NCBI GenBank assembly: GCA_965208675.1 | Contig: OZ242351.1 | Location: 1,440,001-1,504,000 of the forward strand | Direction of reading: 5' to 3' | Origin: Candidatus Poribacteria bacterium | GTDB lineage: Bacteria; Poribacteria; WGA-4E; PCPOR2b | Length of the DNA stretch: 64,000 nucleotides | In this document: piece by piece, positions 1 through 64,000 of the stretch | Numbering within the stretch: position 1 is the stretch's first letter | Layout: each line of letters opens with the position of its first letter | Program-made: the position numbers and the translations under genes | Notes under the pieces: generated by a model | What the model was told of the DNA's origin: nothing | Seen by the model: the letters and a program-made list of their open reading frames with translations, nothing else | Database searches by the model: none

Positions 1-62
1 GCAACAATTTCGCGTTTGACAGTCGTCCCGGATTCTTGTAACCGAAACAATCTTTCAAGCAT
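1..62 (-). CDS. NCS2/AzgA-family nucleobase permease, 5' end only (runs off window)
   Basis: Reverse strand reads MLERLFRLQESGTTVKREIVA from the ATG at 62, with a GAGGTG RBS. This matches the typical 'F.L...GT.V..E..AG' N-terminus of AzgA/PbuG permeases. Confidence 0.7.
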   Translation of the reverse strand, partial: MLERLFRLQESGTTVKREIV

Positions 63-725
63 GCATCACCTCATTAAATCGAACGCATTTGACAGGTGTA
101 AGGTGAAAAAAAACACCAAAATTATTTCCATTTGAATGCCCTAAATTGTATTCCATTACACTTTAGATTGCAAGCGTTAATTTACAGGTGTTAATCCGGC
201 TAAAATACACAGTGACTGTAGATCGGGTACATCGGCGTTTCTAAGCGGAAAAAACCACGGCGTAACATCTCCGGTATGTCTATAACTTCATTTGATGATT
301 GAGGATGGCAACGAAACGGAAATTGGCGATTTACCGGTGAGCCGGTGTTGGTGGTTACCTTTTGTTAAAATGCACCGGCCCCCTTGTGGCGCGGGTTCAT
401 TGAAATCGAAAGGTAACCAAGAAAAAAGATCTTTACGTCTTTCGAGCGGATTGTTATGCGAATAATTTAGCAGTCATTATAGTAGAGATTTACGACTTTC
501 ACAGGCGGTTAATCGAATAGAATGTTAAGGCAATCGAGAGGTGAACAGGTGAAGCATTTGTTGGAGTTCAGGGATTTTCCATCTAATGGATTTTGGGTTT
601 GGTTAAGCGTGCGAGTAGGGAACGATCGACCGAACGAATGGTAAGGGCGAAAGCGTTAGCTCGCGATAGTTTTGGTGTCCGTGAAGACTAATTACAAATA
701 ATTTGCGCCAAGCAGACTTTTTTGT

Positions 726-755
726 TTGACATTCGGCATTTAGGTTGCGTATAAT
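726..755 (+). promoter_or_regulatory. Consensus sigma70 promoter
   Basis: TTGACA (726-731), 18-nt spacer, TATAAT (750-755). Confidence 0.7.
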
Positions 756-778
756 AATTGAACAATTCAAATCCGTGA

Positions 779-818
779 GGGGAGCGACATCCGCGAGGTG
801 TCTCTCCCTTTTTTTTTT
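779..818 (+). terminator. Intrinsic terminator-like hairpin
   Basis: GGGAGCGACATC-cgcga-GGTGTCTCTCCC followed by a run of about 11 T. Confidence 0.7.
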
Positions 819-844
819 GCGGTTAAAATCAGGAGGGTATATCA

Positions 845-1279
845 ATGGAAAATGGACGATTGCGGGGGGAGACGGTGCTGGCGTACACCTATTTTGAGAT
901 GTATCGTGATGCGGGGGATGAGCGCTCATTGGAGGCGCTGAGCGGCCAAGAGGTAACCGGGAAAAAGAGATCGGTTTCGATGATTAAGAAGTGGTCGGCG
1001 CAAAATGATTGGGGCGAGCGCGTTGCGGCATTTGATGCGGAGGCGGCGCGACGGGCAGCAGACGCATTATTAAGGCGCCGGGCATCTGAAATCGAAGTGT
1101 TTATTGAAACGGATATGAAAATTGCGTCGCGGGTTCAGGCGTTGTGCCTCAATCAACTTCAAGTTCTAGAAACCAAAACGGATTTCGGGGAACTACGGCA
1201 ACTAGTATTGACATACAAAGAGGCGCGGCTATGGATGATGGAGCTCACAGGCGCGCTGGAGGAGGACGTACAGACATGA
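845..1279 (+). CDS. Hypothetical protein resembling HTH/terminase small subunit-like proteins
   Basis: AGGAGG RBS; motif AY.YF..YRD.G..RSL...KWS...DW.ER..AFD recalled from phage terminase-small-subunit-like HTH proteins. Confidence 0.55.
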   Translation: MENGRLRGETVLAYTYFEMYRDAGDERSLEALSGQEVTGKKRSVSMIKKWSAQNDWGERVAAFDAEAARRAADALLRRRASEIEVFIETDMKIASRVQALCLNQLQVLETKTDFGELRQLVLTYKEARLWMMELTGALEEDVQT

Positions 1280-2298
1280 GAAAGCGAATGAAATTTCACG
1301 AAGTGCGCTACCCCAAAATAGGGGTATCTAAGAGTGGCAATTCAGAGGAACAATCCCTTGCGATGCCAGCGTCTGCACAAGCGGCATCAGAACCTACACA
1401 TGGCGAAATCTATATTCCGAAGGAGACACCGGAGGAGATTGAAAGGCGCGAAAGGCGGGAAAATGAACTAATCAGGATTGCACGGATGCATGGCAGCAAC
1501 ATTCCGGGTCGCGAAGATGTTATAGAAGTTAAAAACGAAAGAACGCACTATGACGGAAGTCGGACGGGCTGCAATATTGAGGATAGTTTAATCATGTTGA
1601 CGGATATCAAGACGGGCTTTTTCAGGGCGTGCGTCGAAAAGAATGGCGGAGGTTGGTACGGCTATCCTAATCCACAGCATCTGGAAAGATATGGACTGAG
1701 TCCGTACGAATATAATAAGAGGAAGTTCAAGGAAGAACACATTCCGGTGGTTAAAGCACGGGAAAGCGAAAACCTTGTCGTCGGACTGATATATCGCAAA
1801 GCGTATCACCGTGCAACAGCGGTCAGTCCGGGTTTCGGAAAATCGGCTGAGATTTTGGTTCAGGAGTGTTGGTTTAAGTGTTATCTTCCATGGACATGCC
1901 TAGAGAGGGACATTTCCCGTTCGGTTGAAGTTGCCAACAACATACTGCAAGAATTGGAGCCGGAGATTACAGAACTGGCTAAGATAGTTGAGGCTAAGAT
2001 TAAAGCCGAACGAAGACTCTGCAAGGCGGCAAGTGAGTATGGCAACGATGCTCCTTTTGGACCTGATGGTGTTCCAGAATGGGTTGACCTTCCAATGCCT
2101 CAGACTCGTGACGAGTTAAACCGGTTGGGAGCGCTTTACAATGAAGATCGGGCGGCGGATCGCCGCGTCAAGGAGAAAGAGGATGCGCATGATCAGGGAA
2201 AGATAGGCCCGAAAGGGTCGTATAGCTTACCTGACGTGTGGGATAGAGAGACTACCTTGGAAGACTTACAGAAGCGGGTAGCAACAGGAAGCCCGTAG
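1276..2298 (+). CDS. Hypothetical protein
   Basis: Long ORF. Likely start is the ATG at 1276, overlapping the upstream stop (ATGA) with a GGAGGA RBS. No recognisable motif. Confidence 0.6.
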   Translation: MRKRMKFHEVRYPKIGVSKSGNSEEQSLAMPASAQAASEPTHGEIYIPKETPEEIERRERRENELIRIARMHGSNIPGREDVIEVKNERTHYDGSRTGCNIEDSLIMLTDIKTGFFRACVEKNGGGWYGYPNPQHLERYGLSPYEYNKRKFKEEHIPVVKARESENLVVGLIYRKAYHRATAVSPGFGKSAEILVQECWFKCYLPWTCLERDISRSVEVANNILQELEPEITELAKIVEAKIKAERRLCKAASEYGNDAPFGPDGVPEWVDLPMPQTRDELNRLGALYNEDRAADRRVKEKEDAHDQGKIGPKGSYSLPDVWDRETTLEDLQKRVATGSP

Positions 2299-2346
2299 TT
2301 TTTGAAGGATGGGTAGAGCGGAGAAAATAGTTGACTCGACAAGTGT

Positions 2347-2829
2347 CGCGATTCGGAGATCGCTCGTACGGGGGATTGGATTCTAGAATACCGGCGATAG
2401 GATTTGGTGTCTGAACTGAAATTCTTTGATTAAATTATGGGCTATGATTTAGGGAGCGCATAATTCTTCCGTGTTGGTACGGAAGGCGATTGGCTGCCGC
2501 TGAAGTTCCTGTAGGTTGGGTAGAGCGGATTCATCCAAGAATCGACTATTAAAATACCGCCCTCTCAACCTCGCCGCGTATCAAATTCCATGAATGCAGC
2601 GGCACCCATCGCTTTTCTACCATCTGGAGGTTTCAAAAGCGTTGGGTTTCGCTATGCCAAAATTGAGAAGATCATCGTAGGGAATTTGGACGACGATTGG
2701 GTGATGTGACGGTGTTGGCGCTATCCGCTCTACCCAACCTACAAGAGTGGAAACGGCCGCGATTCGGAGATCGCTCCTACAGAAGGTTGTGTGGTTACAT
2801 TAGATAGGAGGGAATTTCGATTCCCGACG
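2347..2829. repeat. Cluster of GTAG-family REP-like elements
   Basis: CGCGATTCGGAGATCGCTC(G/C)TAC at 2347-2369 and 2758-2780; an inverted relative at 2805-2829; a perfect 21-bp inverted pair at 2510-2530 / 2723-2743. Confidence 0.75.
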
Positions 2830-2899
2830 ACGGGTTCAGTTTTTGTAGGTAGGGCAGCGCCGATTCACCGAAAATCGCCAACCAAAAAGAACCACCGTG

Positions 2900-3196
2900 T
2901 TAATCTTCGGTTAATGATGTCGTTCGAGGCCGAACAACTTTATAGACAGTTTCACCGGGTTTGATAAAACCGAATCGCCGTACGAGCCGCTCTTGGTCGA
3001 GTTCGTCGGTCTGGAGGTTTTCGACTCTCGTTCTCAGGCGATCCCTCTTCAATTCAAGCGCGCTTAACTCGTCCAAATATTCCTGTTTAATCTGACGTGC
3101 TTTCTGCCAATTCTGATATTCACCGACGAACCGATAAGCACTGATGATTAAGACGGGAAATGTGATGATTAACAGCCAAGATTGAAGAAATCGCAT
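2900..3196 (-). CDS. Septum formation initiator family protein (FtsB/DivIC-like)
   Basis: N-terminal TM helix, coiled coil, C-terminal E...R..FG.IKPGE.VY motif. Confidence 0.8.
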   Translation of the reverse strand: MRFLQSWLLIITFPVLIISAYRFVGEYQNWQKARQIKQEYLDELSALELKRDRLRTRVENLQTDELDQERLVRRFGFIKPGETVYKVVRPRTTSLTED

Positions 3197-3211
3197 GAGG
3201 ATGGTTCCGAA

Positions 3212-3253
3212 TTAATGAGTAATGTGTAATGAGAAATGCGCAATGCGTAATGA
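3212..3253. repeat. Degenerate heptamer tandem repeat (6 units)
   Basis: ttaatga-gtaatgt-gtaatga-gaaatgc-gcaatgc-gtaatga. Confidence 0.65.
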
Positions 3254-3259
3254 CTGTGG

Positions 3260-4057
3260 TTAGTGAGAATTTGATCCCCAGAGGTCGTGATTATCTGTAA
3301 GAATTTCCGGGCCTTCGGGGAGAATTGCGACGGTATGTTCGAATAGCGCAGAAATGCGCCGATCTGCCGTGACCGCTGTCCAGCCGTCTTCGAGCGTTTC
3401 AGATTCGTGTGTACCTGCGTTGGTCATGGCTTCGATGGCGAGGACTGTACCGGGCCTTAATCGAACGCCTCTGCCGGGTTCTCCGTAATTGGGAACCTGA
3501 GGCTCCTCGTGTAAATTCCGCCCAATTCCGTGACCAACAAAATCTCGCACTACTGAGAATCCGTGACTTTCCACATGGGTTTGCAATGCGGAACAGGCGT
3601 CGCCGAGTCGACTTCCCGGCTTGGCGGCGTCAATTGCTTTATAGAGTGCGTTTTTGGAGACTTCCAGTAGACTTTGCGCTTCCGGTTCAATGTCTCCGAC
3701 AGGAAACGTGTAAGCATTATCCCCATGAAATCCATTGAGATAGACTGCGGTGTCAATTCCAATAATATCGCCCTCTTTTAGAATACAGTCCTTCCTTGGA
3801 ATGCCGTGAACAATTTCCTCGTTAATTGAAACGCAAATAGTTGCTGGATATGGCGGGTGATGCGGAAGTTGATACCCCAAAAACGATGAAATACCGCCAA
3901 GTTTCTTAATGGCATCCCGGGAGATTTGATCCAATTCGTAAGTTGAAATACCTGGGCTTACAGCTTCTCCGATTGTTTGAAGTACAATTGACGCGGCTTT
4001 TCCGCTGCGCCGCATTGTCTCGATTTCAGACCGGGACTTGATTCTGACTTTATTCAT
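3260..4057 (-). CDS. map: Type I methionine aminopeptidase
   Basis: CVSINEEIVHGIP, GHGIG..LHEEP and FEHT motifs. Confidence 0.95.
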   Translation of the reverse strand: MNKVRIKSRSEIETMRRSGKAASIVLQTIGEAVSPGISTYELDQISRDAIKKLGGISSFLGYQLPHHPPYPATICVSINEEIVHGIPRKDCILKEGDIIGIDTAVYLNGFHGDNAYTFPVGDIEPEAQSLLEVSKNALYKAIDAAKPGSRLGDACSALQTHVESHGFSVVRDFVGHGIGRNLHEEPQVPNYGEPGRGVRLRPGTVLAIEAMTNAGTHESETLEDGWTAVTADRRISALFEHTVAILPEGPEILTDNHDLWGSNSH

Positions 4058-4167
4058 TTAACGCTTTTCCTAGGCAAACTTCTCCAATTGTAGACCTTAG
4101 CGCCTTGCGCACGAAGTAATTCTCCGGTACGATATAACGATTGATTCCGCAAAAGGGATTCAGTAAG

Positions 4168-5556
4168 CTAAGCAACAATCTCACCACGCAAAGTGTGCGC
4201 AGTCGCAGAATTGATATTCACCTGCACGATATCGCCAATTTTTGAATTTTCTTTCGGAAACACAATTGTTTTGAAGCTGTCAGATCTACCGTGGTATTCA
4301 TCTGCGTTGCGGCGAGACTGTCCTTCGACCAACACATTCGTGTTGCAGCCAACCAACTCCTGATTGATTTCAAGCGAAATTTTCTCTTGCAACGAAATAA
4401 TCTCCCGTAATCGCCTTCCCTTTTCCGTGCTGCTCACATCGTCATCTAGCAACTTGTAAGCAAGCGTACCTTCACGAGGCGAGTATTTGAACATGAATGC
4501 GGAATCGAATCGGATTTCATCCATGAGGCGGTAGGTTTCCATGAAATCGTGCTCAGTCTCGCCGCAGAAGCCGACGATAATATCAGTTGAAATGGCGAGA
4601 TTCGGAATGCGGCCGCGCATATTCGCCACAAGCTCGCGGTAGGCTTCGGCCGTGTATGTCCGCCGCATGGCTTTAAGCGTTTTCGTGGAGCCGGATTGCA
4701 GTGGAAGATGTATTTGTTTACAGACTTTATCGCCACCTGCAATGGCTTCAATCATGCCGTCTGTTGCGTCACTTGGATGCGGCGATGTAAATCGTATGCG
4801 TTCGATGCCCTCTATATCGTTAATTGCAAAGAGCAAATCTCCAAAATCGTGCGCTCCATCGTGGTACGAGTTCACCGTCTGGCCGAGGAGGACAACCTCT
4901 TTAAACCCGTCGTCAACTAACCGCTTAACCTCATTGACTAACAGCTTTGCCGGAACACTGCGTTCGCGGCCGCGCACGAACGGCACAATGCAAAACGTGC
5001 ACATCTTGTCACAGCCTCGTTGCACGGTCAACCACGCCCGTATTCCGTCCTTACGAATTGGCGCGATGTCGGCGTAGTCTTCGTCTTGGTCAAGCTTCAA
5101 ATTTACAAACGCATCACCTGCCGCCACTGAACGGAGCGCCGCGGGAAGGCTGCGATAGGCGTCGGGACCTAGGACCAGATCCAGGTATGGCGCGGCGTCA
5201 AGCATTTTTGACCGGGTATGCTGCGCCATGCAACCACAGACACCCAGAATAAGGTTGGGTTGCAGCCGTTTGCGATGATTGAGTTGTTTGAGACGATTAA
5301 GTACCTTGGTTTCAGCGTTATCACGTATGGCACAAGTATTGAGTAGGACTACATCAGCGTCCTCTAACCCATCGGCAGTTTCGTAACCGTTTTCCACCAA
5401 GATACCCGCCAGCAACTCGCTGTCACTCACATTCATCTGACACCCATACGTCTCTATGTAGACACGTCTTGAGGCGTGTAGTTGAATCGCCGATTCGACT
5501 GCCGGCGCAGCAGTGTATATTGGCAGTTGGGATTGAATTGGAATTTTGGATTTCAC
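4168..5556 (-). CDS. miaB: tRNA i6A37 methylthiotransferase MiaB
   Basis: TYGCQMN, NTCAIR, GCMAQ, CDKMCTFC radical SAM motif, FKYSPREGT and a C-terminal TRAM domain. Confidence 0.93.
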   Translation of the reverse strand: MKSKIPIQSQLPIYTAAPAVESAIQLHASRRVYIETYGCQMNVSDSELLAGILVENGYETADGLEDADVVLLNTCAIRDNAETKVLNRLKQLNHRKRLQPNLILGVCGCMAQHTRSKMLDAAPYLDLVLGPDAYRSLPAALRSVAAGDAFVNLKLDQDEDYADIAPIRKDGIRAWLTVQRGCDKMCTFCIVPFVRGRERSVPAKLLVNEVKRLVDDGFKEVVLLGQTVNSYHDGAHDFGDLLFAINDIEGIERIRFTSPHPSDATDGMIEAIAGGDKVCKQIHLPLQSGSTKTLKAMRRTYTAEAYRELVANMRGRIPNLAISTDIIVGFCGETEHDFMETYRLMDEIRFDSAFMFKYSPREGTLAYKLLDDDVSSTEKGRRLREIISLQEKISLEINQELVGCNTNVLVEGQSRRNADEYHGRSDSFKTIVFPKENSKIGDIVQVNINSATAHTLRGEIVA

Positions 5557-5937
5557 GGTTTAATCCTGTTCGACACGACCTAAACCACGGTAGGCGTTGC
5601 GCTATCCGGATGCATCTCACCGAGTGGTATTATACTCATGACTGTAGCCATTATGCAAGCGAAATCACGAGTTTCCAGTTATAATTCAATCTACCCCGCA
5701 GCATGGAATTTGAAGCACAGATAGACGCGGTTAAAGAAATTTGCAGAAATCGAATTATTGTGTATAATATCTCTTCAAAACGCATTTTGCCGTAACATAA
5801 GCACTTCGTCATTGCAGAGCAGACGGTGTAGAATCTGCAGCTTTCCTAAAAAGATTGTCGTGCAAAGGTTTGCCTGAAATCAAACGGCCGCCGCCCGTTG
5901 ATACGAAAAAACTACGGATTTATCTAAGGAGAAATTA

Positions 5938-6990
5938 ATGCCAATATTTACGCAAGCACAGTTGAATCGGATTTCTACCGAGATTTTTGAAGCATCGTCT
6001 GTGCCGCCGGAAGAAGCGCAAACAATCAGTGAACTGCTTGTTGACGCGAACCTAGTGGGACATGACTCGCACGGCGTAATTCGAATTCCGCAGTATATCA
6101 AGCGGCTCAGGAATGGTGATATCCATCCGGGCGCGCCAATGGAGATTGAACGCGAGTCTCCATCGCATGCCGTAATTAACGGCAACTGGGGGTTTGGACA
6201 AGTTATCGGCAAAAAGGCGATGTCGCTCGCAATCCGCAAAGCGCAATCCAGTGTTATAAGCGCCGTAAGCATTTACGACTGTAACCATATCGGACGACTT
6301 GCCAGCTATACCATGATGGCGGCTGACCAGGGGCTGATTGGGATAACAATGTTGAATGCCGGCGGCGCGGCGCTATCGGTGGCTGCGTTTGGCGGCATCG
6401 ATAGACGACTCGGCACAAACCCGATTTCTGTCGCGGTGCCGGCTGGGGAGGCGGATTCGATTGTTTTGGATATCACCAGCAGCGTTGTGGCACAGGGGAA
6501 GATTGATGTGGCTGTTAATCGCGGCGATTCTGTTCCGCTTGGTTGGCTGATTGACGGCAAAGGTGAACCCACTACCGATCCACAGGATTTCGACAGTCCG
6601 TCCCCCGGTTCGATACTGCCGCTCGGCGGCTTGGCGGGACACAAGGGTTTTGGGCTAGGTTTAATCATTGACGTGTTAGCAGGTACACTGTCCGGGGGCG
6701 GCTGCAGCGGCTCAAATAATACCCGGGTCTGCAACGCCACGTTGATGATTGCCATTGACATCGTTAAGTTTATTCCACTCGAAGATTACGACCGCCATAT
6801 AGATAACCTTGTGGAGTTCATGAAATGTTCACAATTAGCCCCAGGTTTTGATGAAGTGTTGATGCCCGGTGAAATCGAGTCGCGCCAGAAACAGCAGCGT
6901 TTAAGTGAAGGGATTCCGGTCGATGACGAAACATGGCGCCAGATTCAGGAAACGGCGGCAAATGTCGGCATATCGCAACTCAAATATTGA
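5938..6990 (+). CDS. Type 2 malate/L-lactate dehydrogenase family (Ldh_2) oxidoreductase
   Basis: GHDSHG, NHIGRL, GTNPI and GHKGFGL motifs. Confidence 0.9.
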   Translation: MPIFTQAQLNRISTEIFEASSVPPEEAQTISELLVDANLVGHDSHGVIRIPQYIKRLRNGDIHPGAPMEIERESPSHAVINGNWGFGQVIGKKAMSLAIRKAQSSVISAVSIYDCNHIGRLASYTMMAADQGLIGITMLNAGGAALSVAAFGGIDRRLGTNPISVAVPAGEADSIVLDITSSVVAQGKIDVAVNRGDSVPLGWLIDGKGEPTTDPQDFDSPSPGSILPLGGLAGHKGFGLGLIIDVLAGTLSGGGCSGSNNTRVCNATLMIAIDIVKFIPLEDYDRHIDNLVEFMKCSQLAPGFDEVLMPGEIESRQKQQRLSEGIPVDDETWRQIQETAANVGISQLKY

Positions 6991-7125
6991 TTTGGTATTA
7001 CGACGGAATTATTACTTATATGAGAACTATTATCAAGCCCTTATTGACGCGGCTCCACTCACGGTAATGCGGATTCGGCCAAATACCAAGAATTTGACGT
7101 AGAAACGTTCCAAAGGGATACGAAC

Positions 7126-8022
7126 ATGGATAAGCAGGGCGACTTCAAATCTGGTTACGTCTCCATTATAGGCGAACCGAATGTCGGGAAATCAACCCTG
7201 TTGAACGCGGTGATGGGAGAAAAATTAGCCATCGTCACGCCCAAGCCGCAGACGACCCGCAATCGAATCACGGGCATTGTCACCACAGATGAATATCAGA
7301 TTGTATTTCTGGATACGCCCGGCATACTCAAGCCAAAATACCGCCTTCATACCCGTATGTTGGACGCAGCATACAGTGCACTGAAAGACGCCGATCTTAC
7401 GCTGTATTTAGTTGACGTGCACCATATATCCACCCCCGCCGCGGAACAAATTCTTGCCGCGATAAGGAAAAATGGGCAGAAATCAATTTTAGTGATAAAC
7501 AAGATAGATTTGGCGCCAAAGCAGGTGCTGTTGCCAATTATCGAAACGTATAAAAAAGAGCCCCTGTTCGCTGAGATTGTCCCGATTTCTGCGAAGACTA
7601 GGGACGGCGTTGGACAACTTCTGCGGCTTATCGTTAAATTCCTACCTGAAGGGCAACTCTTTTTCCCCGCCGACCAAATAAGCGATTTGCCGGAGCGATT
7701 CTTTGCGGCGGAAACGATACGTGAAAAGATACTCCTTAAAACGCAGCAAGAAATTCCTTACGCTTCAAGCGTCGCCATCACAGAATTCAATCAACGGGCA
7801 AATGGGACAATTTTCATTAGTGCTACGATTTATTCCGAACGGCCATCCCAAAAGCGAATATTGATTGGGAAAGGAGGGGAAATGATTAAAATCATTGGGC
7901 AACTAGCGCGAATTGAAATACAAAAATTCTTGAATGCTTCGGTGTTTCTGGACTTGCATGTTTCGGTCAAGAAAAACTGGCGGCAAGATGAAAAGAAACT
8001 CAGAGATATGGGATTTACGTGA
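7126..8022 (+). CDS. era: GTPase Era
   Basis: GEPNVGKST, PQTTR, DTPG, NKID and a KH domain with ILIGKGG. Confidence 0.95.
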   Translation: MDKQGDFKSGYVSIIGEPNVGKSTLLNAVMGEKLAIVTPKPQTTRNRITGIVTTDEYQIVFLDTPGILKPKYRLHTRMLDAAYSALKDADLTLYLVDVHHISTPAAEQILAAIRKNGQKSILVINKIDLAPKQVLLPIIETYKKEPLFAEIVPISAKTRDGVGQLLRLIVKFLPEGQLFFPADQISDLPERFFAAETIREKILLKTQQEIPYASSVAITEFNQRANGTIFISATIYSERPSQKRILIGKGGEMIKIIGQLARIEIQKFLNASVFLDLHVSVKKNWRQDEKKLRDMGFT

Positions 8023-8258
8023 AAAAAAATTGTCCCAACTTATTTTAACGAGTTTTAGCAATAGCGCGGTTTCCCGATATCATTGGTTCAAAATCTTGAA
8101 ATCAGCGGTGAAAAATAAGCATAAAAATGCTTGATCCGATTTAGATTTTTTGCTAGACTATCATCCAAATCTGGACTCGTGCCCGTTTTGAAATATTATA
8201 ATTATTAGGCTTAGATACTACCAGCACTGCTTAATCTGTATCCATCCCTTGATTCGAA

Positions 8259-9413
8259 ATGAAGACAGTATTGATTTCGGACAGAGTTAGCGGCGATTCC
8301 CCTGACTCATCCGACCCATCTGCACCGCACCAGCCGCCCGAATATCCATCGGCCGCCCCAACTTCAGCCGTACGTACACCTCACAATACAGGATTGAATC
8401 AGGCATTAACTTTCGATCGATTTGTGGTAGGTGAAAGCAACCAAAAGGCTTACGAAGCTGCGCTCGCTTTGACCGACCAAACCGCCCAGGTAGACAAGTT
8501 AATTGTCCACGGCGGCGTTGGACTTGGCAAAACCCATTTGCTGCACGCCATCGGGAACCACTTTAGACAAAAAAATCTGAATCATACCATGTACTGCCCA
8601 TCCGCTGAAAAATACGTGGGCGAATGGATTCAGTCGATAGCAAGTCCGCAGAAATCAAATACGTTACGACAGCGGTACCACACCATTGATTTGTTATTGA
8701 TTGACGACATTCACTTTTTATCCAAGCACTCGAAAATTCAGGCTGAGTTTTTTCATTTACTCAAGCACTTGAGCCAGCAAAACCAGCGAATTGTCTGTAC
8801 GTGCGATCGACTGCCCCGGTTTCTCAAAGACCACTTAGCGTCTTCAAATGTCCTCAATAACGGCTTAATCGTTGAAATTTCTCCGCCTGAATTCGACTTA
8901 CGGGTTTCGATACTAGAGCGAAAGCTGCGGGAACGGAATTGGGGACCTGTTCCGTCAAGGGTGCTAGATTATTTAGCCAAGCATCTAACACAACACGTGC
9001 GCCAGCTCGAAGGCGCATTGAATCGCCTCATGGCGGAAGCTGGTTTGGGATCGAAATTGGATCTTGAGATTGCACGCCGCGTCTTGGAGAAGCGGTCAAA
9101 CTTGAGTGTTTCGGGCGCAATCACGCTTGAAACGATTCAAGAGGCAGTGGCTCGATACTTCAATCTTACGTTATCGGATTTATGTTCTCGAAAGCGTGCT
9201 CGACGATTCGTGCTTCCACGTCAAGTCGGGATGTACCTTGCCCGCGAGCTAACCGAGCTTTCCCATTCCCAAATCAGCCTAGGTTTTGGCCAAAGCCATC
9301 ATACTACCGTGATCCGGAGTTGCCAACGTATCAATTCACTCCTCAATGGAGATTTAGTTCTCAGCCAATCTATTGAATCGTTGAAATCAGAACTGACGCA
9401 ACCCCAAAATTGA
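8259..9413 (+). CDS. dnaA: DnaA-family protein, N-terminally truncated and divergent
   Basis: TFDRFVVGESN, GGVGLGKTHL, LLIDDIHF, VRQLEGAL and domain IV RQVGMYL...HTTV. Domain I is absent. Confidence 0.75.
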   Translation: MKTVLISDRVSGDSPDSSDPSAPHQPPEYPSAAPTSAVRTPHNTGLNQALTFDRFVVGESNQKAYEAALALTDQTAQVDKLIVHGGVGLGKTHLLHAIGNHFRQKNLNHTMYCPSAEKYVGEWIQSIASPQKSNTLRQRYHTIDLLLIDDIHFLSKHSKIQAEFFHLLKHLSQQNQRIVCTCDRLPRFLKDHLASSNVLNNGLIVEISPPEFDLRVSILERKLRERNWGPVPSRVLDYLAKHLTQHVRQLEGALNRLMAEAGLGSKLDLEIARRVLEKRSNLSVSGAITLETIQEAVARYFNLTLSDLCSRKRARRFVLPRQVGMYLARELTELSHSQISLGFGQSHHTTVIRSCQRINSLLNGDLVLSQSIESLKSELTQPQN

Positions 9414-9539
9414 ACAGATTATTTCCGTTTACTTTGATCCGGAGAATCGTGGAAAGATTCAACCTCCACACTTAACTAACGTTTACCGATAAAATCGCTG
9501 CAAGTCTTTTACTAATCTCCCATCCTCCTCTCAGACTTA

Positions 9540-9572
9540 AGGGGCAGGTTACATACCTGCCCCTACTTTTTT
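9540..9572 (+). terminator. REP-like hairpin acting as terminator after the dnaA-like gene
   Basis: AGGGGCAGGT-tacat-ACCTGCCCCT followed by ACTTTTTT. Confidence 0.7.
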
Positions 9573-9584
9573 GATTATCACTGA

Positions 9585-9614
9585 TTGACATCATCAGGCG
9601 GTATGGTGTATCAT
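9585..9614 (+). promoter_or_regulatory. Putative sigma70 promoter for the NUDIX gene
   Basis: TTGACA-N18-TATCAT. Confidence 0.45.
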
Positions 9615-9685
9615 TTGCCCGTCACCAAGCCGTATGCGATTATAATCACATCATTGGACATTTTCTTACGGAATGGAATTGAACA

Positions 9686-10222
9686 ATGACCACGGGCGTA
9701 CACGCATCCGATGACACAGACGGCTTTAAGTCAAAGGCAACGTATTGCCTGAAATGCGCAGGCCGGCTTGAGGACCGAATCATAGAAGACAAAGCGCGCC
9801 GATCATGTACGGCATGTGATTTCGTTTTCTACCAAGACCCGAAGCCCGTCGCGGGCGTCCTTGCCGTGAGAGATGGAAATTTGTTACTCATTCAACGCGG
9901 CAATGAGCCGAAGCGCGGCCTCTGGAGTTTTCCGACAGGTTACATTGACGTTGGTGATTCTCCCGAAGAAACGGCAATCCGGGAGGCAAAGGAAGAGGCA
10001 AACGTTGAGGTACGACTCAATAGCTTACTCGGGGTGTATTCCGATAAGCGGCGCACAGTCGTTCTTGTCATCTATACCGGCACTATTGCTTCGGGGAACC
10101 CCGCGGCTGGTGCAGAGGCATTAGACGCACGGTTATTTGATCTTCATGATTTGCCAAAACTAGCGTTCGACCACGACTACGACATCTTGGCGGATTTATT
10201 TTCAAAACACTCCAAGGCATAA
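9686..10222 (+). CDS. NUDIX hydrolase with N-terminal zinc ribbon
   Basis: CxxC...CxxC, then the G.5E.7REAKEE Nudix box and LAFDH. Confidence 0.9.
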   Translation: MTTGVHASDDTDGFKSKATYCLKCAGRLEDRIIEDKARRSCTACDFVFYQDPKPVAGVLAVRDGNLLLIQRGNEPKRGLWSFPTGYIDVGDSPEETAIREAKEEANVEVRLNSLLGVYSDKRRTVVLVIYTGTIASGNPAAGAEALDARLFDLHDLPKLAFDHDYDILADLFSKHSKA

Positions 10223-10345
10223 TAGAACAAAAATTGTGGACGAGTGTAAGTAAACTCTACGCGAGGGAAAAAAATCGGCGCCATCTCCGGTGAATTGAAA
10301 CACGAGGCGACCCAAATCGCTAATTTCAACTGATAGGGAGGATAC

Positions 10346-11707
10346 ATGGCACATTCAATCCTGGAACGGTATCAGAAGGAATTTTCAAAAGACAGAGAAT
10401 TAGCGCAACGTGCACACCACACTTTTCCGGACGGTGTTACGCATGACAGCCGATATGTGGACCCGTTCCCGGTCTACATCGATCATGCGCAAGGGTCGAA
10501 GAAATGGGGAATTGGCGGGAAGGAATTTATCGATTATTGGGCGGGGCACGGCGCCCTCTTGTGGGGACATAATCATCCCGACATTGTCGCGGCAGTCACC
10601 CGACAGATGCAACGGGGTACGCATTACGGTGCTAGCCATCCGCTCGAACTGGAGTGGGCGAGTTTAGTGATGGAGTTGATTCCTTCAGCGGAACGGGTAC
10701 GATTCGTCAGTTCCGGAACGGAGGCGACCCTGATGGCGATTCGACTTGCCCGCACATTTACCGGCAAGAGCAAGTTGTTGAAATTTGCGGGACATTTCCA
10801 CGGCTGGCACGATGCCGTCATATTGGCGGCAAACCCGCCTTTTGAGGCGCCTGTTGCAGGAATACCGCAAGGCATCATGGATACAACAGTGATTTGTCCA
10901 CCGAATGATATTGACGCAGTCGAGGGTTATTTGAAAAGTGATTCAGATATTGCTTGCGTCATATTGGAGCCGACCGGCGGCTCCTTCGGCGCAATTCCAA
11001 CAGGCGCGGCATTTCTTCAACAGTTACGCGCACTGACCCGTGATTACGGTGTGCTGTTAATCTTTGACGAAGTAATTACCGGTTTTAGGGTTTCTCCGGG
11101 CGGCGCTCAACAGTATTACAATATCACGCCGGATTTGACAACGCTCGCCAAGATTTTAGCCGGCGGTCTTCCCGGCGGTGCGGTTGTTGGAAAGCGGGAG
11201 ATTATTAATCTTATCTCAATTAAAGAAGAAAGGATTGCGAAGCGCGGCAAGAAAATGCCCCATCCGGGCACCTTTAACGCCAATCCGCTTTCTGCGTCGG
11301 CAGGCACCGCCATGCTGAGAGCCGCTCGGACGGGCGTCCCGCAAAAACAGGTTAACCGCACCGCGGCGATATTAAGGAATGGCTTGAACGAAATTATTGA
11401 TCGGCACCGTCTTGATTGGGCAGTTTACGGCGAGTTTTCAGAAATCAGATTTCTCGCCGGACACGGCGTTCGTGAAATGCGTACTGCAGATTTCAATCCT
11501 AGCGATTGGGATTTCCGCACTCTTAAAGAGGGCGGCAATCAAGTATTACTCATGAACCTGCGATGCGGTTTGCTGCTCAACGGGGTTGACATTGCCGAAT
11601 CGGGAGGCATGACGATGGTATCCCACACAGAATCAGACATCCAAAAAACATGCGCAGCGTTCAATCAGACCGTTGAATGGATGAAGGCAGACGGGCTTTT
11701 GGATTAA
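10346..11707 (+). CDS. Class III PLP aminotransferase (glutamate-1-semialdehyde aminomutase-like)
   Basis: SGTEAT, FHGWHD, FDEVITGFR, AKILAGGLP and GTFNANP motifs. Confidence 0.88.
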   Translation: MAHSILERYQKEFSKDRELAQRAHHTFPDGVTHDSRYVDPFPVYIDHAQGSKKWGIGGKEFIDYWAGHGALLWGHNHPDIVAAVTRQMQRGTHYGASHPLELEWASLVMELIPSAERVRFVSSGTEATLMAIRLARTFTGKSKLLKFAGHFHGWHDAVILAANPPFEAPVAGIPQGIMDTTVICPPNDIDAVEGYLKSDSDIACVILEPTGGSFGAIPTGAAFLQQLRALTRDYGVLLIFDEVITGFRVSPGGAQQYYNITPDLTTLAKILAGGLPGGAVVGKREIINLISIKEERIAKRGKKMPHPGTFNANPLSASAGTAMLRAARTGVPQKQVNRTAAILRNGLNEIIDRHRLDWAVYGEFSEIRFLAGHGVREMRTADFNPSDWDFRTLKEGGNQVLLMNLRCGLLLNGVDIAESGGMTMVSHTESDIQKTCAAFNQTVEWMKADGLLD

Positions 11708-11784
11708 GATTGCAGATATTGAGGATTGGCTGCTTAGGGAGGCCTCGAATTGCAATTGACCTGTGCAAAAATTAGGAGATTTAG

Positions 11785-13425
11785 ATGAAAGGAATTGATG
11801 CAGTTGCAAAAGTATTGAAAATTGAAGGCGTTGAATATCTGTTCTGTTTTCCGGCGAACACGCTCATCGACGCTTCGGCGAAGATTGGGATTCGACCGAT
11901 TATGGCGCGTACGGAGCGAACCCTAATCAACATGGCGGATGGATTTAGCCGCATATCCAACGGCGAACGCATCGGCGTTGCCGTGGTACAGCGAGGGCCG
12001 GGAAGCGAAAACGCTTTCGGCGGGGTAGCGCAAGCGTACTCTGATTCCGTTCCAATTCTGGTGCTTCCCGGCGGACTCAGCCGGCGGAGTCTCGGCATTC
12101 CCACCAATTTTGAGGCGGTAAGGAATTATACGGGCGTGACCAAGTGGGTCGCCCAAGTTAATCTTGCGGACCGCATACCGGAAATGATGCGACGGGCGTT
12201 CAGTTTGCTACGGATGGGACACCCGGGACCTGTGATGCTTGAAACGCTTCAAGATGTAGAGGATGAGGAAATTGACGATGATTTCGCCTACTCATCCCCG
12301 AAGCCCGTCAAACCAGCCGGAGATTTACAGGATATTGAAGGAGCGGTCAAAGCGCTACTGGCTGCGGAGCACCCTATGCTGCATGTAGGGCAGGGCGCCC
12401 TCTACGCAGACGCGTCGGAAGAGTTGATGAAATTCGCTGAAATGTTACAGGTGCCGGTGATGACAACGATGGCAGGGAAGAGTGTGTTTCCGGAAAATCA
12501 TCCCTTGTCAATCGGCGCGAGCGGCTACAGCGGCACGGGTATGGTCAAGCACTTTTTGAATAAAGCCGATCTCGTATTTGGGATTGGGTGCAGCTTTTCA
12601 AAGTCCATTATGGCAACACCGATTCCTAGCGGCAAGGTGCTGGTTCAGAATTCAATCGATGAACTCGACATTAACAAGGATTACGCTGCCGACCACGCCA
12701 TTCTCGGCGACTCCAAGATTGTATTGAATCAACTTATCGAAGAAGCAAAAAAACAACTAGGAGACGAGGCGCCGCGGGATAGAAAAGAGGTCGTAGATGA
12801 GATTAAAACGGTGAAGGCAAATTGGTTGTCAGAGTGGATGCCGAAGCTAACGTCGGACGAAATTCCAATCAATCCGTATCGCGTCATCTGGGACTTAATG
12901 CACGCTGTGGATAGAACACAGACGATCGCCACGCATGATTCCGGAAATCCACGTGATCAGATGCTCCCCTTTTACGAAACGATTGCCCCGCGCAGCTACA
13001 TTGGCTGGGGGAAGTCCACACAGTTGGGATACGGGTTGGGGTTAACAATGGGCGCAAAACTAGCGGCGCCAGAAAAACTTGCCCTCAATGTCATGGGCGA
13101 TGCGGCGTTTGGCATGGCCGGGCTGGATTTTGAAACAGCGGCACGAGAACGCATTCCTATCCTTACAATTCTCCTCAACAACTCTGCACTCGGCGGCTAT
13201 GAGAAACACATGCCGGTCGCGACAGAACGCTACGGTACGAAATTCCTCACCGGGGACTATGCGAAGGTGGCCGAAGGCTTAGGCGGTTATAGCGAAAAGG
13301 TAGAAAGCCCCGCCGAAATAATCCCGGCTATCCATCGCTGCCAGAAAGCGATTGAAGACGGCAAACCCGCGCTACTCGAAATTATTACGTGTGAAGAAGG
13401 CATCGTGTTTTCGAGAGGTTTTTGA
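11785..13425 (+). CDS. Thiamine pyrophosphate-dependent enzyme (acetolactate synthase-like family)
   Basis: MADGFSR, GDAAFGM...LNN TPP-binding motif. Confidence 0.88.
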   Translation: MKGIDAVAKVLKIEGVEYLFCFPANTLIDASAKIGIRPIMARTERTLINMADGFSRISNGERIGVAVVQRGPGSENAFGGVAQAYSDSVPILVLPGGLSRRSLGIPTNFEAVRNYTGVTKWVAQVNLADRIPEMMRRAFSLLRMGHPGPVMLETLQDVEDEEIDDDFAYSSPKPVKPAGDLQDIEGAVKALLAAEHPMLHVGQGALYADASEELMKFAEMLQVPVMTTMAGKSVFPENHPLSIGASGYSGTGMVKHFLNKADLVFGIGCSFSKSIMATPIPSGKVLVQNSIDELDINKDYAADHAILGDSKIVLNQLIEEAKKQLGDEAPRDRKEVVDEIKTVKANWLSEWMPKLTSDEIPINPYRVIWDLMHAVDRTQTIATHDSGNPRDQMLPFYETIAPRSYIGWGKSTQLGYGLGLTMGAKLAAPEKLALNVMGDAAFGMAGLDFETAARERIPILTILLNNSALGGYEKHMPVATERYGTKFLTGDYAKVAEGLGGYSEKVESPAEIIPAIHRCQKAIEDGKPALLEIITCEEGIVFSRGF

Positions 13426-13491
13426 AGTCCAGTGGCGGAAACAGGTCTTGCGCTCAAACCCAGAAGAATTCCGGATTACGGCTTTTAGTCT

Positions 13492-14244
13492 TTGGTTGAC
13501 TCACAGCCCGAACCGACTATGTTGACATCCCAAACCCCTCCCGAGGCAAGTCCTCCAACAGCACTCGTGCGCCTAGGTTGCTTGAGCAAAGTTTACAAAG
13601 AAGGCAACCTACGCCGAACAGTGATAGATGAGCTGAGCGGCGCATTATACGAAGGCGAGTTTGTCTGCCTTTTGGGGAAATCAGGCAGTGGGAAAAGCAC
13701 GTTACTAAACCTCATCTCCGGAATTGATACACCCAGCAGCGGACATGTATTCATACGGCATGGCAATCGTGAAATCGCCATCACCGGACTGACCGAATAC
13801 CAGCGAACCCGTTTCCGACGTTGCCACATCGGCATTGTTTTCCAGTTTTTTAATCTCATTCCAACGCTCACCACGTTTGAAAATGTAAAATTACCGCTAG
13901 AACTTGCCGGCCTAACTACGCGCAACGCACTCGCCCGTGCGCGCGCTCTGCTTAAGCAAGTTGGGTTAGGGAACCGCCTCAATACTTATCCAGACAAGCT
14001 GAGCGGAGGGGAACAACAGCGGGTAGCCATCGCGCGTGCTCTCATTCATAATCCTCTGCTGCTGTTAGCCGATGAGCCGACGGGGAATCTAGACGCAGAA
14101 TCCAGCGAAACCGTTCTATCTCTATTGCTTGAGATGAGCGTCAAAGCAAATAAGATGTTGCTGATTGCCACGCATGCGCCGGAAATAGCGCAGCGTGCAG
14201 ACCGGGTTTTACATATTCAAAACGGAAAGCTCGTGGGCGATTAA
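13492..14244 (+). CDS. ABC transporter ATP-binding protein (LolD/MacB type)
   Basis: [17 protein letters not shown] and [10 protein letters not shown]. The start may be the ATG at 13519. Confidence 0.92.
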
Positions 14245-14375
14245 AATTGGAGAACACCCCGCCCAAATCTCTGACGCATTAACACACCCCAAGCGTAAGT
14301 CGGAATAGACAAAAAAGCTAGGTAAGTTCTTTTGGCATTTGGCAAATCGAATCCATCTTCATGCCGCGAATTTCT

Positions 14376-14401
14376 GGGCAGGCACAAGACCTGCCCCTAC
14401 A
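14376..14401. repeat. GTAG-family REP-like hairpin
   Basis: GGGCAGG-cacaaga-CCTGCCC-CTACA. Confidence 0.65.
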
Positions 14402-14550
14402 AATCCTGGTAGTCAGACGTTTCCCCCGATTTGGGTTTCTAGCGAATCAAACGGCCGTATGTTGCATTAGCAACACCAATACGTCAATACGCCTTAATGA
14501 CTGCAAAAGGGAAAGGGACAGCATACATCGCATTTTCCGCAAGTTGACTG

Positions 14551-17283
14551 ATGGAAATCGACAGAAATAGACGCCGTATTGGGATTGTTGACACGTTGTT
14601 CCACTTGGCACTGGGACACGCTTGGCGGCGCCCTCTTCAGAGTGCTTTTCTAATCATCGGAGTTGCATTGGGGGTAGGGATTATTGTTGCGATGGATCTC
14701 GCTAACAATGCGGCAAATCGTGCTTTCACCCTGAGCACTGAAGCTGTAGCCGGTAAAGCCACACATCAGATTGTCGGCGGACCTAATGGGCTGAACGACG
14801 AGGTTTATGTTGCGCTGCGGCGTCAGTTGGGCTATCGGCTTAGTGCACCGGCCGTAACAGCATACGTCACAGTCGACGAACTGGATGCGCAACCGATGCA
14901 ACTGTTTGGGGTGGACAGTTTTGCCGAATCTCCGTTTCGAAGTTATCTGGTCGATGAGCATATTGGTTTTGGAGACACTGAAACGCTCAAGGCTTTTGTG
15001 ACTCAACCGCGAACGGTTTTGATGAGCGCGGAAACCGCTCTCCGCTACAACTTGGTAAAAGGGGACAAACTCCATGTGCAAGTTGGCAGCCGGAATACTG
15101 CGCTGGAGATTATCGGTCTGCTACGCCCAGCGGAGGAACGAAGTCGGCGTGCCCTGGACGGCCTGCTAATTGCGGACATTGCGACTGCGCAAGAAGTTTT
15201 GGGCAAGACTGGTATGCTGGATCGAATCGACTTAATTGTCCCTGACGGCGATGCAGGCACAGCAGTTCTCAAAAAAATCGCTGCAATCCTCCCGCCCGGC
15301 GCCCGTATTGAGAGACCTGATGCACGCAGCGAGTCGGTCTCGGAAATGACCTCCGCATTCCAACTAAATCTCACCGCTCTCAGTCTACTAGCTTTGCTGG
15401 TTGGCGTATTCCTGATTTATAATACCGTCGCCTTCAGTGTCGTCCAGCGCCGCCCTGTTTTGGGCAGTCTGCGTGCTTTGGGCATGACTCGAGGCGAGAT
15501 TTTCACGATTGTTCTGATTGAGGCGGGTGTGCTTAGCATTATTGGAACTTTAATAGGCATCGGATTAGGGATACTCTTGAGCCGCGGCGCCGTGCAACTG
15601 GTTACACAGACGCTTAACGACATCTTTTTCGTGGTCACTGTACGTCAGATTGATGTCCCGCTACACACGCTCGTCAAAGGTGTTGTGAGCGGCATCGGTG
15701 CGGCATTAACAGGGGCGATGCTACCAGCTTACGAAGCGTCCCGTGTACCCCCCGCTGGAGCTATACGCCGCAGCAACATTGAAGAACGGACTTCCGCCGT
15801 TTTGCCGTGGGTCTGCGGGGCAGGGGTAGGTGTGCTACTGTTGGGCGTGTTTCTGCTCATTCCAGAATGGGATTTGAGTGTTACGCTTGCCGGCGTATTT
15901 GCCGTAATTATCGGCATCGCACTACTTGCACCGATAATGACCTTAGGACTGATGCGTGTCATCGAATTCGTTAACCGCGCGATAGTTTCAATACGACTTC
16001 CCGATACAACGCAAACCACCACGCCTCGCATTTCCTTACCGGATACCAATAACGGTGAAGGCGATTTACCCAAGCCGAACGCCAATACACAATCCATCAT
16101 TTTCGAGTCCTCGAAGGAATCGCGTTTTACGCTTCATGCCTTGGCGCGTATGGCGACCCGAAACATCAAACGTTCGCTAAGCCGCACCTCAGTCGCCATT
16201 GGCGCTTTGATGGTCGCGGTCAGCACGATAATTGGCGTAAGCGTGATGATTAGCAGTTTCCGCCTGACGGTAGATCGGTGGCTGACAGATTTGCTACAGG
16301 CAGATATTTTTGTTTCTCCGCCGGCGCTAGGCCGTACGGCAGCGCCGCTTGATCCAGCGGCGGCAAAGAAGTTGGCATCGTTCCCCGGTGTGGCTCAATT
16401 TGCTACGAGCCGCGTTGTGGACGTACCCACGCGTGAATTTGGCGTAATCCAACTGGTTGCAGTTAATATGGACATTGCCGGCGCCAAACGACACTACAAA
16501 ACCGCTGTGGGGAATCATGAGGCTACATGGCATGCGTTGGAAGCCGGAGGACTTATTGTTAACGAGCCGATGGCGAATCGGTTTGATTTGGGTGTGGACG
16601 ATGAAATTACATTGTTCACGGATTACGGCGAACAGCGATTCCCAATTGTGGCTGTTGACTTTGATTTTGATGTCCAACACCGGGCGTTGGTACACGATTC
16701 CATCTACCGCAAATTTTGGACGGATACCCACCTATCCTCTGTAGCGCTCTTTGTGGAACCCGATGTCGAAATTGACGCCAAGATTGATGCTTTGAGAAAG
16801 ACGTTTTCCGGCAGCCTTAACTTGACGATTCAATCTAACCGCCGGCTTCGAGAAAACAGCCTTGCAATTTTCGATCGAGCATTCAGCACGACAGCAGCGT
16901 TGCAAATGCTTGCCACGGTGGTGGCGTTTATTGGTGTTCTCAGCACGTTGATGAGTCTGCAACTTGAGCGCAGCCACGAAATCGGCACATTGCGAGCCAT
17001 CGGCATGACACGGCAACAGTTGTGGAAATTGACCTTTTTCGAAACAGGACTGATCGGAGGCAGTGCGGGGCTGATTGCTATACCGACGGGGATTATTTTG
17101 AGCGTGATTCTTATCTATGTTATCAACCTCCGTTCGTTTGGTTGGACGCTTCAGATGCAACTTCAGGCGGTACAATTCATTCAGGCGTTCGCGGTTGCGG
17201 TAGCTGCCGCGCTGCTGGCAGGCATTTACCCGGCGTGGCGATTAGGAAGAACACCGCCTGCTGATGCATTACGTATGGAGTAA
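14551..17283 (+). CDS. FtsX/MacB-family ABC permease (duplicated architecture)
   Basis: Two periplasmic-plus-TM repeats, each with an R..G.LRA.GMTR motif. Confidence 0.9.
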
Positions 17284-17497
17284 TAACGCCTAATGCCTGA
17301 GTCCGAACCGCATGATGTCTAGCAAAAATTAAGGCGCCATAAACGAACCGAAGGCAGCAACAGTCTAATCTTTGCAGAACAGCGCTATTGGTGCAACTTC
17401 GATGATTGCTTGACACCGTTAGAAAAAACGTGATAAAATTCGTTGATTTTCATGCACATAATTTTATTGACAATAACAATCTCGCTTCAGTGTAGGA

Positions 17498-18748
17498 GTG
17501 AATACCATGAAAAAATTCGTCATTCTCGAAATCGTCGTCATCATCACTTTTGTGATTGGAGTTTTCGTCGGGTATCTGTGGTTCAAACCGGACGATAGTT
17601 ATCAAAATTACTATAAAAGAGCCGACGCAGCATGGACAGAAGCTGAGAAATTGAATACGCCGCCCGTTACACTGGACGACCCTGATGTGGACCGTATCCG
17701 GAAGGTCAGAGCCGCATATCGGACCGTTTTTGATGATTACCCGGATAGCCGTTGGGCGGATGATGCGATGTACCACATGGCGGCGGAGATTGCACGAACT
17801 GACGAAGAGGCGTTCGTTCTCTACCGGCGTCTCATTAACGACTATTCGCACAGCGAATGGGCAGATGACTCGTTATACCTAATCGCCATGGGCTCGTATC
17901 GAACTGCGGAGAGTATTCGAACGGGAGGTAAGTCAGGTTCTGCAGACCTGCATTATGAACGCGCCTATGCCCTATTCTCGCAACTGATACGAGAATATCC
18001 CGGCAGCACGCTTGTCGATGAATCTCGTCTGAATTTAGAATTGTGCCATTACGGAAAAGGCAACTTAGAGCTGGCACTTGAAGGGCTCCGAAGAATAATA
18101 GAGGACTTTAGAGATAATTACGATCTCTACATCAGGATTGAATATCGGATTGGACACATATACACTGAAAAGCAAGATTACGACAACGCCCGAAAATATT
18201 TCGAAAGAGTCGTGTTGTCCGCGCATACGGAATTGTCGCCGCTTGCGAAGTTTGGCATCGCTCAAACGCAGTTTGCGGAAAAGAGATTTGAGGACGCAAT
18301 CAAGACATATCAAGATGTCATTGACTCCTACCCTGAATCAGAATCTGCTGAAGATGCCCATTTTTACATCGGTTGGGCTTTTGACAAGTTAGATAAGTAT
18401 GACGAAGCCATTATCCAGCTTGAGACAGCGATTGAGAAATATCCGCACAATGAGGCTACCCAGAACAACCAATTTTATGTGGCTCAGATTTATTTCAAAA
18501 AGAATGATGCAGATGGGGCAATTCAGGCGTACCGGAAGGTTGCTGACAACACCACCTTTGATTACGATGCGAGACGATCTGCACAATATTGGATTGGTTG
18601 GATTTATGAAGATACGGACGATGTTAATCAAGCTGTGATGGAGTATAAAAAACTGCTAAAGAACTTCCTAGAACCTCACCGCGTTGCGCGTCACCCATCG
18701 AATAACATCAGTGAGAACTATATCAAAGACTTGGAATCGCGCGAGTAG
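17498..18748 (+). CDS. Membrane-anchored TPR repeat protein (BamD/YfiO/CpoB-like repeats)
   Basis: N-terminal TM helix and repeated YP.S..ADDA.Y..G TPR units. Confidence 0.85.
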   Translation: MNTMKKFVILEIVVIITFVIGVFVGYLWFKPDDSYQNYYKRADAAWTEAEKLNTPPVTLDDPDVDRIRKVRAAYRTVFDDYPDSRWADDAMYHMAAEIARTDEEAFVLYRRLINDYSHSEWADDSLYLIAMGSYRTAESIRTGGKSGSADLHYERAYALFSQLIREYPGSTLVDESRLNLELCHYGKGNLELALEGLRRIIEDFRDNYDLYIRIEYRIGHIYTEKQDYDNARKYFERVVLSAHTELSPLAKFGIAQTQFAEKRFEDAIKTYQDVIDSYPESESAEDAHFYIGWAFDKLDKYDEAIIQLETAIEKYPHNEATQNNQFYVAQIYFKKNDADGAIQAYRKVADNTTFDYDARRSAQYWIGWIYEDTDDVNQAVMEYKKLLKNFLEPHRVARHPSNNISENYIKDLESRE

Positions 18749-18908
18749 TGATTTTGCAAATACCTAGATTCATCTTGACCTTAAACTGGAAAACTGATAA
18801 GATTGAAAATCAGCACCGAATATTGTCCATGCGGACCACCGGAATACATTGGTTACCGACCGTTATGTCAACAGAAGTGAGCATACGAAAACAGCTAAAG
18901 GGGGCGCT

Positions 18909-20534
18909 ATGCGAAAACTCCGAATCGGGATTATCGACCTTGTGACAAAAGGTCCGACGAAAGCGTTGTGGGGGCGTGTGATGCACGCCAATTTTGCCAG
19001 CATTATGCCGCAAGTTATCGGCGCATGGTGCGAAGAAGAGGGGCACGATGTCACACTTGTATGCTATACGGGTTTTGAGAACCTTACGGAGGAGTTGCCA
19101 CAGGATGTTGATTTGGTCTTTATCGGTGCGTTTTCACAGGCTGGACAATTGGCGTATGCGTTAAGCAACTTGTTTCGGTCAAAAGGCGCTGTCACTGTAC
19201 TCGGAGGGCCCCACGCTCGTTGTTACCCGCAGGATGCACAAAAGTATTTTGACTACGTCCTCGGTTTCACTGATAAAGCATTGATTCATGATGTCCTGCG
19301 CGACTGTTCGCAGCACCGACCCGTCGGCGTGCACATCGCAGCCAAGCAGCAGCCAAGAACGCTACCGGGAGTCCGCGAACGATGGAAGTTTATCGAACAG
19401 ACGCTCCACAAAGCGCCGCTCATCAAGATTGTACCAATGATCGGCAGCCTCGGTTGTCCCTACACGTGTAGTTTCTGTATTGATTCGGTCGTACCATATC
19501 AGCAATTGAGTTTTGATGTCATCAAGGATGATTTGCGGTTCCTGATGCGGAAGTTTAGGCGGCCGCGTGTCGGTTGGCACGATCCAAACTTTGGCGTACG
19601 GTTCAACGATTATATGGATGCCATTGAGGAAGCGGTGCCGCCCGACAGCATAGATTTCATCGCTGAGAGCAGTCTCGCTCTCTTGTCAGAGCCGCATTTG
19701 AAGCGGCTCAAATACAACGGATTCAAAGCTATCTTGCCCGGAATTGAGTCGTGGTACGATATGGGGAATAAGTCGAAGACCGGTAAAACGAAAGGCATTG
19801 ACAAAGTCCGCCAGGTATCCGATCACGTTAATACCATGTTACGGTATATCCCGTACGTGCAAACGAACTTCGTGTTTGGCCTTGACGTTGACGAAGGCGC
19901 GGCACCCTTTGAACTTACAAAGCGATTTTTGGATATGACTCCGGGCGCGTTTCCCGCCTATTCGCTGATTTCGTCGTTTGGACAGGCTGCGCCGCTCAAT
20001 CTCGAATACCAGCGATCCAATCGTGTATTACCCTTCCCATTCCACTTCTTGAACAACAATCACGCGATGAACGTCAGGCCGAAGCACTATGTTTGGCCGG
20101 ATTTTTATGATCAGGTGGTCGATGTGAGCAAGCATTCGTTTTCACGCCATGCAATAATTAACCGTTATCGTGTAATTAAGGATACCATCCCGCGATGGTT
20201 GAACGTTGTCAGGGCTGTATCTTCAGAAGGATTTGGCCGAATTAAGTACTTCACGGAGGTGCGCCAACGGCTAGACGCAGATAAGCAGTTCCGATCCTAT
20301 TTCGAAGGCGAGACTACCGAACTTCCGCAGTTCTATGTAGATCGCGTACGCAAAGACCTTGGATCGCTGTGGGACTGGCTTCCGAAGGGGGGACTACATC
20401 ACGACCCCAACGCTTATCTTAAATCGGAGGTTATGCCGCTTCAAACGCCTTCTAACGTCAGAGATGCAATCCAAGCACACCATACCGCTTCCACGGACAT
20501 TAGCGGTGACGCCGCGAGCCTTGAAACCGCGTGA
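18909..20534 (+). CDS. B12-binding-domain radical SAM protein
   Basis: VLGGPHA motif, then GCPYTCSFC. Confidence 0.85.
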   Translation: MRKLRIGIIDLVTKGPTKALWGRVMHANFASIMPQVIGAWCEEEGHDVTLVCYTGFENLTEELPQDVDLVFIGAFSQAGQLAYALSNLFRSKGAVTVLGGPHARCYPQDAQKYFDYVLGFTDKALIHDVLRDCSQHRPVGVHIAAKQQPRTLPGVRERWKFIEQTLHKAPLIKIVPMIGSLGCPYTCSFCIDSVVPYQQLSFDVIKDDLRFLMRKFRRPRVGWHDPNFGVRFNDYMDAIEEAVPPDSIDFIAESSLALLSEPHLKRLKYNGFKAILPGIESWYDMGNKSKTGKTKGIDKVRQVSDHVNTMLRYIPYVQTNFVFGLDVDEGAAPFELTKRFLDMTPGAFPAYSLISSFGQAAPLNLEYQRSNRVLPFPFHFLNNNHAMNVRPKHYVWPDFYDQVVDVSKHSFSRHAIINRYRVIKDTIPRWLNVVRAVSSEGFGRIKYFTEVRQRLDADKQFRSYFEGETTELPQFYVDRVRKDLGSLWDWLPKGGLHHDPNAYLKSEVMPLQTPSNVRDAIQAHHTASTDISGDAASLETA

Positions 20535-20621
20535 GTTAACAGGTTAACCAAGAAGCGGCGCTGTATGTTGTAAAGGCACGCCAATTTCCGTACTGATGCA
20601 AGAATATGTGAACGCATCAGA

Positions 20622-21689
20622 TCAATCCACCCATGCAGTTTGGGGGTTCATGATATTGGGATCGTCATCCAGTGTGAATCTTTCAGCTTCGTTTGAATTC
20701 CAATCGTCATCACTGCTGCCTTCAAGTTCAAACCCCGCATCTTTTACCATCTGGTAAACTTTATTTTTCCGATCCCCCCGCGTTACGAGGTAACCATCGA
20801 CAAAAAGCGAGTTGGCTGGATAAAGCGCGATCGACTGGAGTCCACGTAGATGCCCTTCACGGCCGCCACCGATGCGAATCTCGGCAGTTGGATTGACGAA
20901 TCGGAACATACAGAGAATTCTCAAGCAGCGTTCCGGGGTCAACTGGTTGTAATCGTAGATTGGATTTCCGCCGATGGGGACTAGGAAATTGATTGGGATG
21001 GATGGGACTTTCATACGGCGAAGGGCATGAGCAACGTCCAGAATGTCTTCATCCGATTCGCCCATTCCAACTATCATACCGCTGCAGGTTTGCAAACCCG
21101 CCTCTATTGCCGCGTTTAGCGTATCGACCCGATCTTGGTAGGTGTGCGAACTGACAATGTTCGGCGTGTGTGTTTCGCTCGTATTCAGGTTGTGATTGAG
21201 ACGGTCCAACCCAGCCGCTTTGAGTATCTTCGCTTTTTCTAAATCGATAATTCCGACAGAAAGACAGGTTTTGATGCCAACTTCATGACTGATGCGCTTG
21301 ATAATATGAGCAAGTTGTTTCGTTCTTTTTTGGGTTGGCCCTCGACCACTGGACACCATGCAGTAGCGGTAGACTCCGCTCTCTTTAGCATCATGCGCCT
21401 CTTGAAGGATGTCATCTTCGCTTTTCATAGCGTACTGCTTAATTGGGGCTTTAGACACCTTAGATTGGCCGCAATACCCGCAATCTTCGGGACATAGTCC
21501 ATTTTGGATATTGTTGATTTTGTGAATTTTGACCTTTTTCCCGAAAGCGGCCATACGCACATCGCCCGCGGCGGCGGCCATGCGTAAAACATCGACACGC
21601 GGATCCGTCAGCATCGCCACCGTGTCCACCCGTGGGAATTCTGCGCCGCGAAGTGCCGTATTGGTCCATCTATCATAGTCAATGCTCAT
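20622..21689 (-). CDS. bioB: Biotin synthase
   Basis: CPEDCGYCGQS, NHNLNTS, CSGMIVGMGE, PINFL and GGRE motifs. Confidence 0.93.
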   Translation of the reverse strand: MSIDYDRWTNTALRGAEFPRVDTVAMLTDPRVDVLRMAAAAGDVRMAAFGKKVKIHKINNIQNGLCPEDCGYCGQSKVSKAPIKQYAMKSEDDILQEAHDAKESGVYRYCMVSSGRGPTQKRTKQLAHIIKRISHEVGIKTCLSVGIIDLEKAKILKAAGLDRLNHNLNTSETHTPNIVSSHTYQDRVDTLNAAIEAGLQTCSGMIVGMGESDEDILDVAHALRRMKVPSIPINFLVPIGGNPIYDYNQLTPERCLRILCMFRFVNPTAEIRIGGGREGHLRGLQSIALYPANSLFVDGYLVTRGDRKNKVYQMVKDAGFELEGSSDDDWNSNEAERFTLDDDPNIMNPQTAWVD

Positions 21690-22134
21690 GACATGAGCCT
21701 CCTAACGCCGTCTGAAATTAATGCGATTGGTAATTTTACCATGTGTTTGAGAAGTGAGCAAGCGATAAAAGATACAATCCCGCAATAAAGCAGAAAACTG
21801 TATTAATGACGAATTTAAAATGTGGAGCCGATTCGAATAGGGCAAAGACATCGGGAATTACACGCTAGCATTACGTGTTGGCACCGAGAAAAAAATTGCT
21901 TGTCATCCAGTGTCATGCTAAAATATAATTTGCACTAATGAATGTGACTTTAGAAGCACAACCGTTATTTCCTACGAACCTGTTTGAACAATACGTGTCG
22001 AAGCCATTTTTGCGCGTTTCAGTTGCTAATAACCGTTGGAACTTCTATCGCACGGCATTTTACAATCGCTTTCGCTAATCACCCAGTTGATTCTATTCAG
22101 CCGATTAATCCCACCAAATACCTTACTCCCGCAT

Positions 22135-22160
22135 GGGGCGGAGCACGATGCCCCGCCTAC
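22135..22160. repeat. GTAG-family REP-like hairpin
   Basis: GGCGGAGCA-cga-TGCCCCGCC followed by TAC. Confidence 0.5.
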
Positions 22161-22268
22161 GGCGCATCGTGGTGCACTGAATAAAAGGAATTATCAAACA
22201 GGTTTTAAACGCAACTGAGGCCGCACTACCGTATAGCAACCACTCAACATCATCATCGGAGGAATTCA

Positions 22269-23327
22269 ATGTATAAAATTGGCTTAATTCCCGGCGACGG
22301 AATTGGTCCCGAAATTACGCGAGAAGCCATGAAGGTCGTCGGGGCAGCAGCCGAAAAAACTAACTTTCAGTACGAAACCGTTGAATACGACTTTGGCGGC
22401 GACCGTTATCTTGAGACGGGCGAAATCCTGCCGGACTCTGCGCTAAATGAGTTTCGACAGATGGACGCAATTTTTTTAGGAGCGATTGGACACCCGGATG
22501 TTCAGCCGGGGATATTGGAGAAAGGAATCTTATTAAGAACCCGTTTTGAGTTGGATTTGTACATCAACCTACGTCCCGTAAAGCTGTACCCAGGGGTGTG
22601 GACACCCATTAAGGACAAAAGGCCGGAAGATATCGATTTCGTCATCGTTCGTGAGAACACGGAGGGATTATACGTTGGAGGGGGCGGCTTCTTGAAACAG
22701 GGAACGGCAGATGAAGTGGCGATTCAAGAGCTCATTGCCACACGCAAAGGAACGGAACGCTGTATCCGCTACGCATTTGAGTTGGCAAGGAAAAGGAATA
22801 AATCGAAGAAGTTGACGTCATGCGATAAAGCAAATGTACTTACCTATGCGCACGATCTCTGGCGCCGCGTATTTGAGGAAGTTTCCGTTGAATATCCCGA
22901 CATTGAAACAGAATTCGCGTTCGTTGATGCGACAACGATGTGGATGGTGAAGAACCCCGAATGGTTCGATGTCATTGTTACATGCAACATGTTTGGAGAC
23001 ATTATTACAGACCTTGGCGCGATGATTCAAGGCGGAATGGGCGTCGCCGCATCCGGGAATCTCCACCCCGGGAGCATGGCCATGTTTGAACCCATCCACG
23101 GGTCCGCGCCGCGCTACACCAACAAGAACCAAATCAACCCCATCGCAGCGATTTTTGCGGCGGGTATGATGCTCGAATATTTAGGGGAAACCGAAGCGGC
23201 TGGATTAGTCGATCGAGCGGCGAGCGACCTTCTTGGGAGCAATAAGCTCCGCGATCTCGCCGCCGGAAAAATGGGATATACAACCTCCCAAGTCGGCGAC
23301 ATGATTGCCGATTCCGTGTCGGCATGA
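22269..23327 (+). CDS. leuB: 3-isopropylmalate dehydrogenase
   Basis: GDGIGPE, RENTEG, DKANV, NMFGDI and EPIHGSAP motifs. Confidence 0.82.
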
Positions 23328-23399
23328 AACTTGGCGGAGGTTACGGGGGAAGATAGTATAGATTCCAATTACTCTTATATTTGGCAGGAGATTCCCCTC

Positions 23400-24353
23400 A
23401 TGAGACAACTTTCCTACGTCTGCATTTTCATACTCATGCCGCTAAGTATCCCCGTAACACACGGGAATACCAGCACAGGTTGGAACACGCTAGATACGAC
23501 ACATTTCCGAATCCATTATCAATCTCATGCTAAATCTGCGCAAGAGGTTGCCGACATCGCCGAAAATTTCTATTCACAGCTAGATCGCTTGATTAACGGC
23601 ATGGCGATCGGGAAAATAGAGATTTGGATTTGCGATACGGAAGCACAGTTCCAATCGGCTGTGCACGCACCGATCCATGACTGGGCAATCGGTTGCGCCT
23701 TCCCGGTGAGCCGGCGTATTGTCATCCAGAACCCGCGTGTCATCATTGAACGAAAGTTCCAATTGTCGCAAATCGTCCGCCATGAAATTGTGCACGTTGT
23801 TTTTGGACAGCGCACGCAAAAGGCGATGAAATCCATTCCTTTGTGGTTTGTGGAAGGAATTGCGATGTATTTGTCGGAGGAATGGACACCTAATCATCAC
23901 AATCTCTTGCTCAAAAATATATTCTCAAACTCGATTATCTCACTATCAAATCTCGCCTCGGCATTTCCTCGGACCGAAATTCAGGCTCAACTTGCGTACG
24001 CGGAAAGCTTGAACGCCGTTGCGTGGCTCGTGGAACTAAGAGGAATTGATGCGTTGTGGGAGATCATCGCACGACTTGAAAGCGGTGATGATTTGAACAC
24101 CGCTTTTGAACAAACAGTCGGTTGGAATCTGAACACATTTGATTCAGAATGGCGCGCATCGCTTCCGCGGCGTTACCACCGAGCGGCGATTTTTGCCAAC
24201 CCTTATATCCTTTGGGGCGTTATTACGACGATATTCGTCCTGATTTTTCTCTACCGACGGAAACTCTTGCGGCAACGACTTGCTGAACTTAATCGCGAGG
24301 AGTCCGAGATTGATCCGTTTTTTGAGCCGGACAGAGATTCCACAAATGACTAA
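23400..24353 (+). CDS. Peptidase MA-family (gluzincin-like) exported protein with C-terminal TM anchor
   Basis: Signal-like N-terminus from the ATG at 23400, HEIVH (HExxH), WFVEGIA and a C-terminal hydrophobic helix. Confidence 0.78.
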   Translation: MRQLSYVCIFILMPLSIPVTHGNTSTGWNTLDTTHFRIHYQSHAKSAQEVADIAENFYSQLDRLINGMAIGKIEIWICDTEAQFQSAVHAPIHDWAIGCAFPVSRRIVIQNPRVIIERKFQLSQIVRHEIVHVVFGQRTQKAMKSIPLWFVEGIAMYLSEEWTPNHHNLLLKNIFSNSIISLSNLASAFPRTEIQAQLAYAESLNAVAWLVELRGIDALWEIIARLESGDDLNTAFEQTVGWNLNTFDSEWRASLPRRYHRAAIFANPYILWGVITTIFVLIFLYRRKLLRQRLAELNREESEIDPFFEPDRDSTND

Positions 24354-24611
24354 ACGCCAGTCCTGCGAGTAAGATTGCCCAACCTCACCTTGCATCCTAG
24401 AGATTGCGGCCGTTGTCAACGGAAGTTAGCGCCGGAATTTTTGCTTTTCCTGCGTAGTATTCAGTCATTCTCAACGGAAAATCAATAACGCGAATTTCGG
24501 GGGCGGGTAGTCTGACGGACGTTTGGTACACAAAATTGCGTGCGAATTTGTATGAACGCGTGCTTGCGCCAGAAGGAGTAAAAATGTTCCGAGTTTGTGC
24601 GCGCCATAAAC

Positions 24612-25073
24612 TTACATTGCGTCGAAGAAGTCGATTAAATCCTTGCCGTGCACAGCCGCGTTTACCTGCGTGTCGAGTTTGACAATGGTTCCAGCTTTAT
24701 CAATTACAACGGTCATTCGGCTGCTCATGCCGTCCGGTTGGTCAGTCGCACCGAATAGCAAACTGAGCGTGCGGTCCGTGTCTACAAGAAGCGGAAAGCC
24801 CAAGCCGTAGCGTTGCGCAAACCTTCTGTGAATCTCGGCGTCCTGCACGCTAACACCGAAAACCTGTACATCGCGTGCTGAAAATTGGCTCGACTCATCC
24901 CGGAGTGAGCACACCTCAGCCGTTCACCCACTGGTGAAGTCTTTCGGATAAAACGCCAGCACGACATTTTTACTCCCAACGTAATCGCGCAGGCGATGAA
25001 CAACGCCGTCCGCATCTTCCATCTCAATGTCTGGCGCATCCATACCAACTTCCAACGATTTAACGTCTGTCAT
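24612..25073 (-). CDS. Selenocysteine-containing peroxiredoxin (BCP/PrxQ family), 153 aa
   Basis: From the ATG at 25073: MTDVKSLEVGMDAPDIEMEDADG...VVLAFYPKDFTSG-[TGA 24924-24926]-TAEVCSLRD..., continuing in frame into the 24612..24914 ORF. The TGA sits exactly at the peroxidatic Cys of PxxxTxxC. Confidence 0.88.
24887..24921 (-). promoter_or_regulatory. Candidate bacterial SECIS hairpin
   Basis: mRNA just 3' of the UGA reads GGCUGAGGUGUGCUCACUCCGGGAUGAGUCGAGCC: outer GGCU/AGCC and inner GCUCA/UGAGU stems with a G-containing apex about 20 nt from the UGA. Confidence 0.5.
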
Positions 25074-25396
25074 CTAATTCTCCTGTGTTTTTGCGGGTTA
25101 ATTTGAGCCGGCATTATATCAAACCGCACCGCGCCCGTCAAGACCGATTCAAAACGCACAACCGTAATACGCTGTTACTCATGGAGGAGCATCCGTAGAT
25201 TCTCCGGTTGTGCGCGCTACACTGCGAAACCGGATTGTTGCGTTGGGATTGAAGCCGAAATTGAGTAGACACAATCCACGAAAAAGTGTAGAATAATCGG
25301 CACGGTTAGAAGCGAGACTGTCGTGTAAATCCCGCATTGTGCAGCATTCCCGGTTATTAATCCGAAATGCTTCAATTGGACTAATTCGTTTGATGT

Positions 25397-25624
25397 TTGA
25401 TAAAGAATCAAACAGAGGTTATCGTGTATACCAAAATATTTGCAATATCGGGTGGTTATTTTCGCAGCATATCTAAAACGGCATTGTGCTTGCAAGAGGA
25501 AATTAATGCTTGGCTAGCGGTAAATCCAGGAATCGAAATTTTAGATATAAAGCAATCTTCATCCGGTGGAAGTGCAGAGCCAACCAAAATAATTATCTCT
25601 ATATGGTATAAACTAGATGTCTAA
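25397..25624 (+). CDS. Small hypothetical protein (Cse60-like pattern)
   Basis: KIF...LQEEINAWL..NP.IEI.DIK...SIWY pattern. Likely GTG start near 25425 after AGAGG. AT-rich. Confidence 0.45.
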   Translation: MIKNQTEVIVYTKIFAISGGYFRSISKTALCLQEEINAWLAVNPGIEILDIKQSSSGGSAEPTKIIISIWYKLDV

Positions 25625-25693
25625 TGACGGTTTGCGCGCGAATACCTCAATTCGTCGTTATTGCTTGCTACCTGCGTGTTAGATGGATATTGA

Positions 25694-26986
25694 ATGATGG
25701 AACATAAGCATACCTTTACTAACCGTTTTTCACGCATAGGTTATACGCGGCGGCGGTTCCTTGCAGTTTTAGGTAAAGGGGCCGCGCTGGCGGGCGTGGG
25801 CGTTTTTGGCGCCGGTTCGGATGCTGCCGCGCGAGGATTGTTTGGCAGAGGACTCATCCCCAGCGCTTGGGGGGAGACTGCACAGAATTTACTCCCGAAA
25901 CCGGATATGATTGTTCACGCGCAGAATCCATTTAACGGTGAGTTTCCGCCGCACCTGCTTGACGCGGACGTAACGCCCACTTTTCGGCATTTCGTGCGCA
26001 ACAACAGCAGCATACCGAAACGCGCCAAGTGCGGCGATTTAGAAGGTTGGAAATTGACGATTGACGGGGAGGTTCATAGAAAACTCATGCTCTCGATGGA
26101 CGACCTAATGCGTTTCCCAAACGTGACAGCGCATACGGTGGTGGAATGTGCAGGAAATGGCAGGAGTCTATTCACACCGAAAGTTGACGGAACGCAGTGG
26201 ATTCGCGGTGCGGTCGGCTGCAGCGAATGGACCGGGGTGCGTTTACACGATGTCTTGAAAGCCGCGGGCTTAAAAAATACCGCCGTTTACACCGGAAACT
26301 ACGGCGAAGACCTACCGGTCGATTCGGGGGAAGCGTTTTCTCGGGGGATTCCGATTGAGAAGGCAATGGATGAGCACACGTTGATTGCTTTCAAGATGAA
26401 CGGGGAGGATTTGCCGGCGGCACACGGATTTCCTGCGAGACTGATTGTGCCGGGTTGGATTGGCAGTGCGATGCAGAAGTGGTTGAACCGCATATCGATT
26501 AGAGATCGAGTTCATGACACAAAGAAAATGAGCGGGTACTCATACCGCATACCGACACATCCGCCGGTTCCGGGAAGCACACCGCCCGAAAACGTGATGG
26601 AAATTACCACGTCAGGGTTAATCAAGTCGCTCATCACCAGACCTAAATCGAACACCGCCTCGGACACCAATAGACTGGAAATCAGTGCGGGGTCGCCTAT
26701 TCAGGTTGGGGGCCACGCATGGTCGGGAGAGAACAAAGTCGATAAAGTTTATATTTCAATTGATTACGGCATCAAGTGGCAAGAGGCCAGGTTGATCCAA
26801 CCGTCGAATCAGTACGCTTGGTATCATTGGGAGACTGAAACCGCTTTTGAGAAAAGAGGATATTATGAAATATGGGCGCGAGCGTTTGACGATAAAGGCA
26901 ACGCACAACCTTTCAGGCAACCTTGGAACCCCAAAGGATACCTCGGAAATGTTATTCATAGGGTACCTGTTTTTGTCGATTCGTAA
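25694..26986 (+). CDS. Tat-exported sulfite oxidase family molybdoenzyme (SorA/SoxC-like)
   Basis: TRRRFL Tat motif, HFVRN, ECAGNGR Mo-ligand Cys, HGFPARLIVPGWIG..KWL and WNPKGY. Confidence 0.88.
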   Translation: MMEHKHTFTNRFSRIGYTRRRFLAVLGKGAALAGVGVFGAGSDAAARGLFGRGLIPSAWGETAQNLLPKPDMIVHAQNPFNGEFPPHLLDADVTPTFRHFVRNNSSIPKRAKCGDLEGWKLTIDGEVHRKLMLSMDDLMRFPNVTAHTVVECAGNGRSLFTPKVDGTQWIRGAVGCSEWTGVRLHDVLKAAGLKNTAVYTGNYGEDLPVDSGEAFSRGIPIEKAMDEHTLIAFKMNGEDLPAAHGFPARLIVPGWIGSAMQKWLNRISIRDRVHDTKKMSGYSYRIPTHPPVPGSTPPENVMEITTSGLIKSLITRPKSNTASDTNRLEISAGSPIQVGGHAWSGENKVDKVYISIDYGIKWQEARLIQPSNQYAWYHWETETAFEKRGYYEIWARAFDDKGNAQPFRQPWNPKGYLGNVIHRVPVFVDS

Positions 26987-27372
26987 GCACAGTTTTACTG
27001 TCGCCATGCCGGATTCGTTGCTGGACCCTATTACCAGGAAAAGCATTCCCCAAATTCGAAACTCCCGACCAACCTAACCCAAGTTGCAAATTTAAGGCAA
27101 CACAATAGGCTAATCCCGCAGCGAACAATAATTCTGTACAAATGGGTTTCTCTGGCGAAGGCTTTTTCCGACGTGAGCAACAGCCCCAACAATAATCAAG
27201 AGAATAATTGAAGCACCTTCCTAGGCGTTGCCACCGACCGCGCACCCGCCGAGTTCAATCACCTTCTCAAGCCGTATCCCGCCTATGAGATGGCAGTCTA
27301 CTCTGTTTCGTTTATGACCGCCGAAAAACGATACTGTGACGATGTGATTAGGTCAAATCGGAGACAATCACG

Positions 27373-28272
27373 TTGAAGCGGAGAAGCCAACCGACATTTA
27401 CTGAAGCAATTGAGCCCTTGGATTCAGCGGAGCGGCTGCCTGCGTTCGCCGGTAGGTTTTATCCATATTCGCCAGAGGATTTGTCCGCGCAAGTACAGGG
27501 TTTCATTGACAGTGCGGAACCAAGATTGATAGATGGTGAACTCTTCGGGCTTATCTCGCCCCATGCGGGGTACCCATATTCTGGCCATGTTGCTGGCCAC
27601 GCCTACAAGCAGTTGGCGGGAAAATCTTTCGATTCCGTAGTTCTGATCGGTTTGAGCCACCGCCATCCGGTGCACGGTTCGGCAATCTACGCCGGCGGCC
27701 GGTTCCGAACGCCACTTGGGAAGATTGAGATTGACGACGAGTTAGCGAGTGAGATTTTGCGACGAAACCGGAGGGCATTCAATTTGCCCGAAGCACATGC
27801 CCGCGAGCACTGTTTGGAGGTACAGCTGCCGTTTTTGCAAAGTGCGCTTGCCGAATTCCGCATCGTCCCTATCCTGCTGCAAGACGATTCGCCCGAAAAT
27901 GTCGTCCCTTTGGGCGAGGCGATCGCCGAGGCGATGCGCGGCCGTTCTGCACTATTGGTTTGTAGTACGGATCTCTGCCACTACCCGTCGTATGATGAGG
28001 CAGTGAAGTCAGATCATGTGGTCATTGAGGCAATACAGCGCTTCAACGCTGATGAGTTACGCAAACAGATGGCGGACTATCTGCGAACTCACGCTGCGTC
28101 GGGACTCTACTGCATGATGTGCAGCACTGGCGCGGTTTATGCGACTTTGGAAGCGGCGAGACGACTCGGTGGAGCACGGATAGAGGTGCACAAGGCCGCA
28201 AATTCGGGAGATGTTCCCGGCGGACGAAGGGATCAGGTAGTCGGTTATATGGCGGCTGCTATCTATTGTTGA
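27373..28272 (+). CDS. amrB: AmmeMemoRadiSam system protein B (Memo-like)
   Basis: AGRFYP, PHAGYPYSG, EHCLEVQLPFLQ, STDLCHY and VVGY motifs. Confidence 0.88.
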   Translation: MKRRSQPTFTEAIEPLDSAERLPAFAGRFYPYSPEDLSAQVQGFIDSAEPRLIDGELFGLISPHAGYPYSGHVAGHAYKQLAGKSFDSVVLIGLSHRHPVHGSAIYAGGRFRTPLGKIEIDDELASEILRRNRRAFNLPEAHAREHCLEVQLPFLQSALAEFRIVPILLQDDSPENVVPLGEAIAEAMRGRSALLVCSTDLCHYPSYDEAVKSDHVVIEAIQRFNADELRKQMADYLRTHAASGLYCMMCSTGAVYATLEAARRLGGARIEVHKAANSGDVPGGRRDQVVGYMAAAIYC

Positions 28273-28581
28273 CCGAAAGCCGTCGTCCTGTTGGCAGCGA
28301 ACCTTCACGCCAAATTCGCAGCGTCTTTCTTTATTGCACCAACGCGTCTGTAACGCGGCCTGCGGACGTGAACATTGCCAGACCACCACCGGAAACAGCC
28401 GTCAGCGGACATTTCGATTTTGATTTGGATAATTGATTGAACGTGTGATAGAATGCGCGGAGAGCGGTTTTTAAGTGGAATTTCGATGTGTTGGCATGAA
28501 ATATGCGTGTTACTTTTGGATACTTTGAAGAATATAGTGATTACATCTTACGTTTTATTCTATCAAATTTTGGATTAAGGC

Positions 28582-30969
28582 ATGAAACGCTTTATTATAC
28601 TTTTTCCGTTTTTTATCTCTCTGATTCTGTGCATACATGGCCGTGCCGAATTGCCTCACCAGTTTCTGTTTGGGCACACAAACCGTGTGCATGCGATTGA
28701 TTTTAGCCCAGACGGGCAGTGGCTTGCCTCCGGCGGAGATGGGGAAAACGGCAATTTTGAAATATACATTTGGGATGCGGCGACGGGCGGCCACATCTAT
28801 ACGCTTAACGCGCACACCGGCCGAATAATGGACCTTGTTTTTCGGAATAATGGCAATCTTGCATCGGCTTCTGTAGATGGAAGTTTACGGTTATGGGACG
28901 TTGGCACCCAAGAAGAGATTCGCCAGTTTTATGGACAGCAGGACGGGTTGGCATCAGCGGCGTTTAGCTCTGATGGAAAATGGCTGGCTGCGGGTTCGAT
29001 TGATAAGGCGCTCAGATTATGGGAAGTCGACACTGGCCGGCTAATTTCGACTTTAGAAGGACATGGCGGTACCATCTGGTCCGTAGCATTCAGTCCTGAT
29101 GGCGAAAGGATAGCATCCGCGTCAGAAGACAGAACTGTTCGTCTTTGGGACACTCCGGACAGCGATGGAAACCTGATAAATCAAACACCGACCAATATCT
29201 TTACCGGTCATACAATGCGCGTTTGGTCTCTGGCATTTCACCCCAAGAAAAATTTGGTTGCTTCAGGGTCATGGGACCACACAGTGCGCGTTTGGGATGT
29301 CGATGCAAACAGCGAGGAAGTTGTCTTTCAGACGCCCTTCGCCATGTACAATCGGCAAGTACTTTCGATTGGCTTTAGTCCGGATGGCAGGTTGCTCGCG
29401 GTAGGGTTGAGCCAGGTCGAGAACGACAACCCGCTAAAACTGTTGGACTTCACAACGGGCGGCACACTCAGGTCGTTCGACACGAAATCGCGGCACGACT
29501 TGGAATTTAGTTCAGATGGATTTCGATTAGCCACCGCGGGAGCAGTTGATGGCACAATTATCATATGGAACTCTAGCCATTCGACCCCCACGCTTATCCA
29601 ACCGGATGACGGCGATCTCATTGAGGCGGCGCAAATTACCTTAAGTTGGGAGGCAGTAGAAGACTCGGTTTATTACGATGTTGAAATCTCCGACAATCCA
29701 GACTTTATGGAGAAGACTAAACTAATAACGGTTACAGAAAGCCAGATTGACTTTGAAGTCAACGGAGAAACACCAACCTATTGGTGGCGCGTCCGTGCGG
29801 GCAGCTTCGGACAGGTCGGCGAATGGTCTAAACCTAGGTCCTTTCGCATACAGTACGAACCACCCCTTACTTGCGATATTCGAATCCTGCCGCCGCGCCG
29901 CCAAGTAAATTTGGGGGAGGAATTTCACATAGAGGTTTTAATTTACTCGGCGCTAGATCTTGCGGGATTTCAGTTTGATCTCCAATGGACGAATCCCAAT
30001 GTTCTTAATCTAGTCACAGTTACCGAATTTAGAACTATCTTTGGAGAATTTGGGATTGGTCAAGGCGGGGTGATTGACAGGGAGATGGGAGTATACAGAG
30101 ATGTTGTTGCGACCAAACCCGGTTCAAGTGGTGTGAGCGGAAGCGGCACGCTACTAAAGGTGCTTTTCAGTGGAAAAGGCATCGGCACAAGTACCATTCA
30201 ATTGAATAATCTCAAACTTGTCAATTCAGCAGGTGAACAGATTCACTGTAATATTTTCAACTCGCAGATTGAGGTCGCAGATCCGGCACGGCCGTGGGAT
30301 GTCAATGGTGACGGCGTTGTTGATGTCTTCGATCTTAGCACGGTTGCGAAATACTTTGGAAAAGAAATCACCGTGGATTTGGGGCTGAATCCTGACGTCA
30401 ACAGTGACGGTGTCGTCGATCTGAAGGACATAGTCCTTGTTGGGAACTACATTGGTGAATCCTATCTGATGGACGGACAAGAAACCTCTGCTGCACCGCA
30501 TTTCCGCCAACCGAAGAAATTGTACATACCATCCCGCCATCGACCGACATTGCTACCAGAAACACGCAATGCGCTAGAACGTATCTACACAATTTTGCAG
30601 CACAGTCCTGATAATTCTCCACCATTTGTTCGTACAAGACAGGTAATGCGTCATCTGTTGTCATCGGTTTCACCTAGCCAAGATGTATTATATCAAAACT
30701 TCCCGAATCCGTTCAATCCGGAAACATGGATTCCTTTCCAGCTCGCCGCAGACGGGGATGTGACAATCATGATTCACGACGTCAATGGATCGCTAGTCCG
30801 TAAACTTGCGATGGGGTATGTCGAAGCAAATACGTACCTCAGGCGTACTGATGCGGCTTATTGGGACGGGCGGGACCGATGGGGTGAACCTGCCGCCAGC
30901 GGTGTATATTTCTACACAATCTCAACGCGGTCATTCAAGGCTACTCGGGCTATGACGATTGTGAAATGA
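28582..30969 (+). CDS. Secreted WD40 propeller + FN3 + cohesin + dockerin protein with FlgD/T9SS-like C-terminal domain
   Basis: Signal peptide, GH...WD repeats, YWWRVRA, LAGFQFDL cohesin-like segment, twin DVN.DGVVD..D loops and NFPNPFNPETWIPFQL...YWDG...SGVYFY. Confidence 0.85.
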   Translation: MKRFIILFPFFISLILCIHGRAELPHQFLFGHTNRVHAIDFSPDGQWLASGGDGENGNFEIYIWDAATGGHIYTLNAHTGRIMDLVFRNNGNLASASVDGSLRLWDVGTQEEIRQFYGQQDGLASAAFSSDGKWLAAGSIDKALRLWEVDTGRLISTLEGHGGTIWSVAFSPDGERIASASEDRTVRLWDTPDSDGNLINQTPTNIFTGHTMRVWSLAFHPKKNLVASGSWDHTVRVWDVDANSEEVVFQTPFAMYNRQVLSIGFSPDGRLLAVGLSQVENDNPLKLLDFTTGGTLRSFDTKSRHDLEFSSDGFRLATAGAVDGTIIIWNSSHSTPTLIQPDDGDLIEAAQITLSWEAVEDSVYYDVEISDNPDFMEKTKLITVTESQIDFEVNGETPTYWWRVRAGSFGQVGEWSKPRSFRIQYEPPLTCDIRILPPRRQVNLGEEFHIEVLIYSALDLAGFQFDLQWTNPNVLNLVTVTEFRTIFGEFGIGQGGVIDREMGVYRDVVATKPGSSGVSGSGTLLKVLFSGKGIGTSTIQLNNLKLVNSAGEQIHCNIFNSQIEVADPARPWDVNGDGVVDVFDLSTVAKYFGKEITVDLGLNPDVNSDGVVDLKDIVLVGNYIGESYLMDGQETSAAPHFRQPKKLYIPSRHRPTLLPETRNALERIYTILQHSPDNSPPFVRTRQVMRHLLSSVSPSQDVLYQNFPNPFNPETWIPFQLAADGDVTIMIHDVNGSLVRKLAMGYVEANTYLRRTDAAYWDGRDRWGEPAASGVYFYTISTRSFKATRAMTIVK

Positions 30970-31072
30970 CTCTACTCGCGCGCTTTCGATTTGCAGGTTT
31001 GCACCTGGAAATTTATTACTTCCCCTCCATTTTAGCGGGGTCCGGCGGATTAGCGCAGCAACACAAGCCAGT

Positions 31073-34000
31073 ATGACAGGACGATGCTCCATGCATTATA
31101 GGTTACGGCGACAATCTATCAAATTTACCATATTCGCTGTTTGGCTATTGAACTTTTTGGAGTTTTGCCCTTCCCCGGCACCCGCCCAACAGACCTTCCA
31201 ATGGCGCAGCTTCACACGAATCCACGATGGACTCAGCAGCAACAATGTTCGGTCAATCGCGGAAGACGGCCTCGGACAGATTTGGCTTGCGACGAGCAGC
31301 GGTTTGAGTTGTTTCAACGGTTTCTGGCATGTAATTGAAGTTTCAATCGGCGATTCGAGCAGTAGTGATATTAATCATATTTTTAGCGATATACACGGGT
31401 TCATCTGGGTGATGACAAGCGGGGGCGTCTTTCAAGGGATGCCGCGCAATGGCGGGATGGATTGGGTACATCAATACACTACGGCTGATGGGTTAATCGA
31501 CAATTCGATTACGACAGCTGTGCGGCGCGAGAATGGCGAGATTTGGGTTGGAACGCCTTCTGGCGTCAACTGGTTCGATGGGAACAGGTGGCGAGCTGCG
31601 CCAAATGCCGAAGAAGGCAGCCTTAACAAAGGCGTACGTGTCGTCTATGAAGATAAAATGGGTAATCTGTGGTTTGGGCTTTCGCGGCCAAACCGCCCTT
31701 ACTTAGTTAGCCGTTTTGACGGCGCCGAGTGGGAGGTTTTCCGTATTGAGGACGGATTGCCGAACGGTGATGTACAGGCGATTGCAGCCGATGGATTGAA
31801 CAACATTTGGGTTGGAACGACTGAAGGGGCAGCGATTTACGACGGTACAACTTGGCAGGTTATAACGTCGCCTGAACTAATTGGCAACAATGTCCAATCC
31901 ATAAAAATTGACGGTGAAGAAACAGTGTGGATTGGCACAACAAAGGGAATCAGCCTGTTCAGCCGCGGCAGTTGGAGACATTTGACAAAAGGACACGGGT
32001 TGGCTAGCGACAATATCCAGACGCTGTTTGAATCACGGGACGGCGGATTTTGGGTGGGCACACGAGATAACGGTGTCAGTTTTGCTGATAGATTGTGGAG
32101 ATCAATTACGACAAATGACGGATTGAGCGATAACCAAGTGATAACAATGTTGACGGATGGCGGCGGGACAACTTGGGTAGGCACTCGCAGCGGGTTGGTT
32201 CGGTATACTGGTAGGACTATCGAATCGGTAGAAGAACTACTGGGGCGCGGCATACGCGCGCTCGCCGAAGATGCCGAGGGGCGGCTTTGGGTTGGAACAG
32301 ATTCGGGAATTGTAGTATTTAGTCTATTATCGGATGAGCCTTCCATATGGCGCCGTTTTCGAAGAGAGGATGGGCTTAATCACGACAGCATTCAATCCTT
32401 GGTCGTTGACGCAGCGGGTGATATTTGGGTGGGTTCAGGAATTTTGCTCCCCGATGAAACGGGCTTCCTCCCCGGTCTAGATCGATTTGACGGCGACCAA
32501 TGGCGTGCTGAAGAAGACATTTTTCAGGAAATCGGCAAAATAGTCATCGTGATGTCTTCAGATTCACGAGAACGTCTATATTTTGGCACTGTTGGCAGCT
32601 CCACTAACGGTAGCGAGTTGTGGGTTTACGATGGTGGAATTTTGAAAGAAATTAGTGCGAATTTTAACGGTTCCATCAATACTGTCATGGAATCCACTGA
32701 CGGCAACCTTTGGATTGGGACAAGTGATGGCATCCTGATTTTAGATGGAGAGACGCTACAGCAGAAGAATCGACTGACGACTGATGATGGATTGGTAGAT
32801 AACCGTGTACAAGCGTTTTACCGAGATGATCCCGATGGCATGTGGATTGGCACGGCCGATGGGGTCAGTTTATTTCAGAACAATTCATTTGCGCGCTCAC
32901 TCACGGCTAGCGACGGTTTAAACAGCAATAACATCTCTGTCATCATCAAACCGGCTGATGGCGTGCTCTGGTTTGGGAGTAAGGATAACGGCGGCGTCAG
33001 CCATTTTAATCAGGAGATGATACCGCCAACCACTCGCATTATCGAAGGTCCCACAAACGGTGAAATTGTTGGAGAAACGAGCGTTATCTTCAAGTTTGAA
33101 GGGGGAGATCTTAGCACGCCAACCCCGGAACTTCGCTATCAATACAAACTTGATGACAACCTCCCAATGCCTACCGACGATGACGGTTTTTCAATTCGTG
33201 TTTCGCTGTCAGGCCTGACGGAAGGCGGCCATCGATTCATCGTTCAAGCGATGGATCGAGAGGGCAACCCGGATCTGCTTGGTGCGCAGGCTGAATTTGT
33301 TATCGATTCGAAACCGCCAACGGTTCTCATAACCAATCCGAAGCCCGGTGCGGTCATCAAGGGAGTTTATGGAATCGAGGGTAGCGCGACCGATACGGAT
33401 TTTCACGATTACGAGATTCAGATTTCGGGGCAGTCTGTGTTCACCTCAAACCAACCTGTGGACAGAAATACGCTCTATCGGTGGAATACGCAAACCGTAC
33501 CCGACGGCACATACAATATTCGGCTCACCGCGCGAGATACACCAAACGGCGACTATGACCGGCAACATCGCGCCGAGGAGATAATAACCGTCGAAGTAGA
33601 CAACACCTTGCCCGGTGCAAAAATTAAGCAACCGTTACCTGACGCTACAGTTTCGGGCGAAACCGATGTGGAAATCGAACTGACCGACCTTCATCTGATG
33701 AGCTATCGGTTAGAATTCACACGTACAGCATTGACAACGGACACGCCGGAAGTTTTTGCATCGGGTTCAATCTTCGACAGTCCATTATCTATTGTGAAAC
33801 AGGTACCGTGGAATTCATCAACCGTGTATGGCCATGTAATGCTTCGGGCAGCAGTTGCAGACGCAGCGGGAAACGAAGGGGTGTCAGAAGCTGTGCCCAT
33901 TTTCCTCGACAATGAAGGCGCTAAGCCAGTTGTTGAGATTCACCGACCGGATGGGATTAATCCGATTGCGAAGGAAACAGCCGTTACCGGAACAGTCGGC

Positions 34001-36493
34001 GTTGGCACAGCGCCCGACACCTTCATTGAAAACATCAATCTCGAATACCGACATGCAGAAAACCTCCAGGGTTGGAAGCCGCTGCGGAGCGGCCGTCTTA
34101 CTTTGAACAACGAAGAGATTACACGATGGGACACTACTCCGCTGCCTGACGGCGATTATCTGTTACGATTATCAGCAAAGGATAGCAACGGATACACGTC
34201 TAATTTCGAGCGCATGGTAATTTTGGATAATACACCGCCGACGGGCGTCATCAGATTGCCGCAGGATGGGGATGTTCGAAAAGCAGAGCGTATCGACGTA
34301 ATTGGTACGGCGACGGATGAAAATTTCGAAAACTTCGAGCTAGAATATTCTGAAGGTGGTGAAACATGGACACCGATTCCAGGATTGAGCACCTCTGTTG
34401 AATCAGGACGACTGGGAACCTGGAACGCGGAAGACCTACCCGGCGGCGCTTATCGGCTGCGTCTCACTGTCTCCGATAAAGCGGGTCTAGAAACGGTGAC
34501 AGAGATCGGCGTGGTGCTTGATGACTCGGATGTTGTTGCGTCAATTACCTCACCCAAGCAAGATGATTACGTCAGCGGTCAAGTAAGAATTATAGGCACA
34601 GCGAACGATCCAAATTTTAATCGATTTCAACTGGAATTCCGGCCTATGGGCCAAAACGGTGCATGGCGACCAATTCCGGATTTGTTCAGCCCCAATCAAC
34701 CCAAAGAAAACGAACCTCTCGCAGATTGGAATACCCCTCAAGTTGATGAGAGCTACGAAGTCCGATTGACGGCATTCGATGATTCGGGAAGAAGCGATAG
34801 GCGCACCGTTCCGGTGCACGTTGATAATCTTAAACCAAGCGCACAAATTTTCAAGGTTCAATCCCTGCGTGCGGAATCTCAAGATTCACAGCTACTGTCG
34901 GGCGAAGTCGAAATTATCGGTGAAGCTACCGATGTCCACTTCAAAGACTTTCGCTTAGATTATCGCCCTACCGACAACAGCGATAATTGGCAACCAATTC
35001 CAGTGCTGAATTCCACAAGGCCTCGACGGAACACGACGCTCGCTATTTGGAGGAATACGCCGCAAATTGATGGCGAGTACGAAATTCGCCTGGTAGTTGA
35101 GGATAAATCGGGTAAGTCAAATCCGGCTATCAAACGCGTCGAAATTGACAACCAATCTCCGGACGTTGAAATCTCTCAGCCTAGTAATCGTCAGTTGGTG
35201 TCCGGCACAATTGAAATTATCGGTACAGCGAGCGATAAATATCTTGAAGCATATCAACTAGATTTCAGAGCCGAGGGCACTAGCGACTGGCAGCAGATTA
35301 TTCGCGACAACCAGCCCAAGCAAGCGGCGGTCTTGGGAAAATGGGAACCGCCGAAGGTGGATGACGTGTATGAAATCCGCTTGCTAGCTTTTGATATTGA
35401 TGGGTCAAGACAACCAAGTGAGGCAATCGTGCAGGTCCTCGTTGATAGGCTGCCGCCGCAAGCGGAAATTCACTCTCCTACAGCAAATCAACAGCTACCC
35501 CGAAAGGTTGACATTCTGGGAACAGCGGATGATCGAAATTTCAATGGATACGTTATCGAATACAGCGGCGGGCAATCACCCGATATCTGGCGGCCGATTT
35601 CCAAAACGGGGTTTTTGAAACCCGTGTACGAAGGACTCCTAGCAGAATGGAGCGTCCCCGAATTTTCGTCCGGCGAGTATTCACTGCGGCTGCGTGTAAC
35701 GGATGACGCCGGCCATCAGAGCACCGCTCATGTCAAAGTGTTTTTCCGCGAGCGTGTGGAGCGCCAAGATAATAGTGCTGTGCAGAGTGAAGATGGAATC
35801 GCCAAAATTGTCTTTCCGCCAAACAGCTTGCCAGAATCGACTTACGTGACTATAAATCCAGTGCCATCGGCGAATGTTTCGTCCTCATCCTCCAGAGATG
35901 AGATGTTGAGGCCCGGTGGATCGCCAACTATCATTCCACGTTTCGATACCATCTACAATTTTGAACCGAAAAATTTGCAGCTTCACCGCCTCAAACCAGC
36001 AACAATGGAGTTTTCCGTGCACGGACTCACAGCGGCCACGCGAAATGAAGCATTAATAATTTCTCGCCGGGATGGCGAGCGGTGGAAACCCATCGGCGGC
36101 ACAATCAATACGCGGCTGGGCACGATTTCGACGGTTGTATCAGAGTTAGGGCAGTACGCCGTAACAACATTACCTCCCGTGGAAATAGACGGGGACGTAA
36201 TCATCTCCGACCTAACCTGCCAACCGCGCCTCTTTTCGCCAAACAATGACGAATCAACATCAATCTCGTTTCGATTAAATCAGCCAACTAATGTCACGGT
36301 GCGAATCTACAATGCGGCAGGACGGCTGCGGCGGAATCTAAGAGAATCAGAACCGCTTTCGACGGGGCGGCATGTCTTTTGGTGGGATGGGCGCGACGAC
36401 GATATGCGGCGGGTTGCCAGCAATTTTTACATTGTTACGGTTGAAGCTGAAGGAGCGTTAGAGCGAAAAACCGTTATCGTACAGAACAATTAA
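31073..36493 (+). CDS. Large secreted protein: two-component-regulator-type propeller repeats, ~100-aa Ig-like repeats, FlgD/type-B-like CTD
   Basis: Many DGL..N.V......G..WvGT..G repeats; repeated DN..P...I..P...I.GTA.D..F...W...G.Y..RL...D units; C-terminal FSPN...WDGRD. Confidence 0.85.
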   Translation: MTGRCSMHYRLRRQSIKFTIFAVWLLNFLEFCPSPAPAQQTFQWRSFTRIHDGLSSNNVRSIAEDGLGQIWLATSSGLSCFNGFWHVIEVSIGDSSSSDINHIFSDIHGFIWVMTSGGVFQGMPRNGGMDWVHQYTTADGLIDNSITTAVRRENGEIWVGTPSGVNWFDGNRWRAAPNAEEGSLNKGVRVVYEDKMGNLWFGLSRPNRPYLVSRFDGAEWEVFRIEDGLPNGDVQAIAADGLNNIWVGTTEGAAIYDGTTWQVITSPELIGNNVQSIKIDGEETVWIGTTKGISLFSRGSWRHLTKGHGLASDNIQTLFESRDGGFWVGTRDNGVSFADRLWRSITTNDGLSDNQVITMLTDGGGTTWVGTRSGLVRYTGRTIESVEELLGRGIRALAEDAEGRLWVGTDSGIVVFSLLSDEPSIWRRFRREDGLNHDSIQSLVVDAAGDIWVGSGILLPDETGFLPGLDRFDGDQWRAEEDIFQEIGKIVIVMSSDSRERLYFGTVGSSTNGSELWVYDGGILKEISANFNGSINTVMESTDGNLWIGTSDGILILDGETLQQKNRLTTDDGLVDNRVQAFYRDDPDGMWIGTADGVSLFQNNSFARSLTASDGLNSNNISVIIKPADGVLWFGSKDNGGVSHFNQEMIPPTTRIIEGPTNGEIVGETSVIFKFEGGDLSTPTPELRYQYKLDDNLPMPTDDDGFSIRVSLSGLTEGGHRFIVQAMDREGNPDLLGAQAEFVIDSKPPTVLITNPKPGAVIKGVYGIEGSATDTDFHDYEIQISGQSVFTSNQPVDRNTLYRWNTQTVPDGTYNIRLTARDTPNGDYDRQHRAEEIITVEVDNTLPGAKIKQPLPDATVSGETDVEIELTDLHLMSYRLEFTRTALTTDTPEVFASGSIFDSPLSIVKQVPWNSSTVYGHVMLRAAVADAAGNEGVSEAVPIFLDNEGAKPVVEIHRPDGINPIAKETAVTGTVGVGTAPDTFIENINLEYRHAENLQGWKPLRSGRLTLNNEEITRWDTTPLPDGDYLLRLSAKDSNGYTSNFERMVILDNTPPTGVIRLPQDGDVRKAERIDVIGTATDENFENFELEYSEGGETWTPIPGLSTSVESGRLGTWNAEDLPGGAYRLRLTVSDKAGLETVTEIGVVLDDSDVVASITSPKQDDYVSGQVRIIGTANDPNFNRFQLEFRPMGQNGAWRPIPDLFSPNQPKENEPLADWNTPQVDESYEVRLTAFDDSGRSDRRTVPVHVDNLKPSAQIFKVQSLRAESQDSQLLSGEVEIIGEATDVHFKDFRLDYRPTDNSDNWQPIPVLNSTRPRRNTTLAIWRNTPQIDGEYEIRLVVEDKSGKSNPAIKRVEIDNQSPDVEISQPSNRQLVSGTIEIIGTASDKYLEAYQLDFRAEGTSDWQQIIRDNQPKQAAVLGKWEPPKVDDVYEIRLLAFDIDGSRQPSEAIVQVLVDRLPPQAEIHSPTANQQLPRKVDILGTADDRNFNGYVIEYSGGQSPDIWRPISKTGFLKPVYEGLLAEWSVPEFSSGEYSLRLRVTDDAGHQSTAHVKVFFRERVERQDNSAVQSEDGIAKIVFPPNSLPESTYVTINPVPSANVSSSSSRDEMLRPGGSPTIIPRFDTIYNFEPKNLQLHRLKPATMEFSVHGLTAATRNEALIISRRDGERWKPIGGTINTRLGTISTVVSELGQYAVTTLPPVEIDGDVIISDLTCQPRLFSPNNDESTSISFRLNQPTNVTVRIYNAAGRLRRNLRESEPLSTGRHVFWWDGRDDDMRRVASNFYIVTVEAEGALERKTVIVQNN

Positions 36494-36496
36494 CGA

Positions 36497-38653
36497 GTGA
36501 CATCCGTCTCGATGACATGGACATCCAAAACGGTCTTGACAAAACCGGGCACACTTCGCATAATATCCACGATGCGATGCTGTTTTTTTATAATTTTTAT
36601 GTTCGCGTCGGCGAGTGCAATTTACGCCCTCGAAGAAAGAGCGTCCACCGGCGTGCGTGCCATCGGCATGGGAGAAGCGTTTATCGGCGTCGCGGACGAT
36701 GAGAACAGTGTTCGCAGAAATCCCGCGGGGCTTGTCCGATTGGACAGATACGCCCTCGGATTTGAACAGACGCCATCGAAGTTGTTCGGTGTGTTGGAAA
36801 CCAACTGTCTCAGCGCAGTCTTGCCAGCGTCGGAAAAAACTGCGTTGGGTATTGATTGGACCCAAGTCGGGATCGTGGATGAGGAACTCGATTCAAGGCG
36901 CAACAGTTTCAACTTTTCTTACAGCTACTCTCCTCTGTCCCTGCTGTCGATTGGGGCAAACCTGAAATACCTGACATGGGGTATTACGCTCGACAAACAA
37001 TCTGAAGGCAACGCCACCGGATGGGGAACGGACATTGGCGTACTTCTTCAACCAAACCGTAGTTGGACATTTGGATTCTTGGTGCAGGATTTAATCGGTT
37101 TTGGCGCCGGACAAGGCTTTAGCCGCGACACGTGGATTCGACACGACACCGGGGTTAGCGAAAAGGTATTCCCGACAAGGTATAAGCTGGGAGCGGCTTA
37201 TCGCCCCATACCCAATTGGCTCATTGCCGCGGATGTTACGGACCGCTTGCATTTAGGTGCGGAGTTTCTGCCATACGGGGATTTTGCTATTCGCGCCGGA
37301 TTCCAAAAAGATTTGGCATCGCCTGAATCACCAAGTTATTCGTTGGGTGGACGGGTAACATATCGATGGTTGGATTTCAATGCCGCGTATCTCATTCCCC
37401 CAACCTTGCCGCCTACAGTTTATGTTGGTCTTTCGCTCAACATAGATTTTCGACGGTTGCCGGTGCGGATTGAGCAGGTTCGTATAAAAGACCTCTATCC
37501 GGTCCATTATAATTACTACGCTTCGACAAATAGGGATGTTGAAGCCGTTGTCTTGGATGAGCCCATCACGCCGCCTGTGTTTACCGATGCCGACCGGGAT
37601 CGGTACTATCCACTAATGCCGCGAGATTCGATCGGCAGGATTTGGCTAAAAAATGAGAGTAACGAACCGGTGACTGTCAGGATTGAATTGTTCATACCAC
37701 AGATTGTCGCCAATGACGGCACGGTAGTTGCATCTGATATTGAATTGGAACCCTTGCAGAGGGTTTCTGTGCCGATGCGCCAGCTGGTTTTATCACGCGA
37801 CGCCCTAGCGTTAACCCAAGCACGGCCTGTCGAAGCGAGGGTCAAAGTCATTGAGAGCGGTGGAAGTGCATACCGGACGGACACTGTCACTTTAAAGTTG
37901 CACGGCAACCATACAACACGGCTAGATGATGTCGCAAAACTCGGATCATTCATCTCCTCCGAGGACGCGGCAATCCAAGCCTTTATAAATTCCATTCGTA
38001 CGGTGTTTAACGCCAGGATTGAATCAAACACGGTGCCGCGCAACTTGTATACGGCTATGCTATTGTTTAACGCCTTGCATGGCGTGTCTTATGCGACCGA
38101 TCCAAATATACCGGGTGACAGCGGCACCATAGACGAGATCAAATACCCTTACGAGATGCTCGAACGCCTCAAAGGGCAATTCAGCGGAGATGGCGGAGTT
38201 CATGCTTTCGGAGATTGCGACGACAGCACGGCGCTATATTGTTCGCTGCTAGAATCGGCCGGGATACAGACAGCACTCATCCAGCTTCCTAACCATGTGA
38301 TGATGGCGTTCGATTTGGGGCAAGTTTCTCTCGATTGGGCGGAAACGGTGGATTTGCCTGATAGTTACTACCAGCCTATTAACGGGCAGGTTTGGATTCC
38401 CATCGAGACAACGCTTATCAAAGACGGATTCATCTCGGCATGGCAAACGGCAATTGAAGAAATTCGAGCAAAGGGGGTTATTGATTCATCTACGGTTGAA
38501 GACGCTTGGGCGAAATACGGAGCGAGTTCCTTGCGCGGAGCAGAAAGACATTTTTCTATTCCTGAAAGTCGAATTAGATCTCGGATAGACGGCGATTTAG
38601 CACATCCGTGGTTTCAGGGTTTTTTGGAATTTTTCTCTCAGGCGCCGCCATAG
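36497..38653 (+). CDS. PorV/PorQ-like outer-membrane barrel fused to a transglutaminase-like domain
   Basis: GVRAIGMGEAF...NPAGL barrel start; C-terminal GDCDD...LLESAGI...NHV...WIPIETT. Confidence 0.75.
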   Translation: MTSVSMTWTSKTVLTKPGTLRIISTMRCCFFIIFMFASASAIYALEERASTGVRAIGMGEAFIGVADDENSVRRNPAGLVRLDRYALGFEQTPSKLFGVLETNCLSAVLPASEKTALGIDWTQVGIVDEELDSRRNSFNFSYSYSPLSLLSIGANLKYLTWGITLDKQSEGNATGWGTDIGVLLQPNRSWTFGFLVQDLIGFGAGQGFSRDTWIRHDTGVSEKVFPTRYKLGAAYRPIPNWLIAADVTDRLHLGAEFLPYGDFAIRAGFQKDLASPESPSYSLGGRVTYRWLDFNAAYLIPPTLPPTVYVGLSLNIDFRRLPVRIEQVRIKDLYPVHYNYYASTNRDVEAVVLDEPITPPVFTDADRDRYYPLMPRDSIGRIWLKNESNEPVTVRIELFIPQIVANDGTVVASDIELEPLQRVSVPMRQLVLSRDALALTQARPVEARVKVIESGGSAYRTDTVTLKLHGNHTTRLDDVAKLGSFISSEDAAIQAFINSIRTVFNARIESNTVPRNLYTAMLLFNALHGVSYATDPNIPGDSGTIDEIKYPYEMLERLKGQFSGDGGVHAFGDCDDSTALYCSLLESAGIQTALIQLPNHVMMAFDLGQVSLDWAETVDLPDSYYQPINGQVWIPIETTLIKDGFISAWQTAIEEIRAKGVIDSSTVEDAWAKYGASSLRGAERHFSIPESRIRSRIDGDLAHPWFQGFLEFFSQAPP

Positions 38654-38676
38654 AACACAATCGGGCGCAATTGGTT

Positions 38677-38765
38677 TGTAGGTTGGTGTTAGCCAAGTTG
38701 ATGTGCGGCGCTCGGAACGGTTAACGCCGTACGAACAGTTTTGGAATTCCCCGCTCCACCCAACC
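38677..38765. repeat. Degenerate copy of the TGTAGGTTGGG...CCCAACC inverted-repeat element
   Basis: TGTAGGTTGG at 38677 and CCGCTCCACCCAACC at 38751-38765 match the ends of the 2510-2743 element. Confidence 0.55.
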
Positions 38766-38877
38766 AATAAAAACTGGCATAAATTGTCTATCCCCCAGTA
38801 GAACCGCGGGTGATTGTTGATTTCAATATGGCGTTACGTTAGTCACGCAATTTTTACACCAAAGGAGGACAACTACC

Positions 38878-39777
38878 ATGAAGCGAAAATACCCAATTCT
38901 TCTCATAATTTGCTGCTTGTTCGTGATTGCGGCTCATCCCGATTCGCAGGCGGAAGATACGGTAACCGCCACATTCACCTTTGGAAAGATTGAGGTGCTT
39001 AAATCCGGTGAACGGGAATGGGCTTTCTTGGAAAAAGGCGCGGTCTTGAACAACAGTGACCTCGTGCGTATGCCGCCGTACTCGTTAATTCGGCTAAAGG
39101 ATGCGGACGAGATGCTTTTGCCGACACTTCCGGGAGGGCGCGAACTGCCTATCAGCGGTTTAATCGAGGAGGGGCGCCAACGCAGGAATGAATCCAAAGG
39201 CAAGCGTGTCAGTGCGCCATTTGACAGCCGCCCTGCAATTGATGTGCTGCCACTTGGCAACATACCAAAAGGGGAAAACCGCTTAGAGGCGCCTGCCGCC
39301 ACTCAGCCAACGCCGCTGATGCGGGGTGAACTGGAAGCGCTTCGCCGCGAACTCGACTCACTTCCTGAAAAATTTGTGTCTTTCATCTCTCGAAGTCTCC
39401 TGCCGGATAATCATGCGAGGGAAGATGCGTATCCCAGTACAAATCTATCTCGGGCACTTAAACTCTATTACGGCACACTCAGAGAAATTGAGGCGAAAAC
39501 GGAAGCGGCTTCAAATCGTTCCCTCTTGTACGCCCAGCTGCTTCGCCGGATTGAGATTGACGCAGATCTTGTAGTGAACAGCAAGGGCGAACTTTTCGTT
39601 GTTTTTGATACCGGTGTTCCCGTCAATGGGAGTAAACGGATCACCGCCAATCATCAGCTCATTCACCAAAAATCGGGGGCAAATACCGTTTGGATTCCTC
39701 TTCAGATTGCGCCTCGTCGACAGAATTTCACAACCGCATGGTATACAGCCGGACGGAACCTGGAGGACGGACTATAG
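38878..39777 (+). CDS. Exported protein: FecR-like N-terminus plus inactive transglutaminase-like C-terminus
   Basis: AGGAGG RBS, signal peptide, GKIEV..SG..W..L..G..L...D.VR motif; C-terminal LLYAQLL...FVVFDTG...WIPLQ...F.TAW. Confidence 0.65.
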   Translation: MKRKYPILLIICCLFVIAAHPDSQAEDTVTATFTFGKIEVLKSGEREWAFLEKGAVLNNSDLVRMPPYSLIRLKDADEMLLPTLPGGRELPISGLIEEGRQRRNESKGKRVSAPFDSRPAIDVLPLGNIPKGENRLEAPAATQPTPLMRGELEALRRELDSLPEKFVSFISRSLLPDNHAREDAYPSTNLSRALKLYYGTLREIEAKTEAASNRSLLYAQLLRRIEIDADLVVNSKGELFVVFDTGVPVNGSKRITANHQLIHQKSGANTVWIPLQIAPRRQNFTTAWYTAGRNLEDGL

Positions 39778-39849
39778 TAGTGCCACATTATCGGTTGATA
39801 TGGACATACTGGGAAAAATAGATACACTGGGTCTGTTTGGAGGTTCATT

Positions 39850-41850
39850 TTGTTCCGCGTTTTCCCCAATACGCATCATTTTATGTCCTTCAAATGGGTT
39901 CGTGCACAGAAAACATATCTGCTCATCGCGTCCGTGAGTCTCTTGCCGTTTATGGTAATGGGGTTGTTGCGCGAGTTTGAACTTTTTGAGTTTATAGAAC
40001 TACAAACGCTAGATGGACGGTTAGGCTTGCCGTCGAATCAACCACCGCAAATTTCTCGCCAAATTTCGCTCATTACGATTGATGCTGAAAGCGAAGAAAT
40101 TATTCAGCCGCTCCCGTGGCCGCCTCCCATTTATGCTTCGCTGCTAAATTACCTTCAAGAAGCGAATCCAAAGGCAATTGGTTTAATCGCTTGGTTCAAC
40201 CGCGAATGGCCGGGGGATCAACACCTTCCGCGTGAAAATTTGTTCGCCATCCGACCTTATACATCAGTAAGCAACGCCGGAAATCGACGTGCTTTTCCGG
40301 AGGTCACGAATTGGAACCAGTTGCCTCCCAGCCTGCAAAACGCGCAAGGCTCAAGTTTCAGCGAGTTTGCCTTGAACCGTTCCGATGGTATCTATCGTTC
40401 AGCCCAATTGGTTGTCAAACAGACCGCGGAAGAGGAATACCGCTACTCTCTCGAAATGTTAATTCTGTGTCAAATCCATGGCGTTCCAGCAACATCAATA
40501 AAGGTCAAAGAAGATTTTTGGAGCGGAAAATTTCTTCAATTGTCACTTCCATCCGGTGCACCGATTCGGATTCCTATTGATTTGCAAGGCAGGCTTTTCC
40601 TGAGATTTGCCGGAGACATTTCCGAATTCCAACCCACCTCCTTCATTCAGGCATTAACCCAGTCTGAGTCAGACATGCCAGGATTCCGGCGTAAATTTGA
40701 GGGGAAATCTGTGCTAATCGGCATTACAACGGCTAGCACCCCGCAGGCTTCGACGCCATTTGGAAAAATGTCTGCACTCGCACTCCGCGCTAATTTGCTT
40801 AACGCCTTGCTGAATCAAGATTTTATCTGGCGGTTGAGCGGCAAGGCAAACCTTCTCTATCTTGCATGTTTTGGTATCGCAGCCGCGATGGCTACAGTCC
40901 TTATCAGCAGAACCGGACTGAGCTACAGATTAATGTTACTCATCGCATGTGGATTGCTGCTCCTGCATCTCATTATTGCTTTTGCAATGATTGTGCTATA
41001 CAACATTTGGATTGAGTTAACTGCAACCAGCTTAGCCCTCATCCTGTGCGGTGTGGTGAGCAGCTTTTTCCTTGCGCATTTACGACTGCGTCAGCTTTTC
41101 TCGCAGTTACAGACGACGCGGGAAGAACTTGTCAGAGCCGAAAAAGAAGCGGTTTTTGGAGTGATGTCCGCGCGGGTACGGCACGAACTGCGAAACGCCC
41201 TAAACCTAGTTCGTGCACCTGCGGAAATGATTCGAAACAATTTCCAGAAACAAGATCCCTTGAAATTACGGGACCGCCCTGAGGAAATTATCGGCGAAAT
41301 GGACGGGATCATTGACCGAGTTACAAAACTGGATCAAATGATTGAAAATGAACTCAGTTTTTTTCAAAACACGCAGTTCAATTTTCAACAACAAGAACCG
41401 GAGCCGTTACTGAAATCTGCGTTGGAGATGGTGGAACCGTTGATTTCCGACAAACAGATTATTGTACAGTGGAATTATCCAAGTGACACGCCGAAACTCT
41501 CCGTGGACGCTGACAAAATGCGAATCGTCTTTGCGAACCTAATAAAAAACGCTTGCCAGGCTATGATGAAGGGCGGCGAATTACAAATCACCATTGAGAC
41601 TCCGTACGAATCATCCTCACAATTCGTAACTATCGTCCGAATCACGGATACCGGGGCTGGCATCCCCGCCGATGAATTAGAGCGAATTTTTGAGCCTTTT
41701 TACACGACAAAACCGCGTGGATTGGGGCTCGGATTGGTTAATGTTAAGAACATCGTCGAGGGACATGGCGGAGAGGTACGTGTGGAAAGCGTAGTGGGCA
41801 CCGGAACGACATTCTTTATCCAACTACCTGCAAATCAAGAAAAGGAGTAA
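39850..41850 (+). CDS. CHASE2-domain sensor histidine kinase
   Basis: ITID..S...PWP, DG..R and F.GK.VLIG CHASE2 motifs; three TM helices; HELRN, NLIKNA, DTGAGI, FEPFYTTK and GLGLGL boxes. Start probably near 39883. Confidence 0.9.
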   Translation: MFRVFPNTHHFMSFKWVRAQKTYLLIASVSLLPFMVMGLLREFELFEFIELQTLDGRLGLPSNQPPQISRQISLITIDAESEEIIQPLPWPPPIYASLLNYLQEANPKAIGLIAWFNREWPGDQHLPRENLFAIRPYTSVSNAGNRRAFPEVTNWNQLPPSLQNAQGSSFSEFALNRSDGIYRSAQLVVKQTAEEEYRYSLEMLILCQIHGVPATSIKVKEDFWSGKFLQLSLPSGAPIRIPIDLQGRLFLRFAGDISEFQPTSFIQALTQSESDMPGFRRKFEGKSVLIGITTASTPQASTPFGKMSALALRANLLNALLNQDFIWRLSGKANLLYLACFGIAAAMATVLISRTGLSYRLMLLIACGLLLLHLIIAFAMIVLYNIWIELTATSLALILCGVVSSFFLAHLRLRQLFSQLQTTREELVRAEKEAVFGVMSARVRHELRNALNLVRAPAEMIRNNFQKQDPLKLRDRPEEIIGEMDGIIDRVTKLDQMIENELSFFQNTQFNFQQQEPEPLLKSALEMVEPLISDKQIIVQWNYPSDTPKLSVDADKMRIVFANLIKNACQAMMKGGELQITIETPYESSSQFVTIVRITDTGAGIPADELERIFEPFYTTKPRGLGLGLVNVKNIVEGHGGEVRVESVVGTGTTFFIQLPANQEKE

Positions 41851-41945
41851 ACGTCAATAGTGACATGAGTGCATCAGTTCATAGCGCTCAAACTGTACCT
41901 TTTGAGCTATGGTTCCTTGAACTTGCGCTTCGCGTTTAAAGTTAC

Positions 41946-43391
41946 ATGAATCCATCACGCATTTTAATTGCAGACGACGAACACGCAACTTGCAGCTACA
42001 TCGACAAACAAATCAAAATGGAATCGTCGATTGATGCTACTGTGGACTTTGCCTACGACCGGGACGAGGCAATGGCGCTATTGACAGGCAATTCCCACTA
42101 TAATCTAATTATAGTCGATCTCTGGATGCCGGATTCAGAAGGCATTTTAGATAGAGAAGCGGGGTTGAAAATCCTTAAACACAGTAAAGCACGGAAGCCG
42201 GCACCGCAGGCAATTGTTATCACTGCGAACATCTCGTCGAAGACTGCGCTTGAAGCGAGCGGTTTAGGCATCTACGACTATATCAGCAAGCCAATTGACT
42301 ACACCCACCTAATTACCATCATCAAGGGCGCGTTAAATCAAAGCAACAGCGCTTCGCTCGATCAAGAACCTTCCGCTGCCACAGATGCAGAAGAGACTAA
42401 CGGCAACGAAATTGTCGGCCGCAGTAATGCGATGATTGAGGTGATGAAAAAGGTCGGCAAGGTTGCGCTTTCGGATGTTGATGTCTTAATCTATGGCGAG
42501 AGCGGCACCGGTAAGGAATCCGTTGCACATGCCATACATGCACACAGCCCCCGCGCTAAAGGGCCATTTATAGTTGTCAACTGCAGCGCTATTCCTGCGG
42601 AATTAATCGAAGCGGAGTTGTTCGGTATTGGGAAACGGGTGGCAACGGCAGTTGACCAACGACCGGGTAAGTTTCAACAAGCGGATGGCGGTACTATTTT
42701 CCTTGACGAGATTGGCGATTTGGACCTAGCGATGCAACCCAAGCTATTGCGCGTACTAGATTCGAAGGAACTTCAGGGAATCGGGATGGATGTTCACCGT
42801 GTCAATGTTCGGGTTATCGCTGCTACCAATCGAGATCTCGGCGCAGCCGTAGACGCGGGTAGGTTTCGGAGTGATCTCTATTATCGCTTGAAGTTCATGA
42901 TTACTTTGCCGCCGCTGCGTGAGCGGCTGAGCGACATTCGGTTGCTTGCATCGCATTTCCTCAGTAAGTACTTACGCTTATCGGAATCGGGGCAAATCCG
43001 CGGATTCGACGAGACGGTCCTGACAGCGTTTGAGCGGCATCAATGGCCGGGAAATGTTCGTGAACTAGAGAAAGCCGTTCAATACGCGGTTGTCACCTGT
43101 TCGGGAACTCGCATTACACAAGAAGATTTACCCCCCGAAATCTTTAGTGAGCACGGAGTAGGAACACTTCAATCGAGCGGAGCACTGGAAACTCCGCCAT
43201 TACACAGCTTACTCAACGTCCCGACGATTAAGGACGCTACGCAAGGCTTCGAGAAAATCTTCCTCGAACACAAACTCAAACAGAATAACTGGAACGTCCA
43301 GGCAACCGCCCTACAAATTGGAATCAAACGCCAGTCATTGCACCGCAAAATTAAGGAACTCGGCCTGCAGCGAAACGGGAATCAGACGTAA
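41946..43391 (+). CDS. NtrC-family (sigma54 bEBP-type) response regulator
   Basis: REC domain (ADDE, DLWMP), GESGTGKE, FLDEIG, AATNRDL, WPGNVREL and a Fis-type HTH. Confidence 0.92.
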   Translation: MNPSRILIADDEHATCSYIDKQIKMESSIDATVDFAYDRDEAMALLTGNSHYNLIIVDLWMPDSEGILDREAGLKILKHSKARKPAPQAIVITANISSKTALEASGLGIYDYISKPIDYTHLITIIKGALNQSNSASLDQEPSAATDAEETNGNEIVGRSNAMIEVMKKVGKVALSDVDVLIYGESGTGKESVAHAIHAHSPRAKGPFIVVNCSAIPAELIEAELFGIGKRVATAVDQRPGKFQQADGGTIFLDEIGDLDLAMQPKLLRVLDSKELQGIGMDVHRVNVRVIAATNRDLGAAVDAGRFRSDLYYRLKFMITLPPLRERLSDIRLLASHFLSKYLRLSESGQIRGFDETVLTAFERHQWPGNVRELEKAVQYAVVTCSGTRITQEDLPPEIFSEHGVGTLQSSGALETPPLHSLLNVPTIKDATQGFEKIFLEHKLKQNNWNVQATALQIGIKRQSLHRKIKELGLQRNGNQT

Positions 43392-43558
43392 ACCTTAGCG
43401 ATGCATGGTTACCCAACCTCTAGGTGCAACACACCGATACAGGAAAATTAAACTCGCTCAGAGTCCTAAACCGTGCAGGCTTGACAATTGCGCGTCCAAC
43501 ACAGACGCGGCGGTGTTAAAGGAATTCGTCTGCATGACGTCCTAATCCCGCCCTACAC

Positions 43559-43595
43559 TGTCGCCTCAGGGTGACAGTGTTGTATTTGAGTGACA
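43559..43595. promoter_or_regulatory. Tandem palindromic enhancer-like sites (candidate bEBP UAS)
   Basis: TGTCGCCTCAGGGTGACA (43559-43576) and TGTTGTATTTGAGTGACA (43578-43595), both TGT-N12-ACA. Confidence 0.55.
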
Positions 43596-43735
43596 AAAAT
43601 GTGAAGTGAATTGCAATTGCGACGGTTTGTTGACGGGAGGTTGAAGTTCGTGTGCGATCCCAGTTTTGCGCCTAATGTAGAACATCCAACCTAATTTCGC
43701 TTTTTTTATTCATTTTCGGGGCCGCCGTCTATCGC

Positions 43736-43750
43736 TGGCACACATCTTGC
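43736..43750 (+). promoter_or_regulatory. Sigma54 (-24/-12) promoter
   Basis: TGGCAC-ACATC-TTGC, exact consensus spacing, 79 bp upstream of the sigma factor ATG. Confidence 0.75.
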
Positions 43751-43828
43751 CTATGTAATTCAATGAAATGCTGCTCCTACCACAACCTATGACCGAAAAC
43801 CATCACCGAAACAAGAATGGCTGAATAG

Positions 43829-45037
43829 ATGAATCAATCATCTCAAATCTCCACTGAAACGTCCACTGAAAATTGGTCACCGCCGTTTGAATCTGTACCT
43901 GCAGATTTGGGAATGCAAACCGAATCATTAACACCGGCATCAGGTATCGGTCCGGCGCAGGACGCCTTTGCATTAGAGGATTCCGATGATACCATTAAAC
44001 CGCCCTTGGACTCTGACTGCGAGAAAGAAAGGCACGGCGGCGTTCTGCACACGTATCTTTCCCAGATGGGAGATTATGCACGTTTGACGCAAGACGAAGA
44101 ATTAAGCATCTTTTTAAAGATTGAGAAGTACCGCAAGCGCATCAATGAATGCTATGAAGAATTGATGACATTTCCGCTTGAGATAGATTCGGAAGATTTG
44201 CCAAGCCCGCATTCGTTGAAAAAATTGATTGCCGCTAAATCTTTCGTTCCGCCCACACAAGAGTTCCTTTTGGAACTGGTGGGACATATCCAATTTCTGC
44301 AAGCGGAAATCCACACCGCTAAAAACCGTGTTGTCGAGGCGAACTTGAGATTAGCCGTCTGTATTGCCAAGAAATACCAAGAGCGCGGACTCGATTTGCC
44401 TGATCTCATTCAGGAGGCAAACATCGGGTTGATTAACGCTGTCAATCACTTTGATTGGCGGCGCGGCGTGAAGTTTGGCGCGTGCGCTTCTTGGTGGATC
44501 CAGCAAGCCATCGGGCGCAGCATTGCAAATCATGGGCGGACGATTCGCATCCCGTCGCACCTACTCAGCGACATTAGTAAAGTGAATCGTGCGAAAGCAC
44601 GTTTTTTTCAAAACACCAACCGAGAACCCAATCCAAAAGAAATCTCTGAAGCAACCGGGCTTTCAGCCAAAAAGATAACGGAACTGAATCGGATTTCGGC
44701 GGATTCCATGTCGCTGGAAGACTGCATCAGTCCAGACACGGGTGGTGAAGTTGAAGCGCTAGTTCCATGCGAACAGGGATCGGATCCCCTAACAAGCGTG
44801 ATTACGAAAAGCCTAATTGAAGAGGTTAATCTGGCAATCGGCGCATTGCCGCCCCGTGAGAAACAGATTGTCTTTTTGAGATACGGTCTAGAAAACAGCG
44901 AAGAACACAGTTTACAGGAAATAGGGATGATACTGAACCTGTCACGGGAACGGGTTCGGCAATTGGAAGCCAGGGCGTTGAGTCGGCTGCGCCATCCCTC
45001 TCGGAGCGATAGACTGAACGATTTCCTCTTTTCGTAA
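43829..45037 (+). CDS. RpoD/RpoS-like sigma70 factor (alternative, divergent region 2)
   Basis: YL..MG...LT..EE region 1.2, ANLRL, DLIQEANIGL, WWIQQAI, RTIRIP and SRERVRQLE..AL..LR. Confidence 0.9.
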   Translation: MNQSSQISTETSTENWSPPFESVPADLGMQTESLTPASGIGPAQDAFALEDSDDTIKPPLDSDCEKERHGGVLHTYLSQMGDYARLTQDEELSIFLKIEKYRKRINECYEELMTFPLEIDSEDLPSPHSLKKLIAAKSFVPPTQEFLLELVGHIQFLQAEIHTAKNRVVEANLRLAVCIAKKYQERGLDLPDLIQEANIGLINAVNHFDWRRGVKFGACASWWIQQAIGRSIANHGRTIRIPSHLLSDISKVNRAKARFFQNTNREPNPKEISEATGLSAKKITELNRISADSMSLEDCISPDTGGEVEALVPCEQGSDPLTSVITKSLIEEVNLAIGALPPREKQIVFLRYGLENSEEHSLQEIGMILNLSRERVRQLEARALSRLRHPSRSDRLNDFLFS

Positions 45038-45545
45038 TGCGGTGACTTCGGCGGCCAATTGTGACTACGCGCGTTTGACAGCGCCGCTGCACAGCCGAAG
45101 TCGTGCCATCCGCACCCTCTTAAATCGGCTTTTGCCGCCTAGCGAAACTAACTTATACCAATCACTCTGCCTACCCCGGTTATGTTGCGGCATAAAGCCT
45201 TGCCCCGAAACCAATTTTATCTAAAACTAGTTCTTCCCGTTTACCCCTTCTCTCCTCACCGGCCTTCCGGGAATTCCGACGTTTCCACATGTTATTTTGC
45301 TGGGACAAACCGCTCAATATGACATGCGTATCAATCTGGTTTATTCTCTCACCGCGAAATTAACGGCCACCATCGGAAAAATAATCTATATCACTCCATT
45401 TTGTGATATGATTGAGGCTAGGTCTAGGCGAACATTAGAGCATGTTGACCAATCGGTTAGTTTACACGGATAGATTGGGCATCGCACAGTCAACTAACGC
45501 CATTCCTGTTTCGGGTTGAAGAACAAAAGACGAGGAGTGATTAAA

Positions 45546-46652
45546 ATGCGGACGCGAACTGCGGTTGTCTACGAACACAACAAACCGGTTATTGTCGACG
45601 ATTTAGAATTAGATGAACCGAAAGCGAACGAAGTGCTCATCCGTATGGTCGCGACTGGTGTATGCCATTCGGATTTGTCCATTGTGAACGGCACCATCTA
45701 TTACGATCCGCCGATCGCGATAGGGCATGAAGGGGCAGGGGTAATTGAGCAGGTCGGCGATGGAGTTAGCTACGTCAACCCCGGCGATCACGTTGTGCTC
45801 TCATTCGTCACCTTCTGCGGAGATTGCCGTATGTGCCAGAATAATCTCGTTAGGCTATGTGAGGGTTTCCGCGCACCGCGCGCCCATTTGCTGGACGGCA
45901 CTTGCCGATTACACAATAAATCTGGACAACCTATCCTTCAAATGGCGCGGATCGCTACCATGTCGGAGTATACCGTTGTTCCAGAGCAGAGCTTGGTCAA
46001 AATTGATGCACGTTATCCGCTCGAAAAGGCAGTCTTGGTCGGATGCGGCGTAACAACAGGCGTTGGCGCGGTGTTAAACACCGCAAAGGTCGAAGCGGGA
46101 AGTTCGGTTGCGGTAATCGGCACCGGCGGCGTCGGATTGAATGTGATTCAAGGGGCTGTGCTCGCATCTGCAGAACGAATAATCGCGATTGACCTTATTG
46201 AGAATAAACTCGACTTGGCAAAGAGCTTCGGCGCAACGGATTTAGTGGATGCGTCGACGTGCGATCCGGTCGAAGCGGTTCGCGAATTGACGGACGGTAA
46301 GCACGTTGATTACGCATTTGAAGTCATCGGTTACCCGAAGACGATTGAGCAGGCTTATGCGATGATTCGCCCCGGCGGAACGGCTGTCGTCATCGGCGCT
46401 TGCAATCAGGATGTACATATAAGCATACCGGCTCAGAGTATCGTTATGAAAGAAAAACGGCTAATTGGGTCGTTTTACGGTTCATCCAGCCCCCGCGCCG
46501 CTATGCCTAAACTGCTAAAACTTTACGAAAACGGCAAGCTCAAACTCGATGAATTGATTACGCAAACCTACCGCCTTGAACAGATTAACGACGCCTTCGC
46601 CGACATGGAATCTGGCAAGAATGCTAGGGGTGTCATTCTGTACGATAACTAA
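45546..46652 (+). CDS. Zn-dependent alcohol dehydrogenase (class III-like)
   Basis: GVCHSD, GHEGAG, CGDCRMC...C and GTGGVG motifs; ATG at 45546 after GAGGAG. Confidence 0.92.
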   Translation: MRTRTAVVYEHNKPVIVDDLELDEPKANEVLIRMVATGVCHSDLSIVNGTIYYDPPIAIGHEGAGVIEQVGDGVSYVNPGDHVVLSFVTFCGDCRMCQNNLVRLCEGFRAPRAHLLDGTCRLHNKSGQPILQMARIATMSEYTVVPEQSLVKIDARYPLEKAVLVGCGVTTGVGAVLNTAKVEAGSSVAVIGTGGVGLNVIQGAVLASAERIIAIDLIENKLDLAKSFGATDLVDASTCDPVEAVRELTDGKHVDYAFEVIGYPKTIEQAYAMIRPGGTAVVIGACNQDVHISIPAQSIVMKEKRLIGSFYGSSSPRAAMPKLLKLYENGKLKLDELITQTYRLEQINDAFADMESGKNARGVILYDN

Positions 46653-46806
46653 CACGGCAAACACGTTAATTCTTACCCCAATTCCCGCGCTTCTGCAAAA
46701 AAATCGCCCTCCGATCTAATCATTTGCTCCGTTAGTGCATCATAATATAATAGAAGGCAATGACGTTGATGGCATTGCCGCCTTAAGCCGCACAACTTCG
46801 GGAGCG

Positions 46807-49800
46807 ATGAATATGGCTAACAGCGATGCCGAACTCATCCAACGCACCTTGGATGGCGATGATACCGCGTTCGGGTTCCTGGTCGACAAATACAAAGGCG
46901 CGGTCCACGCGCTCGCCTATCGTAAAACCGGGAATTTCCACACCGCAGAAGACATTACGCAGGACACCTTTTTCAAAGCCTACGAAAAACTCCACACGCT
47001 CAAGGATTGGCGGCATTTCCCAGGCTGGCTCTACAGAATAGCGTCACGGCTCTGCTTGATGTGGCATCGCAATCGGCGGGTGGTACCGCAACCGCTCGAA
47101 ACGGTTAACAGCGGTCACATGGATGCCCTGGCGTGGGCAAAGCACACCGACCAGCAAACCCGACAATCGGTACGTGACGGGTTGGAAGCCCTGCCGGAAA
47201 GCCAACGCACGGTCTTGACACTGCACTATCTCGGTGGGATGACGTGCGAGGAGATTGCGCGGTTCATCGGCACGTCGCGCGGTGCGGTGCTTAACCGGCT
47301 TTATCATGCCCGACGTCAATTGAAAAAGGAGATGATGCCGATGATGGAGAAAACACTGGGCACATTTCAGTTGCCGCCGACCTTCACCCAACAGATGATG
47401 AATCGAATTCACCGAACACCCCCAACAACCACGCCCCAAGGCAAACCGATCTTGCCGTGGATTGCAGCGACAGCGTCGCTCGTGTTCGCGCTGATTATCG
47501 GACTGGGGCAACAGGCAATGACGTGGTTTCAGCAACCGTACAGTCTTGACGCAGTCGCACCGGCGAGTCGGATTGAACTCATTGACGCGCCTATGATTCC
47601 CATACCCGAGACAAAACCCGATCTAATCAATCGTCCGGGCCGATTGAACCCTCGAGACGACAAGAAAGGTATCGGACCGAACGGAACATATTTTTCGGCG
47701 GCGGCAAACGCCGACGTGGGTAGAGAACGCAACGACAGCAAATGGACGCAGACTAACGGGCCTTACGGTGGCAGAACTAACACACTATACCGGGCGTCAG
47801 ATGGATCGTTATATGCATTAACGGATATGCAAGTGTTCCGTTCTAGCAACCATGGCGATTCGTGGGTTCAAGTCTACAACAGCTTAACTGCCAATCCTGC
47901 CGATTCGTGGCTTTCCGGAACAATTACGGACGCGAACGGCGTACTGTACATTAATACAGCCGCGACCATTCTATATACAGACAACCGCGGCGAATCGTGG
48001 CAACAGATAAACTACCTTTACGGGGCAGATACAGCCATCAGGACGTTCAGCGTGATCGGATCGCGAATCTACATCAGCCGAGTTAAAGATGGCGTTGCTT
48101 ACTCTGATGATTACGGCGAATCGTGGAACGCCATTCGAGACGGTTTACCGGCTAAACCGCCCGACAAATTTGCGACAGTTGGAAAAACGCTATTCGCTAA
48201 GGTGGACAACGTCATTTTTCGGTTAAGAGAAGGCGAAACGTCGTGGACGAAAAACACAAACCTTCCCAATCTCCGATTTCTCATCGCCGAAAAGAAGGCG
48301 TTGATTATTGGAAGTCAGACCGATTTGCGACGTTCATTGGACGAAGGTGAATCTTGGACGTCGATGACAAATTCAACGACTGTGCAGGTTCATAACATGA
48401 TATCGGGGAAGAAAATTGTGAAGGAGCGGGACATTCGCTCTCTCATAACCGCAGGAAATGAAGCTTTACAGCTTACAAGCCCGTTGGAACCGACTCGTTT
48501 AACAGAAGAACTTGAGAATTGGGAACCTACGACACGAGGACTAAAGGATCAATCTTTAATCATTGAAAATGTTGCGGCGTTTGGCGATACAAGGTATGTC
48601 CTGCTCAATGACGGTACGTTGCTGCGCTCCACAGACATAGGTCTTTTAGGCACAACCGAAGCGTCCAGCTTGAGCAGATATTTCATATCAACAGACGGTT
48701 TGGCCGCGCCTTCAGAGCGTGAAATCTGTAAAATGGGAAACTACGTCATTTGGAATACAATGGTAGCAACCGGATTGGACACTCATTTCGTGTCAGTCGA
48801 TAGCATAGCGGCGGTATCGGAACATGTGGTTAGTATTTCCAACGCAGCCGGGATATTTCGGCTGACAGACGGCGCGGAATCCTAGAAACAAACCAATGAG
48901 GGGCTTGTCGGATCGATGGTGCAAAGTCTCGTATCTTTCAAGGACGCACTGTATGCCTCGACTCACAATCGCAACGGTGTTTTCAAGTCTGCAGACGGCG
49001 GCGACCGATGGACGCCGATTCATAGTGGTTTGCCAACGACGGATGTAGGAGCGCTCGCCATATCGGGGGAAGCGCTCTATCTTGGAGTAAATGAAGATTA
49101 CTTAACGGGCGTGGAAGACCGAACCTATACCGGCGGAATCTATCGTTTGGCAGATGATCGGAATTCATGGATTCCGGTGCAGACCGAAATGCGCACGGAT
49201 TACAGGCTCAAGGGTTATAACCAAATGTACAGCGTTGACGTGCTTGTAATTTCCGGAGAAACCTTCTACATCATTGCCCAAATGGGAAGCGGTTTCCGGC
49301 TTTATCGATGGCGGATCGGCGAGCGGTATTGGACGGATATCAGTCCTCATCCAGAAAATTGGATTTATGGAGGGAACGATGAGTTAACCGGCCTTTCTGT
49401 CGCAAACGAGACCATTTATATCGCTGCAGACATGGATCTCTATCGTTCGCGCAACAGCGGAGACACATGGTCGAAGATTGAGTTTCGCGTGTCTCCTTCT
49501 TCGCGCTACCTTCCCCAAATAACAGGAGCTGTGATTTTGGGAAAGGCCGTCTTCGTTTCGACTCGAGAATCGGGTGTGTTTCGGTCAAGCGACGGGGGCA
49601 AAAACTGGGAATCGGTCAACGGCGGGTTGCCGCAGGGGTATACTTTGGAACTTCACGTGATTGGGAATGCGCTTTATGCAACGGACAGTGCTCAAGGTAT
49701 CTATCGATTCAGGGATGGCGGGGGTACTTGGGAATTCGTTAAACCGTCGGTTTCAAATATGTTGTCGGGTGCACTGACAATCGTGGACGGGACGTTATAC

Positions 49801-49860
49801 GCCGGCATGGGAGAGAGCGGTGTGTATCGGATCGCGTTGGATAACGCCGACCGTGATTAG
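46807..49860 (+). pseudogene. ECF sigma factor-TM-beta-propeller fusion interrupted by an in-frame TAG
   Basis: ECF sigma2/sigma4 (AEDITQD.F, WLYRIA, EEIA..G), one TM helix, then S.D.G.SW Asp-box repeats. TAG at 48883-48885 is in frame with the 48916..49860 ORF. Confidence 0.7.
49569..49841 (+). repeat. Left copy of ~280-bp direct repeat (3' end of propeller gene)
   Basis: Aligns by eye to 62059-62340 with about 30 substitutions and one 9-nt indel. Confidence 0.9.
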
Positions 49861-49931
49861 TTGGTGGAAATGTAAGTATTCTTCACCAAACCCACGAAAG
49901 CCGTAGGTGTTCAAAAGAGAGGTTTTCTTGC

Positions 49932-52900
49932 TCATGCCCAATTTTCACACAACGCCTCGGCTTGTTCTAGGACGGTCTCGGCAGCTTTGGCTTGTTTGTC
50001 GGGCGGGTAACCATAGCGCCGTAAGATTCGCTTCACCAATCGGCGCAGGTTGGCGCGGACGCTCTCCTTCATCGTCCAGTCGATGGTCACATTGTTGCGG
50101 ACGGTTTTTACGAGTTCCGTCGCTATTGTGCACAGGGTCTCATCTCCCAGCACCTGCACGGCACTATCGTTGGTTTCAAGCGCGTCGTAGAATGCCAATT
50201 CATCGCTCGTTAGCCCCAACTCCTCGCCGCGGTCACGCGCCTGACGCAACTCCTTCGCCGTTTGAATAAGTTGCTCGATTACCTGCGCGGCTTCTATCGT
50301 CCGGTTTTGATAGGCGCGAATCGAGCGTTCCAGCATTTCTGCGAACGACCGCGCTTGTACAACGTTTTGCCGCGAGTGGGTTTTGATTTCATCGTTTAGC
50401 AGCTTGTCCAGAAGTTCGACCGCGAGGTTTCTTTGTGGCAAATTGCGCACCTCTGCCAAGAATTCGTCGGAAAGAATTGAGATGTCCGGCTTCTCTAATC
50501 CCGCGGCGGCAAAGATGTCTACTACCCCTTCAGGAACGACCGCCTTGGATACCAACTGCTTGACGGCGAGTTCTGCCGCCTCGGACTGGGACTCCTCTCT
50601 AGCCGTCAGTTTTGCCAAGACACCTCGCACCGCTTGGAAAAACGCGACATCGTCCCGTATCTTGATTGCGCTTTCGTGCGGTACGACTAGCGAAAAGGCT
50701 TTGGCGAGCGCAGCAACCTCTTTCAGTAGACGGGTTTTGCCATCTTCCAAACCCAAGATGTGTTCTTGGGCGGCGGGGAGCAGTCTGAGACGTTCCTCGG
50801 CGTTTCCGTCAATCCACGACGACCAATCGAACGCATGAAACAACCCGGAGCAGATTTCGTACTTTTCCAGCATTATAGCAATCGCTTCAGCTTTATTGAG
50901 GGAGGGCTTGCCCTTTCCGCCGTTGTCCGTATAGTTAGTTAAAGCCTGCTTTAGATGGTAACCAATTCCGATGTAGTCTACAATTAGACCGCCGGGTTTT
51001 TCGCCGAATACGCGATTGACGCGCGCGATGGCTTGCATCAGGGCGTGACCTCGCATCGGCTTATCAACATACATAGTGTGAAGACTCGGCGCGTCAAAGC
51101 CGGTCAGCCACATGTCGCGGACGATTACAAATCTCAACGGGTCATCAGGGTTTTTAAATCGAACTGCCAGTTCTTCGCGCCGCGATTTGTTGCGGATATG
51201 CGGCTGCCACGACTCGTCCTCCGACGCCTCGCCCGTCATTACAACCTTTATGAATCCCTGCTTGTCATCTTCACCATGCCAATTCGGACGTTTTGCGACA
51301 ATGGCGTTGTAAAGATCAACACAGATTCGGCGGCTCATACAGACCACCATCGCCTTGCCGTCCATTGCATCCAATCGCTCTCCGAAATGCGTGATGATAT
51401 CATCGGCTACTAGACCCACACGCTTCTCCGTTCCGACCAGCGCTTCAAGCTGAGCCCATTTGGATTTGAGTCTCTCCTTATGCCTTTCCTCCTCTCCTTC
51501 GGTCACCTCCTCAAATTCTGGGTCAACATGAGGTTTCTCGTTCTCATCCAACTCAATTTTGGCGAGTCGGCTCTCGTAATAGATTGGGACGGTGGCGCCG
51601 TCTTCAACTGCTCGTTGTATATCGTAGATGCTGATGTAGTTTCCGAAGACGTTTCGGGTGTCACGGTCGGTCCCCTCAATGGGGGTGCCGGTGAAACCGA
51701 TAAATGATGCGTTCGGAAGTGCGTCGCGCATGTGACGGGCGAATCCATCTATAAAATCGTACTGGCTGCGATGGGCTTCGTCCGCTATGACAACGATGTT
51801 TCGCCGGTCAGAAAGTTTTGGGAATCGACGTTCTTCATCTTTAGGAAAAAACTTCTGTACTGTGGTAAAGACCACGCCGCCTGAAGCCACTTTCAGGAGT
51901 TCGCGCAGATGTCCTCTGTCCTTCGCTTGAACAGGTATTTGCCGCAAGAGCTGGTTACATCTAGCGAACGTGCCGAACAGTTGGTCGTCCAAGTCGTTGC
52001 GGTCGGTGATAACCACCAATGTCGGGTTTTGCATTTCCGGACGCAGGATAATGCTACCGGCATAAAATGCCATAGTCAAGCTCTTGCCCGACCCTTGTGT
52101 GTGCCAGATGACGCCGCAACGTCTGTCCCCGTCCGGACGCGACGCTTTCACGGTAGTGTCAACGGCGGCGCTAACAGCGTGGAATTGGTGATAACCGGCG
52201 ATTTTCTTGGCAATCGTATCGCCGCCCATTTCCTCAAAGACAATAAAGTGCTTGAGATAGTTCAGGAACCGCTTCTTGTCGAAGAGTCCCTTGATTGTCA
52301 CCTCCAGTTCCAGATCGGACGATGCGGCTTCGGTTTCTCCCTCAATTGTCCGCCACGGCATGAACCGTTCCTTATCTGCGGTCAAAGCGCCAACGCGGGC
52401 TTCCAGCCCGTCAGAGATGACCAGCGCCTCGTTGTACGTGAACAGCCGCGGAATTTCCTGCTTGTAGGTCTGAAGTTGGCGAAATGCTGACCAGACAGTG
52501 GCATTTTCGTCGGTCGGGCTTTTGAGTTCAATCACGCCTAGCGGAATACCATTGATAAACAGCACGATGTCCGGACGCCGTTCGGTTGCCCCCATCACAG
52601 TGAACTGATTAACCGCTAACCAGTCGTTGTTTTCGGGGTTCCCAAAATCCACCAATCGCACGCGGTCTCCACGAATAGTGCCATCTGAACCCCGATATTC
52701 GACCTCCACACTATCAACCAACATTAAGTGAAACGTCCGATTGTTTTGAACCGGTGAGGGAGAGTTCGGAGAAATCACTCGTTGAACGGCTTCTTCCTGA
52801 CATTCGGCGGGGATGTTCGGATTCAGGCGAGCAACCGCATCGCGCAGACGCTGTGTCAACACCACGTCATCGTAGCTTGAACGTTCGGCACTAGGCATCT

Positions 52901-53003
52901 CAGGAGCAATGTCAGGACCGTGTAGGACGGAATACTCCATACCCGCTAGCCAATCCATTGCCGTTTGTTCGACATCGGATTCGTAAATTGTAATGGGATT
53001 CAT
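49932..53003 (-). CDS. hsdR: Type I restriction enzyme R subunit
   Basis: [16 protein letters not shown] nuclease motif, [21 protein letters not shown] and MWLTGFDAP. Confidence 0.95.
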
Positions 53004-53081
53004 GGTATTGCCTTAAAGCGAGGGCAGTCTGTTGGGACTTCTAAATCGCTTCCAAAATCTTATTGCAAACATTTTGAATCA

Positions 53082-54146
53082 TCATTGCTCCGTCGTTTGC
53101 TGTTGAGTGTAGCAAGCAACAAAATCGCTACTGTCAATATCCGGCTGTCCTTGGCGTGCATAATACGAAGAAAAGCGCGATACAATATCCTTTACGAAAG
53201 GAGGCGATATCTGAATTGAAGGTATTTCAAACTTATCGTCGAATTCATCTATTGCGAGCGAATGCAGTTTTCTGAAATTGAGAACTCCACCCTCAAAAAA
53301 AACAGTTGGCGGTAGCCAATGAAAATATTGGTGCTTGTTTTTCACAAGACTCTCGACACGGTCTTTTTTCCTACTTCCTTTAAGTGCATCGCTCATGCTT
53401 TCGATGTCAACCAAGAGAATTTGCTCTGTGTTAGATCTGCCGTTTTCACCTCTGACTACAAGGTCGCACGCTGGACTCAAAATCACAAACGGACGATCGG
53501 TTGTCTTATCTTTTACAATACTCCCGGTGGTGATATTGTCCGACATCGGTGGATGGAGGTAAACCTCCTCTGGAAAACACCGATCTTCACCTTCCTCAAG
53601 CAGTTCAAACAAGTGGTTTAGAGCGTATCGGAGGAGCGCCCTTTCAGTGCGCGCCGAATCTTCCTTACCATAAGAAACCCACGTTGCCAACTGTGGAAGA
53701 AGGTTCTTCAGAAAGACTTGGGTTAGGTGAATCTCAATTTCTCCTCGACCTCCCATTATTCGAGTGAGTCCTGTATCAAAGATCTTTTGAAACAAGAGCA
53801 AATCGGATTCATATGTAGATTCGTCACGCGTGCGTTTCTTAATCACCGAAGGATGATCGTCCACGGAATCAAGGAAAGCTGTGACAAAAATGACCGGTAT
53901 ACGGGTAAATGGGAGGCCTAGTTGGTGTAATAATTCATTCCCACCTTTTTTATCAAAACCCAACCACAAATCAATTATGGCACCATCAAAAGAACCATCA
54001 ATATTGTTCAAAGCCGCCGAAATGTCAGCAAAAATTTCGTACTCGACTTTTGAATTGTATTTTTCATTGAAAAACTCAACAGAATCTTCAAATAATCGTT
54101 GTTGATCTTCAGCATCCTCAACAAGCAGAATTTTCATCGTATTCAC
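53082..54146 (-). CDS. Response-regulator receiver domain fused to a putative PemK/MazF-like C-terminal domain
   Basis: ILLVED, AIIDLWL (phospho-acceptor Asp) and IFVTA; C-terminal GSIV...RPFVILSP...RFSSYYARQG. Confidence 0.75.
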   Translation of the reverse strand: MNTMKILLVEDAEDQQRLFEDSVEFFNEKYNSKVEYEIFADISAALNNIDGSFDGAIIDLWLGFDKKGGNELLHQLGLPFTRIPVIFVTAFLDSVDDHPSVIKKRTRDESTYESDLLLFQKIFDTGLTRIMGGRGEIEIHLTQVFLKNLLPQLATWVSYGKEDSARTERALLRYALNHLFELLEEGEDRCFPEEVYLHPPMSDNITTGSIVKDKTTDRPFVILSPACDLVVRGENGRSNTEQILLVDIESMSDALKGSRKKDRVESLVKNKHQYFHWLPPTVFFEGGVLNFRKLHSLAIDEFDDKFEIPSIQISPPFVKDIVSRFSSYYARQGQPDIDSSDFVACYTQQQTTEQ

Positions 54147-56302
54147 CCTTGTTTACCGTTTTTAGGTTGGAGTCTGAAATAAGCCCCATCATTTGACTCA
54201 AATGCTTTTAACTCAAGGCCATTTCTTTCTGCGGCTTCACCAGCTATGGTTAGTCCTAGACCGGTACCGTTAGGTTTGGTCGAAAATTGAGGTTCAAAGA
54301 TTATTTCACTCGCAATGTGGCTTGGTTCGATCCCAGGGCCAGTGTCACGATAGTCAATATGTACTAGCGAATCACGGTCAGTCAGAAGTGTAACGGTTAT
54401 GTTTCGTTTGGAGTTTTTTTTCTGGTTAATCCAATAGAGACTATTGTCGATGAGATTTGTAAATATTGCGTAGATATCTTGGGACCAAAAGGGGAACTTG
54501 AAATTGTCGGGTCCTATAATGTCAACAGATACCTTTTGCGTTTTCATTTCTCCTTCAAAGATGGACAAAGTGCCATTAATAGCTTTCTTCAAGTCCAAAT
54601 GTTTTTTTGCGCCTCGTTTTCCCGCGGCGAGCGGATCCAGCCGACGAAACAAGTGCACAAAGAACTCCATATTCTCCAATACGCCGGTAGCGATTTCCTC
54701 AAGTTTCACAATAGTATTGAAATCCCGGTTTTTTTGAAAGGAGTTTACCCAAGATTTTAGATGTGGTATTCGATTTTGAAAATAACTTAATGGCCGCCTG
54801 CCTTCATGGAGGATGACGTTCACGATTTTCCCAAGTGTGGCTTGACCCTGATATATGGCAACTGCTTGCCTAATTTCATCGGCACCTTTGTTTTTTTCTT
54901 CTTGTACTTGGATAACGATTTGATCGATCATTTCGGCCGTAGACTCATCAACGCCCCGACTTTTGAGTTGCCTTTGTATTTTTGACCTCATTGGATCGAA
55001 GGAAAAGAGGCGCCCTAACTTGTAGTCTACCTTTCGAGAAAATCTGCCTAGCCCTACTTTGTCCCTGTAATCGAAACGTAAAACTTCAAGCTCCATTATT
55101 ACCGCTGTGGTCACTTTACGTAGCAGATCGAACGCCTCATTTTCCCTCAATCCATCACGTGCGCTCTTTTCAATCAAACCAGAATCATTTTCGGATTCTA
55201 TTTGCACGTACCCTATTGCCTGATCGCTGCCGATGCACATGGACGGGTTTTGCACGCGTCTCGAATTGAGTTTTAACCAGTCATATTCGGCATCGCCCAG
55301 CGGACGAATTCGGAATCCACTTCGGTAAACACCGATACCGTTGTATTTGTTCAAAAGCTGTCTAGCTTCAAGTTTTCCGACTGAATTGCCCAAGTCGTTG
55401 GTGGAACTGCGCTGCACTAAGGCATCGATGGATTCTTTATCTCTATCATACACTCGAATATCAAAATCAAGATTACCACAACCTGTTGGTTTTTTGAAAT
55501 CAAACCGTAGCTCTTGTTTAACGGTGTTTCGAGCTTTCTGTGAAGAATATTCCAAGGTGCCTTTACCATCTATCCCGATATTACCTGCAATTTTATAGTC
55601 GTAGAGTTCAAAGAGTGGAAACGGTTCAACAATTTCCTCAAAATCCTGAACCCCAACAAAACCCCTAACCGTAAGATTAATTCGAAATTCGTCATTTGTA
55701 AAAATACTGCCTACTGGTGATTTCAGTTTCTTCAACTCAAATTGGAGCTTCTGAAAGCGGTCTTTGTTCCACTCCACAACACGCTTTGAATTTCCATGCA
55801 TAGTTAACCTAGTTCCAGATGGTCGAGTGGTTTTCTGTGTTTCAATGAGTATTTCTACATCATCAAGATATTCGGCTGTATGAAAGTCATTCCATTCAAG
55901 ACAGACGGTTGTTTTTTCACCGTCAGCGTTAACGGTCTCAAGAAGTAGATCGTCACCAAGGATGGACGAAGCATAGCGCCCTATACCTTTTCGGCCCTGC
56001 AATGTCCTACCGAGTGGACTCGTGCCCCTGTCACGTTTGTCCCGGGTTGAGGGCACCATCCATTTATGAATAACGTCGTTCCTAGACATGCCGTGACCAT
56101 TATCGTCAACCACGATTGCATACGTTTTCCCGTTGGAAGATGCTTTAAATTCAATATTTACATAAGTAGCATCAGCATCGTAGGCGTTTTTCACTAACTC
56201 GACTACTGCGGCATGATTGTCCTGAATTAGGTCTTCCCCTATCGTTAGAATGTGTCGTCCCGCCGGTCTAATTTTGTAGGTTGTGTGAGTGTTCACATCC
56301 AA
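54143..56302 (-). CDS. MORC/GHKL ATPase-histidine kinase fusion
   Basis: N-terminal ELVKNAYDADA, DDNGHGM, GRKGIGR and GT motifs; C-terminal HEGRRPL, NLIDNS, DTGPGI, FEPQFSTK and GTGLGL. No TM segments. Confidence 0.85.
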   Translation of the reverse strand: MDVNTHTTYKIRPAGRHILTIGEDLIQDNHAAVVELVKNAYDADATYVNIEFKASSNGKTYAIVVDDNGHGMSRNDVIHKWMVPSTRDKRDRGTSPLGRTLQGRKGIGRYASSILGDDLLLETVNADGEKTTVCLEWNDFHTAEYLDDVEILIETQKTTRPSGTRLTMHGNSKRVVEWNKDRFQKLQFELKKLKSPVGSIFTNDEFRINLTVRGFVGVQDFEEIVEPFPLFELYDYKIAGNIGIDGKGTLEYSSQKARNTVKQELRFDFKKPTGCGNLDFDIRVYDRDKESIDALVQRSSTNDLGNSVGKLEARQLLNKYNGIGVYRSGFRIRPLGDAEYDWLKLNSRRVQNPSMCIGSDQAIGYVQIESENDSGLIEKSARDGLRENEAFDLLRKVTTAVIMELEVLRFDYRDKVGLGRFSRKVDYKLGRLFSFDPMRSKIQRQLKSRGVDESTAEMIDQIVIQVQEEKNKGADEIRQAVAIYQGQATLGKIVNVILHEGRRPLSYFQNRIPHLKSWVNSFQKNRDFNTIVKLEEIATGVLENMEFFVHLFRRLDPLAAGKRGAKKHLDLKKAINGTLSIFEGEMKTQKVSVDIIGPDNFKFPFWSQDIYAIFTNLIDNSLYWINQKKNSKRNITVTLLTDRDSLVHIDYRDTGPGIEPSHIASEIIFEPQFSTKPNGTGLGLTIAGEAAERNGLELKAFESNDGAYFRLQPKNGKQG

Positions 56303-57555
56303 TTCTCCCTTAACTTTTCGGCTATTTTCTGTGATAGAAGAACAGGCACCGCGTCGCCGATTTGGCGAAATACAGGAGTTCTTCTGGGTTTTCCGCCACG
56401 ACTTTCAAAGTAGTAGTCGTCTGGAAACGTCTGTAATCTAGCCGCTTCTCTAGGCGTGAGAGAACGATTCTGATTTATGTCAGGATGAATATAATAGTGG
56501 CCGTCGTTCGCTAAGTGTGCGACAATAGTATGGCAGAATGGTAGATTTTGAGCAACTACTTTAAATCGATCGACGAATGACTTACGCTGACGATGAGTTT
56601 TTAAGCGCTCTGGCAGATCATTGTAATTCAGTCGAGCCATTTTATCATTCCAGAGTTCTACGGCAATTCTGTAGATTTCAAGATCCTGTTGAGAGTTCGG
56701 CCGTGCTTGGTGCCATGTGACTGGGTAATTATCACAACGTATACCAACGTCGTACATCCACACCCCTTTGTAAGGTGCGACGCTACATGGTCCTGCGACG
56801 CCTTGCCCCGAATTAATCGCTGGGAGATCGGCTAGAATTTCTTCCACAAGAACTGTGGATACACATTTTTTCGGTTCTGGATAGAAACCTTCGGACTTTC
56901 CTCGTTTTCCAACAATTATCGTCCTTTTTCGATTCTGCGGGACGCCGTAATCTTTCGCGCACAGAGTCTGAACTTCCGTCGCATAGCCGCATTTACGGAA
57001 CTCCTGCCGCATAAGGTTCAAGTATGAGACTCCTCGCTCATTCTTCGCGGACAGAAGACCGGTTACGTTTTCGAACAAAAAATGAACCGGCCGGTATCTC
57101 TCTAAGAATCTAGCGTAAAACACATACAAATAATTCCGTTTATCATTTTTCATTCGGTCGCGTAAACGAGAGCGTCCTACTAGCGAATAAGCTTGACAGG
57201 GGGGACCGCCGATAATCAAGTCTAGTTTCTTACCGTTTAGCAAACTATCAAGCCGATCAAAGATACTTTGAAGGCTTACGTCAGAAATGTGTGAATTGAT
57301 AACAGAATCTAACGCCGTTCTCGGCACTTGTGAATATAAATCCGCTCGGCTAATGTGTCGGTTGAGATATTTGTAATATAACTCCCCATTCCCACATCCA
57401 TTTAGCCACCGAAATGCCATGCGTGTTCGCAGTGTGTAACATGCAGCTAAATCCATCTCAACATGGGCAATTGGATTAAATCCAGCGCGCATGAACCCCT
57501 CCGAGAGCCCGCCCGCACCTGCAAACAAATCGAGATAATTCAATGTCCTGCTCAT
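56293..57555 (-). CDS. dcm: DNA (cytosine-5) methyltransferase
   Basis: DLFAGAGG, GGPPCQ, FENV, PQNRKR, REAARLQTFPD and IGDAVP motifs. Confidence 0.92.
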   Translation of the reverse strand: MSRTLNYLDLFAGAGGLSEGFMRAGFNPIAHVEMDLAACYTLRTRMAFRWLNGCGNGELYYKYLNRHISRADLYSQVPRTALDSVINSHISDVSLQSIFDRLDSLLNGKKLDLIIGGPPCQAYSLVGRSRLRDRMKNDKRNYLYVFYARFLERYRPVHFLFENVTGLLSAKNERGVSYLNLMRQEFRKCGYATEVQTLCAKDYGVPQNRKRTIIVGKRGKSEGFYPEPKKCVSTVLVEEILADLPAINSGQGVAGPCSVAPYKGVWMYDVGIRCDNYPVTWHQARPNSQQDLEIYRIAVELWNDKMARLNYNDLPERLKTHRQRKSFVDRFKVVAQNLPFCHTIVAHLANDGHYYIHPDINQNRSLTPREAARLQTFPDDYYFESRGGKPRRTPVFRQIGDAVPVLLSQKIAEKLRENWM

Positions 57556-57904
57556 TATAGTAACTCCAGCATTCGAGATTCAATTTGTAAAATGAAAATA
57601 TACATGAGAAAATTTATCAATCTAGGAAAAGTAACGTGCTGAACCTAAGACACAAAAAAAGATTCCTTCAACACAAGGAAGTCTCAGTAATACCCTTCCT
57701 GAGAGTGTTTACGCAAGATACTTTTGAATTGAGTAGAGCATTACCGCCGTGGCATGTCTAATGCCAATTTAGGGGCTCTCGTCACTCCCAATAAAATTAT
57801 GACATTAATTCTAAAACTATCACCTCGTTTCGCACGAATGAATTTCACAAATGAGTTCAATAGACAAATTTTGGCGTTAATACTCTCATGACATCTGGTG
57901 CGAC

Positions 57905-59584
57905 TCAACTACAATCATATAGTCCCTTCTCCGTTCGACGGTCACATGAATCCCCTGATAGCAGTTTTGGTAGTAGAGTGTCGCGCAACTGAGAAAGTGT
58001 GTGTGATTGGTTCTCATTTGCTTCAATCCTAGCAAAAAGCGGATTCACAATTGAATCAAAACGGTGAAGTATCGAATCCGGTGGTAACGCGAATCGATAA
58101 CTAGGAACACCATCTTTGCTCAAATGTAACACCGTTGTGCCCGTTGTATATCCATTAATGTGAGCCTGGAAGGCATGACTTCGAAACAAGCAATAAAGGA
58201 ACCAAACGGAAACCGTTGATTCTAAGGGGCGGATTATTCCCAAATCCAACGATGCAACAAGTGTTTTATATTCACTGCTGGCTTGAACAAGTGCTGGTTT
58301 GCCAATTACCTCCGCTTCTTGTGTCACATCAGTATAGGAAACAACAAGCTCACCCGGGGTGATAACTTGTTCCGGTTTGTATCGTCCAGTATAAGATTTC
58401 AAGCCATCGGGACGGTAGCCACCACCACGCAAAATTGATTTTAGTGTAACCAACGCAGTGTCCGATTCTGTTAATTCGCTACTCTTGTATGAACGCCCTT
58501 TGACTATCTCAACAAGATTACCAATTTGTTCTATCTTCCACCCTTCCGGCATCTTTCCCAACGACGAATCCTGAAATGTAGATGGGAACAGAGCCGCGGA
58601 TTCGGCATCCATGCCAACGGGTTCTCGTCCCTCCGTTTTTGCCTGCACGGGATCAAAGTCCACAAACCACGACTTGAAGATAGCTCGTGCCATCGCCTCC
58701 AGCGTCTCGTTCATCTGCCGGTTGAGTTCCATTTTGTCGTCGAGCGAGCCGAGGATGTGGGCAATGCGGCGTTGTTGCTCAATGGGCGGAAGCGAAAGTT
58801 CAAACAAACCTATCGAATCAGGCGCAACTCTTTGTCGTCCTGTAGTACCTTGCATGGAATGAACCGCAAATGCTCTGAGTCTTGGATCTCTTGCTAAATA
58901 GTAAATGAACAGATTATCTGTTTTACCTTCGATTCCGGAGAGCACGATAAATTCAGTCGATCCATGACCAACTTCATTAGCTTTTAAGCAATTTACATAC
59001 GCAGTTTTACCGTTTTCGAGACAAGGAGTGATGCGCGCCAAAAGCGTATCTTCATTCTGAAATCGTGTGGCAGATCCATTGAATTCCTTAAATGAGTGTG
59101 AAGCAATTTCCCGTCTGAATGCTTCAATATCTTTCATAGAAACATGAGGTGCGGTTTTTCCTCTATGAAGCGTCCGGCGTGGGTTGATACTAACAACGTT
59201 ACCCAGTCTCACGAGCTCCCAGCTGTTATTCTCTTGAGTCCAACTTTGACGACTGTACTTCGATTCAGCAGTTTTTTTGCCTAATTTCTGTTCTTGTATC
59301 ACTTCATATCCTACAACAATCACGTTCTTGAAACTATCTGAAATCGCGTGCCAATCCTGAAAATCAACCCGAATTGGAAGGTCGGATTCCTCGAATGCCT
59401 CTTGCAATTTGCGCATTCGTCTCCGACTTAGCCGTTCATTGCCCACAACCGCAAGATCGAGATCGGAGTAATCTTTTGCTGTCCATTTGACTCGCGACCC
59501 GTAGGCGCGGACTTCACAATCGGGAACATGCTCAGCTAGTATGTGTTGAATTGTTTCAAGATATTTGGGATTGAGGTCAATCAT
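57905..59584 (-). CDS. hsdS: MNT (minimal nucleotidyltransferase) domain fused to type I RM specificity subunit
   Basis: First ~97 aa contain YGSRVKWTAKDYSDLDL (GSx10DxD). The rest is a two-TRD HsdS with LPP.EQQRRIAHILGSLDDK.ELN and LRDTLLPKLLSG. Confidence 0.88.
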   Translation of the reverse strand: MIDLNPKYLETIQHILAEHVPDCEVRAYGSRVKWTAKDYSDLDLAVVGNERLSRRRMRKLQEAFEESDLPIRVDFQDWHAISDSFKNVIVVGYEVIQEQKLGKKTAESKYSRQSWTQENNSWELVRLGNVVSINPRRTLHRGKTAPHVSMKDIEAFRREIASHSFKEFNGSATRFQNEDTLLARITPCLENGKTAYVNCLKANEVGHGSTEFIVLSGIEGKTDNLFIYYLARDPRLRAFAVHSMQGTTGRQRVAPDSIGLFELSLPPIEQQRRIAHILGSLDDKMELNRQMNETLEAMARAIFKSWFVDFDPVQAKTEGREPVGMDAESAALFPSTFQDSSLGKMPEGWKIEQIGNLVEIVKGRSYKSSELTESDTALVTLKSILRGGGYRPDGLKSYTGRYKPEQVITPGELVVSYTDVTQEAEVIGKPALVQASSEYKTLVASLDLGIIRPLESTVSVWFLYCLFRSHAFQAHINGYTTGTTVLHLSKDGVPSYRFALPPDSILHRFDSIVNPLFARIEANENQSHTLSQLRDTLLPKLLSGDSCDRRTEKGLYDCS

Positions 59585-59990
59585 TATGCGCCTCTAGCGT
59601 GATGAAAAGTTGTCTTGCGTCATGTGCAAACTTGGTCGCATCCTCAAATACACTTTGAGCAGTATCTTCATTGTAAACATGAGAGGTCTGGTTGCGTCCG
59701 AAGTGATAATCCATCCAAAGTTCTACATCGGTGATGAGGCGATTTTCTGCCGCTAGGCAATATAGTTTCCGACGCGTAACACCGTCAACGTAGGTGTTAC
59801 CGACATTCTCTTTAAGCCATCGCTGTATCATTTTCCAACAAAGTTCGTACACCACCTCAAAATTATGAATGACTCCGGCGCGCACCGTGTCCTGCAAATC
59901 TTCCTCCCAAGTCTCCATATTACTCGCTGTTCTGATAGAACGTTCCAAAGCGCCCATAGCTTGTGCCAAACTGTCCAATTGTAAACTCAT
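59577..59990 (-). CDS. HEPN-domain protein (HI0074/HepT-like toxin)
   Basis: AGVIHNFEVVYELCWK and RNQTSHVY (Rx4HxY). Stop overlaps the MNT start (ATGATTGA). Confidence 0.88.
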   Translation of the reverse strand: MSLQLDSLAQAMGALERSIRTASNMETWEEDLQDTVRAGVIHNFEVVYELCWKMIQRWLKENVGNTYVDGVTRRKLYCLAAENRLITDVELWMDYHFGRNQTSHVYNEDTAQSVFEDATKFAHDARQLFITLEAHND

Positions 59991-60198
59991 TGTTTATCCC
60001 TATACTCTCCACCGTTTCCAAGTTCGCTCAATGGATTCTCCAAGGCCGGTTGAACAGAGTGAACCCTTCCGACTGACCTTCTAAATCTAGTCTTCTGACC
60101 GCTGGCAGCCAAATGCATCATTGTGATAGAAAACCATTCGGGTGTTCAATTGCCTTATCGCTACGGTAGTTGGCGTCTAAACTCCTCGTCACCGAAAC

Positions 60199-61809
60199 TC
60201 ATGAACTATCTTGAAATCCGACTATTTTTAAACTCTCGGCAATAGCCTCGTCCTGCCGTCTTGCCTCCGCCATCTGATCCGCCAGTCGATTCGTCAGTCG
60301 GGTTATTTTCTCCTCAAACGGCTCATCGTCATCCTCTTGAGCTTCGGCGCCGACGTAACGACCGGGGGTCAAGACACTCCCGTGTTCGTGTATCTCCTCT
60401 AAAGTCGCGCTTTTGCAGAAGCCCGGGATATCCGAATATTCGCCTGCTGCTTCAGCGCCACGCCAAGCGTGGTAGGTATCGGCGATGCGGGTTATGTCTG
60501 CTTCGCTCAGTTCGCGGTGTACACGGTCAATCATGGATCCGAGTTTCCGGGCGTCAATGAATAATGTTTCGTTTGCACGTTCCCGGAAGCGCGGGGCTTT
60601 TTTGTCTCGCGCCAGAAACCAGAGACACACGGGGATTTGCGTGGAATAAAACAGTTGACCCGGCATGGCGACCATGCAATCAACCAAGTCTGAATCAACG
60701 ATATTTTTGCGTATTTCGCCTTCAGTGGACGTGTTAGAACTCATTGAGCCGTTCGCCAATACGAATCCGGCGATGCCGTTGGGCGCGAGGTGATAGATGA
60801 AGTGCTGCACCCACGCAAAGTTGGCGTTGCCAACTGGCGGCGCCCCATACACCCAACGTTTATCATAACGCAATCGCTCACCGCCCCAGTCACTGCTATT
60901 AAACGGCGGATTAGCTAGAATGTAATCAACTTTCAGGTCGGGGTGAAGTTCTCGGTGGAAACTGTCTGCGTGCTCCTCTCCAAGATTGGCGTCAATGGCG
61001 CGGATGGCGAGATTCATCTTCGCCAACTGCCACGTGGTCGGGTTGGACTCTTGCCCGAAAATTGAGATGTCGTCGCGCCCTCCGCCGTGCGCTTCAACGA
61101 AGGCTTCGCTCTGGACGAACATGCCGCCCGAACCGCAACATGGATCGTACACCCGTCCCTTGTACGGCGCCAGCATCTCAACGAGCACCTGCACAACACA
61201 GCGGGGGGTGTAGAATTGACCGCCCCTTTTGCCTTCGGCACTAGCGAATTGTGAGAGGAAATATTCGTAGACTCGACCGAGTATATCTTTTGAGCGATTC
61301 TCCTCTTCTCCCAAACCGATTGTGCCGATTAGGTCAACTAATTCCCCGAGGCGGCGCTTGTCGAGCATCGGACGGGCGTAGTTTTTAGGAAGCACACCCT
61401 TGAGGCTCGGGTTTTCGCCTTCAATCGCAATCATGGCATTATCAATCAGGGTTCCAATTTCCGGATGCTTGGCGCTGCCTTGCAGATAAGACCAGCGGGC
61501 TTCCTTAGGGACGTAGAAGATGTTTTCTGCCAAAAATTCATCGCGGTCATCGGCAAACTGGACACGGGCAGTTTCGTCTTTGAGGTAGAGCTCACTCTCA
61601 GGATTCGCAGATTCTGAAAGCAGCAAATTGTACCTTTCCTCGAAGGTGTCTGAAATGTACTTGAGGAAGATTAACCCCAACACCACATGTTTGTATTCGG
61701 CGGCGTCAAGGTTATTGCGGAGTTTGTCCGCCGCTTGGTACAGGGTCGCTTCGAAGCCCAGCGCCGCGCCGTTATTCTTGGATTTTGTGTTTCGTTTCTT
61801 TTTCGCCAT
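60199..61809 (-). CDS. hsdM: Type I RM modification subunit
   Basis: [19 protein letters not shown] and FVLANGS motifs. Start could be 61809, 61845 or 61875. Confidence 0.95.
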
Positions 61810-62058
61810 AGTCTGTTTTTTTATTTCCGCTTTCTCGCTTGGCATCTTCACTACATTGGAGACACACCGATTCAACTTTCATGATAACCCATCTCACGGA
61901 GATTTTCAAGTCGGATTAACCAAAAACAGGAAAGACACCGCCGAACACCTTCTGGGCATATTATGGTGTTTCCGACGGAGGAAAATAGACATCGGTTGAA
62001 GATTTTGATAAGAACCGCGTTCTATTTTTTGGGCTTTAGATTAGTATACAATTCATGG

Positions 62059-62347
62059 ATCGGGCGTGTTTCGGTCAAGGGACGGTGGCAAAAACTGGGA
62101 ATCGGTCAACGGCGGGTTGCCACAGGGGTATTCTTCGGAACTTCACGTGATTGGGAATACGCTCTATGCAACGGATAGCGCTCAAGGTATCTATCGATTC
62201 AAGGATCGCGGGGATACTTGGGAATTCGTTAAACCGTCATTTTCACAAATGTTATCCGGCATGTCGGGTGCACTAACGATCGTAGACGGGGTTTTATACG
62301 CTGGCATCGGCGAGGGCGGTGTGTATCGGATTGCATTGGAGGATTGA
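62059..62347 (+). pseudogene. Right copy of direct repeat: orphan 3' fragment of the ECF-propeller gene
   Basis: Encodes GVFRSRDGGKNWESVNGGLPQGY...GVYRIALED*. Homology stops abruptly at 62059. Confidence 0.8.
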
Positions 62348-62365
62348 TTTGACATGCCCAGCCGT

Positions 62366-63829
62366 TTACTTTTCCGCAATCGCGAAAAGTACATTGCGGC
62401 TGGCAATGTATAATACGCTGTCCTTTGCGACTGGAGTGGTGTAGACCGCGCTGCCCATGTTGACCTCAAAAATCAGCTCCATCTTTTTGCCGGCTTTTAG
62501 GACGGCAACATCGCCGTCTTCATCGCCGATATAGACCTTCCCGTCGGCAACAAACGGCGACCCCCAAATCGCGGCATACGTGTCATACGTCCAGTAATGT
62601 TCACCGGTGTGGGCATTCAAGCAGTACACAAATCCGCTCAAATCCGCCGTATAGAGTAAATCGCCATCAATGGCTACCGTGGACATCGTCCGGTTATAAT
62701 CTTGATTCCCATAATGCCAGACAGCGTTGCTCTCGGTGACGTCGCCTTCGCCCGTGGCGTCAATTGCCCATAGATGTCCAACGCCCTCGCCGTGTTCCGG
62801 GTCTTGACCTACACCGACGTAAATGCGGTCCGCATAAATGACGGGGGTCGATATTATGCTGTTGCGTGTGCCTCTACCGCCGAGTTCCCAAACAGAATCC
62901 TTCGGGTTGCAGTCGAATTTCCAAATCAGTTCCCCTGTTTCAGGCTCAAGCGAGTAGATCCATCCGTCACCGCCCGGCATGATAACCTGCGGTTTTCCGG
63001 CGATTACCCCGTAGGCGGGATTGGACCATTGGCCGTGAAGAATGTCCTCTCCGGGCGATGCGTCTTCCCAGACAAGTTCGCCTGTTTTTTTGTTTAGGGC
63101 GATGAAGCTAGGTGCAAACGGCGAAGGGATATGGATGTGCCCTTCATCAACACCGTTGCTGGTAATCACAAAAAGCAGGTCTCCGGCGCCAACCGGGGAA
63201 CAGGTGGCGAGGTTGTGAGGGAACACGTCGAGTTCATCCATCATGTCGTATATCCAGATTATATCGCCGTCAATGCCGCTAGCATCGGTTTCTTCCACGT
63301 AAGGGCCATCATTTTCGGCATCCAAGAATCCTTCCGTGTCGATGCAGACTACCTCGCAGCGGTTTGAGACGTAGTACAGCTTATCTCCTTCAATGTAAGG
63401 CGCTGAGCAGACGCCCTGCTGCGGCCAGTCATTGACTCTACCCGACGGGAGTTTAGTATGTGTAGATTGCCAGAGAAACTCGCCGTCCGATTCTCGGAAC
63501 GCCATGATTACGCCGCGGTCGCCGGTGAGTTTTGGATTGCGCAATCCTTGGTTGTTCGTTCCGACGAACACCTTGCCACCGATGAGAATAGGTCCCGCAT
63601 AGGTTTGCGAGCCGAGAGACGCCCTCCACTTGATGTTTAACCCGGTCTCGGGATCCCACTTTTCCGGTATATTCCGCTCGTCCGATACCAGATTTCGAGA
63701 CGGCGTGAACCCCCACATACTTGTCTCTTCAGCGCGAGCATCAAATGTAGCAAAAAGGATTATTCCAATTATAATGCGGCAAATGCTGATGTCCATTGAT
63801 TTTAAAATTCTCCTGGTGTTCATATTCAT
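62366..63829 (-). CDS. PQQ-binding-like beta-propeller protein (BamB-like repeats)
   Basis: Signal peptide; repeated A.d..TGE..W and SP.v.dG.vy.g units. Confidence 0.85.
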   Translation of the reverse strand: MNMNTRRILKSMDISICRIIIGIILFATFDARAEETSMWGFTPSRNLVSDERNIPEKWDPETGLNIKWRASLGSQTYAGPILIGGKVFVGTNNQGLRNPKLTGDRGVIMAFRESDGEFLWQSTHTKLPSGRVNDWPQQGVCSAPYIEGDKLYYVSNRCEVVCIDTEGFLDAENDGPYVEETDASGIDGDIIWIYDMMDELDVFPHNLATCSPVGAGDLLFVITSNGVDEGHIHIPSPFAPSFIALNKKTGELVWEDASPGEDILHGQWSNPAYGVIAGKPQVIMPGGDGWIYSLEPETGELIWKFDCNPKDSVWELGGRGTRNSIISTPVIYADRIYVGVGQDPEHGEGVGHLWAIDATGEGDVTESNAVWHYGNQDYNRTMSTVAIDGDLLYTADLSGFVYCLNAHTGEHYWTYDTYAAIWGSPFVADGKVYIGDEDGDVAVLKAGKKMELIFEVNMGSAVYTTPVAKDSVLYIASRNVLFAIAEK

Positions 63830-64000
63830 ACAACTTCGCTCAGTTGAACCTTCAAAGGTTTGCAGCAGGACAATTTATTGCCGTTTCTACATAAACCAAA
63901 ATTTTAGGTCACGGAGGTGAACCACCCGCCGCACGCGCAACAAATTGCGTTACTAAAAACGCAACTGGCTAAGTCCTATATTTTAAAAGTCCTTTCAATC

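Follow-up and report, generated by a model that had tools for sequence, protein, structure and literature searches.

Three overlapping genes, coding for a C5 DNA methylase, a soluble ATPase-histidine kinase and a response regulator with a toxin-type output fold, were found in a window of 64,000 nucleotides (the whole stretch of DNA that was analysed) from a Candidatus Poribacteria genome, and are probably a widely transferred, signalling-based defence or addiction system. There is about an even chance that the three genes form one conserved, horizontally mobile conflict module, inserted here between hsdS and hsdR; that phosphotransfer from His499 of the kinase to Asp59 of the regulator controls the MazF/CcdB-fold, toxin-like domain of such a module is a reading which we hold with the same evenly balanced confidence.

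The locus and the methylase gene

The genes of the triad and their neighbours are the following.
56293..57555, minus strand: C5 DNA cytosine methyltransferase, 420 aa, catalytic PPC at residues 118-120
54143..56302, minus strand: soluble GHL-ATPase and histidine kinase, 719 aa
53082..54146, minus strand: response regulator with toxin-fold output, 354 aa from GTG or 351 aa from ATG 54137
49932..53003, minus strand: context, HsdR, type I restriction subunit (PADLOC REase_I 1148 bits; Pfam HSDR_N, SWI2_SNF2, T1RH-like_C)
57905..59584, minus strand: context, HsdS with N-terminal MNT-type nucleotidyltransferase domain (Pfam Methylase_S, Polbeta/NTP_transf_2; PADLOC Specificity_I profiles)
59577..59990, minus strand: context, HepT-like nucleotidyltransferase substrate-binding protein (NTase_sub_bind E 2.5e-31; TIGR01987 66 bits)
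60199..61875, minus strand: context, HsdM, type I methyltransferase (N6_Mtase E 1e-107, HsdM_N; MTase_I 757.7 bits)

The open reading frames coincide with the three overlapping genes, all on the minus strand between hsdS and hsdR, that a previous sequence-only reading had delimited, and both GTGA junctions that it reported are present: the GTG at 56296-56294 overlaps the TGA at 56295-56293 between methylase and kinase, and the GTG at 54146-54144 overlaps the TGA at 54145-54143 between kinase and regulator. Alternative starts are a TTG at 56302 for the kinase, with AGGGAG immediately upstream, and an ATG at 54137 for the regulator, whose database copy (P0009) has 351 aa. A gap of 78 nt separates the regulator gene from the HsdR gene that follows it downstream. 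The MNT-fused HsdS scored 28.2 bits against the MntA profile, whose cut-off is 60. The triad, described as AT-richer than its flanks, has indeed a lower GC content than hsdR and hsdM (0.51-0.56), but values of 0.39-0.47 span 53000-60000, so that the AT-rich block is wider than the triad and extends over hsdS and the HepT-like gene too.

The first gene codes for an intact C5 methylase, as had been read: it matched Pfam DNA_methylase (E 1.7e-55), a DrmMII-type profile of PADLOC over its full length (521.7 bits) and TIGR00675 (157 bits), and its translation carries the FAGAGG, PPC, ENV, QNRKR and GDAVPV motifs. The module was also correctly noted to hold no restriction nuclease or Vsr; the whole genome, which is 96.4% complete, gave no Vsr match either, and there is no antitoxin gene in the module. 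PADLOC, consulted for an existing name, contains a profile for neither the kinase nor the regulator and names no system for them.

The kinase and the toxin-fold regulator

Three regions were distinguished in the kinase.
55778..56218, minus strand: N-terminal GHL (paraMORC/Hsp90-like) ATPase domain, residues 29-175 (HATPase_c_3; HtpG, MORC3 and MutL profiles)
54893..55777, minus strand: conserved middle region, residues 176-470, with many invariant columns across 36 homologues
54146..54892, minus strand: histidine kinase core (DHp + CA), residues 471-719, phospho-accepting His499 at 54806-54808

Pfam recognised two ATPase domains, HATPase_c_3 (residues 30-142, E 3e-22) and HATPase_c (residues 609-714, E 1e-18), with no match in the middle region. 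The Bergerat motifs of the N-terminal domain (E35/N39/D42, D67xGxG and G103xKGxGR) are invariant. This domain had been called MORC; it is a GHL-type ATPase but the label is loose, HtpG being the best PDB match in a profile search (2.3e-7), ahead of MORC3 (4e-4) and MutL (5e-3). It also resembles the GHKL-type restriction enzymes BbrUII/HgiDII and the REase_II profiles of PADLOC. The profile of the kinase core matched the cores of ZraS, ThkA and FixL (E 3e-12 to 3e-11), and all of 36 homologues keep the H-box His499 and the residues of the N, G1, F and G2 boxes (H499, N616, N620, D653, G655, G657, G679, G681, G683). No hydrophobic stretch was detected (maximum Kyte-Doolittle 19-residue mean of 1.15), and the description of a soluble protein with a complete histidine kinase was thus borne out.

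The regulator is composed of three parts.
53775..54146, minus strand: receiver domain, residues 1-124, phospho-accepting Asp59 at 53970-53972
53577..53774, minus strand: helical hairpin linker, residues 125-190, with a near-invariant TGLTRIxGGRGxIE motif
53145..53540, minus strand: CcdB/MazF-fold effector domain, residues 203-334 (structure model, Foldseek, VIA-align)

The receiver is weak in Pfam (16.9 bits for a cut-off of 30.2) but clear by family profile against PDB receivers (E 6.8e-6 to RcpA) and by fold (Foldseek matches to receiver domains, probability 1.0); with E10, D11, D54, D59 and T89 invariant in 42/42 sequences, it is intact, in agreement with the sequence-only reading. The structure model of residues 125-354 was of high confidence (pLDDT 95.1, pTM 0.84) and the hairpin forms two long helices in it; G135 of the hairpin is invariant and E138 is found in 65/71 family members.

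With the effector model, all nine Foldseek matches at E<=0.001 were MazF-type toxins (TM 0.65-0.72 on target), and the 11 chains, out of 48,161, that reached Z>=8 in VIA-align were all MazF, Kid or CcdB. The best chain was 4mzm_A (Z 11.2, rmsd 2.9, 104 residues aligned) and the CcdB chain 1vub_A gave Z 10.2 (rmsd 2.5, 95/95 residues aligned). CptN, AbiQ and ToxN came next at Z 5.2-7.8, and the rows at Z of about 5.5 or lower were unrelated proteins matching the helical hairpin only. The domain has no Pfam match, hence no PemK link by Pfam, and the profile-profile comparison (hhalign) with 19 natural PemK-family proteins gave a probability of 0.87%. The proposed likeness of the C-terminus to MazF therefore holds for the fold (MazF/CcdB/PemK) but not for the sequence and, because the link is by fold only and CcdB matches about equally, the proposed RNase is one option and not a finding. 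The Arg of 'RPFV', R218, proposed as catalytic, is not conserved, Arg being found there in only 1/42 and 6/71 family members. The invariant residues are G208, P225, C227 (53466-53468), D228 and R331 (53154-53156), the last within an invariant R331-Q-G-Q-P335; C227, D228, R324 and R331-Q-G-Q-P335 are likely the functional ones. Since the MazF-type Arg is not conserved, the effector probably has, judging from its sequence, a chemistry different from MazF's own.

Conservation and proposed function

We retrieved with the regulator 76 related loci, on which the module counts are based, from Poribacteria, Chloroflexota, Latescibacterota, Desulfobacterota, Gammaproteobacteria, Chlorobiota, Bacteroidota and Spirochaetota, with one archaeal locus (Methanoperedenaceae). 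The kinase is directly upstream of the regulator in 72/76 loci, the other four being two at contig starts and two with truncated regulators. Of the 69 loci with room, 50 have a C5 methylase as the neighbouring upstream gene; the other 19 have no adjacent C5 methylase, and a TIR-domain gene is there in six. The co-occurrence expected of the triad is thus found across phyla for the kinase-regulator pair, but the methylase is frequent and not obligatory. Vsr is the next gene downstream in 25/72 loci, and the pair fills the restriction-enzyme slot of methylase-nuclease-Vsr cassettes. The module is nested in type I operons in 8/76 loci, with an identical HsdM-HsdS-Dcm-kinase-regulator-HsdR order in a Bacteroidales locus (L019), and lies beside an N6_N4 methylase/ResIII pair in 11. 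The module also behaves as accessory and mobile: the regulator is found in 4/20 relatives and 0/3 genomes of the same genus, the module is present on 46 plasmid records (42 conjugative), and a Campylobacter plasmid copy adjoins HicAB, VapD and an AAA+DUF4435 pair. No match was found among 50,697 phage records.

In three genomes (L002, L012 and L076), no more than a fragment of the cognate methylase is left beside a kinase and a regulator that retain all motifs, and the other C5 methylases of these genomes are only distant (34-39% identity). Loss of the cognate methylase is therefore survivable, which disfavours the simple model, put forward earlier, in which methylase loss triggers killing.

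In the mechanism that we propose, the GHL module would monitor DNA, either methylation at the sites of the methylase or a disturbance caused by phage, and this signal would switch the kinase, the phosphate moving from His499 to Asp59. Phosphorylation would free or assemble the MazF/CcdB-fold domain, which may then arrest the cell or the invader by acting on RNA, gyrase or another target, an abortive infection or 'restriction by signalling'. As there is no antitoxin gene, the receiver and the hairpin may be the built-in inhibitor of the effector.

The pair could instead be a regulatory two-component system, sensing infection or the state of DNA and controlling the expression or activity of the adjoining R-M genes, which are of type I at this locus and of type III or Dcm/Vsr in others, with a nucleic-acid- or protein-binding C-terminal output and no toxin. 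The module is always beside R-M genes, R-M regulation was proposed in PMC8011034, and the description of Ambrosia provides a precedent in which a REC Asp mutant loses defence and the cluster genes are induced on infection (10.1101/2025.09.30.679545). The Ambrosia regulator, however, has a winged helix-turn-helix, whereas the regulator here is without a DNA-binding domain by Pfam, and its output folds like MazF/CcdB toxins. Moreover, the pair stays 50-70% identical while the neighbouring R-M genes change type, so that an autonomous unit fits better than a dedicated regulator, and we regard regulation as unlikely.

Somewhat less likely still, the methylase and a phospho-controlled toxin would retain a plasmid or island by post-segregational killing, with no anti-phage role. 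The toxin-type fold of the effector, the carriage on mostly conjugative plasmids, with HicAB and VapD as neighbours, and the patchy distribution among relatives agree with such addiction, but the intact pairs next to a decayed cognate methylase and the lack of an encoded labile antitoxin speak against it. We give the lowest probability to an activated effector that hits DNA or gyrase, as a poison of the CcdB type or a nuclease of a new kind, and restricts unmethylated DNA with no RNA cleavage. CcdB is among the top structural matches, the pair occupies the place of a restriction enzyme from Dcm to Vsr, and the catalytic residues of MazF are not conserved; most of the top matches are nevertheless RNases and no nuclease motif was recognised. 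Nor is the invariant Cys-Asp/Arg set of the effector known from CcdB or any DNase.

Comparison with known systems

The architecture of the triad is not new, the class having been published in 2021 as gene neighbourhoods (HEF_HK/Response_reg_2): Bellieny-Rabelo et al. (PMC8011034) describe operons of a C5 methylase, a HATPase_c_3-kinase and an RR-like protein near R-M systems; they give the region after the receiver no fold and report no experiments. HEF_HK (PF19191)/Response_reg_2 (PF19192) loci share with ours the C5 methylase, the soluble HATPase_c_3 + DHp + HATPase_c kinase, the RR-like protein and, often, Vsr downstream. The PF19192 effector domain is homologous to the one here (hhalign 95.2%, E 2.6e-8, 136 columns), with LSPACDLV and RxGxxD motifs in common, and the kinase core matched that of a HEF_HK-type protein encoded next to a PF19192 protein (hhalign 97.4%). 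However, the two Pfam models matched neither the proteins of the window nor 12 tested homologues, and the regulator here has 350 aa and a near-canonical receiver, for 555-692 aa in PF19192 proteins.

Detocs and Ambrosia are tested precedents of defence by two-component systems. Detocs (DtcA/DtcB/DtcC) likewise combines a kinase with a receiver-fused, cell-arresting effector and no DNA-binding output; its His and Asp mutants are reported to lose defence, its effector alone to be toxic and its effectors to be swappable (10.1101/2023.01.24.525353). The sensor is TPR in Detocs and a GHL ATPase here, and the effectors are mostly PNP ATP-nucleosidases there but of MazF/CcdB fold here. Detocs also includes a third, stand-alone 'buffer' receiver, which the module here lacks; the latter has a methylase as partner instead. 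Ambrosia (AbrR, AbrA-D), a tested defence cluster, also brings together a DNA methylase, an HSP90-like ATPase/histidine kinase and a REC regulator, whose Asp is needed for defence, and its kinase-regulator pair, within an R-M-like cluster, acts through transcription (10.1101/2025.09.30.679545). Its methylase is of the N6-adenine type, its REC regulator has a wHTH output, and it includes an HNH nuclease and an XRE regulator; all of these are absent here.

MazF/Kid/PemK and CcdB toxins have the same fold as the effector over about 100 of 105-115 residues (Z 8.4-11.2), but the effector has no sequence similarity to them and no antitoxin gene, is fused behind a receiver and a hairpin and, compared with MazF, has a different invariant set (C227, D228, R331-Q-G-Q-P) in place of the MazF-type Arg. 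The PrrC anticodon nuclease, whose gene is placed between hsdS and hsdR in the type Ic EcoprrI operon, is a latent suicide effector that targets RNA; it is ABC-ATPase/HEPN-like and restrained by the R-M complex itself, without a kinase relay, and its likeness to the module is in position and logic only. The BbrUII/HgiDII GHKL-type type II restriction enzymes (NF050001) share the N-terminal HATPase_c_3 ATPase and the C5 methylase and Vsr neighbours; the kinase matched NF050001 over residues 29-175 only (62.9 bits for a cut-off of 550), and the nuclease part is replaced here by a histidine-kinase transmitter.

Organization of the locus and domain content of the three proteins

Three genes coding for a C5 methylase, an ATPase/kinase and a regulator are nested between hsdS and hsdR, as the sequence-only reading had described, and the two GTGA overlaps that it had reported between them are both present in the window sequence. 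An alternative start of the regulator is the ATG at 54137, and its database copy has 351 aa.

Genes of the locus in the window
60199-61875, minus strand: hsdM
59577-59990, minus strand: HepT-like gene
57905-59584, minus strand: hsdS with a N-terminal MNT-type nucleotidyltransferase domain
56293-57555, minus strand: C5 methylase
54143-56302, minus strand: ATPase/kinase, 719 aa
53082-54146, minus strand: regulator, 354 aa
49932-53003, minus strand: hsdR

The triad had also been described as AT-richer than its flanks. Its GC content is indeed low, but the AT-rich block comprises hsdS and the HepT-like gene in addition to the triad, because GC is low across the whole of 53000-60000 (0.39-0.47 versus 0.51-0.56 in hsdR and hsdM). 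A promoter and terminator scan gave 13 promoter-like sites (9.6 ± 3.0 expected by chance) and 5 terminator-like sites (4.7 ± 2.2 expected by chance), neither being above chance. The ORF scan showed no small ORF, as an antitoxin candidate, on either side of the regulator gene, towards the kinase gene or towards hsdR, and in related loci the neighbours of the regulator are Vsr or R-M genes, with no adjacent cognate antitoxin gene. The genome (single contig, 96.4% complete), from an uncultured lineage that lives with sponges, carries one copy only of the triad module and, despite the C5 methylase, gave no Vsr match anywhere.

The HepT-like gene and hsdS overlap by 8 nt (57905-59990, minus strand) and the first ~100 residues of HsdS correspond to a MNT-type nucleotidyltransferase, an arrangement that looks like a HepT/MntA-type toxin-antitoxin pair whose antitoxin half has become part of the type I specificity subunit. 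Such a fusion is not unique, because the PADLOC Specificity_I profile PDLC03138 covers that N-terminus. At 62366-63829 (minus strand), a protein of 487 aa has a hydrophobic segment at its N-terminal end and Gly/Trp-rich blocks that repeat; by eye, it looks like a secreted beta-propeller.

The C5 methylase is intact: no classical motif is missing, and a profile matches it over its full length. The second protein is soluble and carries a complete histidine kinase, both as previously read: the DHp and CA core is complete, the phospho-accepting His499 of the H box and the N, G1, F and G2 boxes are invariant in 36/36 homologues, and the core profile matches solved kinase cores (E 3e-12). The ATP-binding motifs of its N-terminal GHL ATPase are invariant in the same proportion (36/36), with E35, N39, D42, D67xGxG and G103xKGxG typical of the MORC/paraMORC Bergerat motifs, and the domain matches HATPase_c_3 (E 3e-22). 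The MORC label given to it holds for these motifs but not for the order of the sequence profiles, in which HtpG (2.3e-7) ranks ahead of MORC3 (4e-4), followed by MutL (5e-3). A further likeness is to the GHKL-type restriction enzymes BbrUII/HgiDII, whose N-terminus the ATPase matches with a score (62.9 bits) far below the family cut-off. The middle region of the kinase, of ~300 residues, is conserved and gave no Pfam match.

In the regulator, the receiver has an invariant acidic pocket (E10, D11), an invariant candidate phospho-acceptor D59 and an invariant T89. In the beta5 Lys region K103 and K104 vary, and R105 is present in 40/42 sequences. The Pfam score of the window copy is 16.9 for a cut-off of 30.2, versus 37.1 in a divergent relative, and the domain is recognised by its fold and by the family profile: a phmmer search of the window regulator against PDB sequences gave nothing meaningful, and the family profile retrieved receivers only.

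Fold and conserved residues of the C-terminal domain

The full-length model of the regulator was poor over residues 190-354 (pLDDT 45-85) and its Foldseek search gave receivers only. For this reason residues 125-354, which include the helical hairpin of the linker (residues 125-190), were modelled separately, from a more diverse alignment that was built by collecting 773 cluster representatives with these residues as query and aligning 70 of them with it. The resulting model exhibited a pLDDT of 95.1 and a pTM of 0.84. Foldseek against the PDB returned 9 matches at E<=0.001, all MazF-type endoribonucleases, the remainder being also MazF, Kid or CptN. With VIA-align (all-against-all, 48,161 representative chains), the 11 chains at Z>=8 were all MazF, Kid or CcdB; the best was S. 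aureus MazF (4mzm_A, Z 11.2, rmsd 2.9, 104 residues aligned), and CcdB (1vub_A) reached Z 10.2. The type III toxins CptN, AbiQ and ToxN gave Z 5.2-7.8, and unrelated chains, at Z ~5.5 or lower, matched the helical hairpin only. In the model, residues 203-334 thus adopt the CcdB/MazF fold, a SH3-like barrel.

The parallel with MazF drawn by the sequence-only reading is right in substance, because Foldseek and VIA-align both return proteins of the MazF, Kid and CcdB group, but it stands for the fold and not for sequence membership or for conservation of the catalytic arginine. Neither Pfam PemK_toxin (PF02452) nor CcdB was matched at E<=10, and 19 natural PemK proteins taken from related genomes gave no significant hhalign result (probability 0.87%, E 0.063). 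The arginine put forward as catalytic, R218 of the RPFV motif, is Arg in 1/42 sequences of the regulator alignment and in 6/71 of the alignment of residues 125-354; it had been equated with the Arg before strand 2 of E. coli MazF (R29) from an alignment by eye and secondary structure rather than from a superposition. Invariant in 71/71 sequences are G208, P225, C227, R331, Q332, G333 and P335, with D228 present in 70/71, R324 in 67/71 and H276 in 64/71. Homodimer prediction of residues 125-354, run without controls, did not reach the mark of 0.42 (scores 0.28 and 0.21), which speaks neither way on dimerisation. In the openly accessible literature we found no assignment of a MazF/CcdB fold to these regulators.

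Neighbourhood, mobility and published relatives

The locus search, with one genome per species, gave no relative with the single protein and gave relatives with the 42-sequence regulator alignment: 76 loci from at least 10 phyla, including one archaeon. The neighbourhood survey proposed earlier bore out the linkage, the kinase gene lying directly upstream of the regulator gene in 72/76 loci; the four exceptions are L065 and L072, at contig starts, and L040 and L071, with N-terminally truncated regulators. Where there is room upstream of the kinase (69 loci), the next same-strand gene codes for a C5 methylase in 50, a count that includes truncated copies in L012 and L044, and no C5 methylase adjoins in 19. 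A TIR-domain gene takes its place in 6/69, so that the kinase-regulator pair can partner with TIR and not Dcm. Downstream of the regulator (72 loci with room), the next gene codes for Vsr in 25, for a N6_N4 methylase and, after it, a ResIII helicase in 11, for an AAA_21 ATPase in 4 and for HsdR in 3. Identity of the cognate methylase stays at 52-67% from phylum to phylum, which argues that the triad travels together.

Type I operons enclose the pair in eight loci, seven from Poribacteria with TIR in the methylase slot and one from Bacteroidales. In the Poribacteria loci L001, L015, L016, L025, L026, L034 and L075, the TIR-domain protein has ~500 aa and lies between hsdS and the kinase, and an AAA_21/AAA_15 ATPase is often found between the regulator and hsdR in loci of this type. 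The Bacteroidales MAG locus (L019) has the order HsdM-HsdS-Dcm-kinase-regulator-HsdR as in the window, with 61% identity for HsdR and 64% for HsdM; either the whole set is transferred as a unit or this slot has been used more than once.

In its distribution the triad module behaves like accessory DNA: it occurs in 4/20 relatives and in 0/3 same-genus genomes, 46 plasmid records carry it, 42 of them conjugative, and it is absent from the phage collection searched. A divergent third lineage with the order Dcm-kinase-regulator was found in a related genome. Distant regulator and kinase homologues (28% identity) are carried by the Campylobacter coli plasmid pCC21NB01-51K and 40 other Campylobacter plasmid records; these plasmids are conjugative, with dcm convergent to the pair and with HicAB, VapD and an AAA and DUF4435 pair as neighbours. 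Another protein (P0140, 571 aa) lacks both kinase and receiver: half of a C5 methylase, the N-terminal one (DNA_methylase positions 57-192), runs straight into the hairpin and effector, and either a deletion or an artefact of assembly may account for it.

The class of architecture is already in print. In the accessible text of Bellieny-Rabelo et al. 2021 (PMC8011034), 644 regions are described in which a gene for a response regulator (RR)-like protein, Response_reg_2 (PF19192), lies beside a soluble kinase composed of HATPase_c_3, HEF_HK (PF19191) and HATPase_c; upstream there is a C5 methylase, and downstream frequently Vsr. The same text relates the kinase to paraMORCs, gives the RR-like proteins no other known domain and reports these modules without experiment. 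The window module is alike in its soluble HATPase_c_3, DHp and HATPase_c kinase, its adjacent RR-like gene and its upstream C5 methylase. No PF19192 match was found in the window regulator (E<=10), in 8 homologues, in the window genome or in 3 genomes holding homologues, and no PF19191 match in the window kinase and 4 kinase homologues, so that neither model matched the window proteins and 12 homologues. The PF19192 model itself works, with matches in 2/300 Gammaproteobacteria (proteins of 555 and 617 aa), and a query with these proteins retrieved 557 relatives at E<=0.001.

Comparison of the alignment of residues 125-354 with 30 PF19192 proteins by hhalign gave a probability of 95.2% (E 2.6e-8, 136 columns) with a shared RxGxxD motif, and the LSPACDLV motif is common to the window regulator and PF19192 proteins (BLASTP E 5e-4). 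This link is visible only with the 30-sequence profile; with one PF19192 protein (L077) in its place, hhalign of the 42-sequence regulator alignment fell short of significance (probability 0.86%). From the homologous C-terminal effector, the window lineage is therefore a sister with a shorter, more canonical receiver, and by homology the MazF/CcdB fold should extend to the published PF19192 family. New here are the fold assigned to the effector, its connection with the published family and a revised set of candidate catalytic residues. The lineage amounts to 773 clusters at 50% identity; it is missed by Pfam PF19191 and PF19192 and by PADLOC 2.0, and genome annotation pipelines name its members only 'response regulator' or 'sensor histidine kinase'. 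For the functionally blank Response_reg_2 proteins this provides a concrete output to test, a predicted domain of MazF/CcdB fold that carries an invariant Cys-Asp and a RQGQP motif.

Proposed mechanism and comparison with known systems

The domain content, fold, linkage and mobility of the triad are observations; the interpretation of the sequence-only reading was supported wherever it was computable, and its functional core is a prediction. The kinase-regulator pair would occupy the position of the restriction nuclease in methylase-nuclease-Vsr cassettes. The kinase may be a sensor of DNA state, a role read from this position and from the likeness of its ATPase to GHKL restriction enzymes, with phosphorylation of Asp59 and not cleavage as its output. 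The regulator would be a self-inhibited toxin-like effector released by this phosphorylation. RNA would be its most likely target because most structural neighbours are RNases, with CcdB tied and a Cys-Asp/Arg set unlike either.

Loss of the methylase, which had been proposed to trigger killing, fails as a general rule because the methylase is not obligatory: none adjoins the pair in 19/69 loci, and in L002, L012 and L076 only fragments of 73-164 residues are left of the cognate methylase, beside a full-length kinase and regulator with all motifs kept, the other C5 methylases elsewhere in these genomes being all distant. Sensing may concern something other than the mark of this methylase, or these three copies may be silenced. 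The PrrC anticodon nuclease lies in the EcoprrI operon, and the recurrent nesting between hsdS and hsdR brings this arrangement to mind; it suggests, as an alternative trigger, that the module may act as a guard of the type I enzyme. Under the reading of the kinase as DNA-state sensor, the triad suggests what prokaryotic paraMORC ATPases signal to, a question standing since their first description.

It is conceivable, with our own judgement leaning somewhat against it, that this lineage and the Response_reg_2 proteins form one large superfamily of 'restriction by signalling' immune modules, in which a DNA-scanning GHL ATPase would replace the recognition part of the restriction nuclease and a histidine kinase its catalytic part, a phospho-activated MazF/CcdB-fold toxin with a new Cys-Asp/Arg active site would execute, the methylation status of DNA would be turned into abortive infection, and type I, type III or TIR partners could also be plugged in.

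Among other named systems, DISARM was rejected, only the methylase matching a component profile (DrmMII) and the other six scanned proteins matching none. MADS was likewise rejected: HsdM matches mad2 (1.5e-43) and HsdS weakly MAD5 (19.1 bits for a cut-off of 400), which corresponds to ordinary type I homology. WonAB, to which the term paraMORC leads in the literature, is an unrelated ABC-ATPase/PD-(D/E)xK pair. PADLOC gave no match for the kinase or the regulator.

Detocs (10.1101/2023.01.24.525353), whose defence was tested, comprises a TPR kinase together with a buffer receiver and an effector made of receiver and PNP; the triad has neither the stand-alone receiver ORF nor the PNP domain. 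Ambrosia (10.1101/2025.09.30.679545) combines a N6 methylase, a HSP90-like ATPase/kinase, a REC-wHTH regulator and a HNH nuclease. These two tested systems are the precedent for His-Asp signalling in defence. If the mechanism proposed here is true, the triad would be the second case of bacterial immunity that works through His-Asp phosphotransfer, much more widespread than the first, Detocs, and it would be the first such case tied to DNA methylation.

Follow-up and report, generated by a model that had tools for sequence, protein, structure and literature searches.

In a type I restriction-modification (RM) operon of a Candidatus Poribacteria bacterium, the MNT antitoxin of a HepT/MntA-type toxin-antitoxin (TA) pair forms the N-terminal domain of the specificity subunit HsdS, and the gene for the HEPN toxin lies directly upstream. 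The operon was found in a 64,000-nucleotide stretch of contig OZ242351.1, termed the window. This MNT::HsdS fusion is real and widespread, and it is apparently an undescribed variant that joins a known kind of TA pair to a known kind of RM system. No description of an MNT-HsdS fusion was found in the accessible portions of the full-text literature searched, including PMC3632139, PMC2701414, PMC12839542, PMC12707154 and PMC2993543; this search covers text, so that the fusion could be drawn in the figures of PMC3710099. The available part of the PMC7641770 supplement contains nothing relevant to the fusion. The hsdSp gene of Zymomonas mobilis ZM4, which was deleted in PMC8432527, was considered as an example and rejected: it encodes a 420-aa HsdS in an operon of R-M-S order with no HEPN gene annotated in the records seen, and it does not match the MNT query. 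The PADLOC HsdS profile PDLC03138 already includes the MNT domain, and six Atlas clusters contain both Pfam families under the HsdS name.

Our preferred reading, which is tentative and to which we give a probability of roughly 45%, is that a type VII HepT/MntA pair was captured by the operon, that its antitoxin supply became coupled to HsdS, and that the pair may act as an addiction or back-up module.

The locus and its fused gene

The genes run on the minus strand in the order hsdM, HEPN, MNT::HsdS, followed by dcm, a GHKL/histidine-kinase gene, a receiver-protein gene and hsdR.

60199..61809, minus strand: hsdM, type I methyltransferase with NPPF (Pfam N6_Mtase and HsdM_N; PADLOC MTase_I, E 5e-228; best PDB match 3khk); probable ATG start at 61809, longest ORF from 61875
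59577..59990, minus strand: HEPN of the HI0074/NTase_sub_bind family, 137 aa (PF08780, E 2.5e-31; TIGR01987 above cutoff; PDB 1jog, 8xdj)
57905..59584, minus strand: MNT::HsdS fusion, a single ORF of 559 aa
59294..59584, minus strand: MNT domain of the fusion (aa 1-97), HI0073-like, GSx10DxD intact, Trp34 in the G-loop (1no5, E 2.7e-22; model against 1no5, TM 0.96)
59228..59293, minus strand: linker (about aa 98-119), flexible, without stop or Met (pLDDT below 50 at aa 104-119; 1-32 aa and unconserved in relatives)
57905..59227, minus strand: HsdS part with TRD1, central conserved helix, TRD2 and distal helix (PF01420 twice; PADLOC Specificity_I, E 1.6e-102; Foldseek matches to HsdS structures)
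56293..57555, minus strand: cargo, C5 cytosine methyltransferase, dcm (PF00145, TIGR00675)
54143..56302, minus strand: cargo, GHKL ATPase fused to a histidine-kinase ATPase domain (PF13589 and PF02518; homologues in loci L031 and L065)
53082..54146, minus strand: cargo, receiver-domain protein with an unclassified C-terminal part (weak PF00072; Atlas clusters without a common Pfam family)
49932..53003, minus strand: hsdR, HindI-like type I endonuclease/motor subunit (TIGR00348, E 3e-188; PF11867)

The first-pass annotation had described hsdM, HEPN and one 559-aa MNT::HsdS ORF with an intact GSx10DxD motif and no internal stop, and the ORFs and Pfam matches bear this out. The end of the HEPN gene overlaps the fusion ORF by 8 nt (ATGATTGA), an overlap that is also present in 31 of the 35 unfused pairs scored. 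Pfam places Polbeta/NTP_transf_2 at aa 10-96 and Methylase_S from aa 121 onward, and the linker of about 20 aa contains no stop between the two domains. The MNT motif reads GSRVKWTAKDYSDLD (GSx10DxD, aa 29-43), with the Trp34 codon at 59485-59483. An AlphaFold2 model of the fusion (117-row alignment, pTM 0.74) has high confidence in the MNT and HsdS parts, while linker residues 104-119 have a pLDDT below 50 and are predicted to be disordered. In Foldseek, the model matches HsdS structures and HI0073 (1no5, TM 0.96, superposition 1.0 A).

The nearest named relatives are from Candidatus Poribacteria. An independent protein, P0002, contains an MNT 96% identical to that of the window, followed by the same linker. 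Because of this shared linker, and because both domains occur in all 120 matches listed in the protein search described below, the junction is not an assembly error. An assembly artefact or a one-off read-through was rejected, since the same architecture is found in P0002 and at many other loci.

According to PMC7641770, class I HepT/MntA pairs comprise a PF08780 or PF01934 HEPN with RX4HXY and a neighbouring MNT with GSX10DXD. The window has a PF08780 HEPN with RX4HXY next to a PF01909 MNT with GSX10DXD, which supports the earlier assignment to the HepT/MntA type as a class I module. The surrounding system is a HindI-like type I RM, with hsdM, an hsdS that encodes two TRDs and two conserved helices, and hsdR. 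PrrC and RloC are marked by an N-terminal ABC-ATPase fused to HEPN, whereas the window HEPN stands alone with one Pfam family.

Several further features of the region were observed. An in-frame GTG with a weak SD is found at 59302, and it could serve as the start of an MNT-free HsdS. As a family feature, a conserved internal hsdS restart at the end of the MNT was rejected: a GTG is present in 12 of 25 fused and 14 of 26 unfused loci, with similar SD energies. A scan of the locus for promoters and terminators gave results at chance level. At 57905-57950, beside the dcm cassette, the HsdS C-terminus leaves the family consensus after LLSG, and its last residues differ from the GEIRV consensus. 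The 208-nt gap between hsdM and HEPN (59991-60198) is possibly a cargo remnant; the two genes abut in most Poribacteria loci. On both sides of the RM island of about 12 kb lies a direct repeat (49569-49841 and 62059-62340, 85-91% identical). It is a copy of the 3′ end of the 48916-49860 gene, a pattern expected of an integrated island. Judged from translation only, 46735-48885 encodes a long repeat-rich region joined to an ECF-sigma-like N-terminus, and 48916-49860 is a second repeat-rich ORF that continues it.

Distribution, selection and cargo

The fusion is not confined to the window. A search with the window MNT among proteins of 307-979 aa gave 749 matches from 799 candidates, and Methylase_S is present in all 120 of those listed. 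The best 150 representatives at 50% identity comprise 91 HsdS fusions, 35 proteins with other or truncated tails and 24 stand-alone MNTs. When GTDB was scanned with a pattern built on the C-terminal half of the MNT, at least 592 relatives were found in at least 600 stretches, from which the best 80 loci were kept. The first-pass annotation had suggested a search for further fusions and their HEPN neighbours; among these best 80, 45 are fused and 35 are not, and an Rx4HxY HEPN lies directly upstream in 40 of the 45 (two as fragments). In the same 45, hsdM is upstream in 42, with the other three near contig ends, and hsdR is present, whole or partial, within the fetched flank in 33. The 35 unfused loci have the HEPN motif in 33 cases and RM genes nearby in 3. 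Thus, in the best 80, RM-embedded members of the MNT clade are nearly always fused (45 versus 3 adjacent ones not scored as fused, one of them contig-cut). The fused loci of the best 80 represent eight named phyla, but as 17 are from Chloroflexota and 13 from Poribacteria, their counts are not independent. A fused copy is found on a Zymomonas plasmid; in Z. mobilis ATCC 10988, the pZMOB01 operon has the order hsdM, HEPN, MNT::hsdS, hsdR. No match to the window MNT was found in phage records, and of 1285 matching E. coli records the 15 listed have their matches within hsdM only.

Variants of the architecture were also seen. Tandem MNT-MNT(-HsdS) forms occur in P0003/L046, P0183, P0158, P0191, P0192 and P0209, some with one catalytically dead copy, and in P0196 and P0237 the fusion is interrupted midway by a DUF559 nuclease-like domain. 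At L008 and L078, hsdM, HEPN and MNT::hsdS are present with no hsdR in the 7.3 and 5.5 kb downstream, so that a Ronin-like decoy arrangement is possible.

In all 39 fused loci with a full hsdM, the protein shares 58-88% identity with the window HsdM and belongs to one HsdM family. When 82 fusions were clustered at 50% identity, the MNT formed 1 cluster, TRD1 33 and TRD2 43; the MNT is conserved across fusions while the TRDs vary. Of 224 fused proteins, 222 retain an intact GSx10DxD. In four fused groups, median dN/dS was 0.11-0.23 for HEPN, 0.08-0.15 for MNT and 0.05-0.18 for HsdM, using only pairs with dS of 0.05-1.5, and the window HEPN has pairwise values of 0.17-0.27. By this measure, HEPN and MNT are under purifying selection. 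Distances in the TA pair and in HsdM are moderately correlated (rho 0.46, 36 loci), partly from shared taxonomy.

The position between the hsd genes is itself a cargo hotspot. Between their hsd genes, operons of this family hold 130 cargo ORFs that fall into 77 clusters, and the 43 representatives scanned include PIN, HicAB, MazF, Fic, DarT, TIR, Schlafen, Mrr and other HepT/MNT genes. In the window, the dcm, GHKL ATPase/histidine kinase and receiver cassette (53082-57555) sits between hsdS and hsdR; its kinase and receiver genes recur in two Poribacteria loci (L031:9834-13195 and L065:10406-14287), and the C-terminal part of its receiver protein has no common Pfam family. The abundance of TA and defence families here suggests that the HEPN/MNT pair might be one more ordinary passenger: a tolerated read-through would have been locked in once hsdS lost its own start, and the TA pair would be indifferent to the RM complex. 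We regard this as unlikely, although several observations are consistent with it. When HsdS were ranked by their central conserved region, the nearest 120 comprised 61 with an MNT and 59 without; by eye, about 12 of the 59 start in linker-like sequence and may be mis-called fusions. Split HEPN-MNT-hsdS copies are found on Acetobacter plasmids. A single clade of fused MNTs was rejected by an AU test on the HEPN+MNT tree (42 rows versus 33, p 5e-45), which is unrooted and fits either many fusions or one fusion with many escapes. Relic linkers remain at the ends of some free MNTs (L044, L048, L070), and a few linkers contain a relic Met with an SD (L081, L027, L045). In addition, HsdS tolerates an N-terminal fusion, as in the engineered HsdM-HsdS of PMC6158711. 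Against an indifferent passenger stand the near-constant fusion of RM-embedded MNTs, the fact that surrounding cargo differs from locus to locus while the HEPN/MNT pair keeps its place, and the association of the fusion with a tryptophan described below, which a passenger does not predict.

The toxin, the tether and the G-loop tryptophan

The window HEPN carries RNQTSHVY at aa 99-106 (59696-59673), with Tyr106 as the acceptor, and His42 and Glu45 at its metal site. In the closest characterised relative, the Legionella HEPN, the RNase site is the Gln44/Glu47 Mg2+ site and not Rx4H, and Arg and His mutants stayed toxic (PMC11586414). An intact Rx4H therefore does not show that the window HEPN is active. 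His replaces the metal-site Gln in 39 of 120 near HEPN homologues. Cys78 of the window stands in place of a nearly invariant Arg, which 74 of 75 aligned loci and 118 of 120 homologues retain; the change, found in 2 of 120, is real, since the two nearest relatives have the Cys too. The window toxin may be attenuated, against which stand its pairwise dN/dS values of 0.17-0.27.

Elsewhere the toxin is often disarmed. Among the 45 fused loci of the best 80, HEPN is absent from three (L025, L031, L065), split in two (L042, L066) and motif-less in one (L082), and four more have Glu45Lys, which makes 10 of 45. The three of these best 80 loci whose MNT is closest to that of the window have lost HEPN. 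A divergent, long-branch HEPN with the motif RIxTxHDY precedes ordinary fused MNTs in Dehalococcoidia (L030, L040, L051, L074, with fragments in L066). At L048:6406-7345, a Trp-type MNT truncated just past the linker is preceded by a PF01934 HEPN, which suggests toxin replacement.

A tethered MNT that persists without its toxin could have another target. It might nucleotidylate an RM subunit as well, or be a structural part, with HEPN secondary. The intact 550-aa fusion of L065, which has an intact motif and no HEPN, the dead proximal MNT copies kept in tandem forms and the other HEPN family at L048 are consistent with such repurposing. We nevertheless consider it very unlikely: HEPN is present in most fused loci and is under purifying selection there, its losses may be recent, and half of the nearest HsdS have no MNT.

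Under the preferred reading of addiction or back-up, one HindI-like type I family would have acquired a pair of the HI0074/HI0073 subfamily between its hsdM and hsdS genes. Loss of the MNT stop codon would then have turned the MNT into the N-terminal domain of HsdS, held by a flexible tether, and the fused unit would have spread as a module while TRDs were exchanged. From what is known of the family, we infer toxicity, AMPylation and any trigger of the window pair: the tethered MNT would oligo-AMPylate Tyr106 of HEPN and keep the RNase silent, as AMPylation by a short MNT has been reported for the closest characterised pair (PMC11586414). The amount of antitoxin would equal the amount of soluble HsdS. 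If the 5′ part of hsdS, or the synthesis or stability of HsdS, were lost, HEPN would remain unmodified and growth would stop; the pair would thereby serve the operon as an addiction or back-up module, and no clean deletion of the pair would be possible where hsdS has no start of its own. The trigger would be a lost protein supply and not a conformational switch. HsdS is poorly soluble without HsdM, and hence the coupling would extend to hsdM. Several findings limit this reading. Besides the disarmed toxins, a 3′ disruption of hsdS leaves the MNT whole, and so much RM inactivation would escape addiction: a canonical HEPN adjoins a disrupted hsdS in L030, L039 and L071, where L039 and L071 retain TRD1 and the central region and the hsdS frameshifts may be sequencing errors. 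Addiction was not detected for the Phd/Doc-like pair in the pneumococcal tvr type I locus (PMC6265443), which counts against an addiction reading. Moreover, addiction or back-up does not explain the retention of Trp34.

Trp34 is the sixth position of the MNT motif, a position occupied by Gly in HI0073, in the Legionella MNT and in most free MNTs. Among the best 80 loci, all 45 fused ones have Trp, as do 10 of the 35 unfused ones; the GTDB pattern did not include this position, but its ranking and the protein searches used Trp-type queries. The ten unfused Trp loci comprise 7 that are RM-free and 3 that are RM-adjacent, one of these contig-cut. Across fused proteins, 219 of 224 have the equivalent Trp. 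The fused Zymomonas MNT has Trp while its split Acetobacter sister has Gly. With the Trp column masked, independent pairs on well-supported branches changed in the same direction in 3.8 of 5 cases and in the opposite direction in 0 (p 0.125); on the best tree, which includes unsupported branches and leaves out L052, the values were 7-9 of 11 and 0. In L070, a free MNT with a relic linker nested among fused ones, Trp has become Cys. Unfused Gly codons were considered as single steps from TGG, but this was rejected, as GGG accounts for only 4 of 17 with no clear enrichment. The association suggests a fusion-linked constraint, and it hints at functional coupling.

Such a coupling would be the basis of a guard. 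The state of the M2S(R2) complex might determine how active the MNT is or whether it has access to HEPN, possibly through contact of Trp34 with HsdS, HsdM or DNA. The MNT might then be switched off by an RM inhibitor such as a DNA mimic, or by the loss of HsdM, so that newly made HEPN would stay unmodified and the infected cell would arrest. We hold both this dependence and this trigger to be possible but doubtful. Beyond the Trp counts and the uniform direction of the independent pairs, a guard is favoured by the G-loop being solvent-exposed in the Legionella MNT (PMC11586414), by a catalytically dead HsdS-proximal MNT that retains Trp in P0183 and P0158, by the two loci without hsdR downstream, and by the precedents of PrrC and Ronin. 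Conversely, the dead proximal copy in P0191 and P0192 has no Trp, Trp persists in the 7 RM-free loci of the best 80, and no fused-specific column was found in the HEPN alignment. The only link between MNT and RM seen in the window is the covalent tether, which is predicted to be disordered and which in relatives varies from 1 to 32 aa with no conserved sequence.

The first-pass annotation had proposed that tethering the antitoxin to HsdS lets RM inhibition release the RNase. A general form of this idea, in which neutralised RM releases RM-linked HEPNs, is already proposed in PMC3710099. The tethered antitoxin stands in so far as the fusion is widespread and selected and Trp hints at coupling; release by RM inhibition has found no support so far. 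Neutralisation in the HepT/MntA family is a covalent AMPylation (PMC7641770, PMC11586414), and consequently simply freeing the toxin does not undo it. In addition, the tether is flexible and lacks conservation, loci that keep the fusion have often lost or altered HEPN, including where the MNT is closest to that of the window, and a canonical HEPN is found by a disrupted HsdS at three loci.

Significance and comparison with known systems

The in vivo trigger of HepT/MntA toxins has been named an open question (PMC7641770). If the guard were true, a type I specificity subunit would also serve as an antitoxin, and HepT/MntA systems would have a physiological trigger. If addiction by covalent coupling were true, a type I operon and a TA pair would be mutually locked in by a new means. 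To our knowledge, few RM guards are known. The presence of the fusion in at least eight phyla offers a direct test with one operon, one residue (Trp34) and natural fused/split sister pairs on plasmids of Zymomonas and Acetobacter, bacteria that are harmless and in culture. Deletion of hsdS for better transformation could be lethal in strains with the fusion, and annotation pipelines conceal the MNT domain as 'restriction endonuclease subunit S'. What is new here is the fusion-linked Trp of the G-loop; the fusion itself ties the toxin to the defence system.

The closest known relatives are the pairs of the HI0074/HI0073 subfamily from H. influenzae (1jog/1no5) and Legionella (8xdj/8xeh). These share with the window a PF08780 HEPN with Rx4HxY, the HEPN gene in first position, and a short MNT with GSx10DxD and no alpha-4 helix. 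They differ in that the window MNT is the N-terminal domain of HsdS and has Trp for the Gly of the G-loop, and in that His and Cys in the window HEPN take the places of the metal-binding Gln and the conserved Arg, respectively. In FhepTA (PMC13000451), an MNT likewise functions inside a fusion protein, but it is fused to its own toxin and not to an RM subunit.

Among systems linked to RM, PrrC, with EcoPrrI (type IC), is also a HEPN nuclease encoded within an hsdM-hsdS-hsdR operon. However, PrrC is an ABC-ATPase-HEPN protein that is silenced by the RM complex itself, whereas the window has a small HEPN with its own enzymatic antitoxin, which is the fused partner. The pneumococcal tvr locus (TvrAT inside SpnIV; PMC6265443) has a TA-like pair between hsdM and hsdR, but this pair belongs to the Phd/Doc family, is unfused and acts mainly by recombinase repression. 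Ronin (HsdMS and RonA; bioRxiv 2023.04.06.535777) also links a toxin to hsdM and hsdS, and its cell death in response to ArdA or Ocr is the behaviour that a guard would predict for MNT::HsdS. Its toxin, in contrast, is a 61-aa membrane protein, hsdR is usually absent, and its HsdS has no antitoxin domain.
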